From assembly GCA_050084985.1 (NCBI GenBank), contig JBITNC010000001.1, positions 133,176,001-133,240,000 of the forward strand: a stretch of 64,000 nt of DNA, in the 5' to 3' direction. A model generated the notes under the pieces. It made no database searches. It saw only the letters and a list, made by a program, of their open reading frames with translations, and was not told where the DNA came from. This document shows positions 1 to 64,000 of the stretch, piece after piece. How positions within the stretch are numbered: the stretch's first letter is position 1; the number at the start of each line of letters is the position of its first letter. The DNA is from Nageia nagi. Its lineage: Eukaryota; Plantae; Pinophyta. Both the position numbers and the translations under genes were made by a program.

Positions 1-1044
1 ATCCTCTAACCCTAAATGGCCATTTTGTATATATGATGGATGTCCTACATGATAATCGTTATCCCCCCTATTGAGATACGAAAAGTGGATGTGGTGGAAT
101 CCCATCTCTTAAGTAAAGTTGCTATGAGAGGGTAGTCTTAGTGGATGTGACCCATGTAGGGCCCAACAACAAAACCCATACTCTAAAGGAACATGTGGTC
201 TATAGCAATAAGAAAAGTATGACCCTCCTAGAGTATCATAGGGTAGCGACCCCTACGATCGAACATAGCTTGAACCTAAAATGAAAAATTAACTAAGTTA
301 AAAAAAATTAACCCTAAGACCAAATGCCAGCGACCCAAAGGGAAGGTCATTGAGTTACTAGAAATTGCTAGCTAAATATTGGTGACTTTGAAACCTTCCA
401 TCCTTGGCTGATGACCACATTTGAGGTGCCCAAAAGAGTTTAAAATACTAAAAAAATAGAATAAAATGAAAAATCTAAATAGTTGAAAAAGGTTTAAGCA
501 TGAAAATAATTACTCCTATGAATTCACTTTTTTAATTTAGGCATTAAAAGTAACAAATTTGATAAAAAAAAAATATAAAATAGGATTTTAAAATCCTAAC
601 TTCTCCTTGATTGGTTAACTTCAAAAAACTAGTCTCCTCGAAAATATACTAGCTCACGAAATATGTCAAGGACAAGAAATAGGTGGCCCATAATGAAAAG
701 TGTGGCAGGTCAACCACAACTCTAAAAACCATAAAAGACAAATAGGAAAATGATAAGTCACTCTATATTTTTATTCTAATTATGACTCAAAATGCTAATG
801 ATTTAAGTTGGACATCAATGATTTACATGGGAATCCAACGATTAGAACCAATCATCGGTAACCCATAACATTATATATATATATACACACACCCAAAATA
901 CAACATTCAAAATTTAAAAAAAAAAGGAGAGAGAGGATTGATGAATAAAATACTTAAGCCCTCTTTTTGGTTCATAATCAAGATGAAAGTAATAAAATAT
1001 ATCAAAAATGAACAAAACCCCTACTTGTTAAAATAGCCTAAATC

Positions 1045-2270
1045 ACATGTTTAAAATAAATTGAATTTTATGAATGGTTCAAAATTTGAAAAATCAAACA
1101 TGATTAATAGACATGATATGAACTTTTTCATAAGATCATCATGTACCCTAGCTAATAGGATGGAAGTTAACAAAATCAAACCAATCGTATATACAAAACT
1201 CATAATTTATTTCACACTAGCTTCGGCATACATTCGATGACACATAGACTCATCATGTACCTACCACAAATAACACATGGTATCAGGATAGATATAAGCA
1301 TCATTTTGGTATATACAATAATGGTTTACAAAATGTGATAAAGTATAAAATTGACTAGAACATGAGTTAATCATAGTTTAACCAATCAAATTTGACTTAT
1401 GCATAGAAACTAGGTCAACTTTAAATATCAATCAAGTGTCAATACAAGTCGAGGGACTTAAATCAAAACCCCACCATATGTGTGTGTGTGTGTGTGTATC
1501 TTACATTTAGTTTTGGTAAAAAAAGAAAAAAAATATAAAAAATTAAGCCCTCCTTTTAGTTTAGGTTCAGCTTAGGTCTATAACAAAAAATATTTAGACC
1601 CTTCTTTTTTCATAGGAATTTGGATGAAAAATGGACATCTTGGGTCCCTTTTGAGGTAACATTAAGAAGACTATAATTAAATGCCTCACACTCTAGGCTA
1701 AAAAAAAATTAAAAAAAAAAAAAGAGTTAACAAAAAATTTAAAAAAAATCTTAAAAATTTTAAAATATGTCAAAGACAAAATGAAACAAGTTGCTTCCTT
1801 GTTGATTTGACCAAGGTTATGTGTTTTAGAAAACTAAAACTTATGGGTAATTCTAAATTTGAAAAATGACCCTTCTCTTGATAGACAAAAGATGGATGGG
1901 GTTGGATATGAATAAAAACATTAAATGAACTTTTGTATAAGATAATCATGTAACCTAACTTTTGGGATGAATAGCAAAATGATTAAAATAATTGTATTCA
2001 TAGGGTAACTTCTTTATCACATGCTAACTTTGGTATACATAGATGACATAGAAGCTCATCATGTACCTACCACAAACAACACATAGTATAATGATACCAA
2101 TAAGTTCCACTTTGATAATATAACCATACTACTTTCAAAATGTGTCAAATGAAAAATATTAGAAAATAAATTTAATTATAATTCAATCAATCAAGTTTAG
2201 CTTATTCATAGGGAATAAGTTAATCCAAAATATTGACTCAAGTCAAAAATACAAGTGAAGAAACTTGAGT
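1045..2270 (+). repeat. Diverged direct duplication (~420-450 bp units at ~1045-1460 and ~1820-2270) in the 3' internal region of an LTR element
   Basis: atgaactttttcataagatcatcatgtaccc vs atgaacttttgtataagataatcatgtaacc; ctcatcatgtacctaccacaaa occurs in both units; both lie just upstream of a PPT and LTR start at 2349. Confidence 0.75.
1479..1496. repeat. (TG)n microsatellite
   Basis: tgtgtgtgtgtgtgtgtg. Confidence 0.9.
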
Positions 2271-2335
2271 GCACCCATATTTAGAAAGGTAAAGTTTTTG
2301 AATTATCCTCCACTTACAAATAAGTAGATAATTCA

Positions 2336-3133
2336 AAAAGGGGAAAAATGTAGACACCCAAAAATGGCCCTTCCTTCAAAAAATGAAGGAAAATAAAAAA
2401 TTAAAGTAAAATTAACATGTTTACTATAGTATGCCAAATGCTAGCATCTAACTTTAATTATTGATGACTCAGCCTAGATGTTGATTTTCAATACCTAGAC
2501 ACTAGCGACTCTATAATTGGAAAAAGTAAAATAAAAATGATAACTCCTAGAGCATCTTGGGAAGAAATTAAGGGATAATAGATGACTTATCATACATCCT
2601 ATGCATCCCAGCTTTAGATCATAGCCATAACAAAGTTGGATAGGCTTTTTTATCGTAATTTTTGTCTCAAAATTATAGAAACTTCATTTATTTATGAAAT
2701 TTATAAATAAAGCCTTCTACAATGAAGCAAGGGACCCAATTTGAATGCAAAGTTACTTTATTGAAACACATCCAAGGTTACTGAGTTAAGTGCATTAATG
2801 TTTCAAGTACTTACATGTTTTTTTAATGATCATTTTTATGTTTATTTTATGATATGAACAAGTATATTTGATGTTGTTTCTTTTCATATGTGTCCATGGT
2901 CCACAGGTGCAGAGCATTAGAATTGAATAAAGAAAGCCATAAGGAATTGAAGAGAACAAAGAGATCTAGATTCTTTGCAGGTTTTGGAAGATAGTTTCCA
3001 AAGCTTGTAGACATTGAAAATAGGCCTACAAATGTCTAAACATTATTTGCCCTTTTACAGGGTAACAAATTGAAACAATTTCATCATTTATATCATTGAG
3101 GTCTACATAAGAGAAATAAAGAAAAATGTTGGT
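2336..3133 (+). mobile_element. Polypurine tract followed by the start of an LTR (TGTAGACACC type), interrupted by the next element
   Basis: A purine run at 2336-2348 ends directly at tgtagacacccaaaaatgg (2349); same start style as the LTRs at 47921 and 54371. Confidence 0.6.
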
Positions 3134-6100
3134 TGTAACATGTCTTATCTTATTTGCTAATATGGTTACTTTTTGAGCATGACATATTTAACCCCTCACA
3201 CCTAGTCATCTAACTCAAGGAGATATTGGACCACTTAATAATATTTTATATCTTCCTACTTCATCAACCAACTTGAGAAAAGATATGATGTGAGTTTGAG
3301 ATCATATAAAGGCAAGTTAGATCATCACTTGAAGGATCATCTTGTGCATTCTATCTTGGATCATTTAGAGCTTAGGGATGCTTCCCTTCTCTACCTTATA
3401 GGGATTAGGGCTGATCCCTAGACTAGAAGTGGCTCATCTACACTTGTACACCTCTTATAGAGCTTACACATATCATTCTTACCATTTAAGAGCTTACGCT
3501 AGTCATTGGGAGTCATCTTGAGACTTGCACCAAGATTGGGAGCCTCCTTGAGACTTGCACCAAGCTTGGGATCATCCTTGGGACTTGCACCAACCTTATA
3601 GATTCTAGTTTGATTATTTTGGAGTCTTGGACTTTTTCCTAGCACTTATTATAGGCTTAATACAACCTTATACTTATTCTTGGTTGACTATTGATGATAT
3701 TGGCTCTCATATTGCATCACGAATGTAAATGAATTTTCCTATATATTTTTGTTATCATACTATCTTCATTATGCATAAGAATGTATGTGAATTAGAGTAT
3801 TTTGAACCTATATTATTATTATATTATAGATCTAATTTGTGTCCTAGTTTTGGTTATATTTACATCTTATAGGTATTTTATATTAGATTTGGCTATTAGT
3901 ATTATATTCTAGTTTTGAGTGCATGTTTTAATGGTTAATGAACATTTAATTTGATGCCCTAAGTTGTGAATGAATATGGAATTAAGTGAGAAATTGGATA
4001 AATCCTATAAAGGTACAACACGAGTATAAAAACTCTAAATCCTGAGAACTTGTGAAGGATTAGAAAGATGAAAATTCCTTAAGAACAATTGAATTCTATG
4101 GTTGATTTTCTAGCTCAGTTTGTAAACAAGGTTAATGGGCTCTCTCAGCTCCAACAAGATACTTCAAGTTTAGTCACATATATATAAGGGGTGGCTATTG
4201 ACTTGTTCTTATAAAATAAAGAAAGCAAAAAAAATCAAGGTAATGAGATGGATGAATATTTCACATAATAATAAGAAAAACATGATGAATTTAGACAAGC
4301 GAATTCATTTGAGGGATATTTGAAGTTTTTTGGAAAGAAGATTGACCAAGGAAGGAAGCATTACAAGCAATTGCAAGTGGCCATGTCTAATGGAAGTAAC
4401 ATGCCCATAAAATTATGGTTACAAAAGATGATAATGTACTTCACCCTTCTAATGAATGAGAAGGATGCAATTCAATATGCTTTATTCCACCTTAAAGGTA
4501 TTATGCATGAATGGAGGTATAATGGCCTTACAATTTTCCACTTTCAAATAATTTAGCCAAAATAAATAAGAATGAGAAGATTAGAGAATAAGAGTAGCTC
4601 AAATCACATAAATAAAATACCCGATCTCATAAGGTATATATGGTGGAATTCCAAAATGATTTTTTAGATATACATACAACTACTATTAATAATATTGGGC
4701 ATGGGGAAAAGAATAAAATAATGAATCTAGTAGACAAATCCAAAGATATTTCTATGATTAGTAGAATTGATGACATGGTTAATATCATCAATATACCCTC
4801 AAAGGAAGAATATAATGAAAGATAGGATAAAATATTATGATAAGAAGATGAATTAGTTTACAAGCCTTATGTAGGAACCATGACAAGTGAAGAAGATGTG
4901 ATAAGTCTAGAAGTTGATACTAAAGAAAGAGTAGCACAACATTAGCATGGTAAACCCATTCTATAAAATATTTAAGGGTTTCCAAAGGGGTGTACCACAT
5001 ATGGATTCATTAAGATCATGGACCAACCAAATTGCCACTCATAAAAGGCACTACAAAACTTTTGATTTTCACAACAGTACACTCAACATAAAGGAAGTAC
5101 AAGAGCACATATTTAAGGCATGATTTAGCCATATTACCACAAATAAAAGGAACTATAATATTTTTTATTTATATAATAGTATGTTAAGTTTAATTAACTC
5201 ATTTTAGGATGCATTTGGAATAGGACATGGACCATTGAAACACCAAGTTAAAGGACCACTTTATACAATGGTACCAAAGAACCTTTCTTATAACCATGGT
5301 GGGGATGATAGCATGATTAGAGAAATAACTCAAGATTTCTTATTACATTCATATTTTAAACAACAACATATGATAACTTCAAAAAGGTATGGTTGTACCA
5401 CTAAGACAACAATATACTATATTTTATTTCCCTCCTTTGGGTTGCAATAATGAGAGGCAATAGATTAATCAAGTTGAGAGTTAATATTACCATATTATTG
5501 GAAATAATTATGGTCACTTGTAGGGATTCCCTCCATGTTCCACTTGAAAAAAGTTATGTCATGGTTGGAAAGAAAAATATGATCTTGTTATCACACTTAG
5601 ATTTAGCATAGAAAAGCATGATAAATTGAGGAAGGTATGGTAGTACTTATTGTCATAGCTCAATATTTTGATTGGTAATGATAGGAAACATTGTAAGGAT
5701 TAAGAAGAAATTAAGTTTACATGCTCACATTTTATAGTACAACCCCAACTTGAAAAGACATACCTTGCATTTCATTTAATGAGGGTCAACACTTGATTAA
5801 GATGAGAAATCAATCCTTATTTTAAAGCTCACTTAATAAACAATCAAATATGATGATTCCCAAAAGGTATATTAACCCATTTTATTTTTATAGAAATAGT
5901 ACCCATAATTTCATCTCTTCTTTTTAGTTCACCATAACAAGCAGCCACAATTTGATTAAGATAGGTACAGAATTGAAAATTAGCATGCTTTCATTAATTG
6001 GTACCTTTGGAACTACTTGTAGAGATCTAGATCCTATGATGTATAAAGCTCATGACATGGTAAGGAGGAAAAATCATATTTTATTTCCCTATTTAGTTTA

Positions 6101-8808
6101 AAAATAGCATTATGAGAGGAAAAGCACCACTCTATATATGGTCCCATACATAAAGAATGAGGTATTTCTAAAGATCCCTTCAAGATTCATCCATATCACA
6201 CCAATACTTTACAATTCATTTATAGAAAAATATAGTCCATCATTGATGAGATTTGGATGGTCACATATAAGAAATAATAAGGTAGTTATTTCTATCACAC
6301 ATAGGGAGATACAATTTTCAAACTCATAAATTAGTCATGGCATCTCCTTATAGAAGTATAATAGTAGCAAACTCAGTTTGGATGAGGGGGAATCTTGGTC
6401 AAAGAAGGAGTAAAATATGATTACACCCCTTGTACCTCTACTCACAATTGGAAGCCAACAAATGAAGCATAATGTTCATAAAATCTATCTCAAATTTGGG
6501 AAAGTTTATGGGTAGCCTTTAATAGAAAAAAATAGTCCTAGCTCTCATGCCACATGGAAGAGTCATACAATTGGATTTTATGCCAAGTTATGGAATATGC
6601 ATACTCAGTTTGGGATACATGAAGTTGGCATAATTTATCAAAATATGGCTCTATACACCAACTAATAGGGAAAATAATACTTTTGGAAGTTACAAAAGTA
6701 TTTACAAGGAAAAGAGGCACCAAAGATCATCTTCCATCATAAGGGATAGTTAACGTATCATCTTTAATTTTTGAGACAATTTTAGGAATTTTGCTACCAT
6801 TAGAGAGGTGCTTTACATGGAAATGATGGACACATTTAGAGTTGATGCATATTCACATTATGGGCAATAAGATATGATAATTTCAAGAAGCTATAATTGT
6901 CCTCTTTATTTTTGTAACAACCATATACTTTCTAGCATGTATTCATTTTTTATTGCAAAGATAATGGAAAAATTTGTGATGGATATACACTTGCATTTGG
7001 GGTAGCCAAACATCCATTTCATAATATGCCACTAAAACACCATACCCATAGAAATCAAGGTGATAAATGAATACATAATGATACTTCTATAGCCACATTA
7101 TTTGATACCCTTCAAGGCATTGATAGAAAGTAACAATAGAAATGAAGATTTCATTCAATGGTATTTTATATAATAGCATGTATGAATCTTGATGTTTCCA
7201 AACAAGGTAAAACTTACAACCATTCCTATATGAATTTGATACAAATAAACTATATTTCAATTTGGGAAATTGGTTTGAAGATTGATGCATTAAGAAAGAT
7301 AAAATTTGTGGATTCAAAAATCATTCCACTCTTGACTAATCTACATATTATTTTGGTTGGGAACAACCCTACCAAGTTCATTACCATTGGATCAAGAGAT
7401 ATAATAACTAGTTCCTCTTAAGGAATAACACTTGGAAAGCATTTAAATAATATTTTTTCATCTAAAATAAATTAGGTCAACATCTTATCAACTTGTGATT
7501 CTTCATATTTTTGGGATAATAAGGCATTAGGATCCAGTTGGAAGTAAGGCAAAAGGGTTTGGGCTAGATAGGCATGCATCATCAATAATAGTTCTTACTT
7601 CTACACCTTGGAATAGCTTCCTCCATAATTGCACCTTCTTTACATCATCAAGAGACTACTTAAAAGAGTATTTGTACAGTTTATTGATACATTTGAAGGA
7701 TCACCATCAAGTCAAGCATTATTTGCGAAACTTGGATCCCTTGGAACAATCAAAGATTATGCACGAAAATAAACACTTTAGAATGCATTTATAAATGCTT
7801 GAGGATAAATAATTTGACGAGGGTGGACTTGTAATATCCCTAATTTGGGATATCTATACATCATCCCTCATACCTATTCATTGTGATTTTTAGTACTTAG
7901 ATTATGAATAATTTATTTATCAATTTATGTATTATTATATTTATATTTGTACATTAAAGGTAAGCACCCAAGTAAGGATAATATGTAATTTATTTTGGCT
8001 AAGTTAAGGAGGGCACTTTAATGTATTTAGCCCTAGGTAGTCAGTCACCTCAAGGAGATATTGGGCTACTTAATAATATCTTATATCCTCCTACTTGGTT
8101 GACCAACTTGAGGAAAGATATGATGTGAGTTTGAGATCATATAAAGGCAAGTTAGAGCATCACTTGAAGAATCATCTTATGCATTCGATCTTGGATCATT
8201 CAAAGTTTAGGGATGCTTCCCTTCTCTACCTTAAGCCTGCTCCCTACCCTTGAAGTGGATCATCTACACTTTTAAACCTCTTGGATAGCTTGCACCTATC
8301 ATTATTTATATTTTAGAGCTTACACCAACCATTAGGAGTCATCTTGAGACTTACACCAAGAATGGGAGCCTCCTTAGGACTTGCATCAATCTTGTGGAGT
8401 CTAGTTTGAGCATTTTGGAGTTTGGGCTTTGACCTTGAACTTGTTACAACCCTATACTTATTCTTGGTTTATTGTTGATGATATTAGCCCTCATATTGCA
8501 TATCGAATGTGAATGAATATTCCTATATATTTTTTCCATGCTATTATCTTCATTGTGCATAGGAATGTATGGAAATTAGTGTATTTTAGAGCTATATTTA
8601 TGTTGTGTTACATATCTAATTTGTGCCCTAATTTTGGTCATATTTTATGTTATAAGAGCTTTATAATATCAAATTTGGCTAGTGTTGTTATATTCTAGTT
8701 TTGAGAGCATGTTTAGATGGTTAATGAGCATTTACTTTGATGCCCTAGTTTGTGAATGAATGCAAAATTGAGTGAGAAATTGGATAAATCATAGAAAGGT
8801 ACATCACA
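3134..8808 (+). mobile_element. Degenerate Ty3/Gypsy LTR retrotransposon (LTRs ~3134-4022 and 7830-8808)
   Basis: LTRs align from caaggagatattgg (~3217/~8051) to aaaggtaca(a/t)cac; PPT-like gagggtggact precedes tgtaatatccc at 7830; gag relic inside; no TSD found. Confidence 0.8.
4250..4556 (+). pseudogene. Gypsy gag relic
   Basis: WLQKMIMYFTLLMNEKDAIQYALFHLKGIMHEWRYNG resembles the plant Gypsy gag motif WxxKxxxYF...AIxxAxxHLxGxAxEWW. Confidence 0.7.
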
Positions 8809-9570
8809 CATAAATCTAGATCTAATCAGTGATGATGAGAATCATTGATCATATAATGTATAAATATGTATACAACAAGATCTAGATATGATTGAATCAC
8901 ATCCTTCCTCCTTTTTATAGATGAAGTATCCACAGTGGGCTAAGATTCCTTACTTAGAACTCCTTTGACTTGTTAACATAAAAGATAAAAGGAGTGAAAT
9001 ATTCTTTCTTCTATAAACATAGCTTGATTATAACAATATACTCAATAAATAAATTAGATACCTAAAATATGGTTTTTAAATTAATAAAAAAAAAAATTTA
9101 AGTGTCTATAATTACTTCTATTAGGACTCATCTAGAAATTTTGTTGATCTTCTTTATAAAAGATTTTTAATGTAGGTATTCGATGTATGTCATTTTTGAA
9201 AATACTAGTGATGAATATTTAGTATTTATTGATGGTTTAAATGTTTCATATGTGCATGTAAGAAGATTTGAATGTATTACACTTAGGTCAAGTATTATAA
9301 ATGGTTGCATCAATTTAAGTAAAATATGTATTCAAAAAGTTAGTGACTATCTTAATGAACAGTTTGTAGACTTACCAATACTTAATGTAATAAATATTTT
9401 CAATATTTATTGTTATTATGATGAAGAAGATTAAAGAGAGTTAGGCATAAGTTAATGGTTAAATCACTTATGCAAAAAATTTAATACCAAAAATTAGATA
9501 AATTACAAAGTTTTATTATGATATTTCATAAAGGATATCAACAACATGGAAACAATTTCGAGATGAACTT

Positions 9571-9714
9571 AAATGATTTTACAACTCAAGTGGATAATGA
9601 GAGGCTCCAGGTTCAAATCTCCCTCCTCACAAGCAGATGGATATGTAACATATGGTGAATGTCCATTGCCCCGCACAAACTTGTAACTTCATTAAAAAAA
9701 AAAATGATATTACA
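9571..9714 (+). mobile_element. Short tRNA-derived SINE (body ~9584-9701) with A-tail and 13-bp TSD
   Basis: A-box-like caactcaagtgg (9582-9593); B-box-like ggttcaaatct (9610-9620); A-run ending ~9704; flanks aaatgattttaca (9571-9583) and aaatgatattaca (9702-9714). Confidence 0.6.
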
Positions 9715-10444
9715 TTTTTTTAAAACTTTATGCAGCTTTGACAAATTATCTTAACTATTCCTACAAATATTACACTTTATGATACATATTCAAATATTTA
9801 TCATTCAAATATTATACTTTATAATAAATATTCAAATAATTATCGTTCATAAATTACATTGTTCATATTTTTTTGCTACTTTACTTTCCCTAATTAAACA
9901 CTCTTATTGCTTTATATATATCTTACCATACAATTCCATTAACCTTTTTTACCAGTAGTGAACATTAATATATATTTCTATCTCTTGTTTTTATCCATAG
10001 AAAATGAATAATTTCAATAAGGTTCCAGCTCACAAAACTCAATATTTTTCTTATGAATTACATCATGATCGTCATTCTGATTCACATAATATTTTTCTTG
10101 TGATTACATCATGATTGTCCTTCTTGTCAAATTTGATCGCTGGTCAATCTTCTACAGCGATTAAAATAAAATAAAAGTAAGATTGCGTCTCGGGTATATT
10201 ACAGGGATTCACCGATTTGCTTGTAAGATTTCCATTCACGTAGATGGCAATGGTAAAACACAACCTATAATTTTTTTTCAACCATGTAGAATCTCCTCTT
10301 GTGCATTACTACGAAATTTCTCAATATACTTTCAACGAATTTAATATTCTTAAAATTATCTCCACCATGATGCCAACATGTTTATCTCTTTTTCAAGTAT
10401 CGGCCTTTCAGGGCATTGGAATTGGTAACTTGGCTTTACCATTC

Positions 10445-11831
10445 ATGGAGGCGCCCGACGAGATTCCCACAGCGCAGTAACGAATCCTCTTCGCTTGTTT
10501 CGTTGATTGGTGAAATTAAGAGAAATGCTTTTTTATGGAGACTTGATCTTCGGCCTTTTATTTGTTCTGTAAATGCAGATTTGATTGTAGCCATTCGCTA
10601 GGGCGATTTCTTGTATCCACAGGACTTCTTTCAAAGGCCTGGGAAGCGTCCACCAGAGCTAACGGAAAGTCCTTCGTAGTGGATGATATAGAAGATGTGG
10701 TTTTTGTCGCTTTCAGTGGGTCTGAAGCTCTGATGACTTTGAGGAAGCTCAGTGGTCCTCGGCTTTTTTAATGGAGCATATTGACTATGGGAAATCGGTG
10801 GAGTGCAATTTCAGAAACCTAATCAGTGGAGGAAATAGGGGTCGAGGATGCAGTGATGCCCAAGACCCTTATGAGGTGGGAATCACCTTGGCCTTGGAAG
10901 CTGCGGGAGTTAAACTCAGGTATTGCTACAAGCATAAAAGCCCCTTTTCTTTTAGTTCTCCTCGGTTAAAAAAACAAGCATTTTAATATTGTTTTTTACA
11001 GAATCGTGCAGCGCGAGAGGTTCTGATGAACACGGGAAGAATTGGAATCGGTCCCAGCCTCAACAGCGCCAAATTGTATGCACAGTCAGCAAAAATCCAG
11101 GGCGCCAGGGTAGAGATTGAATGCTACAAGACCATCTGCCAACGTGAGGGGCTTGGTTATTACGACTCTTTCAAATCCCACAACAATCTGAAGGATTTCA
11201 GGGCAAATATAGACAGAATTAAAATTTCCCGTTTCTGGAATAATCTCATAGAAATGGTGGAGACGAATCAGTTGCCTGATGATTTCCTTTTGCGGGGCAA
11301 GTGGGTATATGCTGGAACTTATTATCGGCAGCTTGTTGAGCCTCTGGACATTGCCCTTTACTGTCGTCTACGCAAGCATAAGAGATCTGGGCATTATCTT
11401 CAAGGCCATAGACCACCTTGTTATACCATTCTTGAAAAATGGCTTCACGACAGCAATTTCGGTAGGGAAAAAATTGAATGAACAGAACTGGCCGTGTTGA
11501 CTCAGGATTCCTGCTTTTGGGCCCGCCTAGAAGAGGCCAGAAATTGGGTAGACAGCATCAAGGAGGAAAATGATGGCGCTTTTGTTCAGAATTGATTGAC
11601 AAGATCCAGGGGTTCGTAAATCACGTTGGAAAGCTGATAGAGGCGCGTGATATATCATATGATGTGTTGTTGGAGGAAGGGAGTTTCATGAAATGGTGGA
11701 AAGATTACAGAGATATTTGTGTTTTTCTGTTTCCATCTCCTTGTCATCCTCGTCTGATAAAACTCCAAGTCGTTGAAAACGAAATGAGGAAGCTATGTAA
11801 AGCCAAAGAACCTTTGAATCTGCAACTTTAG
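10445..11831 (+). pseudogene. PAD4-like: EDS1-family (PAD4-like, with SAG101-like motifs) lipase-like/EP-domain pseudogene; exons 10445-10476, 10579-10919, 11002-11831
   Basis: Spliced N-terminus MEAPDEIPTAQFDCSHSLGRFLVSTGLLSKAW...VFVAFSG. EP-region motifs YEVGITLAL, GLGYYDSFK, YRQLVEPLDIA, LTQDSCFWARLEEARNW, SFMKWWKDY. GT-AG introns at 10477-10578 and 10920-11001. Lesions: large deletion with frameshift at ~10722, 1-nt frameshift ~10912, in-frame TGA at 11479, 1-nt frameshift ~11591. Confidence 0.9.
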
Positions 11832-12759
11832 AGTTTTTCTTGCCCATCAGACATGATGGGCATTAGCTACACGGCCCTCCTCCAACTCTTAGTTTTGTTG
11901 TGCCTTTAAAATAGGATTTTAGTCGATTTTCCTCTTTGTTTCTTAAGGTAAAGATTTTCGGTGGATCAATTATTTTCTTTTTTTGTTTCGTAATTTCTTT
12001 CAGATTTATTTTTGGTTTAGAGATTTGTGATCTTTATATTCTTTTGCATATTTGTAAGTGTTGCGGTCAAATCTTGACCTGTTCAAGGATATGCAGAAAA
12101 TTTGGAGTCAATAATTCATTGGACTCTTATAACCCTTAGTTTAGGTGAAGGTTGGCTCATACCTAGACGTACTCTTTCATCGTATGATTTTGAAATAAAC
12201 CATAGATTTTGCATTTTTTTTTTTGAGATGATGGAACAATTAGGTAACTTAACATTAAACAAATTTTTACTAATATAAAAATATACATAGATCCATCACA
12301 TTTAGGAACCAAAATGAATTTTGATTAATATTATAATGTTCTCTTAATAAATACATATATTCAATCACCCAAGTCAATCTAAACCAAATCACCATCTAAC
12401 ATTCTTCTTGAACACTCCATGTTGTCTGTAACTAAAGAGTGGCTGCCTAGGAAGTAGCCCATTATAATCCAAAGATAAACCTTTTTGTCCTAACACATGA
12501 CATCATTAAACCAATAAAGTTTCCTAATGAACATGATCAACCCATGAAACTCCCATCACTAAGTCATATCAAAACCACAATATGCACCCTCATTCACAGT
12601 TACAGGTGGCATTTTTAATTCAAAACAAATCCAATTGTAGTCCCTCCTCTAGTCTGTGTACTTGCATCCATGCATGAAAAAATATAAGGCCACCAACATT
12701 GAAATTTGAAATATGAGCAAAATATGAATGAATCTACACAAACCCAACAATCAATAATA

Positions 12760-12960
12760 GTAGTAGACATTTATGCAAAATGCAACAAACAACAACAATA
12801 GTAGACATGTATGCAAAATGTGTTAGCATATATAAGGAACATGAATTGTTTGTCAAGATGCATGATGCAAGCATAGTAATCTTTGCCAATATTCTTCAAC
12901 CATGTGCCACCATGTGAGCTCTAGAATAATGTATGGACATCGATAAAAAAGTATAGCAGT
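12760..12960 (+). pseudogene. PLS-class PPR fragment (5' part; split by a Copia insertion)
   Basis: IVDMYAKCVSIYKEHELFVKMHDASIV and FANILQPCATM*ALE*CMDID. Confidence 0.8.
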
Positions 12961-12963
12961 CTT

Positions 12964-15900
12964 TATTGGGAACTTAGTGCACATCCCAAGACAATCTTTA
13001 GGTTTTCCAAGTTCACTAACTAACTCGTACCCTACAGACCGACCAACTGACCCCCAAATGTCAACCAGTTCTAATATAACTGGTTAGGTCTATCTAATTG
13101 GTCTACACCCCACCAGTTAGACCCAGATTTGTAATGCCTCAAAACTTAAAATCCTAAGGCATTTCATTTTGTTTCTTGCATATTTTTCTTCCTTTTTTAG
13201 GTTTCCCTGAAGGATACGACATGTATATCACTTCTTGGGATCAGTTACTAGGTTAGTGAATTAGTAATTGTGTTAGTCTACTTGCAATAGTTAGAGTGTT
13301 AATGTATTTTTCTTCTCTCTGCAATTTTCACCATTGTAAGATTGTTAAAACTTCAAACTCGAAGCTCTTATTCTATAATTTCATTCATTACTATATTTGA
13401 TTTGTTCCTACTTCATTTTGTATTGTTGTTACTATCTTTCAGCTCTATTTGAGTTTATTTGAAATAGTTTAAATTGTTCATTTGGTATTAGAGCTTTGTC
13501 TAATCTTTGTTGGGTTTGAGAAAGCCTATGGCTTCTTGCAATTACAAAAATTTCTTGTAGTCTTGGTTTCTTGATTGCAGGTATAATGGCTAGCAACACA
13601 AACTCATTAATTCTCATTCTAGAGTTTGATGGTAATTATTATAGTTACTAGAATATTAAAATACAAACTTTGCTCATTGGTAAAGTCAACAGATTGGAAC
13701 ACTCTTTCAACTAATGATAAGAAGGCTAAGAAGGAATCTAGGAGCAAGAACTCACTTTCCTTGTCTCACATCCAAGCAGCTCTTGACAAGAGCATATTTC
13801 CTAGAATTGTTGATTGTAAGATAGCCAAAGAAGATTAGACAGTGTTGAAGGAAGGTTTCCAAGGGAGCGACAAAGTTAAGGAGGTGAAATTGCAAACTCT
13901 TAAGAACTGAATTTGAGACTCTCAAGATGAAGGAAACTTAAAAAGCTTCATATTACTATGTTAGAGTGAAGGAGATAGTTAACAAGATGGAAACTCTTGG
14001 AGAGGACTTGGAGAAAGTTGTAGTAATTAAAAAAATCCTAAGATCTCTTACGAAGATATGGAATCACATTGTTGTGAACTTGATGGAAACTAAATACCTC
14101 TCTCAAATGGAGATTGATACTCTCATTAGCTCTCTTATGTGAAGAGATGATAGATGAAGAGCCAACCCAATCCAGTAAAGAGGAGAAATCCTTTGCTACA
14201 AAAGAAGGGCAATCTAGCCCAAATGGACACAGAAGAGGAAGAGGAAGAAGCTAGCAAAGAGGGAGAGGTAGAGGAAGAGGAGGCTACTCCAACGCAAGGG
14301 GAAGAGGTAGAGGCACAAGTGACAAGAGAAATGATCAATGCTTATATTGTAACAAATATGGGCATTATGAGAGGGAGTGTATAGCAAAGCAAGCAGCAAA
14401 TGGTGAAGGAAGAGCAACAGATTATGGAGAGGAAGAAGAGTGTGGTTAAACTATCTTTCTTTTCATGGAGAAGACAACCAATGTGGTTGAAGAAAAGAAG
14501 GAGGAAACATGGTTGCTAGACACCAGGTGTTCAAATCATATTACCGGAAAGGGGGAGTTGCTCTCATCCATGGATCATTCCTACAAGTCAAGCATCAAAT
14601 TTGACACAACTGAGCAATTGAAGTGGCTGGTAAACGTATGCTTATGGTGCCTACTAAGCATGGAATAAAGAAGGTTCATAATGTCTATCACACTTTGGAT
14701 ATTGCTTATAGTTTACTTAGTGTTGGGAAAATTATAGAGAATAACTATAAACTAATTTTTGAAGATGGAAAATGTGAAATTTTTGACAAGAATCATGGCA
14801 AGAAACTTGTTACTATTGTCCAAATGACTGTAGATAGATTATTTCTAATGAATATTAGGGATAAAGGGGAAAATATTCATGCAAATGTGGCTATGAATGA
14901 TGTGTCTTGGTAGTGGCATCTCAAATTTGGTCATGTAAATTTTAACAGCTTGAAATTATCTCATGAACTTGTTCATGGTTTGCCTCTTATTGAAGACCCC
15001 TAATTTGTTTGTGAAGCTTGTATTTTGGGAAAGAAAACAAGAAAAAAATTTGATCATGGGAAAGCATGGAGGGTCTCATTCCCATTGCAGCTAGTGCATA
15101 TTGATTTATGTGTACCAACACAAACTAAAAGTATTGCTATGAATTCCTATTTCCTTACTTTCATTGATAATTTTAGTAGAATGTGTTGGGTGTATTTTTT
15201 GAAAAATAAAGATGAGGCATTTGAGTACTTCAAAGAATTCAAAGAGTTAGTTGAAAATGAGAGTGAACATAAGATCAAATGTGTGAGAAGTGATAGAGAG
15301 GGAGAGTATACTTTAGTTGTATTTACTAATTTTTGTAAAGAACATGGCATTAAATGACAATACACTATGTCCTATACTCCTCAACAAAATGGAGTGGTTG
15401 AGATGAAAAATAGAACTCTTATGGAAATGGAAAGATTCTTAATGCAATCCAAAAAGTTACATCACATGTATTAGGTTGAAGTAGTAAGAACAACCAACTA
15501 CATATTAAATATATGTTCTACTACTACTATTGAAGGGAAGATACCATTTGAAGCTTGGTTTGATAAGAAACCTATTGTCCAACATTCTAGAGTTTTTGGG
15601 TTATTGGCCTATGCATATGTGCCCAAAGAAAATAGGAAAAAGTTAGATGCCAAGAGTGAATCATGTGTTTTCATTGGTTACAATGAAGAAATTAAAGCAT
15701 ATAGGCTATATAATCCAAAGAGAAGGAAAGTGATTATTGCTAGAGATGTCATTTTTTAGGAGGGAAGTATTTATGGAAAACAACAAAAATACATTATTGA
15801 TGTTGGAGGAGAAGTGCCTAGCCATGAGAACAATTCAAAATTAAGAAATGTATATCCCAGGAGATCAAATTCTCTTCCAAATCTTCAAGTGATGCCTCTA

Positions 15901-18251
15901 AGTCCCCCATCAAGTCCCTCCACTAGCTCCAAATCTACTCCTACTTCTCCTTCAAGTGGTGGCTCTCCAAATGTGATTCAAGAGGTGATGATGAAAAAAT
16001 GAGGTAAAAGGTATTTCAAAAACCATCCTCCTTCTCAAGTTTTAGATCCAAACTTTCATCAAAGGCTTACTCGAATTCAATTTCATGAAATGGAGAAGTT
16101 TGTAAAGCAATTTAATTATATGAAAATTGATGAATAGCCAAAGGGAGACATGGTTAATTTTGTATTGTGTACAATCAAAAATACTATTTTTTTTATTTTG
16201 ATCCATCTTGCTATAAGGAATCTTGCACCAAAAATGTGTGGTTGAAGGCCATGCAAGAAGAGCTTCACTCAATTGAAAAGAATGACACTTGGAAACTTTG
16301 TGAGCTGCCCAAAGGAAAGAGTTGTGTAGGCTCCAAGTGGGTCTACAAAACTAAATACAACAATAATGGAACAATAGAGAGACATAAATCAATATTGGTT
16401 GCTAAAGCCTTCACATAAAAATATGGTGTAGATTTTGGGAGACTTTTGCACCAGTTACAAGGCAAGAAATAGTAATAATACTTCTTTTAGTGGCTACCAA
16501 AAAGCATTGGAGTGTACATCACATGGATGTCAAGAGTGCATTCCTAAATGGCTACTTTAATGAATAGGTGTATGTGGAACAACCTCAAGGATTTCAATTC
16601 CAAGGTAAAGAAAATCATGTGTACAAGCTCAAGAAGGATTTGTATGGTCTCAAGCAAGCTCCAAGAGCTTGGTACACCTAGATTGATGGATACTTCCAAA
16701 ATTTTGGACTCATGAGGAGAAAGAATGAGCCAACACTCTACATCAAGAGAGAAGGTAATTAGATTTTACTTATTTCTATTTATATTTATGATTTGATCTA
16801 TATGGTAAGTGATTCCTTCTTGAATGATAAATTCAAAGATAATTTGATGAATGAGTTTGATATGAAGGATCTAGGCCTCATGACATACTTTCTTGGTATG
16901 GAGGTCCACCAATGTCAAGAACAAATTTTTGTTTCCCAAAGCAAGTATGTAAGACACATGCTCAAGAAATATGGCATGGATAATTGTACTATTATTTTAA
17001 AACTTGCAGCTCATGAAGAGTTGCTATGTAAAGATGATGGTGTTCCAAAAATAAGTGTAACAGAATTTAGGAGCATTATAGGTAGTCTCATGTTTCTTTG
17101 CAATACTATGTTTGATATTCAATATGTTGTCTCTATGGTATCTAGATATATGAATTATCTTCCATTTTGCATATGAAGGCTACAAAATGTATTCTCGAAT
17201 ATGTTGAAGGAACCATTAATTATGGTCTTCATTATTCTCATTTGGAGAATATGGAACTAGTTAGTTTTAGCGATAGTGATTAGCATAACAATTTAGATGA
17301 CAAAAAATCCACTTCTGGACATTGTTTCTCACTTGGCTTAGGTATGATTACATGGAGCTCCAAGAAGCAATCTACAATAGCTCTTTCCTCTTATGAAGTA
17401 GATTATATTGCTCTTATAGCAACTAGTGCTCAAGCATTATGGTTGAGAAAGTTACTTAATGAAATTGGTGAGAAACAATATGGACAAACAACTCTTTTTT
17501 GTGACAATCAGAGTGCCATTCAGTTGGCACATAATCCCATCCACCATAGTAGGTCAAAGCACTTTTAACTCAAGTATCATTTCATACATTACATGGTGGA
17601 GAAGAGCTTCAATATTACAACACCAAGATCAATATATTGATATCTTTACAAAAGGTTTGTCAAGGCTCAATATATGATGCTCAGAGACTCCATGGTGAGT
17701 CCCTTTCCATCAAGGGGGAGAATTTTGGTGACTTAGCACACATACCAATATAATATTCAAGTTTTTCAAGTTCATTAACCAACTAGTACCCTATAGATCA
17801 ACCAACCAACCAATCAACCGACCCCCAAATGTCAACCAATTTTAATCCAAATGGTTAGGCATGTCTAACCAATCTACACTCCATCGATTCGATCCAGATT
17901 TGTAATGCCTTGAAACTTAAAATCTTGAGGTGTTTCATTTTGTTTCTTATGCATTTTTCTTGCTTTTTCAAGTCATGCTAAAGGATACGACATGTGTATC
18001 ACTTCTGGGGATCATTTACTAGGCTAGCAAGTTAGTAATTATGTTAGTCTACTTGCAATAGTTAGAATGTTAATGTATTTTTATTATCTCTATAATTTTT
18101 ACCATTATAAGATTGTTAAAGCTTCAAACTTGAAGCTCTTGCTCTATAATTTCATTCATTATTGTATTTGAGTTGTTCCTACTTCATTTTGTATTATTAT
18201 TACTATCTTTCAACTCTAATTGAGTTTATTTGAAATAGTTTAAATTGTTCA
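12964..18251 (+). mobile_element. Full-length but degenerate Ty1/Copia LTR retrotransposon
   Basis: LTRs 12964-13480 and 17723-18251 both end aaattgttca; tRNA-iMet-type PBS tggtattagagc (13483-13494); PPT aagggggagaa (17712-17722); domain order gag-PR-INT-RT-RH. Confidence 0.95.
13587..17710 (+). pseudogene. Copia gag-pol polyprotein with many stops and frameshifts
   Basis: Protease WLLDTRCSNHITG; integrase LQLVHIDLC and YFLTFIDNFSRMCWVYFLK; RT KWVYKTK, HMDVKSAFLNG and DMKDLG; RNase H WSSKKQ and LFCDNQSAIQLAHNP. Confidence 0.95.
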
Positions 18252-18460
18252 TTTTTGTATATGGTTTTCATCAAATGTTCTGCTTGTGTGTGCCATCATG
18301 TTCATGTATGAAAAATGTATTATAATATAAAAGGCCTAAATATTATTGACAAGATTCATGATGAAATCATAGTTTAATGGAATGTGATGATTTGATAATA
18401 TACAATCCATGGTTATAGAAAATATGCCCTTCAACTATTTAATGTGATGAACATTTAAAT
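18252..18460 (+). pseudogene. PLS-class PPR fragment (3' continuation after the Copia)
   Basis: SSNVLLVCAIMFMYEKC then, after a frameshift, KIHDEIIV*WNVMI**YTIHGYRKYALQLFNVM. Confidence 0.75.
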
Positions 18461-19479
18461 TAAATTAATATAAGTGGTCCACCATATCTTTGAGCATCCA
18501 TGTGGAGTGCCAGATGGAAAAAATAAATAATAAAATATTATCAACATTTCATGCAATTTCATTTTAGCCCAATCACATCTATTTTTCAACATGTTAGGGT
18601 TAGCTTGATCCAATGTGTTGCTAGTTGGTGGTTCCAGTGGGTTGACTATGTTTGATTCATGTTGTTATTATTTGTAGGTTGCATATGCACATAGAATAAG
18701 GAGGCAATTAGTAAAATAGAGAGCGAAAACAAGGTTTCCTACACATAGGAGAGGTGCTCGATTGCATCCTAATGAAGATGGAAGTGTGCATGAGGGATTA
18801 CTTAACTTTCAATTAAAGTTGATTAAGAATGCAAAAATTAGCATGATGATGAAATTTAAAGTCCATGTGGCCGAATAGGTCTATAATACCTACCTATAAA
18901 ATTGGTTGTCTTTTTTGGTAAATAAAAAATTCTATTAGCTTAAAAAGAAGTAAATAGGATTACCTTGAAAAAGTACAATAACCAAACCATGTATAATTAA
19001 CTATATATCTACCTATTATGTTGCATTAGTCTTTGTACTATCTAAGAAAAAACCAAAAATCATAGCTATTACTTAAAATTTTGATGTTGCATGTAGACTT
19101 CTCAAATTTTCCAAGTATATCTAGTAGAAAACTACTAGATTTACTTCAATTATTTTAGAAGTAGGATACCTCAACCAAATATTAGGAATGATCCTCAATT
19201 CCTTTGAGTTCTTGTTATTAATACATTTCTTATTCTACTTTCCAAACTCTTTTTTTGAAAGCACTGGTGTTAGTCAATTTTAGAGCACTCAAAGAAAGTT
19301 TAATTATTTATACAAAGATAAAATTGTTGGGGTAAGTCTAGCTTCCTAGCAAAGAAAAATCATTGGCATTAAAGTCTTTTATTGATCCATCTTAAGGTTT
19401 GGCTAGGGAGGAGTGGATAAGACAACTCCCTAGACAATATCTTCATTTGAAAATACTATATGATCTATAGCATTATCAT

Positions 19480-19870
19480 CATATGTTTGAAGATATTAGA
19501 ATATATTAGATTCCTAAAGAAAAGTGGAAGGAGGTCTAGTAGTGTGAGTGGGCTTTTTTCTTATAGGAGGTCTAATTGGTTTAGCAAGGGGATATGACCT
19601 ATGTTCTTGTTGGCTAATGTGTGAAGAAGTTTCTACAAATGGATTTGATCTAGCTTCTTCTTGGTTTGAGAGAGGGAAACTACAAGAAATATGCCCATAT
19701 TCATGACATAATCTGCATATGAAAGGAAGGTGCTCATAGTCCAAAAAAATTTCCTTAATCTTATCTTCTATTTTGGATACTGATTTTGGGGGGGAGAGGG
19801 GTATCCAAATTTAGGTTTACACAAATACAAGCAAGAGATAATTATTTGTATTCAAGGGTTGAGATAATTG
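19480..19870 (-). mobile_element. LINE (L1-clade) ORF1 fragment with zinc knuckle
   Basis: DYEHLPFICRLCHEYGHISCSF matches the YExLP.CxxCxxxGHxxxxC motif of plant L1 ORF1. Confidence 0.75.
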
Positions 19871-22800
19871 TTTGTATTAGGGATGATTTTAGGTAGCAAT
19901 GCCTTGAATGTTAGAATAATGAAAAAGCAAAATACTTTTAATCTCTCTTTTCTCAACAAAAAATAATAGATATACTAAAATTTGAAAAAGGTGATTATTG
20001 ATAACCTTAAAAGATAGAGATAGGACCACTCTTATATGTGTTGTTTTATAATTATGCACCTATAAAAAGATCAAATATTAAGAAATAACTTTGGTTCATA
20101 TAGCCTATAGCACAAGCATATATGGTCCATGAAATAATTATCCAAGGCCCTCAGAATTAAGATTTCTAAAATCTCTTCATAAGAATCAAGCATTGTAAAA
20201 TATCATTTATTCATTAAAAGACCCCACTACATCAATTCTACATAGAAGCTAAACCAATGTTGCTATAGTTGTTAATAACCTATGAACTTTTGGTCATGGT
20301 ATATAAAAAGACACCAAAATGTAGGCATGCATATTAACTATCTTATCCTTGTGAGAACATATTAACAATATAATAGTAGAAAGTGTTTATTGAATAAAAA
20401 ATGAAAAATGCCTAATCTGAATTTCAAATTACTTTGTAACTCAAATATTCAAAGTTTCTATGGTAACTTTAAATATTCTATTTAATAGATTAGAAACCTG
20501 ATCTACTTTTTTCTAAATTTCTAATCTTTTTGTTCTTTTTATGAAATTTTAGAAAGAAAAGAAAAATATTTTGGCTTAAAAAAGATTTAATATACATATC
20601 AAATAATATAAATAATAATAATAAGTGGAAGATGTGGTGTTTCTTGAATATTGTCTTAAAGATAACTCCTAAATCATTTTCTGATTCAAATATTTGATGG
20701 TTAAATGGTAACTTGAGATGCATTATATAATATATTAGTCACATCCTTCACATCTTGCTACATTCCCATTAACCTATATGCTTTTTATTTAAGAGTAAAT
20801 TCTTTACATAAATTAGTATCTAAAACGTTATTGGCATGAGAAAGTGGTAATTTTGGGAAATAAAAAAACTTAAGTAGAAGTCATCTCTTTTACAGTTTAT
20901 ATGTTATTTTAGAAGTCTAAGAAAACTAAGTTTTTATAGTTGTATTATTCTTAGATCATTTGAAAGATAGGTAGGAAATAAAAGGGATTTGGAAACTCAA
21001 GATAAAATTGAAAATAATGAACCATGTAAATAGGCACATTTCCTTTTTCTAGACTTTTAGCTAGTCTAACTCTATAATGATTGAAAGCAACCAAGAATGC
21101 AATATCTACCATTTAGATAGGTGGTCAATGTAGAATGATAAACATGTTTCTAGTGATAACTTGTTCTTCCATAGTTATCAAATAAAGGTTATGTATAATA
21201 TATAAAGATGTAGTAAGTAAGCCACAATATCAAGGGATACAAATCGAAGATAAACTAAAATGAACAACATATACTTCAACATAGAACTCTAAATTACACC
21301 TATAATTACAAAATTATAATAAAAAAAAATAAAAATATTTAGTAATAATAGTGAAGAATCAAACACATTTAATAACATATTACATACTATAATAATAGTG
21401 TACTTAGTTAAGGTCAATACCTCACCTATATTTTCATGGAGGTTGAAGAACATGTCACACCATTTGCATGAGGGAAAAGTTGAGGGAGAGCACCTACCAC
21501 ATCATCTTGAAGGATAAAATCAATGAAGAGAGACATCAACCTAGGATCCATTGAGATAACAAATGGAGCTAAAGCTAATGGATACAAGTAGTAGAGGAAG
21601 ATGATCAATGTAGGCAAAGCTAAGGGAGATGACAAGTGGAGGCAGATCCAAGGAAGACAATAGGAAAAGGTGAACCACATGGGTGCTAATGGAGCCAAAG
21701 ACTTGAGAATATGTGAACCACTATAGGGATCAAAATGATTAGGAAGAAAATGAAATACATCCAATGCTTGATCCCCCACCTCAAACATAGGTGCAATGTA
21801 AGAGGAGTTAATATGGAGTTCTATGTAGAAAGTGGGAGAAATATGGAGTGGACTAATGGAGAAGTATGCATTGAATGTTTCTTTGTGCTCATTGAGGGTG
21901 GAAAATACATCAGTTAACACACATCCATTGTTGGAATGTATAATGCATTATTGTAAAGGTTTTATAATAATCTTTTATGTAAGTTCACTAATACTTAAAG
22001 GTATCATTTGATACCTTAAGTATTTATGTGAATATGATAATGTTACTTGTCCTACACTCCATGTCATGAGCGTGCCCCTAGGGTAAAAGGATGTGCATGT
22101 CATGCTTTTGTACATTAGGTAAAAGGGTGATCCAAAGAGGGATTTTGGCCTATTAATAGAAGGCTCCCTCTTTAGATCAAACACCAACTTTTGGAATAAA
22201 GCTATGCTATAGGATAGTGTTTAGGAGATGAGTTAGGAGAATTGTAAGAGATACATGTTTGTGAATGAAGTGAGATCTAGTTAGTGGATGTACTCCTAGT
22301 TGGATGAACCACTTACATCTTGTGTTATCTTTGTGGGATTGATTTCTGAGTTTGTTAGATGTGTATTGTGAGCTTTTTGTGGTATTAGTATTTTAGAGTT
22401 GTTCATGTTATAGTTCAATGCCAACCTCCTATGTTACTTGTATTTTTTTAATTGCTAAAATGTAAAAAAAAGGGGTTAGTGTACAAAAAAAAGGAGAGCA
22501 TTATTTTTTCATATTTTTTTTACATATTATTGCTATTACTAACACTATTTTAAATGTAATTCTTTGCTTAAATAAATAATAGTATGTTTCTTTTACACAA
22601 ATTTTAGTGTAAAATATATAGAAGGTAATTACATTTTTTTACCTTTTTTTAAAAAAAAATTTACCAAGTTTTTTCAAAAGTATGGTTTGCATTTAAATAA
22701 AAAAGGGGGGGTTATATATATATAACTTTTTTGTTCAAAAGGGAGTGGGAGCATTTTTTATTTCAATATTTTTTTGAAAATAATTATTTTTTTTACTAGC

Positions 22801-23948
22801 CTTTGATCGTCCAACCTACTAGTCTTCACAGCAAGTCATGAGCTGGGATTTGGTGAGGGGGGGTGTCTAACTTTTTTTTTCTCCCTTGGCACTACATTTT
22901 CTCCTATGGGTAGGGCCTACTAGAGGGTGGCCTTATGGTGAGATTTGTTATAGGAATCGAAGGGATATAAAGCTAACCTTTTCTCATATCTTCCACCTAC
23001 AAATGGCTCCCTCGATTGCTTGATCCTTCCTTATGCTTGATTTTTAAAACATTCTACAACTCATAGATTATACTCATGCAAACCCCTCTCTCACCCTCAT
23101 GATCATTAAATGGCACTCACAGCCTATTACTATATGCTTCTCCTACTCGTATCCCCTTATTTTTAGCTTCTTCCATTAGGATCCTTTACCAGCTTATGGT
23201 CCTCCTTTCTTCTACATGGCCTCTCCACTGTGCCCTTCTCTCTTTGATTCATATCCCTTTAACCATCTCACTCCAGTGCTTCTCACCTCTACCCTCATGT
23301 GTATGATTACCCATATCTACCCTTCCCTTGCTCATGCCACTCTCCCATGCATGATCTCAACCCTTGCCTCCATTTTTTTTTTTACTTTTTTTTTTCTCTC
23401 TACTGGTTGGCACATTCATTTTTTATTGGATTGTTTGGAAGTAACTTTATTTGGTGGGTGACATAATTTTTTTTCCCTTCTTTAATTTTCTTGTCAAAAA
23501 AGTTTGTGTATTATGATGACCTTCTTAAATTTGTGAAGACAAAAGGCATTAAAAATATGTATTTACTTGAAGTATGGGTATCCATCTTCAATTTTTTAAA
23601 GACTTGTGTCCTTTTCCTTTAATGCTTGAGTAAGTTAATCTTTACTTGAAGTGAACTCTACCTTCAAATTTAATGCTTGTCATCAATTTTTTTTTCATCA
23701 TAAGTTATGTCAAATTTATTAATCTTAGCTACAATTGACTTTTTCCTTAAATTGCAAAATTGTCTTTAGTCTTAAAATATTTAAATAGTGTATTAAAAAA
23801 AATTATTTAGCATTCTTTTACCTTACTACTTAGGTAAAGATGATAATTTTTTTTAAATTTCCTAAGGTTAAAATTGCAAATTCAATGATTTTTGAAGAAC
23901 TTTTTTTAAGAAAATAAGGGAGAATTTTTTATTGTTGTTGTTTACTTT

Positions 23949-23950
<2 letters not shown>

Positions 23951-23990
<40 letters not shown>
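23951..23990. repeat. (AG)20 microsatellite
   Basis: Perfect ag run. Confidence 0.95.
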
Positions 23991-23994
<4 letters not shown>

Positions 23995-25021
23995 GAATGC
24001 ATGATTTTTTTTATCTCTCTAAAGCATTCATTTGTTTATAATTAAGTATTTATCTTTTTCTAAGATAAACTTACACAAATTAAAAATGATGCATGCTTAT
24101 TAATGATGCATACTTAATTTTTTAAGTTATGGTATTGATGCATGCTAAGTACTTTTTTATGTTAAGTTAATGGACTTATGCAAATTATAGCATTTTTTTC
24201 CTTATGGACCTATGTAAAGATTTCCTTTAGGGGTTAGTAAACAAAACCCATTAGACTCTTAAGGTTACAAGTTATGAATGAATGATGTTTAATTTATGCA
24301 CTTTATTTCATGTTTAGCACTTTTGTTTTATTTACTTATGCAAAAATTATAAACATTGAAATAAGCATCCCTCTAAAATGAATAGATTCACATATACATT
24401 CTGCAACATGATTTGTTTGGAGAGCCATGAGGTGAGGATAGGTGGATTAGAGCCTTTAAGTTCAATGATCCAAATGGTAAAAATTTCATACTTCTCAATT
24501 GCCCTTAAGTCCTTTGTTAGTCTAGACATAACTCTAATAGGTGAACAAGCATGTGTGTAATGATACCACATGTCTGCATGTCCATTCAAGGATTATCCTA
24601 ATAACCTAGGAGGACAACTTGAAACCTAATCAAGATTAATAATTTGGCTAATATAATAAACATCATAACCTTGGAAAATAGTAGGTAATTCTCCTTATGA
24701 TAGTATAATACTAACCAAGGTGAACTAGTTGAGGATTGGTAGTACTTGGGCTCCTCTTGTGTTGGCATCCAAGTGAAGGCCCAATTTTAGATAAGAAAAT
24801 AAGCCTCAACAATGTTACTCTTCATATTCAATTCTTGATATGAAAAATGTATTTGGGTACATGGGTTATTATTTGAGTTGTAAAACATTTGCACTTGTAA
24901 ATCAAATCAACCATGTCTTTAATGTTAAAGTTAACATGTATTATTTACTTGGTTAAAACTTAACATATAATGTTGTTTATTAAACCACATGCTTATTATT
25001 TTTCACATTATTATGTAGAAA

Positions 25022-27250
25022 ATGAGAGACTCCTTTTTACCCAAACATATTATTGATGGTTCCAAATTTGAGATTTGAGAACCTCGAATGAGAGCTAAAT
25101 TACAGGCAAGGAAGCTTTAACAAACAATAAATGAGAACCTTGCACCTTCTACATATGAGAAGGCCTAGAGGCTTATAACACAAAGAATGAGTTAGCAACC
25201 TCCATCATATTCCATGTAGTTCCAAATGATGTGCTCCTAATGATTTTCTCTTCAACTTTAACAAAGGAAGCTTAGGATAAGCTTAAGCAAATCTACCTTG
25301 GTTCAAAGTTTTCAAAAAGGTTTACTTTTCTCCAAAAGTTACTTCAATCTCATCAAGGGGAAGATGAAAATGTGGCTATATACTTAAACAAAATCATTGA
25401 CCTAAAGACTCATCTTATTGCTTATATGTACAATTTGATCAATAATGAGTTCATGGTTTTCATCATTCTCCAAATCCTTTCTTTAAACTTTGGTACCTTT
25501 GTGATAGTTATGGAATCAAGGCTTGATGATGAAGAAGAAGTCTTCTCCTTTGAGAACCTTTCTAGTCTTCTATTGAAGCATGAGGAAACTCTTAACAAAA
25601 AGATGTTAATTTCTTCTCCTAAGGATAATAATGTTACTCTTTGAGCAACCAAAACTCCTTTCAATAAGAAGTTCAACCATCAAAAGAAAGCTTATCCTTC
25701 TTCTTTCAAAAGGTTTGAGAAAAGAGGCAATAGTAACAGGAACAATGGTAACAACAACCACTTCAAGCAAAGAGATGGAAAAGACAAAGTAAACAATCCA
25801 TATCCTAAGGAAAAGATTGATGTTAATTGTAACTATTATGGCATTCAATGTCAAAAATAAGTTGAATGCTATAAAAAGAAAAGATAAGAAAAGAACAAAG
25901 GTAATGAAAATGTAAAAAACTTCAAAGGAAAGAAGAATATTCAAGATGATTTTGCTACAGTGCTCTACTCCTTATTTTGCTTTTTTTCATCTGATTGGAT
26001 TGTTGACTTTGCTTGCACTAATCACCTATACTTTGAAAAAGATAAGTTTGAGAACTTTCACAAGTATAAAAAAGATGAGGTTGTGATAGGTGATAATTCT
26101 ACCCTTGAAGTCCAAGGAATTAGGAGTGTGTTAATTCATAAAAAGGTTCTTGACAATGTGCTTTATGTTTCTAAGCTTAAGATGAAATTTCTCTCCATGA
26201 TATAAGATGCTAAAAAAGGGTACTCTTTTGAGTTTAAATCTCAATCCTGATGCATTAAGAAAGGACTTGCCACTTTGGTTAAAGGATTAGTGAAAGATGA
26301 TCTCTACATTATGGATCAAGTTCCTTCAAATATGTGTCTTGTTACAAGTGTGTGTTTTATAGGCAATCTTTGGCACCAACATTTAGGAAACCTTAACCAT
26401 AAGAGTATTCAACTCATGAAAGACCAAGAACTTATGAAAGGTTTGTCTTTAATTTCTTCTTCAATTGGTCTATACAAGAAGTGCATTCTTGGCAAGATGT
26501 ATAGACAAAAGTTTAAAAAAGATAAGGTAATAAGAGCATCTCAACCTATTCAACTTGTGCATTCAGATTTGATGGATCCATTTCAGACTAAGTCACTTGG
26601 AGGAGCATCTTACATCTTGACCTTCATTGATGACTTTAGTATGATGATCTTTGGGTATCTAGTTGAGCATAAGGATCAAACCTTTAAGAGTTTCAACATT
26701 TTTAAGGCCTATTGAGAATTAAACTAACATTAAATCAAGATGTTGAGATCAAATAATGGGAGAGAATATAATAGCAATGAGTTCAATGTCTATTGCACTA
26801 AGTATGGAATGAAAAGGTAGTTTACAATTTTATACACTCCTCAATAGAATAGTGTTATTGAAAGGAAAAATAGAATAATTATAGAAATGGATAGATGCAT
26901 CTTAGTTAATATTCCTACTTTCTTATGGGATGAAGCTATGAGCATTGCTATTTACACCTTGAATAGGTGTCCCAAAAAAGACATTCAAGGAAAAAATCCT
27001 CTTTTTTTTTATTTCTTCAAATAATCAATCAACTATTTTTTTGGCTAAGAATCCTATTTTTCATTATAGAACAAAACATATGGAAATCCATGCCCATTTT
27101 ATTAGGAAGAAGGTTCTTTATGGCATCATACATCTATAGTATTGTCCATCCACCTTGAACTCTGCCGATTTGTTCACCAAGCCCCTCTTGGAAGCTCAAT
27201 TCTATAAGCTTAGGGATGTTATGGGGTTGGTGAAGTTGTTCTCAAGGGGA
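25022..27250 (+). pseudogene. Copia gag-PR-INT fused directly to the RNase H C-terminus
   Basis: Protease DWIVDFACTNH; GAG-pre-integrase LWHQHLGNLN; integrase IQLVHSDLMDP and YILTFIDDFS; from ~27020 RNase H NNQSTIFLAKNPIFHYRTKH...ADLFTKPL. Confidence 0.88.
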
Positions 27251-29366
27251 GTGAAGTTTGAATTCTTATGTTGAATTCATGTTTGTGATGATAATTTCAC
27301 CCCTAAGAGGATTTCATGCTATATAGCATTGATTTTGTTGTGCACCTTCATGGTAAGTTCACTCTATGTGAGGAACTTGTACAAATTTTTAAAGCAAAAA
27401 AGATTGGCCAATATAGCACTATTTAGTTATCCATGTGTGAGGAACTCTTGTGTGTTTTTTGACATTATTCAGTTATCCATATGTGTGGAACTTGTATGTG
27501 CATGCTCTATTTTGTAATGATAATCAACACATGTTTTTATATATAGTAGGTGACTATGAGTTTTGGCTTAGCATCTTCATGATGATTTATAGTGCACCAT
27601 TGATCAATTCATGATGGCATTTGTGTAATTCATATATCCTTGTTGATATGAATATGTTACATCTAATTGATCCTGTTATTCAAAATACTTATGACTTGTA
27701 GGTTCTTTTGATATTGTAAGTTACTTACTTCAAGTATGTAGGCTCTTGGAGACTCTTCATGACTTCCAATTGGATGACTACTTCATGTACATTAAAACTA
27801 GTTGTAGTTAATGATTGTATTTGGTAAAGTAGTGAGTCTCAAACTAGATATTTATTACTTTACAAATATGTAAAAAGTTTTCATCTCTGTTGTATTTTTT
27901 TGAAGGAGAACTCTCTTATTTTCTCTCCTTCTCTCTTATTCGCTTTATCCCAATATTGCATTAAGGGAGAGTGTTGGAATGTATAATGCATTATTGTAAT
28001 AGTTTTGTAATAATACTCTATGTAAGTTCAATAATACTTAAGGGTATAATTTGATACTTTAAGTATTTATATGAATATGATAATGTTACTTTTCCTACAC
28101 TCTATGTCATGAGCATGCCCCTTGGGTAAAAGGATGTGCATGTTATGCTTTTGTACATTGGGTAAAAGGGTTATCTAAAGAGGGATTTTGGCCTATAAAT
28201 AGAAGGCTCCCTCTTTGGATCATACACCAATTTATGTAGTAAAGCTATACTATAGGATAGTGTTTGAGATGTTAGAAAAATTGTAAGAGATTCATGTTTG
28301 TGAATGAAGTAAGATCTAGTTAGTGGATGTATTTTTAGTTGGAGGAACCAGTTACATATTGTGGTATCTTTGTGAGATTGCTTTGTGAGTTAATTAAATG
28401 TGTATTGTGAGCTTTCATGTGATCTTGGGATTTTCTAGTTGTTCATTTTATAGTTCAATTCTCTAATCCATCCACCCTAATGTTAGGTATAATACATGCA
28501 CCAATTGGGGATAAGCCTAATCGATGATCGATCAGCCCACTAGAACCACAAAATAGCAACATGTTAGATGAATTAGACCCTAAAACATAGAAAAATGGGT
28601 GTGATTGAACTAAAAATGAAAATTCCCTCATCCAAGCTAGCATGTTGACAATAGATATTTTTTTATTTTTTATTTTGTCCATTTAAAATACCATGTAGAT
28701 GTGCAAAGTTAGGGTTCTCCACTATGGGATCCTCACCCATAGTAGAAGAATAAGTTGAGGTATAATATTATTATCTAATATATTAGGTATTCATGGTAAA
28801 ATTGAAAAAGTAATAAAAAATAAATGAAGTAATGAAATTTACCTTCATCATAGGTTGATAGAATCTTGACTTAAAAAAGTGTTAATTGCTAAGAAGTTAT
28901 CTTTTAGCTACTTCAAAGAATGTAAATACAAGAAGAAACATACATCCACATAAAACTAAGTAACAAAAAGATTAGAATAAATTGTAGTCATTTTATTAAT
29001 GGATTTCAAATAATTTTATAGAGAAATTGTAAGGAAACTCTCATAAGCTGCAACACTAATTAATGCATGGTGATCCCCTTTGATTTTCTATAATATGTCT
29101 AAATAAGTATCACAAATCAAAATAATCTAACTTGAGCATCGCCATCTATCTTCAAGATAATATAAAAGAAGAAAACAATGGTAAGAAAAGGAAAGAGAAA
29201 ATAAGGAAAAACTACAAAATGCTTAAAGATTAGGATATATCCTATACCTTAACCCAAAAATCTGGACTCTAAACTCCTTTAAATGTGTCCTTTATTATTT
29301 TATTTATAGTTTTATTTGGTGTATCTTGTGATGATCCATTTTATCATGATAACACACTTCATTTAA

Positions 29367-30055
29367 CCCTCCATGCATAAGGGTCATTGGGGCATGCCTA
29401 TCATGACATGCCATGGCCTTGCATGTGATGTGGAGTTAATTGAACTTTGTTTATTTTAAATGCTTTTCAATGTTCAATTAACCATGGTTTAAATAGCATT
29501 TGATTAGTCTACTCTCAATATTGCTTGATTATCCATTAACTAGATTCAATTAGACATCATGTCAATAATGTTCAATTAGCCCATAATGTCGAATGACTAA
29601 TTGGGCTAAGCATCATTTGATTAACCCCCTGATATCAATGACATTCGATTATCTCATGCTTGCCATGTTGAACATATATCTCACATATCAAGGATATCAT
29701 TAATATCTTATACTAATCATACTATGTTTATGTAGTTTAAATATAGGTCAATTAACCCATACATCATATCACCCCACCTCTAGTTTTGAATGTTGCCAAC
29801 CATTATACTTGAACATGCTAATACCAAGGTTAATCAAACTTCAATTAGATCACTATATTTAATGCCTAGGCTAGTCGAATTATATTCATTGGGTTCATAC
29901 ATAAGTTGATTAACCCATACATCATATCACCTAACCTCCATTTTGAATGTTGTCAATCATCGTACACACATTTGTTAATGTAGAGGTTATTCAAACTTCA
30001 ATTAGAATCTATACACAAGTTTATTAGCCTCTAACCCATATGCTTAAACATGTGC
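29367..30055 (+). repeat. Left terminal inverted repeat
   Basis: Aligns to the reverse complement of 43809-44478 as far as aaacatgtgc; contains many GATTAACC/CAATTAACC motifs. Confidence 0.9.
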
Positions 30056-30556
30056 AAAGATCCAATAGTTACTTATGCAGTTTAAATGAATTTTGATTAA
30101 CCCACCTTTATAAATCAAAAGCTAATCATTTTCATTTGCATTATTTTGTGCATGCTTGAACATGGTGTTGCAGGGAGCTCTTAAACAAGTAGTGAAGATC
30201 AATACCACATAGGCTTTTCCAATTCTTGTGCTATGTTTATTCATTTTGTAGTACATGAATGTTCAAGCATGCCATAGGTTTTTTTTTATATATGTATTTT
30301 TCTTGTTGCACTCTATGAAAGTTTGCTTCTTATAGTTTGTCAAAAAAATCTTGTAGTTTTTTTTACATATGTATTTTGCATCACCTATTTTGAATAATTG
30401 TGATCATTGCATTCCATGATATTACATTCTATGTGTTTTGCATTTTCTATTTCTCAACTATCCTCTTCTCAAATCTAAAAAATACCCAAACTTGGGTATC
30501 TTGTTGTGCTCCACACTTGGGTATTTGAAAAGGCACCTTCAAAATAGTTTGCATCA

Positions 30557-30881
30557 CTAATAATAATATCCACAAGAACATTCACCATACTTCAAATTAT
30601 TTAATTAGTTCAAATCCCTCACAACACTATCCCTTGCAATAATCTTGGATATAAACTTGGTTGCAATAATGCATTCATTACATACTCAAAGATTCTTCAC
30701 AACTCTAATAAAAATTCTAAGGGGAGTCTTCATCGTTAGCCTCGACATCTCATAACATAGGTATTGTATTTGGAATATACATTATTTCCTTCATCTTACT
30801 TGATAATTTATCCAATTTTCCATAGATGTCCTATGTTTTTTGGTGTGATATATCTCATACAAGAAAAGCATGTACCCTTTT
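30557..30881 (-). pseudogene. PPR E+/DYW domain fragment, copy 1 (HSE segment deleted)
   Basis: Minus strand reads KRVHAFLV...VVRDLN*LNNLKYGECSCGYYY* (compare VRDxNRFHHFxxGxCSCxDYW). Confidence 0.8.
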
Positions 30882-32789
30882 GTCATTTAAAAGTATAAAT
30901 AGTTAACACAAGCCTTCAAAATCCAATTTTGGCTACAAATATGGCTTTCAAGTTCCAAGGTTCAATAACATATTCATGTCATGAAATTTAATATATAAAA
31001 ATTTCTAGGGTTCACTTATTCTAAATTTACCCATGTGGGATCATGAAAACCCTACCAGAAAATGAATTCAATTATTAGGGTTTGTTGCTACTATTATCTT
31101 TTAAAATTTAGTATTTTATTGTAACTATGCGAATAAGAAAGTAAGTCTTTGAACAATGGAAATTAGGCAACATGAGTCATTTGTGAAGGAGATATTTGTT
31201 GAAATGAGTAGACTCTTCATTTATCTTGGCAAATAAAATCTTTGAAAATAATATGAAACTTGTTAATAACTCATAGGTGATCCATCAACAACTTTCAAGG
31301 GGTTATAAATTCATGAAAAACCAATAAAAAAAGTGGGAATTCTTTTTTTTTTAATATTTTTCTTGCTCTTTTAGCCAATTTTTTCAAGTGTTACCTTAAA
31401 TAGAGGGAAGAAAACTCTACCTTTTGGCAATTTCAAGGAAGATTCATGCTACTTTGCTATAATCTTCATAATTTATAATGTATATTATATTTTATCTTTG
31501 ATTTTAAGTATCTTTCATACATGTTGCATAAATTAATTAAGATTCAAAAAATTCTACTAGTCTATTAAAGAAAAAATGTTGCATAAATTCATTAAGATTC
31601 AAGTATCACATTGAGAGGTTGCTCAATTTTCATAAATCAAATGAAAATTCAAGTGTTGAATTATGTCCATTTTTGTGTCTTTTAGGTTTATTATGCTATT
31701 CCATTTTTTTTAGTTTTAGTAATCCCCTTTTATTTCTTTGGTTTATAACAATAGGTGCACATAAATATTTATTTAACATGTGAAAACAAAATTGTAGTGG
31801 TGTTTTCAACATTACAAAGACAAAATTTGGAAAGACTATATGTTTTCCAATAATAGTAGTCAATCTCCAAAGCCAAACGTAGCCAAGCTTATGGTTCCCC
31901 AAGTGTTTGTTTTGATTGATTTGGGAAGATTACTAGAGAGTTTGGTTAACATAAAAAAAAACTTATTAGTTTAATCTTAATTACTCATTATAATTGACTT
32001 AGTATGATTACTAGTAAATATCTTAGTCAATATTAAAGAAGTTTTTAACTTGAATGTGATTACTCTATGATTGAGTTGGTCTATACTATGATCTAATGAA
32101 TGCTTGTATGATTATATATTTTTAGAACATGTGAATTTGGAATTTAAACATTAAATGGTAAATCTATACTAGTAAATAAGTGGCCTTGTTGTGTTGTACT
32201 CCTTGGTTTGGTGCTTTTAAAGAGATCAAAATAAGAATCCCTTCTCAACATATTTTCACAATCTCTATTTTATAAGATGCTTCTTCATATTGTATTTCCA
32301 AGAGAGATAATCATTAATTCTTGAATACACTCATTAAGGTTATAGAACTTATGAGAATCTTATGGTTTCATGGGAGTATAATCATCCAATTTTGAATTTC
32401 ATATCTTATGAGTTGGTGCATTCCTAATATCCTATAATTCCATACATTGCTCCAAATTTTAGCCTTTATCATCCTTATTGTTGAAATTTTAGATTAATAT
32501 TTGACCAAAAATTGCCTACTTTTCCTTGAATTTATATTAATATTTGGGATTCTAATTAACCCCTTAATGTCAACTTACATGGGCACATAATTGCCAACTA
32601 TGTGTCACCTTAGCATAAAATAGTAATAAACAACACAACACAAATGATGAGTGAATTGGAACCTGAACTTTTGTGTACTAACCCATTAAATGTGTGGGTA
32701 TCATGGTCACACCTAAAAGGATCATTACTTAAATTTTTTAATCTGATAGATCTTGGAGAAGAAAATCAAGCCTCTATTAGTTCATTTTT

Positions 32790-33420
32790 TACCAAGTTAG
32801 ATCCCTCACAACAATGTCACTTACAACAATCTTCAATATAAACTTGGTTGTAGTGTGGAAGTCATTGTATACTCAAATATTCTTCACAAATCTAAGAATG
32901 GTTCCAAGGGGGAGTCTTTAACAACCTAAATGTAATTTCAAAATTTTCACTATGCTGGCAGAGGAGCAATTCTTCACATCTTGTAACACAGGTATTGTGT
33001 TTGGAATATACCATATTGCCTTCATCTCATTCGATAATTTCTCCAATTATACATATATGTCCTATGTTTTTTGGTGTGATATGTCTTGTACAAGAAAAGC
33101 ATGTACCCTTTTTTCAACTTCAATCCAACTACATCCAAGTATCTTCCTAATTCCTCTATATTTCGTCAATGGCATTACTCTTAGAAAATCATCATCAATT
33201 GCCTAATTTAGCATAAATATATGAAAGAATAAAATAAGATGAAGTATTTTTAGGCTCTAACAAAAAAGGATTATTGCCACAAATTCCTTTATTCATACAT
33301 TCTTATGTGATCTACAAGCACCAAGCAAATTGTGCATTCTTCCAAATTTTGCATACATGTCTATTAGAATACTCTCAACCTTAACATTCAATGAAATACT
33401 ATTTTCAATTGTATCTACTT
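32790..33420 (-). pseudogene. PPR S/E/E+/DYW fragment, copy 2
   Basis: ILIDMYAKFG / LLGACRSHKN...LSYIYAKLG...GIRKILGCSWIEVEKRVHAF...LLCQHSENFEITFRLLKTP...TTTKFILKIVVSDIVVRD. Confidence 0.88.
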
Positions 33421-34609
33421 AAAAGTATCTAGATTCATAGGTTTTAGAGTTATTACTTCAATTGAAAATAGTCATGATGAAATTTTTAGGTTGATAAAGT
33501 GATTGTTTCTCACAACAAGGATCTGAATCCTATTAAATTGAATTTGGGCATTGGGGCTTATTGTATAGAGGTATGAATGGATCAATAAAATTATATTTTT
33601 GAAATTAGTTCCTTTTCTATCAGATAGATTTGAGTTACTTCTTAATTTTTGACATAATTATTTTGGCTTATGAATTATTTGATATATTTCATAATTTTTT
33701 TATTTTACTTGAATTTTAAACAATAATACATTTTAATTCTTTTATTTATGTATAATTGAAAAGTCAAAAATTTGACAATCATTAGGAATTTAGATTTCTA
33801 ATGTTTATAGAGAGATCTTGTGCTTGGTGATCCCAAAAGTGCCCAAATAGGGCCTCATTTCCTTAATATACATTGAGACAAGGACTAACTCATCTTGTTT
33901 ACAATAAACAACAAACTCTTAGTGATGGAATGGTTTATAGTCCTTATAGCAATGTTACTTGCAATAGTCATGGAGATAACTTGGTTGTAGTATCACAAAT
34001 CTAAAACAAACTCTAATAAAATCTTTTTTAGTTATCCCCTAGTAATCACTAAATGAATACTACCCATTCTTGAAGTGGTAGAAAGGATTGATATCCTTAA
34101 AATAATTTTGGCAATTATCTCTTACTCTTTAGTTCCTCATAATTGAAAAATAAATAAGCACAAAACTGTAAGTTGGAAGGATCTAAAATTGCTTTATAAC
34201 ATACATAAATTCTTTCAATTAAGGAGCCTAAAATTGTTTATCAAGATGCAAAGAATGAATCATAATGAAAAGGACTTATAATTGTATAAAAACATCCAAT
34301 TGTATACACTAAAAGGAATGCAATTTAATTGATAAAATTCTTCATCGAATGGCATGCTCAAGCTGTGAAATGACTACAAAGTATGCATAAGATATATTGA
34401 ATGGGTCTAAAATATATTTGAAAAAATGATCAGGTCATATGTATTAGGAAAGAATTATTAGAAAATTATATAAATTATTTATACTAAAGAGGGGTCCTTT
34501 AGTTTATTAACAACATGCCCCATTTGTATGTAATAGATTTGTACAATATATATATATATTGAAGATCTTACGAACTATTTGAAAAAATGTCTAAATATTT
34601 TCATTTGAA

Positions 34610-34980
34610 AGGATCTAGAAATATATTTGACAAAATGTTTTTCTTTGGAAATACATGATACAAATGTAGTTTCATGGATTGCAATATTTGCTAGTTGTAA
34701 AAAAATGGATTTTCTTAAGAGAATCTAGAGACTTTGAAACAAATGCAATTTATTATGTGTAAAGATAATCCCTACAAATTTTTACAATAGTCTTCCAACA
34801 TGTGCCATTGTGGGAGTCTTTATGGAAGGTATGTTCATTCATTAAAGAGTATTTGAAAATGGTTTCTCATTGAATATTATGGTTGTGAATGCCTTGATAG
34901 TGAGTGACCTAATAGACATGTATGCATAATGTGGGAGAATATGCATGGTCCATAAAATGTTTGATAAGATGTATGATGTC
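34610..34980 (+). pseudogene. PLS-class PPR fragment
   Basis: NVVSWIAIFASC; SLPTCAIVG; IH*RVFENGFSLNIMVVNALI; LIDMYA*CGRICMVHKMFDKM. Confidence 0.8.
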
Positions 34981-35209
34981 ATTCTAAGAAAAGTTGCAAC
35001 TAAATGAACTTAATTTCAAATTCCAAGTACTCAATATCATGGTTTGCAGTCTACTATACTTCTAATAGTCTCAAAAGGTTTTACCAATATAAGGGATCCT
35101 AGTACACCATTTTAGATAATTCTTCTCTATTTGGGTCAAAAAAGAAAATTTTCTTTATTATTTATACATTTTTTAAGTTCATATAAGCTTTTTTTCATTA
35201 CATAGAAGA

Positions 35210-35545
35210 AAAATTATGTTGTTAGGTTTGGATCCCTAATGCTTCATCCATGTCCTTACTCTTTGAACACATATCCACACACATAATTCAAGTTTTATGG
35301 ACATCTTGAAAATGAAGTTCAAATCTTACTCAAGATATCCTACATATCCAAGAAGGTCAACAATGCATGCATAATGATTCATCCTAGGAATAATGTGATA
35401 AGGGCCACTCATGCCATTAAAATATTTATAGTCCTTATACACTAGAGGTGCATGGTTGCATGCAAGTAGAACATAAACAAATATTATGTTATTAGGTGTG
35501 GATCCCAAGTGCTTCGTCAATGTCCTTACTCTTTAAACACATATC
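35210..35545 (-). pseudogene. PPR L2-S2 fragment with a local ~65-bp duplication
   Basis: PNNIIFVYVLLACNHAPLVYKDYKYFNGM...PRMNHYACIVDLLGYVGYLE; 35212-35277 resembles 35480-35545. Confidence 0.85.
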
Positions 35546-35689
35546 TTCCAATCTAAATAAGTTTTTTTTGGATTTTTTGGCACTTGTTCCAATCTAAATA
35601 AGTATTTTAAGGGTGTTTGGGTCAATCACATGATTTGTTCATTTTGTCAAATTGGCAAGATATAATACATTTTATCAAATGGTCAAGGG

Positions 35690-37915
35690 TACAAAGTGGG
35701 AGAAGTTTTTCCAAATACCTATCCAAGAAATGGTTGATAAGGAGTTTTTTTCTCATCTTGGTCTATCATGGATTGAAGTTTAATGCAAAGGAGGTATGAA
35801 AGATTTGGTGTAGGTATACCTATTGAAAGATTAGATGAAATCAAGAGAGGTGAAGAATATCATCTAGATACCCAATCCTTTTTTATGTAGAATAAAATGA
35901 TTAACAACATCCATAATAAAGCTAATGGTAGCCACCCTCAAAATTTATCTACATTAAAGAAACACAAAATGTTAGTGTAGTTTTTATGTTTCATTTTGCA
36001 TAAAACATACCTTTTGATGCTATAAAATGTAATACATTTATTAAATACTATATCATTCATAAATTGTATTTATTGGTGCTCGTATGGGTACCAAGATAAG
36101 AGGCATACCCCATTTACACCAAAAAGGATGAGGGTTTTTTTTTTAAAAAAAAAGAGGATGCTTATGTCATTTTTTGGTTAAGGTATATCATCACCTTCCT
36201 ATTGTTGCCTTCATCACTTATAATTATTTCAAACATGTGGATAATGAATGAGAGCCTTACCATGGTGTTTATGACCCATCAAACATTGGTTAGATAATGT
36301 ATGTACCATATTTATCACCTAAAGTAGTAGCAGTTATGGAAGCATTATTTTTCATAGGTATCTCCCATGACCAAATTATTGAAGGGGAATACTTGAGTAA
36401 ATTGTTGGGTGGATTACCAATAGATAGAGATGAATTTATAATGAGAAAAGATGTATAAAATATACATATTAGGACTCAATAAGGTATGATGCAAAAACAT
36501 AACATAGATTCATAAAGTGTTAATCTTTGGGTTGCAAAGCTAAAAGAAAATATCTTTATTTATCGATGACCACATAATAGGAATGAGAGTTTTGTTTTAT
36601 ATTATAAAATTACATGGATGTTGGAGAATATGGTATCATGTGGACACATTCGTATTATTACAATGGAATTAATAATTACTACTAACAAGTATGGGATAAG
36701 TAAACTATCTTATTTTTCTTTTCAAAGTGTAAATCAACATGTGTTAGAATTTTTAAAAAGGGTTCATTGTAAATTGTAGTACCCATTATATACATTGCTA
36801 GTCTTTGATGAGTAAGATAGTGGTGTGCATATTTCATGGGTCATTACACAACATAATTGGATAGATGATGTTTAATAATGGATACAATTGTTACATGATC
36901 TGTGTGAAGAATGTTAATTGGATTGGAAGGTGGAAGCCTTCATGATATATGATTGTCTAGCTGATATAGAAGTGATATAGTAGATAAATTTTATTGTTAT
37001 CCTATACCTTGCATTAAAAACTCCCAAAATACCTATAAAAATTTATGATGGTATTTTTGTATACTAAATGATTATGTAATATGATCCATTCTTCAAGTAT
37101 TCATGAAAAGTTATTTTTGAATGAATGAAATAGGAGGATCTTCAACTATTAGTATCTACTATGTTGTTGATAGGTGTGCAAGCTATGGTTGTAAAATATC
37201 ATCAAGCTTATATCTAAAAAATATTTATACACAAATATATTGTTCAAGTTGGGATATATTATGCATAGCATTGACAATGCAAGCACCATAAATAATCTTA
37301 TTTTTGATTTCATCAATGAATTTATGTATGAGAAGAGGTTCATAGAGTACTTCATTAGTAATTGGATGGAAAAAGATAAGTTTGGTAAGTTCCAATCCAT
37401 AGTATCCTTCAAGAGACTTTAGAATATATTTATACCATAAACAATGTTACTGAAGCTTAATTGTACTTTTTCATGTGTTTCACAGTCATGTGGGAAAAAA
37501 GCTTTTGAGATTTTGATCATGCCAATCAAAAAAAATAATAATTCCATTGAGGCTTACGATTTTTAGTTAAATATAAAATTTATAAAATACATGACTAAGA
37601 AGGGTTCAAGAAGATTGGATAATGTGATTGATAAACTTCACAACAAAGTAGAGCCATTCTACAAGCATAGAGATAAGTTAAAGAGATACCATTTTTAAAA
37701 TAAATATTAGAGAAAAAAGAATCTTAAAACTACATGGGAGAGAGCTCTTCATATTTTGGATTCCCATTATTCTCCCTATGAAACTATTCAAGATGCATAT
37801 TGTGTACAAAGCCAAACATATCAATCCACCAAATACCTTGTAGCTAATTATGGTGAACATGTTTTTACATGTGAATGTATGTGGGTTATATGAGGTAATG
37901 TTTGCAAGCATTCAT
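35690..37915 (+). pseudogene. Decayed Mutator-like DDE transposase with C-terminal SWIM zinc finger (At4g13970/At1g60560-type family), with introns
   Basis: Collinear motifs IPIERLDEIKRGE, YWCSYG, KRGCLCHFLVK, KHVD..PYHG, SVNLWV, TNKYG|YPLYTLLVFDE*DSGVHISWVI, WKVEAFMIYDC, LLCC**VCKLWL, FIEYFISNW, NNSIEAY, RRLDNVIDKL and SWIM TCECMWVI*GNVCKH. Introns ~36696-36779 (donor mutated to AT), ~36980-37135, and 37385-37485 (GT-AG, phase-compatible). Confidence 0.85.
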
Positions 37916-38028
37916 AAAGATCAAAACACTACTTAAATATGTATGGACCATGTATATTGGGTTTGATTTGAATCCAACCCCTCTTAGTGAAAATGCCCTT
38001 GATTTTAATGAACAACTTATGGTTGAAC

Positions 38029-38092
38029 AAACAAAAATTTCTCCAAAAACACAAATTTCTCCATAAACATAAATTTCTCCACAAACACAATT
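38029..38092 (+). repeat. 18-bp tandem repeat (aaacacaaatttctccan, ~3.5 copies)
   Basis: Direct inspection. Confidence 0.85.
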
Positions 38093-39764
38093 GTGAATGA
38101 CTTAATTGCTTAAGAAATAACCAAATAGAACTTTCTCCACAAATGAGATCTATATTTGATATGTATATTGATATCATAAAGAGCATTCAAGATCAAAATA
38201 AAGGTTAAAGATTCATATCTATGGCTAGAGAATTAGAAAGCTCAGATGGATTCAATTTTGTACATGATTCTAATAGATCTCTAAAAAGGAAAAGAATTGT
38301 AGTTCTCCAATATACAAGAGAAAGAATAGAGGAACAAGAAATATAGAATTGGTAAATCTTAATACTCATGGGAGTGAGTACAATAACTATGACCTTTCTA
38401 TATTAAAAAAATATGAACATACACCTTGCCCCTCAATTCCTTTTTCTTTATATTCTATAAAAGATAAGATATGAATTGTAAAACATTTGTATTTACATTT
38501 GGACATAAATATTTTTCATGTTCTCATATTAATATTTGTATTTGGTTTTAGGTGTTATAGATACTAGAATATCATCTTGTTATATCCTATCATTTGAAGG
38601 GGATTCATCTAATGCAGCATCCTTGATAGCAATTTTAGAATGCAATATTGATGTTTAGAATGAAAATAATATTATCTTTAGTTTCAATCCAAGTTAAAGA
38701 TACCCAAAAATAGTAATGAACTTGTATTCAATTATGAAAGTATAGTACTTTTTAGAACCAATACCTATGTAAGATACACCTTATGGTGTCTATTTAACAA
38801 TTGTGATATTCTTCTTTCTCTAATGTTATAATGCAATATGGCAATTCAATATTATTAACATCTTTTTAAAACTTCTACTTGAAGTATGTTGCAAAGTGGT
38901 TAATTTTGAATGTTTGCTTATAAGTAATTATTGATATTAGCTGTAGTTATTAAATCATGGGCTTTCTTTCTACAATATCATTATTATATTCTTATGTAAG
39001 TAATATCATCCTTTAAGCAAAAAATTACCTTCCATGATGAAAGAAAGTTCCTATGGTTATGATGTGGTTGAAAAATTACATTTTGTGATAAAGCTAATAT
39101 GATGAATGATTGTAAAACTTTAAAAAAAAATATAGTATCTTTAAAAAAACACATTTTTTTGGGTTATAGCCATCTTGTTCAACCACATTTTCGATGTTCA
39201 ATTAACCCATATATCATAAATGCACTTTGATTAACCCAATCTATTAGTTATAACTTGGATTATACATAACTTGTTTAACCCATATCTTTGATTATTTCCA
39301 AGTTCTATGGGTTATACATAGCTCATTTAAATTTTATCTTCAATTAAAGTTCTTTGGGTTATATGCATATCATTTAACCCATTGTAAACACATTTCGATT
39401 ATACAATTTAATATTCAAGTTCTTTTAGGTTATACGTAGATCAGTTAACCATACATCATAAACATACTTTAATTAACCACAATAAAAGCTATGAATGTAG
39501 TTATATCTAGTTTGATTAACTTGTGATAAACATACTTTGATTATAACTAGAGTTACAAAAAATTTGCATTTCTTATTATGAGCAAGTTTTGAGTAAAAAT
39601 GCAAGAAATGCAAAATTTACTCAACACTTAAAACAAGAAATGCAAAATTTGATCAAAACTTGCTTACAGCAAGAAATACAAAATTTTCTCAAAATTCACA
39701 ATGTGTCTACATGAACAAAAACAAATGATCCAAACCTAATTTGATAAAATTTGCTCAAAACTAA

Positions 39765-40060
39765 TGAATTATTTGACAAGATGCATGGTGCAAACCTAGT
39801 TTGATGAACTACAATTCATAACTATAGCAAGGATGTCTCATCAAAATATAGTCTCATGGACTATAATAATCATTATATTTGCACATATTAGGTTATTTGA
39901 GTAGAATGTATAAACTTTTTAAGCAGATACCATTATTAGGAGTAAATACAACCTCTACAACCTTAGCCAACATTCTTCTAGCATGTCCCACCATGGGAGA
40001 TCTAGAAGAAGTTATAGATATACAAGATAGACATGTATGTAAAATATGGAATAAAAAATA
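39765..40060 (+). pseudogene. PLS-class PPR fragment
   Basis: ELFDKMHGANLV; NIVSWTIII; LFKQIPLLGVNTTSTTLANILLACPTMGDLEEVIDI; DMYVKYG. Confidence 0.8.
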
Positions 40061-43000
40061 ATAATAATTAATGAAAGCTCCATTGCTTGTAAAATTAGAT
40101 TGCAAATTCCACAAGAACACCATTCAAGTTACAATTTAACTAGTCACATGCAAATTCCCCAATTCCAATCATAAAAGTAAGCAATTAGAGCAAATAATAA
40201 CATCTAAATCCAATAAAAAATATAACACCATGCACTATTATAAAATCCAAAACAAATAATATAATTTTGCAATGAATAATCAATAATAGGTACATTGAGT
40301 TATTCCCTCTTCGAAGTGATGACCTACCAAGTATACAAATATTTTGAATTAGATAAATGATGATATGAGGATTATATGTCTAACCCATGATCCTATTTAT
40401 ATGTAAATATAACTAGTGGATATATGATTATTCATAGATTAAATATTCTCTATTATGGTCTAATCTACAAAGCTACCTCTTTTTCCTCTGAAAAATGTAG
40501 TGAAAATATATTATCCAAAATGGATTTCTTGTAATGTAGTTTGTTGATGTATAATTACTTCCATAAAACTTGTCTTACTTTTACATTAAACTCTAGTATA
40601 TTAATGTATAGTTATTTCTTTAAAACATGTATTATTTTATACATTAAAGTGACTTACATATCCTTTCCCTTGGAGCAAGAGCACATTTCAACAAAATTCA
40701 CATGTAATGTTCTACATGTTTTGCAACTGACTACTCTATTTTTCCAAAGAAAAAGGATTTAGTTTGAAATGAGATTGCAATAAAGTTTAATTGCTATATC
40801 AAACCTATGAAATTTGATAAGAAGGTCACTTCCAACTTGATGAAGTCATGATCAAGGGAACTGATAATAATTACACAATATGATCATGAGAAGCAAGGTG
40901 CAATATATGCATATTTATTGGGTATGGTTAAGAATTTAATACTTGTTACTTTTATGATCCTAATAAACAAAATGCTATAAATAGAAAGAACATAAATTTT
41001 GATGATAGACTTATTTCTATTTTTTCTAGCTCTTTCTAAGTTCCTTCTCATATGCTGCTAAAGTTTATACTATACAAGCACTCTTCTTAAACCTGCAACT
41101 TAGGAGATTGTGATCATCATCATTTGTAGTTAATACTATCAAAGTTTTATCAAAATATCTATTCATGCATTATATGTCACTGGGTTTACATAAACAAAGA
41201 ACCACTAGTGTAAAAACCTAAAGGAACATGTTGATTTGTATGGAATTTACAAAATAAAGTTTAACAAAATATTAAACAATATGACAAATGACTATTCATT
41301 GGGGTTTTTTCTGAAAGATGAAAATTAGTTATAATACATCTACAAAAAGATGGTAAGTATTGTATTTTGTTTACATGTATTATGATTATCATGATTAGGT
41401 TTATATGAATTGGTAAATTGTGATCTTATATTTTTTAAATTACTCTTATGCACTTTCAGAATTTACATTTACATATTTGTCTTACATGTTGAAATTGATT
41501 TGAATTTATTTATCTATGTTAGGATGCTACCATAATTACCATGAAAAGTTTCATTTTTACCTGGTCCTTCAAAACCATTAATTGACCCATGCATGCTTGC
41601 CTTATAACAATCAAAATGGACCTTAGGATTTGGAGTCAGAAAGTGTTACTAGAATTCTCTTGGATGATGAGGAACCAAGGGACTTCACTATTTCTTGGAG
41701 ATTCAAGGAATGAACCAATGATTCTAAGACATAGGCTGATCTACAACATCCATATATTAGAAGTGAGTTACTTACATTACCAATTAATGAGTTATTGATT
41801 AATGATTAAAAACCTAATTATCAATTAATTAGAAAATTATGGATGTCATTATTATGTTTTGGGGTGTAGGTGTTTATTGAGAAATGTAAATGTGCAAATA
41901 TAAATTTCACACCACTCATTTTATTTTACTATTAGAGTATGGACATTTGACCTATTTTTTATTTGGGTTGATAGTAGTAGCAGCTCCATACTTCCCATTT
42001 GGGTCATCAATAGCTTCCTACTTCTCATTTAGGTCTTCACCAGATCCTAGATGACTAAAAGGGCATGGAATATTGATATGTGTTAATACCTCTTTTTGAT
42101 GGTGAACATATCTAAAGATGAGGTGGCCACTTTGATAGAATCCTACACCTAATATGATGCATTTTTGTATGAATGGGATTTTATGTGAATGGATTCTTAT
42201 GTGAACTATTCAAACTTGGATACAATTAATAATAGTAATTTATCTTCAAATTATATATACATGAAACTAAACCTTTTCATGATTCATTTTACTATATCAC
42301 CAAATATTAACTCATAGTAACAAATACTAATTGCAAAGTTTTAAATATAAATATTTAATTATTTTACAAATTATTGATTTATCCAATATATACTTATTAT
42401 ATAAATTTGAAAGACAAGTTAAACATTTTTTTTGGTAAGGTAAATGTTTAATTAATATAAGTGGGTTTACAATGGACCCAAAAACCATATACAATAGGAT
42501 AGGATAAAATATTAAAAAAATTCCCACATTGGCTTCATAAACATATTAATCCTTTATTATACAATATGAAGCTACTACTATAGACATATGCCAATATTAT
42601 ATGCCACCTTAAACTAAGCAGTTGATATGCAAAATTTGTTACCATGTGAAAAAAATCCATTAACATTTATTTTTAGGTATTATAGGCTCTTTGGGTCTAT
42701 CACCAATAAGAAATAATTTTTTTTGATAGCATGGTAGGCTCTAATTAATTCTATTGGGTCTCAGGTGAAGATTTCATTTTCTCTTAACTTGGATTAGTAT
42801 GAATTGAAGAAGAATGCAGTAGGTAGGTAGCTCCATCATTGATCCAATCTCACATTCGTAGTATAATCTTTTACTTTGCATTAAAATTTGGGGTTGCTTG
42901 CATATTTGGTACATTGTTTAAATTAAATATAATTTTCACTACCATTGAATCATCCATAGGTGCATGTAGGTCCTCCAAACCTTGACTTTTCCTTTTGAAT

Positions 43001-43808
43001 TTCCCTATTTCTAATTCCTTTAATTTTTCTAGTTCCATACCTATCTCTATTTCATGTTCCTCTTCATAAACTTGATCCTCTGTTGCTTCCTCTCTATAGG
43101 TTTCAATTAAATCCACAAGGGCATTAGCCAACACATACTTATAGATAACAATAGTAGACCCTAGCTTTGGAGAACTTTTGAATATAATCTCTTTCCCTTT
43201 TTCATCGACCTAATGAGAGAACTACATAGATAGAATGGAAAATTCATAAAGCTACCAAGAAAATGGTTCACTAAAGATAAATGGAGATCATTTATAAATA
43301 TGTATATCCTCTCAAGAGTCATATACTTCATCAAAACATGTTGAATTGTGACCCATTTCCTTGTTTGGTGCCTTGCTACATATCCTTCATCTAGAGGTGG
43401 AAGTTCACAAACTTTAGATATAAATAATTTGTTATTATCCTATTTATCATTTGTTTCTCTATGAACCAACCTTCCAATTTGAGCAATATTGATATCTATT
43501 GCAATTATATTTTCATAAAAACTAAAGGAAAATCCTTCAACTTCCACCTGAGCATTATTCCAATATGCCACTACTTCTTAAGACAATGCAATATCATGTA
43601 CCATGAATGCCTTAATGAATCAGTCTAGACTATTGTTGCATAAATCATACCATAATATTCTATCCTTCTTAATACTTGAGCATGTTCCAAGTTCCACTCG
43701 TAATATATTTCCACCCAAGATTGGAAGTGAGTTACTTTCCTTATAGATTAATGCGTTATCGATTAATGAGTAAAAACCTAGTTATTGATTAACTAGCTAA
43801 GTACCTAG

Positions 43809-44478
43809 GCACATGTTTAATTGTATGGATTAGAGGTTAATCAACCTATATTTGGAGTCTAATTGAAGTTCAATTAACCTCTACATTAAAAAAATGCATG
43901 TACGATTGTTGGAAATGTTCAAATTTTTAGGTAGGGTGATATGATGTATGGGTTAATCGACCTATGTATAAACCCCATAAATATAGTTCGATTAACCTTG
44001 GCATGAGTACGTTGTTGGCAAAGTTCAAAATTAGAGGTAGGGTGGTTTGATATATGGGTTAATTAACTTATGTTTAAACCACATAAATATAGTTCAATTA
44101 GTATAGGTCATTAATGACATCCTTGATATGTGAGATATATGTTTAGGATGGCTAGTATGAGATAATCAAACATCATCAATACCAGGGGGTTAATCAAGCA
44201 TCATCAATTTTAGGGCTAATCAAATGATGCTTACACCAATTGGTTATTCGATATCATGGATTAATAAAAAATTATTGATATGCTAACTAATTGAATGCTA
44301 ATTCATATTACATAATTAAATGGTGTTGAAGGTAGACTAATTGAATGATGTTTAGACCATGGTTAATCAAACATTGAAAAGCATTTGGGCTTAAACAAAG
44401 TTTGATTAACTCCACATGGTATGGGGGGCCATGGGATGCCATGATAGGCATGTCCTAATGACCTATGTGCATAGAGGG
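43809..44478 (-). repeat. Right terminal inverted repeat
   Basis: Reverse complement of 29367-30055; contains repeated GGTTAATC motifs. Confidence 0.9.
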
Positions 44479-44614
44479 TTAAACTAATCATGTTTAGTTT
44501 GGAATAATTGAAGTGCCTATAACCCCATGGCATGGCTTGACAAGCCATGCATGCATACTAAAGGGATAGTGTGTCAGATTATAGGGGAGAATTCTAGAGG
44601 CTATATAACCAATG

Positions 44615-44617
<3 letters not shown>

Positions 44618-44664
<47 letters not shown>
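44618..44664. repeat. (TA)n microsatellite
   Basis: Perfect ta run. Confidence 0.95.
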
Positions 44665-44666
<2 letters not shown>

Positions 44667-46110
44667 CATTAGAAAAAGGAATAGGAAATAGATGAGAAAA
44701 ATTACAAGACTGCCATCAAGTTTTGATCTAAAAGGGATTTCAAAGTCTTAAAAAAAGGTGATTTTTCAAGTTTATAATTTTGTTTATTATTCTCCTCCAT
44801 ATTAAATATCTCTCTTCCATGATTATAATGGTTCAAATGGTGAATAAAACAAAGCTATACTTTGTAAGTAATAGCTTTTCAAAATTTGAAGCTATATATA
44901 AAAAATACAAAATATGTCTAGAAGGCTCTATTGATGAACTCACCAGGATAAACTCAAGTTGATTCATAGCTTGAAAGTTGAATTATTGGTACCTTTTATT
45001 ATTATAAACATGTGGTTAAAATTTTAAATCAATTGGAATAAATAATTAAATATTATGGTTCTCACAAAATGGTAAATTCTCATTCTGCATTCATGATAGT
45101 CAAAATTTTGACAATTGCCAAGTACAAATCTATGTTGGAGGCCAACTTAATGATGATGATGTTGGGAAATAATAGTAAGGATTTAAAGTATAAAATTTAT
45201 ACCAATTAAGATAAATATATCCAAGAACACCTATATGAAATTTCATGACATTTGGAACTATAGTCATGGAGTTTTGGTCATGAAAAAATAGCACCAAAAG
45301 CAGTTTTGATAGTTTTGCAAAATCCAAAAAAATAAGAGAATATAACCATATGAGGCCAAAATAATGATACGAGAATAAAATGAAAGAGATTATTATTTTG
45401 ATGGTGAGAAAGCATATTGCAAATGAGAAAAAATAACAAATATTTTCTTATCATCATGTAACCATAAAATCCAAATTTGTAATCCTTTAATGTTATAAAA
45501 GGGAACATGGAGTATGAAAAAAATGAAATCCTTTTAGTGGATTTTCCTCCCAAGAGGGAGTTAGTGTATGTTTGAAAATAATAAAGAAGATTTCATTTTA
45601 TTATGAACTCCATGAAAAATAACAAAATGATGAGAGTAATATTGGAGGTGCATTTCAAGCTTGCATAAAAGAAGAAAAAGAACATGGACAAGATTATTGC
45701 CATGGAGAAATAAGTGGATGACATAATCATCATTATGGAAAAAAAAAATATAGAATAATTCTAAAGATGTCTTCCTAGGACAAGAGACATGGAACTATGC
45801 TCAAAGACTTTCATTGCAAAGAGACTCATATTCAATTAAGGGATTCAGTGGAGAGCTTCTAGTGATCATATGATTTGGCATCAACAAACAAAAGAGTGAA
45901 GCACAAAGTATCATACAAGTAATAGTGTAAAATGGACTCTACAATAATGGATTTCTATTTTCTACATGTAGACTACATCAGTCAAACTAGGGTAACTATG
46001 TGTGTACATCATTTTGAGTGTTTTTTATTTAGTGTGCATTTTTATTTTCATAAGCACTAAAATGAACAAAGTGTGAAGATCCAAATTAAATCTTGAAGTA
46101 GGGTTTATGG

Positions 46111-46932
46111 ATCAATTTTGAAGACACAGCAGAAAAATGAAGAGAGGCATTGATAAAAGCTGAAAAAAAAGGGAGAATAAGAAATTTGGAAGTTTGATAA
46201 AACACTAAGTTAGCCCTTTGTTCACTTTAATTTGCAAGTTTTATGGAAATTTTGGATGTTTTTCTTTACCACATTAGATCAACTATATATAGAATATTAC
46301 AATATGTTTCCAATCAATAAATCTATTATCTGCTATTCTCTACAACATATCTTTATTTTTACAATCTTACATACCAAACAATACATTTAAAATTATTAAT
46401 TAGGAAAAATCATAATAAAAGTTTTTATTAGATAATTTTAGTTACTATGATGTTTGCTGTGAAAATATTAAGTGGAATAAATTAATGGATGCAACTATCC
46501 TCCCTCCAAATTGGGTCATAATTTGGAGGAAGGATAACCTTCCTTTATAATAAATGGAAGGAGTCATTCATTATAATTAATTTATTTGACCCAATATTTT
46601 CATAGCAAACATCATAATTAGATCATTTGCAACTAAATTTATCTAATAAAAACCCTTATTACAATTTTTCCTAGACTAATCATTTTACATGTTGGATATG
46701 CAAGATTATAAAATTAAAGATATGTTGTAGAGCATAGCAGATAGTAAATTCATTATTCTATATAACATTGACTCAATGTGGTAGAGAAACATCGATAATT
46801 TCATAAAATTTGCATATGAGTGAAGAGAGGGTAAACTTGATGTTTTAGAAAACTTCCAAATTTCTTATTCACCCATTTTGTCATCTTTTTCGATGTTTCT
46901 CTTCCATTGTTTGCTATGTCTTCAAACTTGAT
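46111..46932. repeat. ~820-bp foldback (arms 46111-46512 and 46520-46932, 7-nt loop)
   Basis: Centre cctccaaatt-gggtcat-aatttggagg; gaataagaaatttggaagttt pairs with aaacttccaaatttcttattc; tctacaacatatcttta pairs with taaagatatgttgtaga. Confidence 0.9.
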
Positions 46933-49126
46933 GGCATTCCTACCTACAATTTTTCTCATTTGTTCTCTATTCTTTTTATAGTGGTAGTGTATATATATAT
47001 ATTTTCTTCAAGAGGTGGTATCCTCTTTTATTTTCTAGATCCTCCCTTTTTTTGAACCAGTAGTCCCTCTTCTATTATAAAATAAAAATCTTATTTGATT
47101 CAATTTTCCATCACCATTATTTTTATTTTTAAAACAATAATTTCTTTAGCATTCATTTAATAATTCATTTTACTTATTATTATTGTTGTTAATTTATTTA
47201 TTTTATTTTTAATTCATTCTCAAATTAACATTAAGCTTTAAAAAAAATCAAACACTTCAATTTCTTTTAAAACTAAATACTGATTATTTCAAAAAGAGAT
47301 GATAATATCATATCAAGTGAATAATATAATATTATTTTTAACAATTCTTTAATGGGTTAATTTTCTTTTTCTATTTAATAATATAATTTTAAAGAAAATA
47401 TTATTAAACAATAATGTAAATCATACATTAACAAATACAAAAAATTTATTTAATAAATTAATTATCTTAATTTACTTTATATAATTTTTATATCATTACC
47501 TTATGATTTAAATATCTCACCATTTAACTAAACATCATAGGGCTATAAAATATGATACTCACACAAGGTATACTATATCATCATACTTATTTTATTTACC
47601 TTATTATATTTTTCTCACCCTACAAGTGAGTAAAATAAAACATGATGTTAGTGACATCATAGCACTCCACAAGGACAAATCCATCCATAAGCAAACATGC
47701 ATGTATGCAAATAACCCTACATGATATAATTTTTTGTCATGGGTTGTCATCTTTTCAAACCATAATCTCCATTCCTTAACTTATTTCCCCTATGAAATAC
47801 TCATCATTGATCCACCTATTACTTCTTTTAGTGACCAATTCATCTTTGGTCAACCTGATCCTTTGAATAAACTTGAAGCCAACATCAAAGTATACATAAC
47901 ATAAATCACCATATCATATTTGTAGATACTTAAAATAGTGCTTTTTGAGTAGACATGTTTTATTATATTAATATGCCTTAAATTTTTGTTTGATTTATTT
48001 CTAATATTTTATTATACAAAATCAAACTACTCAAAATTTCAAAATAGAGCAAAAAGTGACTTAAAATACAAATATGAGCAAAAGTGTGTATCTAGCCCAA
48101 ATAACTTAAGTTTTCTCAAGAAGTATATAACTCAAATTGAAATTAGAATTCAAAATCTTGGCTCATTATTCTCCTAATTTATTTGTGCTCCTAATTCATT
48201 TTCTCACTTACACACTTATGATTTTTGCTCTCATATTATTGCTCCAAGTTACATTGCTAGGGTTTTGACACAAGGTTTGTAGGAACAAGGATTTTACTCC
48301 ATAAATCTTTATAAAATCTCTCAAAGCTTTCTTTCACACTCATGAGGTAACATTTACATCATGTTTATATGGTTGAATTGAATTATTATTTTATTTATTT
48401 GGTGTATTCAAGATTTTTTTAGGGACTTTAAGGAAATACAGCCATGGGAGAGCTTGGGAAGACTTACCTTTTATATCCTCCACCAAATTGTATACATGTA
48501 GTATGTTGTTTAGATTAAAATAAGATTATCTTATATTTTCACCATTAAAATCATTATTTTAACTCATAATAGCTTAAATATATATTGTGAACTTTCACTA
48601 TATCTCATGGGTATCATTGGATCTAATTGATCCAAGGATCTTTAAAGATTTCTTCATTTCAAGCACTTAAGGTTTTCAAGGGTTTTATGTGTTAGATATC
48701 AATTTTAGCCATAAAAATATGTAAATATTACCTCCATAGTTCAAATACATCATATAAATTGTTCAAATATCATTTAGACATAAGTATTTTCATAATTAGG
48801 CATATATAATTCATTTATTCTTAATGATTTTAGGGCTATAGGGGGCTCAAAAGCCATTTAGAGTGAGGAGACTCATTCCATGTTGACCTAGGTACCTCAA
48901 AGGGCTTAGGTTGGAGGTTACCTTTCCCATTTAAATGCATTTAAAGTTTGTTTATGTTATTACAAATTTTTAACTTATTATTCATAGATTTGGACATACC
49001 TTTATCATGTTTTCTACCTAATGCTTATTAAGAAAAGCATAGTTATGTAGTTTGAAATTTGTGTGTGAATTTGACTTTTCTATGCATGTTAGATTACATA
49101 TAGAATAAATTTTGATCTACATTAAA

Positions 49127-49144
49127 TGGTGAACCTAACATGAA
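49127..49144 (+). promoter_or_regulatory. Primer-binding site complementary to tRNA-Trp
   Basis: tggtgaacctaacatgaa vs TGGTGAACCCGACGTGAA (plant tRNA-Trp 3' complement, from memory); all 3 differences are CpG transitions. Confidence 0.7.
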
Positions 49145-52100
49145 ACAACAAAAACCTTCAAATTTAGTATTTTCCTCACCTTTTCCTTGAATTTTCAAAT
49201 TTTGCTTATATTTTTTAGTTTCTTGATTTTCTTATTTTTCACCCATTGAAGTGAAAAAATATGTAAAGCCTATAAAATTTATGATTAATTTCAAGCAAGA
49301 TTTTAATAGGATAGTCTAAGGAGAGATGCAGATCAGATATGAGATTTGGAGCTTTAATCTATTAATTTTTTCCTAAATACAATCCAAATCATGCCTGGTA
49401 ATAGTTGTATCATACCTAAAAATAGGTTTCAAAGTAGTTTCAAAGATGAAAATGAATTTTAGACTAGGCACATCATACCCCATCCTAGGCACACCATGCC
49501 TAGGTATTAGAACCCTAAGCATAGTGAACCCAAACCCCCAAGTGTACCACACCCTATAAATAGGCTTTTTAAGCTCCTATCTCAATCCCAAGATCATCGT
49601 ACCCCTAAATAGAGGCCTTATTTTCTCAAAAAAGTTATAGACCAGACATGGTTTAGACCACACCTAGAAACAAAGAATATTTTTTCTCAATTGATACATG
49701 GTTTAAATAGTGATTAGGACTAATGTATCTTAATTTTTTAATTTTTAATGAAAAACTTGTAATAGGATTAAATTTTTTAGCTTGTCCTAGCCAAACATAG
49801 TTGTGTAATAGTGTAGGGTATGTGTTTACACTTGTGATAAAGTGTACATCCATTGTTGCTTTCATTTTTGTAATTTTTGCTTAGTAATTGGCTTTAGTTT
49901 ATTTAAATATCTCTCATTTTGGAGGGACTTATAACCTACTTAGCTTTACACATGTTTATGTCTAGGTAAGAATTTGAATTTCTTTTCATACCTGATTCAT
50001 ACTATTTCATTGCTTGATGCATCTTAGGTTTGCATTATTTTGTGTTGTATGGTAGTAAAATTTCATTCATCCTTAGGGGCCTTGTTGCATACATAAGAAA
50101 TTTACTTCAAATTTAAAAACTTGGATCTTGAATTAGGGTTTATTTGCTTGTTGGGAACTTGCTTGCTCTTTGTTGAGTGCATCAAAAATCATTACTTTAC
50201 TTCATTTCATTTGAAAAGGAAAAGTTATTGAAAAGAGCATGCATTGGAAGGGATTACAAACATTATTGAGGGAGTAGTGTACACTTCATATTAATTGCAT
50301 TTCATATTTGGTTTTTGTATTAAAGTCCATCACAATCCTAGGGAGTTACTAGGGCACATGGACTTGATTACTATGACCTAACCCATCCTCAAAGATGAAA
50401 ACCAAAGTGGGATTCCCCCTCCATTTAGGATAGGTTCCTATTAAGGGTACCAAATAACCCTTACAAAATGATCTACAATCCTAGAATATTGATCATTTTC
50501 CTTGATAAGTGATTGACTAGAATCATTGTGTCTAGGGAAACATAAAAAAGGTTGTGTCAGAAAGAACAAGTGCATTAAAAACTATCAAAAATAAAATGAT
50601 AAGAATCAAAATGAACAAATAAAAATTAGGATAACTAAGAAAAAATTGCAATCTATAATCATTTCTATTTCATATAATTTTTACATCATCATCTTAAGTA
50701 TTTGTTTTATTCTTGCACCAAACTAAACAAGAATAATTTTTTGAAAAAATTGTAAGCTTTTTGTTTGGTGTTTGTTTCATTCTTGTTTGTACTTTCACTT
50801 CCATTGTACTCAATTTATAAAAGTTCAACATTTTATTTATGTGAAAAAGGATCTTGATCTATCTAAGGATTAGGTGTGATATGATGATTCCCTAGTGGGA
50901 ATGGTGGACACAAGAGCTTTAAAGAAAAAGAAGGATGAAATTGAGATAAAGGAGGAGCCAACTTTTAATGTGGATAATAAGTCCATTTAATTAATAAAGG
51001 CTTTCCAAAAGTCCCAAAAAGTCATTCCTAATGAGGGGGTAAAATTTATAGAACAAATGCATAATATTTTGGCCCAATAATCTAATCTATCTCAATAAAG
51101 CCAAAAACAACAAAATCAACTTAACCATCATGGAGCAAGTAACTCATATCAAACCTTTTCTCAAGATTTGGATTTTTTAAAATAGTTGAGTCAAACATTT
51201 ACAAATGTTCAAATGCTAGAAAGTCTAATCAAGCAAGTTCTTGGCATGCAATTTCAAACAAATAATAATCAATCTTTCCAAGATCCAATAAATCTTCAAA
51301 AGGTGCAATTTCAAATATCTATCATTCACACCTTTCAAAAAGAAATGGATCTATTTTTAAAAGATCAAAATCAATAAAGTACATAAAATCTTGTATAAAA
51401 TCAAAAAATTACATAAAATATTAGATAAAATTACCAAATTACACCATAACATTTCTTTGACATTTCAAATGCACATGAAGCTTCAAATTCAAATTCATAT
51501 GGTGAGTCAAATTATTCAACTCAAAATATATCACAAATTTCAAAAGGTTGATACATTACAAAATCTTATGGTACAACTATATGAAGAAGCTCATATTCAA
51601 GTACAAGTTAGGGATACATAATAAGCTCCATTGGAAAATTCAACTAGTGTACAAATACACCAAATCAAGTTGGGAAAAAATAACAACAAAAAGTAAAAAA
51701 AATTATTACTTTGGAAGAATCTCCAAAGAATGCTTAAGTAAATCTCATAACATTATCCAACATGAAGCACAACCCATATGCTTCAAAAAGATCTTAATAC
51801 ACAAAATATAAGTTTTGTGACTATCATATGGTCAAAGAACATAGTACCAATAGATGTAAGAGATTGAAACAAGTTCTCCATGAACTTGTTGGCAACAAAT
51901 AAATAAGTGTTGGGCATCAACATATGGCATTATCATATTGGAACATGGGATTTGATAGTAGAGCATACTCCTATTTTATATTTATCCATTGATGGATGCT
52001 TTGGGGTAGGAAAAAGTCACTCATATCCCTCATTATACATGATCTTTCCATATTGATTGTATTATTTTATTTTTAATAGCTTGTTGCATATAGTAATTAT

Positions 52101-52479
52101 GTATCCATTGTATATATCCATTATGTATCCATTTTCTATGGCCATTGTGTGATCATTATGTATAACCATGATGTTGTATTTTGGGTATAAAACACAAAAT
52201 AAAAATAAAAATAATATAAAAAGCAAATAAGAGAGAAAATTTGAACAAATGATTTGACTAAAAAGTGAACAAAGAGGTAATTTGGCATATTAACTAAAGA
52301 AAAGATTTGAATACATAATCATAACATGATCAATGAGAACTTATAAATGAATAATGATATATTGTTTATTACACCTTTTTCATACATATTCTATTATTTG
52401 AGAGGTGAGGTATTAACTATCTCAAATTAGGATCAATAACACCTTATCCTTCCACATTGGTAGCATATCATACCCATTG

Positions 52480-52985
52480 GCATTAAAATTATCCTTGAGC
52501 ATAATCCTTTGATTTCCATTTAACATAGGGAAAAGGTATCATTCTAGTGTTGTGGCCTACCATGACATTAACCTCATTATGATCCATTCAACATGGGGTA
52601 AGGAGAGCATTTCTTTACGATCCATTCAACATGGGGTAAAGAATTCATATTCCTCATAATTATCTTGAGCATAATCCCTTACAAACCATTCAGCATGGGC
52701 AAGGTTATTCTTAGAATTTCCATCTTTGTGATCCATTTAACATGGGGTAAAGTTTTTATCTTACTTTACTTTCCATAAATTAGGGCAAATTCAACATCAT
52801 CATGACCACATACAGGCTCTATTTTTAGCCCATCAGGTTCTATTTGTAGGTGCGATACATCTAGTACAAAGGAGCAGGATGTAGTGCACCTAATGTGAGG
52901 TGTAGTACACTTAGTATGAGTCATGGCACACCTAGTGCATAGTTTGCTAGGTGCAATGCACTTGGTATGAGGTGCAATGCATATA
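52480..52985 (+). repeat. Internal degenerate tandem arrays (gatccattcaacatggggtaa-type, then ggtgcaatgcacctag-type units)
   Basis: Units at ~52512, 52581, 52619, 52683 and 52730; second array at 52849-52985. Confidence 0.7.
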
Positions 52986-55493
52986 GTTTTTAAAATACTA
53001 AGAACTTAGTACACTAGATAGTTTATCAAAAAATGCCTACTATGATGGTAAAATCTTCAACAAAGGTAGGAATACATATACTTATTGGAAAGGTATCTTT
53101 GATAACTATCTAATGAAAAATAAATAAGCTCAATTGTATATCTCTATAAAAATTTATACCCTATTAAAATTTACTGATCTATTTTTGTAATTCTAGTTGA
53201 TCTTCAATTGGATTGATCTTCAACTTGAATGGTCTTTGATTGAGCTCCAATTCCAACAATACATCAAGAATTTCACACATTATCATAAATTGAATATTTA
53301 TAATTGATCATATCTTTGGGAGCATTTCACACTTGTCTCCCAACATTTTGGTAGGTTGCATGCCTACATTCATAAACCATTCTTGGTCAGCAAAATATTA
53401 TTAAGCATTATCATACAAACATTGATCAAAGTTCAAAATTTCTAAAAAGATTAAATTCAAAAGTTCAAAGTTTCAAAAAGATAAAATATAAAAATAAAAA
53501 AATTGAAAATAATTTACTTTATAAATCAATAGGTGCTTTTTTGGACTTCACTTTGTTCATCTATCAAATCATCATTTGAGAGGAAAGACACTTACAAATA
53601 TCTTACATGAATCAATACCTAAATCCTACAATTTATGGATACATAGTATATCATATATGTTATTTTAAAAACATAATATAATTTTATTTATAACCATCTA
53701 AATGTCACAAAATTGGTGGATCTATGTATCCTTTCATACTGGGTTTCAAACCCATAGCACACAACACCTTGGGAAGAAAGGCTACTTTTTCCACACATGC
53801 ACACACCAATTTTGAGCTAGGGCATATGATTTATTTCATGCTACCATAAATTAAGGCATGTCCTATATTGATTCATTTCCTCAACATTTGATAAGTATGC
53901 ATGCTTACGTCCATAACTACATACTTGTCTAACAAAGTATCATTTGAACATTGGGGAAAAAGTCCAAAAAGCAAAATTATTCAAATTTTTCAAATTCAAA
54001 GTGTTCAAATTGTTTAAATTTCCAAATACAATAACATATTGTTTAGGATTTGAATTTAATAATACTATATTCAAATTTCTATTCATATTTGTTTTGAATT
54101 TTTATGCTTTTCTCCACCATGAATGTATTATTTTTACATATTCATTCAAATTGTTCAAATTATTACAAATTATTCAAATTTTATTCAAATATTAAAAATT
54201 TTAAAATTTTCAAAGTTTAAATATTCAAATTATTTCAAAATATTCAAAGTTTCATAATGTTAAAATTTTAGAATGTTCAAATTACAAATGTGTTCTCAAT
54301 TAACATTCAGGTATCTACACTTATTGAACTAAGTATTTTATGCAAAAGAACTAGTCTAAAAGGGATAAAATGTAGACACTAAAAAATAGCACTTTTTGAG
54401 TAGATATATTTTATTGTATTGATATGCCTTAACTAATTATTTGATTTATTCCTAATATTTTATTATGTAAATATGAGCAAAAGTGGGTATGTAGCCCAAA
54501 TAACTTAAATTGTCTCAAGAAGTATATAACTCAAAGTGGAGTTAAAATTCAAAATTTTGGCTAATTATTATTCCAATTAATTCATGATCCTAATTCATTT
54601 TCTCACTTACACACTTATGATTTTTGCTTTCATGTTATTGCTCTAAGTTACATTGCTAGGATTTTAAGATAAGGGTTTGAAGGAACAAGGATTTACTCCA
54701 CAAATCTCCATCAAATCTCTCAAAGCTTGCTTCCACACTCATGGAATAACATTTCTATGGTGTTTATATGGTTTAATTATTATTTTATGTATTTGGTTTA
54801 TTCAAGGTTTTTGTAGGGACTTGAAGCCAATACAACCATGGGAGAGCTTGGGAAGATCTACCTTTTTTATCCTTCACCAAATGTATTCATGTAATATGTT
54901 GTTTAAGATAAAAGCATATTATCTTGTATTTCCACCATTAAAATTATTTTTTTAACTCATAATAGCTTAAACATATATTGTGAACATTCATTAGATCTCA
55001 TGGGTATCCTTGAATCTTTAAAAATTTCTTCATTTCAATAATTTAAGGTTTTCAAGGGTTTCATGTACTAAATCTCAATTTTAGCGACCAAAAATATGTA
55101 AATATTATCTCCATAGTTAAAATCCACCATATAAATTGTTCAAAGAGCATTTAGACATAAGTATTTGCACAAATAAGCATATATAATTCATTTTTTCTCA
55201 ATGATTTGGGCTAGGGGGATCACATGTCATTTTAAGTGAGGAGACTCACTCCATGCTCACCTAGGTGTCATAAAGGGCTTAGTTGGATGTTCCCCTTCCC
55301 ATTTATATTCATTTATGATTTGTTTATATTCTTACAAATTTTTAGCTCATTATTCATAGATTTGGACATACCTTTATCAAGTTTTCTACCTAATGCTCAT
55401 TAAAAAAAGCATAGTTGTGTAGTTTGAGGTTTGTGTGTGAATTTGACATTTTTATGCATGTTATACAACATATAGCATAAATTTTGACCTACA

Positions 55494-55712
55494 AAATTGC
55501 ATTAATATATCATTTAACAACTTTACATAATGAAATATTAATCATTTCATCTTTAAATTCATCCTACAATATCATACTAACATCTAGCTTCAATAAATAT
55601 ATATCATAGTGTCAAATAGAAAGATAAAAATCTCACATTAATGTGATACACACATATAATAAAAATTCAAATTATAAGATCATGATAAAATGGATCATTA
55701 CATTCTCCTCCC
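55494..55712 (-). mobile_element. LTR start and PPT of an older minus-strand element that hosts the 47921-55493 insertion
   Basis: Minus strand reads gggaggagaa|TGTAATGATCCATTTTATCATGAT, with the LTR starting at 55702. Confidence 0.55.
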
Positions 55713-57649
55713 ATAGGATTAACACAATCACATATGTTTTAAACATCAATTTTCAAATCACATAATCAAATAAGAAAATTTTATCTTTTTTCATAATTAT
55801 GGATATTTATCTGAATAACAATCATTAATCTTATTCACATCATAATAATATCATATGCAAATTCACCCATTGTCATGGTAAAACTATTTATAGTTAGCAA
55901 TTTTTAGAGTTTAATGTTAAACCATATCTTGTCCCTCAATTTCTTCTCCTCAAATTGGAAATAATTCCATTTTAAGGTTAATTTAAGGAGGCAAAATGTA
56001 AATCATATTCTTGATAAAGATACCAAAGACAAACTATAGTGAAAGTATAATTGTAATTTTTTCACTCTTATACATGTGAGGAGTCACAATGTCCCTACCC
56101 TTTATATGTGTAGTTGTAATTATCTTGGTTGTCCAAACACAAAATAAGAACAACCACTTTTAAATCAAATATCAACATATACCTCAACCACATGCTCCTT
56201 ACAACCTAGTTTTTGTTTAAATCAAGTAGTTGTTGCTTTTATATTCTTTCATTATTTAAAAGAGTTTTCAAATTTATATTCTTTCTTCACCTAGAAGATC
56301 TTAGATTTACAAACATGATCCAATCATAAAGATGAACTTGTAACTTTTATATAAGAGTAACACACTTTTTTTTAGTAACATATATACATCAACAATTAAC
56401 TTTTATTCAAACTTAAAATTTCATAAACAATATCCAAAAATATTTTGATTTAAGATATATTTAATCCCTTAATATTTTTAAGTTCTTCAATATTTACATT
56501 TGGAATAAGAAAATTCAGTCTTCCAATTATAGCTTGAGTATTTTCTTCTTCAATTCTTGAAAGAGTTCTTAGTGGAGTATAGTAAATAGGTTTTTGTTCA
56601 ATAGGTAATAGGAACTTACTTTTAAATTCCATAACATTTTTAATTTCATATTCTTCTCCTAATTTCATGTGATGAATTCCCACTTGTTCTAAATTATGTT
56701 GATCAAAAATAGGTTCATTCCCTCACCTATTATTAATCATTTGTAACTTTATTTCATTTTTTATCTTAAATATATATCTATCCCTTCTCATAGTTTATCT
56801 TATTTTCTATTCTTCAGGAAGAAGATATCTTTCTTTTTCTCTTAACAACTTTTCTTATGTTTGTTGTGAAATCAAATCAAAAATTCTTCTTTAAATCAAA
56901 GTGTATTACTAATTATTGATAAAAATATGACTTCATAAAATATACCATCTCAAATACTGTAAAGGCTATCTGATTGATTTTCTAAGTTATTTGGTTATGC
57001 CTTTTCTTGAGGAAATTTCTCCTACAAAAATGAAATTTATGGTTAAGTTCATTAAGAATACTAAATATAAGGAAATAATTTAGCCATCAATTTCTATAAT
57101 AAATACACTTATCAACTTATTTAATGAATATCTTTAATGATAAGCAATGCAATATTTAGTAAGATAAAAATAACTATTCTTCCTATCACATTAAATAGTC
57201 ATGCTTTCATATTCAGCTATGAAATTTGATATCAACAAAAACTTTCTTATTTATAACATATACTTGTCCTTTATCCTTTATTGCTATAAAATATTGTTAC
57301 ATATTAAAATCCTTCAATATTGTTACATCATGTTCTTGGGGTTCTATCTTGTTAGTACATTGATTTGAATAATAAATACCACCATAATTCTTACATCCAT
57401 CCTTTGGATATTTCTCTTCATCATGAGATCTTTTTTTTAGAGTTTCTTGATTTTGTTCTTTCCCTTTTTTATTGATACTCTTATTCTATTTTTTGTTTAT
57501 ACATTCTTTTCTTGGAATTGGAACCCTATTTAAACATAGTATTTATAAGTTGTCATTGCATCTCTATTTGTGCTTGTATAAGCTTTAAATGTTTTTCATA
57601 ATCATTGCTTTTTCTTGTAGCCTATTATATACTTACTCATTATTATGTA

Positions 57650-58823
57650 AAGTTATTTTATAGATGATTAAAAATGATTTATTATCTATTTAATAAATCA
57701 TATTTAGACTTCCTAAATGACTTATTGAAATATTACAAATATCAATATAAAGTTGATATTACAATGCAATGTCATGTGTTATATTAAATGCTATATTATT
57801 TAACATGGTTCATATTTTAAAGTATCTTGAATACAAAAATAATTAAATTATTTATAGAGGTTGGTCTTCTCTCCTCTCTATATCTTTGTAGGCTAAATAT
57901 GTAAGTGAAATAGGTTGACCTCCATAAATTGAAAGTGTTTGATATGATAAGATCTCCAATAGGGATTATCTTCTATAATCTTCATCAAGAAATGATGTCT
58001 TTTGATGCCACCTATTATGAGAATGTAAAATATAAATTGTGTAAAATATGACTATAAATAATAAATAGAATAATCTAAAATATAAGAAAAATAGATATGT
58101 ATGCTATATTAGATACAATAAATATACATGAACAGTATGCACTTGATATGAAGTGTATGTGCAATCCTCAAAAGCAAATAGCAATGAATATTCAAAGGAT
58201 TAGGATTGAATTAGAAGCAAGCTCATGATGGATCTTTGTATTTATGAAAAAATCACCTTTGTCATAAAAATATGAAACCCTTGATCTAAAAGATGCATGC
58301 CATTGGGGACCTAAGAGAAGCATGTTACTAACGAACTAAGAGAAGCATACTACTAATGGCCTAAGAGAAGCATGTCATTAACTATGTAGGATATGTTGAA
58401 TTATGTCATGCACCAAAGATAGAAATTTTTAGAGCTCAAAGTATAATAATTTCTCATACTAGTGGTATTAAGACACATCATTGCTTGATGAATATAATGA
58501 AAGACAACTAGCTATTAAAGATATTTTCATATCAAAGAGATTAAATCTATGGAGGTTAGCCTATTCCACTTGCATATATAGCCTACAAGGACATAGAAAG
58601 GAGTGAATACTAACCTATAGGAATAATATAAACTTTGTTGTATTCAATATATTTTAAAATATGAACCATGATAAATGATATAGCATTTAATATAACACAT
58701 GGCATTGCATTGTAATATCAACTTTATCTTGAAATTTGTAATATTGCAATAAGTCATTTAAGAAGTTTAAATATGATTTATTAAATAAATAATGAATTAT
58801 TTTTAGGCATATACAAAGAATTT
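57650..58823. mobile_element. ~1.17-kb non-coding element with ~375-bp inverted arms (57650-58025 and 58450-58823); MITE/foldback-like
   Basis: ataaagttgatattacaatgcaatg(t/c)catgtgttatattaaatgctatat is present on opposite strands; the spacer holds three 25-bp ctaagagaagcat repeats (58310-58382). Confidence 0.8.
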
Positions 58824-59175
58824 GTTATACTCTAAGCTCTAAAATTTTTTAACTTTAGTATAGTACATAATTTTGCATATTCAACATTGTTAATGATGTG
58901 CATCTTAAGGATCGAGGATTCCATATTTTGGTGGTCAAAACTATTGATTCATACATGTAGACATACATCATGAGTTCACCTCAAATTCAATCCCAATCTT
59001 ATGAAGTTAAATTGACATTTATTTTGAGAATTGTACATACACTTCATATCAAGTGCATGCTTTTGATGTATATTTATTGCATTTGATACAATGTACATAT
59101 CTATCTCTTCTTGTATTGTAGATCATTTTATTTATTATGTATATTCATATTTTACACAATTTAGAGTCTATATTT

Positions 59176-61480
59176 TGGTGAACTCAATATTCTTACATAC
59201 CTAGATTCCATTCTAGGGTATCAATTCTTAGGAGTTATGAATTTGTTCATGTTATTATATCTTCCCTTACCCAAGGTGCTTAGAGTAATAGCTTGAAAAA
59301 TCATAAAACTAGGTTTTATTCTATTTATGTTCCAAAAATGAATTTGAATGAAGAACAACCTAAGGTTTCTAGAAGTAAGGTTCATTTCAATGAGATCAAG
59401 AGAAGTATTAGGGTTAACCCTAATTCACCTATGCAAAAGCCTAATCCTAATGATATAATGGATACTGATGAGGATAATGATATTAAATCTACAAGTTCTA
59501 GCGAAAGAATGGATATTATTAGGAAAATCCCTAATAACATTAATATGTATTTTACTAATTATGAATTTGATAATATAAGTTTAGGAAAGCCATGGTGATA
59601 CTTTTGATAGTGATGCTAAAATTAAAGAATTAGATAGAATTCCTAGCCATGTTAGATCAATAAAGGAATTGCTATCTAACAAGAAAAATTTGGAATATTA
59701 TTTTACTAACAATGCTGAAGAGGTTATATAAATCCTACCAAATTATGAGTTATTAGAAGCAGGTACTGTAACTCCATAATCCTTAGATAGTTTATTTTCT
59801 TATAAAAATGTAAGGTCTACAGTATGGAGGGCTTCTACCATAAAAAAGATGTTCTTAATGGTATGTACTATACACATGCTGCTAACAATGTGGAAGTAGA
59901 GGATCTTGAACCTATGAAAGAGAAGTTCATTAAGGACATTGATGAGAAGGATGAAGCAGAGTTTGAAACTCTAGTAACCCATTCTAAAAGTCATAATCTA
60001 GGTATGATTCCTAAGTGTTCTAATAGGGAAAAAGGTAAGAGAATTTTTGTTGATGATAAAATTGTAGAAAATGTTACTAAATAAGTTTCTATTATGATTA
60101 ATAATGCTCATGTACATAATCCTAATTGGTCAAAAGAAGAGCAGGAAATAAAAGTTGAATCTATTTTTGAAGCTCAATAAATTGATTACTTTCAAAAGTC
60201 TATTGAAGGTGAACAATTACAATTTATGTTGGAATTTATTGATAAAATTGAACATGAAACAATACATAGTATTGGACCATTTGTGCCACTAAAAGAGGAT
60301 GAACTTATAAGGGAAAAAGAAAATAAACCAACCTCTAAAAATAGTAATGCACCACCATAAACCCCACCACCATCCCTAAATATCAATATACTTGTAGGGA
60401 ATAAGCATATAGTGCAAAACCAATAACCAAAACAACCTACTATAGTGCCCAATCATGGAAAGACAATTCATGAAAGGAATGAGAACTTAAAAATGTATAT
60501 ATGGATATGGATGATGAAGATGATTTCTTATGTTGTTTAAAGTGTCCATTGACTAATAGAATTAGTTCTAAGTTATTTGTTTGTAAAAAGAATAAAATTT
60601 ATGAAATTTGATGGTTTACAAGATCCAAAAATACATGTTAAAAAATTTCAAGAGGAAGCTATTACATATGTTCATGATAAAGATATGCTTGCAAAATTAT
60701 TTTCAAATAGCTTGAAAGATGATGAATTGAAATGGTACTTTAGTCTTCCTGAAAAGAGTATTGATAAGTATGAGGATATGATACATAATTTTTTGAAAAA
60801 TATTAGATATAATATCAAAAAAAAAGTTCAAATCAAGGATTTGTATAAAAGTATGCAATTACCTAATCAATCTATGTCTGATTTTATGAAAGAATGGAAA
60901 TAAATTGTAAATAAAATCTCTATGCCTGAACAAGATTTAAAGAATACTTTTGCAAATGCTCTATTTCCTATGTATAGATTATAGGTTGTATCTCATACTA
61001 GATTGATATTATCTAAAATAATAGATATTTTTCTTAAAAAGGAAGATTGTATAAAGCAAATTTATAATCATTGTTATCAAAAATCTCAAGTGTATGAAAA
61101 GAAAGAAAAAATCGCAAGTGTATGGTACAACTAATATTGATAGAAAATAGATAAGACCTCAAAGGAATTTTGCTAAGCTTACTGATATTGTTGATAATAT
61201 TATTAATATGTTATTAAATAAAGAGTGTATTAAGCTTCCACCTATGGTTCAACATCACTTTCCTAATGGTATTCCTAAAAATTATAGATATGAATAATTT
61301 TGCAATTATCATAGGACATCAAGGTACCTAACAAAAAATTATAGTATCTTAAGAAATATCATTCAAAATTTTATTGATAATAAAGATATTTGGATGGATG
61401 ATAATCCTAAAGTAGAATAAGAGCATGTACATCTTGATAATGTATAGTTGGAGATATTTACAAACCCTTTACCAAAGATA
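59176..61480 (+). mobile_element. Tat/Ogre-like Gypsy relic: tRNA-Trp-like PBS and degenerate gag
   Basis: tggtgaactcaatat at 59176; gag motif KFDGLQDPKIHVKKF...KLFSNSLKDDELKWYFSLPEKSI (60577-60903); knuckle relic FCNYHRTSRY near 61298. Confidence 0.75.
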
Positions 61481-63832
61481 ACTTAGCAATCAAAAGGCTT
61501 CATTGGTTTGATAAGTACTTCACATTATATGAATTATTATTTTCCTAACAGAAAATAAATGCAAGGATCATTAGAAACAAGCAAGTAAGAGCTATGCTAG
61601 AGAGAAAATAAAACATAATGATCAAGCTTATAGTATGAATTTTGCTAATGATATGTAATACTATCTATACATTATCAATGGTGTAAATTACAACACCAAA
61701 AAGGAACCTATTTTTGTACCTACATTTGCAAAATATGTATGGATTGATAAACCATCATAGGTACATGGATTTATTGCTTAAATTTAAAAAATCAAAATTT
61801 GTAGTGTATCATAGGTAGGTTACTTTCTGCATGGTTAAATGTTTCTTTTTTATTATCATATAAATCATGTCATGGTTTTATCTATCTCATGGGTAGATTC
61901 TAAATGAGTACCTCATATGTTTTTCTTTTAAATTCTTCAAAATCCATGTCATTAACAATGTGAAAATATTTTTATGCCATTAATGGTGTGCATATATCAT
62001 ACCAAAATTAAAATAGATAGTATATCCTTTATCCTCAAGGACTACTGGGATGTTCTAAGGGTATGTTATCAGGTTTTAAGTTTGATAAAATAGAAAAAAT
62101 TGGTGTATGTTCATAATTGCTTATGGGTTGAAAATAAAGGAAGTTGTCTTAAGTTTATTTGTGAATAGGTCTAAGAGTATCCATTATATTTATTATATGC
62201 TTGCATTCATTTCATGGTTTGAATTCTTATTTTGTGTGGAAAATAAAAATATGGTCATATGCATGGTTTGTTGCTTACAAAATATGAAACTTATACTTTA
62301 AAAATTAAATTGAAAATTATATAAGTACAAATTTATAAGAAACTAAATCATTTTTGATTGGTATAATGTAACCTCAAGGGTTTGGTCTGGTCATATTCTA
62401 CATTTCCATAATGGTAGGGTCCTTAAAAGAGGAGAGGGTGGTGGGGATGCACTTGTGTTGGTTTTTTTCCCAATATTTGGATCATAGGTCGATTCCTATT
62501 TATTATGAAGGTTAAAAGGAATAGGAAAGAGATAAAAAGGTAAAGGGTAATAGGAAAGAACTTAATGTAAACAAGAACTATATATCCCGGGCATTGCAAC
62601 ATAGGCAGCAATCCATAACCAAGATTAAGAATAGCAAACTATCTTACCCTTGGGATATTGCAATCATAAGGCATAGCCACAACTTAAGAAATCATTCCAT
62701 ACATTATATTCACAAAATGTTACAAAAAACCACTTGTCACAAAGGATAAAGCATTATCAATCTGCATTATCATATATGGAAGTATCTCATAAACTTGGGC
62801 AAATTTGCTAAAATATCTGATTTGTTGGGCTTACAATAGTCTACTATTTATATATTTTTCTCTTTGATTAGGTATTTGTTCAAAATTAATACAAATAACT
62901 ACTCTTATTGATTAAAAATAGTAAAAGAGACTATTTATAGATATAAAATTTATGATTATAACTATGTTAGATTATAGAGTAAACAAGTATAATCAATATT
63001 GAGATCTGGAAATTTAAAGTCTCTAAGTTATTGTACTTATTAATCCATAATCCTCCTTATCTATAATTTATTGTATTCTCCTTAGTATACAATTGATTTA
63101 GTATGCACTATCTATCAGTTGATTGGTATGATCAGGCACTGTATTCTATTAGTAGTGACCTACTTCTCTGTAATAATAAATGATGAGCACTATAACTCCT
63201 AGTTTTATGGAATAGTGAGGGCTTTGAATAGTGTATCATTGGATAATTGGAAGGAATTGGTACCATAATGTGGAAATGAGTCCTATTCAACATATCAAGA
63301 GATCCTTTGGGGTCAAACATTCATGATCAAGTGGACCCAAGTGTTCCTTTGCACCCATTATTCCTTCTTCTATCTAGTGGGTTCTATTTTGTTTTGCAAG
63401 TACTAATGATGATCTAGGTTTACTTAACACCCATTGATTTTAAATAAAATGTATGATGTAATCACTCAAAATATTCAAGCTCCACTGAGTTACCTTTATG
63501 AAATATCTTTTGATGAATGACAATCTCCTACTAAATAATTATCTCCCATTTAATTTGGAAAAAAGTTATGATATTATCATTCAAAATCAATGGGCTTTAT
63601 TTTCTTATCTTTATGAAATACCTCCCATTGAATGATGTAGTGCCTATTGTTAATCATGCTAGGACCTATTGATTTTATACAAAAATGATGATGTCATCAC
63701 TTCAAATTGATGGGTTCTATTGTAACCTTTTGCAATCCTTCCTACAAATTCATGATGCTTGTTTAGAATTTATATATGAAAATTAGCGAGCTCTGCGATA
63801 TCACTCACTAGTGATCTAAAAAATATTCAAAC

Positions 63833-64000
63833 TTTTACTTATATAATTACTCTCAAAATTTATTTACAATAACTCTTATACTTTTACCTAGATAATAACT
63901 ATCAAACTTTTATTTACAATAACTCTTAAACTTTTACTTAGACAATAACTCCTAGAATTTTACTTAGATAATAACTCCTAGATTTTTATTTAGATAATAA
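63833..64000 (+). repeat. Degenerate ~25-bp tandem repeat (ttttacttagataataactcctaga) running off the window end
   Basis: About 7 related units. Confidence 0.85.

What the first reader, a model, noticed from the sequence alone, without database searches (positions are those of the whole stretch)
29363..44482. 15-kb DNA transposon combining piggyBac-style TTAA|CCCT ends with a Mutator-like SWIM transposase
Seen: ~680-bp inverted repeats 15.1 kb apart whose similarity stops at tTTAA|CCCT (left) and AGGG|TTAAa (right). No 8-11-bp flanking duplication is present. Known: a TTAA target with CCY termini is the piggyBac signature, whereas Mutator elements make ~9-bp TSDs, and piggyBac is not an expected seed-plant element. 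The only transposase-like gene inside is MULE/SWIM-type, not piggyBac. Inference: this may be an undescribed TTAA-targeting lineage of long-TIR plant DNA transposons. Caveat: TTAA is palindromic, so one copy cannot distinguish a TSD from the TIR tip.
Basis: partly seen in the sequence, partly recalled or inferred. Interest (0 to 1): 0.9.

Follow-up and report, generated by a model that had tools for sequence, protein, structure and literature searches.

The report
Old dead Mutator-like transposon, TTAA unproven
This is a real but long-dead 15-kb cut-and-paste transposon of the Mutator-like kind in an AT-rich plant genome, and the "piggyBac-style TTAA target" is most likely just the outermost copy of a short motif that the element repeats all through its own ends.

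Summary
The inverted repeats are real. The arms are about 690 bp (29363-30055 and 43809-44482), 15.1 kb apart and 80% identical over aligned columns, with mostly transition differences.

The gene inside is real but dead. Blocks at 35673-37914 (+) align collinearly, exon by exon, with an intact relative in a metagenome contig (L001). The window copy has at least 18 in-frame stops and damaged catalytic residues. The relative shows the D, D, CxxH, E motif order plus a CxCx8CxH SWIM finger. One of its exons hits Pfam ZSWIM1-3_RNaseH-like at E=0.002, below the curated cutoff.

The TTAA-target reading is not supported. TTAACCC is a recurrent, oriented motif of the element: 9 of the window's 21 copies lie in the arms and 4 more in an internal block. 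The left tip matches the longer motif TTCATTTAACC. Arm similarity also runs past TTAA.

No clear 9-bp duplication survives; two registers give 6/9. The ends stay unresolved from one copy, and no other copy could be fetched.

First readers flagged the same SWIM gene family at seven other places in this genome (their notes are unchecked).

Verdict: an ordinary, decayed long-TIR Mutator-like element of a divergent SWIM lineage.

The parts
29363..30055 (+). Left terminal inverted repeat (about 690 bp). Similarity to the right arm may extend outward to 29351. Contains an internal partial tandem duplication (29735-29849 ~ 29893-30006) and repeated TTAACC(C)/CAATTAG/TGATTA motifs.
   Evidence: arm alignment; motifs; internal duplication
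43809..44482 (-). Right terminal inverted repeat. Similarity may extend outward to 44494. Contains a 106-bp unit in 1.9 tandem copies at 43900-44100.
35673..37914 (+). Decayed multi-exon transposase pseudogene (RNaseH-like core + C-terminal SWIM finger). Homology blocks: 35673-35887, 36177-36701, 36786-36971, 37132-37392, 37528-37914. At least 18 in-frame stops. Catalytic and signature residues: first D changed (GMDSTF in L001 vs TMELII here), second-D site FMVDDA vs FMIYDC, CxxH lost (LCIWHV vs LCC**V). SWIM reads CECMWVI*GNVCKH.
   Evidence: tblastn of L001 exons on the window, E 1e-28 to 2e-10, collinear. phmmer hits P0002/P0003. Pfam on the relatives.
38029..38090 (+). 18-bp tandem repeat (3.4 copies) just downstream of the SWIM block. 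The relative P0005 also carries short tandem peptide repeats after its SWIM finger.
39190..39560 (+). Internal block of TIR-like sub-repeats, in the same orientation as the left arm. It holds four TTAACCC and two TTAACC and has weak similarity to both arms (E about 1e-6 to 1e-5). Possibly a relic of an extra internal TIR or a transposase-binding cluster.
42874..43439 (-). Two adjacent open frames (112 aa and 92 aa) near the right arm, convergent with the transposase gene. The 112-aa frame is the longest ORF in the element and has a 72%-identical paralogue (P0006, 81 aa) on a contig of another public assembly. Function unknown; possibly a second element gene.
   Evidence: no Pfam or Atlas hit
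30596..33500 (.). Material that probably does not belong to the original element. Direct repeats at 30596-30885 and 32784-33116 (71% identical), and a stretch at 32700-33500 that is moderately to highly repeated in the genome. Contigs of other copies join the two repeats, skipping about 2.2 kb.
   Evidence: direct repeat, tables 2 and 5 (depth 136-2717, joints with about 2240 offset)

Best explanation
An ancient, inactive copy of a long-TIR cut-and-paste DNA transposon of the Mutator (MULE) superfamily, from a divergent lineage whose transposase has an RNaseH-like DDE core with a CxxH motif and a C-terminal SWIM zinc finger.

Inferred mechanism, by analogy with MULEs: the transposase bound the short motif (TTGA/TTCAW)TTAACCC, which is repeated in one orientation through both ~690-bp arms. 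It cut at the tips and reinserted with a staggered cut.

The TTAA at each edge is most likely the outermost copy of that motif. That makes it part of the TIR, not a target duplication. The true target duplication has decayed beyond recognition, or survives as a 6/9 remnant.

The copy is dead. The arms have diverged by about 20% (K2P about 0.24, my calculation from the counts). The gene has at least 18 stops and damaged catalytic residues. Unrelated repeats have been inserted into the interior.
For: Shown:
- The arms are real, collinear and low-copy. In the one same-species run, summed contig depth is 3-20 over the arms, against about 2x10^5 for a neighbouring high-copy repeat. Two contigs of other copies match the arm at about 84%.
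- The window gene aligns exon by exon, in order and on one strand, with the intact gene of L001.
- L001 carries, in order, GMDSTFSTNKYG, FMVDDALAE, LCIWHV, NNSVEAYH and CECPWSIRGNTCKH.
- L001 exon 2 hits PF21056 ZSWIM1-3_RNaseH-like at E=0.002 over profile positions 54-119.
- SWIM PF04434 scores E 0.007-0.015 on P0005 and L001. The nearest Atlas clusters are SWIM proteins, score 0.93.
- TTAACCC occurs 21 times in the window against 9.0 expected (0 of 100 shuffles reach 21). Nine copies lie in the arms (5 left, all +; 4 right, all -), the two tips included. Four more lie in the block at 39202-39380.
- The left tip TTCATTTAACC is one of only four exact matches to TTSAWTTAACC in the window, and all four lie inside the element.
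- The base beyond TTAA also matches between the arms.

From the literature: long TIRs (14-640 bp), SWIM fingers and 8-11-bp TSDs characterise MULEs (PMC6446971). MULE TSDs are often AT-rich strings such as TTAAAATTA (PMC3310237, Table 5).
Against: - The Pfam MULE model PF10551 was never hit. The PF21056 and SWIM hits are below Pfam's curated cutoffs.
- The N-terminal FAR1/WRKY-like finger is only my reading of a Cys/His pattern.
- No convincing 8-11-bp duplication is present. The 6/9 match outside TTAA differs only by transversions, which fits poorly with the transition-dominated decay of the arms.
- The right tip fits the extended motif less well (TTAGTTTAACC).
- That the gene and the arms belong together is inferred from position only.
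- 5'-CCC...GGG-3' directly inside TTAA is exactly the piggyBac arrangement.
Confidence: 0.6

Rival explanations
1. One reading: a previously undescribed plant lineage whose Mutator-like SWIM transposase integrates specifically at TTAA and makes a 4-bp TTAA duplication. The element proper would run CCCT...AGGG.
For: TTAA is present 4/4 on both sides, directly outside CCC/GGG. No clean 9-bp duplication exists. Kolobok, which shares the C/DxxH signature with MuDR, hAT and P, makes TTAA duplications (PMC9587614), so a TTAA-specific relative of MULEs is not absurd. Other unchecked first-reader notes in this genome mention TIR families with 4-bp duplications (s1-857985).
Against: TTAA is palindromic, so a TIR tip looks identical. 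TTAACCC and the longer TTCAWTTAACC recur inside the arms and in an internal block, so the edge TTAA looks like element sequence. The fifth base outward also matches between the arms. Every MULE group tabulated in PMC6446971 that has a stated TSD length gives 8-11 bp (one group is listed as having no TSD). No second copy was examined.
Confidence: 0.08
2. Same Mutator-like element, but the tips are exactly CCCT...AGGG and the target duplication is a decayed 9-mer, TTCATTTAA (left) / TTAAACTAA (right). It happens to end and begin with TTAA because MULEs favour AT-rich targets.
For: 6/9 identity in the 9-bp register at these tips. The three differences (one transition, two transversions) are compatible with 20% decay. 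AT-rich MULE TSDs that begin with TTAA are documented (PMC3310237, Table 5).
Against: P(>=6/9) by chance is 0.023 per register and about 20 registers were inspected, so about 0.5 such matches are expected. It also leaves unexplained why the left flank TTCATTTAA plus CC reproduces the element's own internal motif.
Confidence: 0.12
3. The arms and the SWIM pseudogene are not cognate. Either the arms belong to another, non-autonomous or unknown TIR family (or are two separate repeat copies, or an inverted duplication), or the Mutator-like pseudogene, the PPR-like fragments and other repeats are merely trapped between them.
For: The interior is a patchwork. It holds repeats of much higher genomic copy number, weak PPR E-motif and DYW hits and a gene far from either arm. 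There is no significant DNA similarity between the arms and the region upstream of the related gene in L001. Only this one copy was available for study.
Against: The arms are low-copy and collinear over 690 bp with sharp outer ends. Chance pairing of two solo repeats 15 kb apart is therefore unlikely. No other inverted-repeat pair flanks the gene. A block of the arms' own motif lies 1.3 kb downstream of the gene. First readers noted the same gene family between TIRs elsewhere in this genome, but these notes are unchecked.
Confidence: 0.15

Closest known systems
Mutator-like elements (MULEs) of plants with a C-terminal SWIM finger, such as the Jittery, MuDR and VANDAL groups (PMC6446971)
   Same: Long TIRs of hundreds of bp with sub-repeats and partial tandem duplication. 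A DDE RNaseH-like core with a CxxH motif between the second D and E. A C-terminal SWIM finger. A size above 10 kb with foreign fragments inside. A possible second, convergent ORF.
   Different: The Pfam MULE model does not recognise the protein; only ZSWIM1-3_RNaseH-like does, and only weakly. The tips read 5'-(TTAA)CCCT rather than the G-rich starts I recall for many plant MULEs (memory, not tested). No recognisable 8-11-bp duplication.
piggyBac superfamily
   Same: TTAA directly outside a terminus beginning CCC...GGG (PMC5381638: target TTAA; TIR starts C[C/A/T][C/A/T]).
   Different: No piggyBac-type transposase among 127 ORF pieces. The TIRs are about 690 bp long. [quoted passage not shown] TTAACCC also recurs inside the arms.
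Kolobok superfamily
   Same: TTAA-specific 4-bp duplications, and a transposase of the hAT/P/MuDR/Kolobok/Dada group that shares C/DxxH (PMC9587614).
   Different: Kolobok termini are 5'-RR...YY-3', whereas here they are 5'-CC...GG-3'. Kolobok is not reported from land plants (PMC9587614).
ZSWIM1/ZSWIM3-type proteins (Pfam PF21056 + SWIM)
   Same: The best profile match of the catalytic-core exon of the intact relative. Same domain order, RNaseH-like then SWIM.
   Different: The match is below the curated cutoff. This window's copy sits between TIRs and is decayed, so it is transposon-borne rather than a host gene.

Membership tests
Mutator/MULE superfamily | DDE RNaseH-like catalytic core recognised by a family profile | tested here: inconclusive
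   PF10551 (MULE) was never hit. PF21056 ZSWIM1-3_RNaseH-like scored E=0.002, 18.5 bits against a cutoff of 27.2, on exon 2 of the intact relative L001. Exons were searched one by one and the spliced protein was not joined. The window's own pieces gave no hit.
Mutator/MULE superfamily | [quoted passage not shown] | tested here: met
   L001 has FMVDDALAE ... LCIWHV ... NNSVEAYH in that order. The window copy aligns to all three but has lost W and H to stops. This rests on motif reading, not a profile score.
Mutator/MULE superfamily | Zinc finger, often a C-terminal SWIM (CxCxnCxH) | tested here: met
   CECPWSIRGNTCKH in L001 and CECMWVI*GNVCKH in the window. PF04434 scores E 0.007-0.015, below the cutoff. 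The Atlas neighbours are SWIM clusters.
Mutator/MULE superfamily | Long terminal inverted repeats (tens to hundreds of bp) | tested here: met
   About 690-bp arms, 80% identical.
Mutator/MULE superfamily | 8-11-bp target-site duplication | tested here: inconclusive
   No perfect repeat. 6/9 in two registers, chance P=0.023 each among about 20 registers. The best asymmetric match, 8/10, is at chance level for the number of combinations tried.
piggyBac superfamily | TTAA target duplication flanking the element | tested here: inconclusive
   TTAA is present on both sides. But it is palindromic and embedded in the element's own recurrent motif. No other copy or empty site was available.
piggyBac superfamily | piggyBac-type DDD transposase | tested here: not met
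   No such Pfam family among 127 ORF pieces of at least 38 aa covering the element on both strands. The only transposase-like gene is the SWIM type. Sensitivity is limited by decay.
Kolobok superfamily | Termini 5'-RR...YY-3' with TTAA duplication (PMC9587614) | tested here: not met
   The termini inside TTAA are 5'-CC...GG-3'.

The most novel reading that the evidence does not exclude
A seed-plant lineage of Mutator-like (RNaseH + SWIM) transposons that has switched from 8-11-bp duplications to TTAA-specific 4-bp integration with CCC...GGG tips. That would be convergent with piggyBac and Kolobok. The repeated TTAACCC motifs in the arms would then be pseudo-ends.
Probability: 0.08. Interest if true: 0.8.

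Novelty: new member of a known kind. Interest (0 to 1): 0.3.

Why it matters
If the TTAA reading were right, it would be the first TTAA-targeting Mutator relative and the first TTAA-type cut-and-paste family in a seed plant. That would bear on how target choice evolves in DDE transposases.

As the evidence stands, the element is an ordinary fossil. Its modest value is twofold:
- It documents a divergent SWIM/RNaseH-like transposase lineage that standard Pfam MULE models miss.
- Intact relatives exist (L001, P0005), and they could be the mobile kin of plant SWIM host genes. The link to At4g13970/At1g60560 proposed by first readers could not be tested here.

Tried and rejected
**Protein family searches**
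- Pfam on the window's ORF pieces gave nothing relevant.
- PDB sequence searches gave nothing.

**Homologue searches**
- The search for homologous proteins found nothing with P0005 residues 1-130 or with the 69-aa core piece.
- phmmer against 1.84 billion representatives with the 60-aa SWIM-proximal piece gave four hits. Two (P0001, P0004) are repeat or TPR artefacts and were rejected.
- The Atlas search on the 112-aa right-end ORF gave no usable hit.

**Fetching other copies**
The contigs behind P0002, P0003, P0005 and P0006, which would have held other copies, could not be fetched.
- Only one same-species run was served, and it has low coverage. Read laying on the left end showed other copies at about 84% identity. 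However, the 6 loose ends printed (of 535) all lie in a neighbouring high-copy repeat, so the family boundary could not be read to the base.
- Metagenome scan with alignment A3 failed, and with P0005 found nothing.
- Viral contig scans found nothing.
- The prokaryote genome scan gave one 30%-identity hit (E=3e-6) to the acidic tail in a Fibrobacteria MAG (L002). I did not inspect it and set it aside as probably spurious.

**Other tests**
- Search for the reconstructed empty site in the window: none.
- DNA similarity between L001's upstream repeats and the arms: only chance-level short words.
- Inner TIRs around the gene: none convincing.
- The At4g13970/At1g60560 link: no reference sequence was obtainable, and two papers that mention the loci are irrelevant.

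- No structure prediction was run, because every domain is split by introns.
Full report
**1. The observation**

The window is 30% G+C. Two inverted arms lie at 29362-30055 and 43809-44483.
- blastn gives 71% identity over 727 gapped columns, E=1e-117.
- Ungapped blocks are 80-86% complementary.
- A global alignment gives 516 identities in 645 aligned columns (80%), with 90 transitions and 39 transversions. From these counts I compute a K2P distance of about 0.24.

Each arm carries a partial internal tandem duplication. Nothing else in the 64 kb resembles the arms.

The arms belong to a low-copy family. In the one same-species run that was served, summed contig depth over the arms is 3-20. A repeat at 27900-28460 reaches about 2x10^5. 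Two contigs from other copies match the arm at about 84%. A chance pairing of solo repeats is therefore unlikely.

**2. The edges**

TTAA lies directly outside CCCT on the left (29363-29366) and outside AGGG on the right (44479-44482). The similarity does not stop there.
- The next base outward is T in both arms.
- Positions 29351-29366 versus the reverse complement of 44494-44479 agree at 11 of 16. This is not significant alone, but it is about the level of the arms.

I tested every symmetric boundary and duplication lengths of 2-11. TTAA scores 4/4. Two 9-bp registers score 6/9: TTCATTTAA/TTAAACTAA with tips at CCCT, and ACACTTCAT/ACTAATCAT with tips at TTAACCCT. Random 9-mers from the window reach 6/9 with P=0.023, so about half a hit is expected among the registers tried. 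An asymmetric scan found nothing beyond chance. The duplication cannot be read from this copy.

**3. TTAA is part of a recurrent element motif**

TTAACCC occurs 21 times in the window against 9.0 expected, and 0 of 100 shuffles reach 21.
- Five copies lie in or just inside the left arm, all on the + strand.
- Four lie in the right arm, all on the - strand. All nine therefore have the same orientation relative to the termini, and the two tips are among them.
- Four more, plus two TTAACC, lie in an internal block at 39190-39560 on the + strand. That block has weak similarity to both arms.

The contexts give a longer motif, TTGATTAACCC or TTCAATTAACC. The left tip reads TTCATTTAACC. It is one of only four exact matches to TTSAWTTAACC in the window, and all four are inside the element. 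The right tip fits less well (TTAGTTTAACC).

The simplest reading is that the edge TTAA is the outermost instance of a sub-terminal repeat, presumably a transposase-binding site. It would then be element sequence, not target.

**4. The gene**

The window's own ORF pieces gave no Pfam hit. A 60-aa piece next to the SWIM finger found two true relatives among 1.84 billion representatives: P0002 and P0003. A cluster mate, P0005, is an intact 332-aa C-terminal ORF.

A metagenome scan with P0003 fetched L001, a 3971-nt contig with 36% G+C. It holds an intact multi-exon relative.

Its exons, taken one by one, match the window collinearly on the + strand:

| L001 exon | Window block | E-value |
|---|---|---|
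| e0 | 35673-35887 | 0.002 |
| e1 | 36177-36701 | 1e-28 |
| e2 | 36786-36971 | 2e-12 |
| e3 | 37132-37392 | 2e-10 |
| last exon | 37528-37914 | 1e-24 |

Identity is 33-47% at the amino-acid level, and the window copy has at least 18 in-frame stops.

L001 shows GMDSTFSTNKYG, FMVDDALAE, LCIWHV (CxxH), NNSVEAYH and CECPWSIRGNTCKH in that order. Its exon 2 hits PF21056 ZSWIM1-3_RNaseH-like at E=0.002 over profile positions 54-119. SWIM PF04434 scores E 0.007-0.015. All of these are below Pfam's curated cutoffs, and PF10551 (MULE) was never hit.

By instruction, the exons were not joined into a spliced protein. A joined search might well pass the thresholds.

[quoted passage not shown] The C-terminal SWIM finger and the very long TIRs point to MuDR/MULE within that set (PMC6446971).

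In the window copy the first D, the W and H of CxxH, and one SWIM-internal residue are lost. The copy is dead.

**5. The rest of the interior**

- The stretch 30596-33500 holds repeats of far higher genomic copy number. Contigs of other copies join the two direct repeats across about 2.2 kb. This is probably inserted material.
- Two open frames at 42874-43439 on the minus strand, convergent with the transposase gene, include the longest ORF of the element. That ORF has a 72%-identical paralogue, P0006, on another assembly's contig. Its function is unknown.
- No inverted-repeat pair flanks the gene on its own.

**6. Comparison with known families**

- MULEs have TIRs of 14-640 bp, frequent SWIM fingers and 8-11-bp duplications (PMC6446971). 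AT-rich TSDs that begin with TTAA are on record (PMC3310237, Table 5).
[quoted passage not shown] No such transposase is present here.
- Kolobok makes TTAA duplications but has 5'-RR...YY-3' termini and is not known from land plants (PMC9587614). Here the termini are CC...GG.

**7. Verdict**

This is a fossil long-TIR Mutator-like element of a divergent SWIM lineage (confidence 0.6). The piggyBac-like edge is best explained as the tip of the TIR.

The TTAA-target lineage is not excluded, and I put it at about 0.08. Only other copies can settle it, and they could not be obtained:
- The single read-laying run did not resolve the boundary.
- Searches of the window and of the metagenome, viral and prokaryote collections gave no second copy of the arms.

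First readers have flagged the same SWIM gene family at seven other places in this genome. Those notes are unchecked and were used only as leads.

Noticed in passing
window 27900-28460 (copy at 21929-22419): A very high-copy repeat. Summed contig depth is about 2x10^5 in the one same-species run, against 3-20 for the transposon arms. An 88%-identical copy lies 6 kb upstream in the window.
   Followed up: no
window 46111-46932: An 820-bp stretch that is its own reverse complement at 72% (a large palindrome or foldback), 1.6 kb to the right of the element.
   Followed up: no
window 44617-44664: A perfect (TA)24 microsatellite 135 bp outside the right arm.
   Followed up: no
L001 1-3971 (metagenome contig Ga0316216_1000508): An intact multi-exon relative of the SWIM transposase sits on a contig of an environmental metagenome, so plant DNA is present in that sample. 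About 650 bp upstream of the first matching exon (e0, from 1405) lie three tandem units spaced about 120-150 bp apart (417-755) that share a CCTTATAACCCAAT core. These are possibly its own sub-terminal repeats.
   Followed up: partly
window 33336-33403 / 34873-34940: A 68-nt inverted-repeat pair (72% complementary) 1.5 kb apart inside the element, next to a stretch of high genomic copy number. It may be a small nested TIR element.
   Followed up: no
window 41756-41832 / 43720-43796: A 77-bp direct repeat (83% identical). One copy lies just inside the right arm.
   Followed up: no
window 35329-35532 (-): A 68-aa frame ending ...HYACIVDLLGYVGYLE reads like a PPR motif just upstream of the transposase gene. 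Pfam gave no hit on it.
   Followed up: partly
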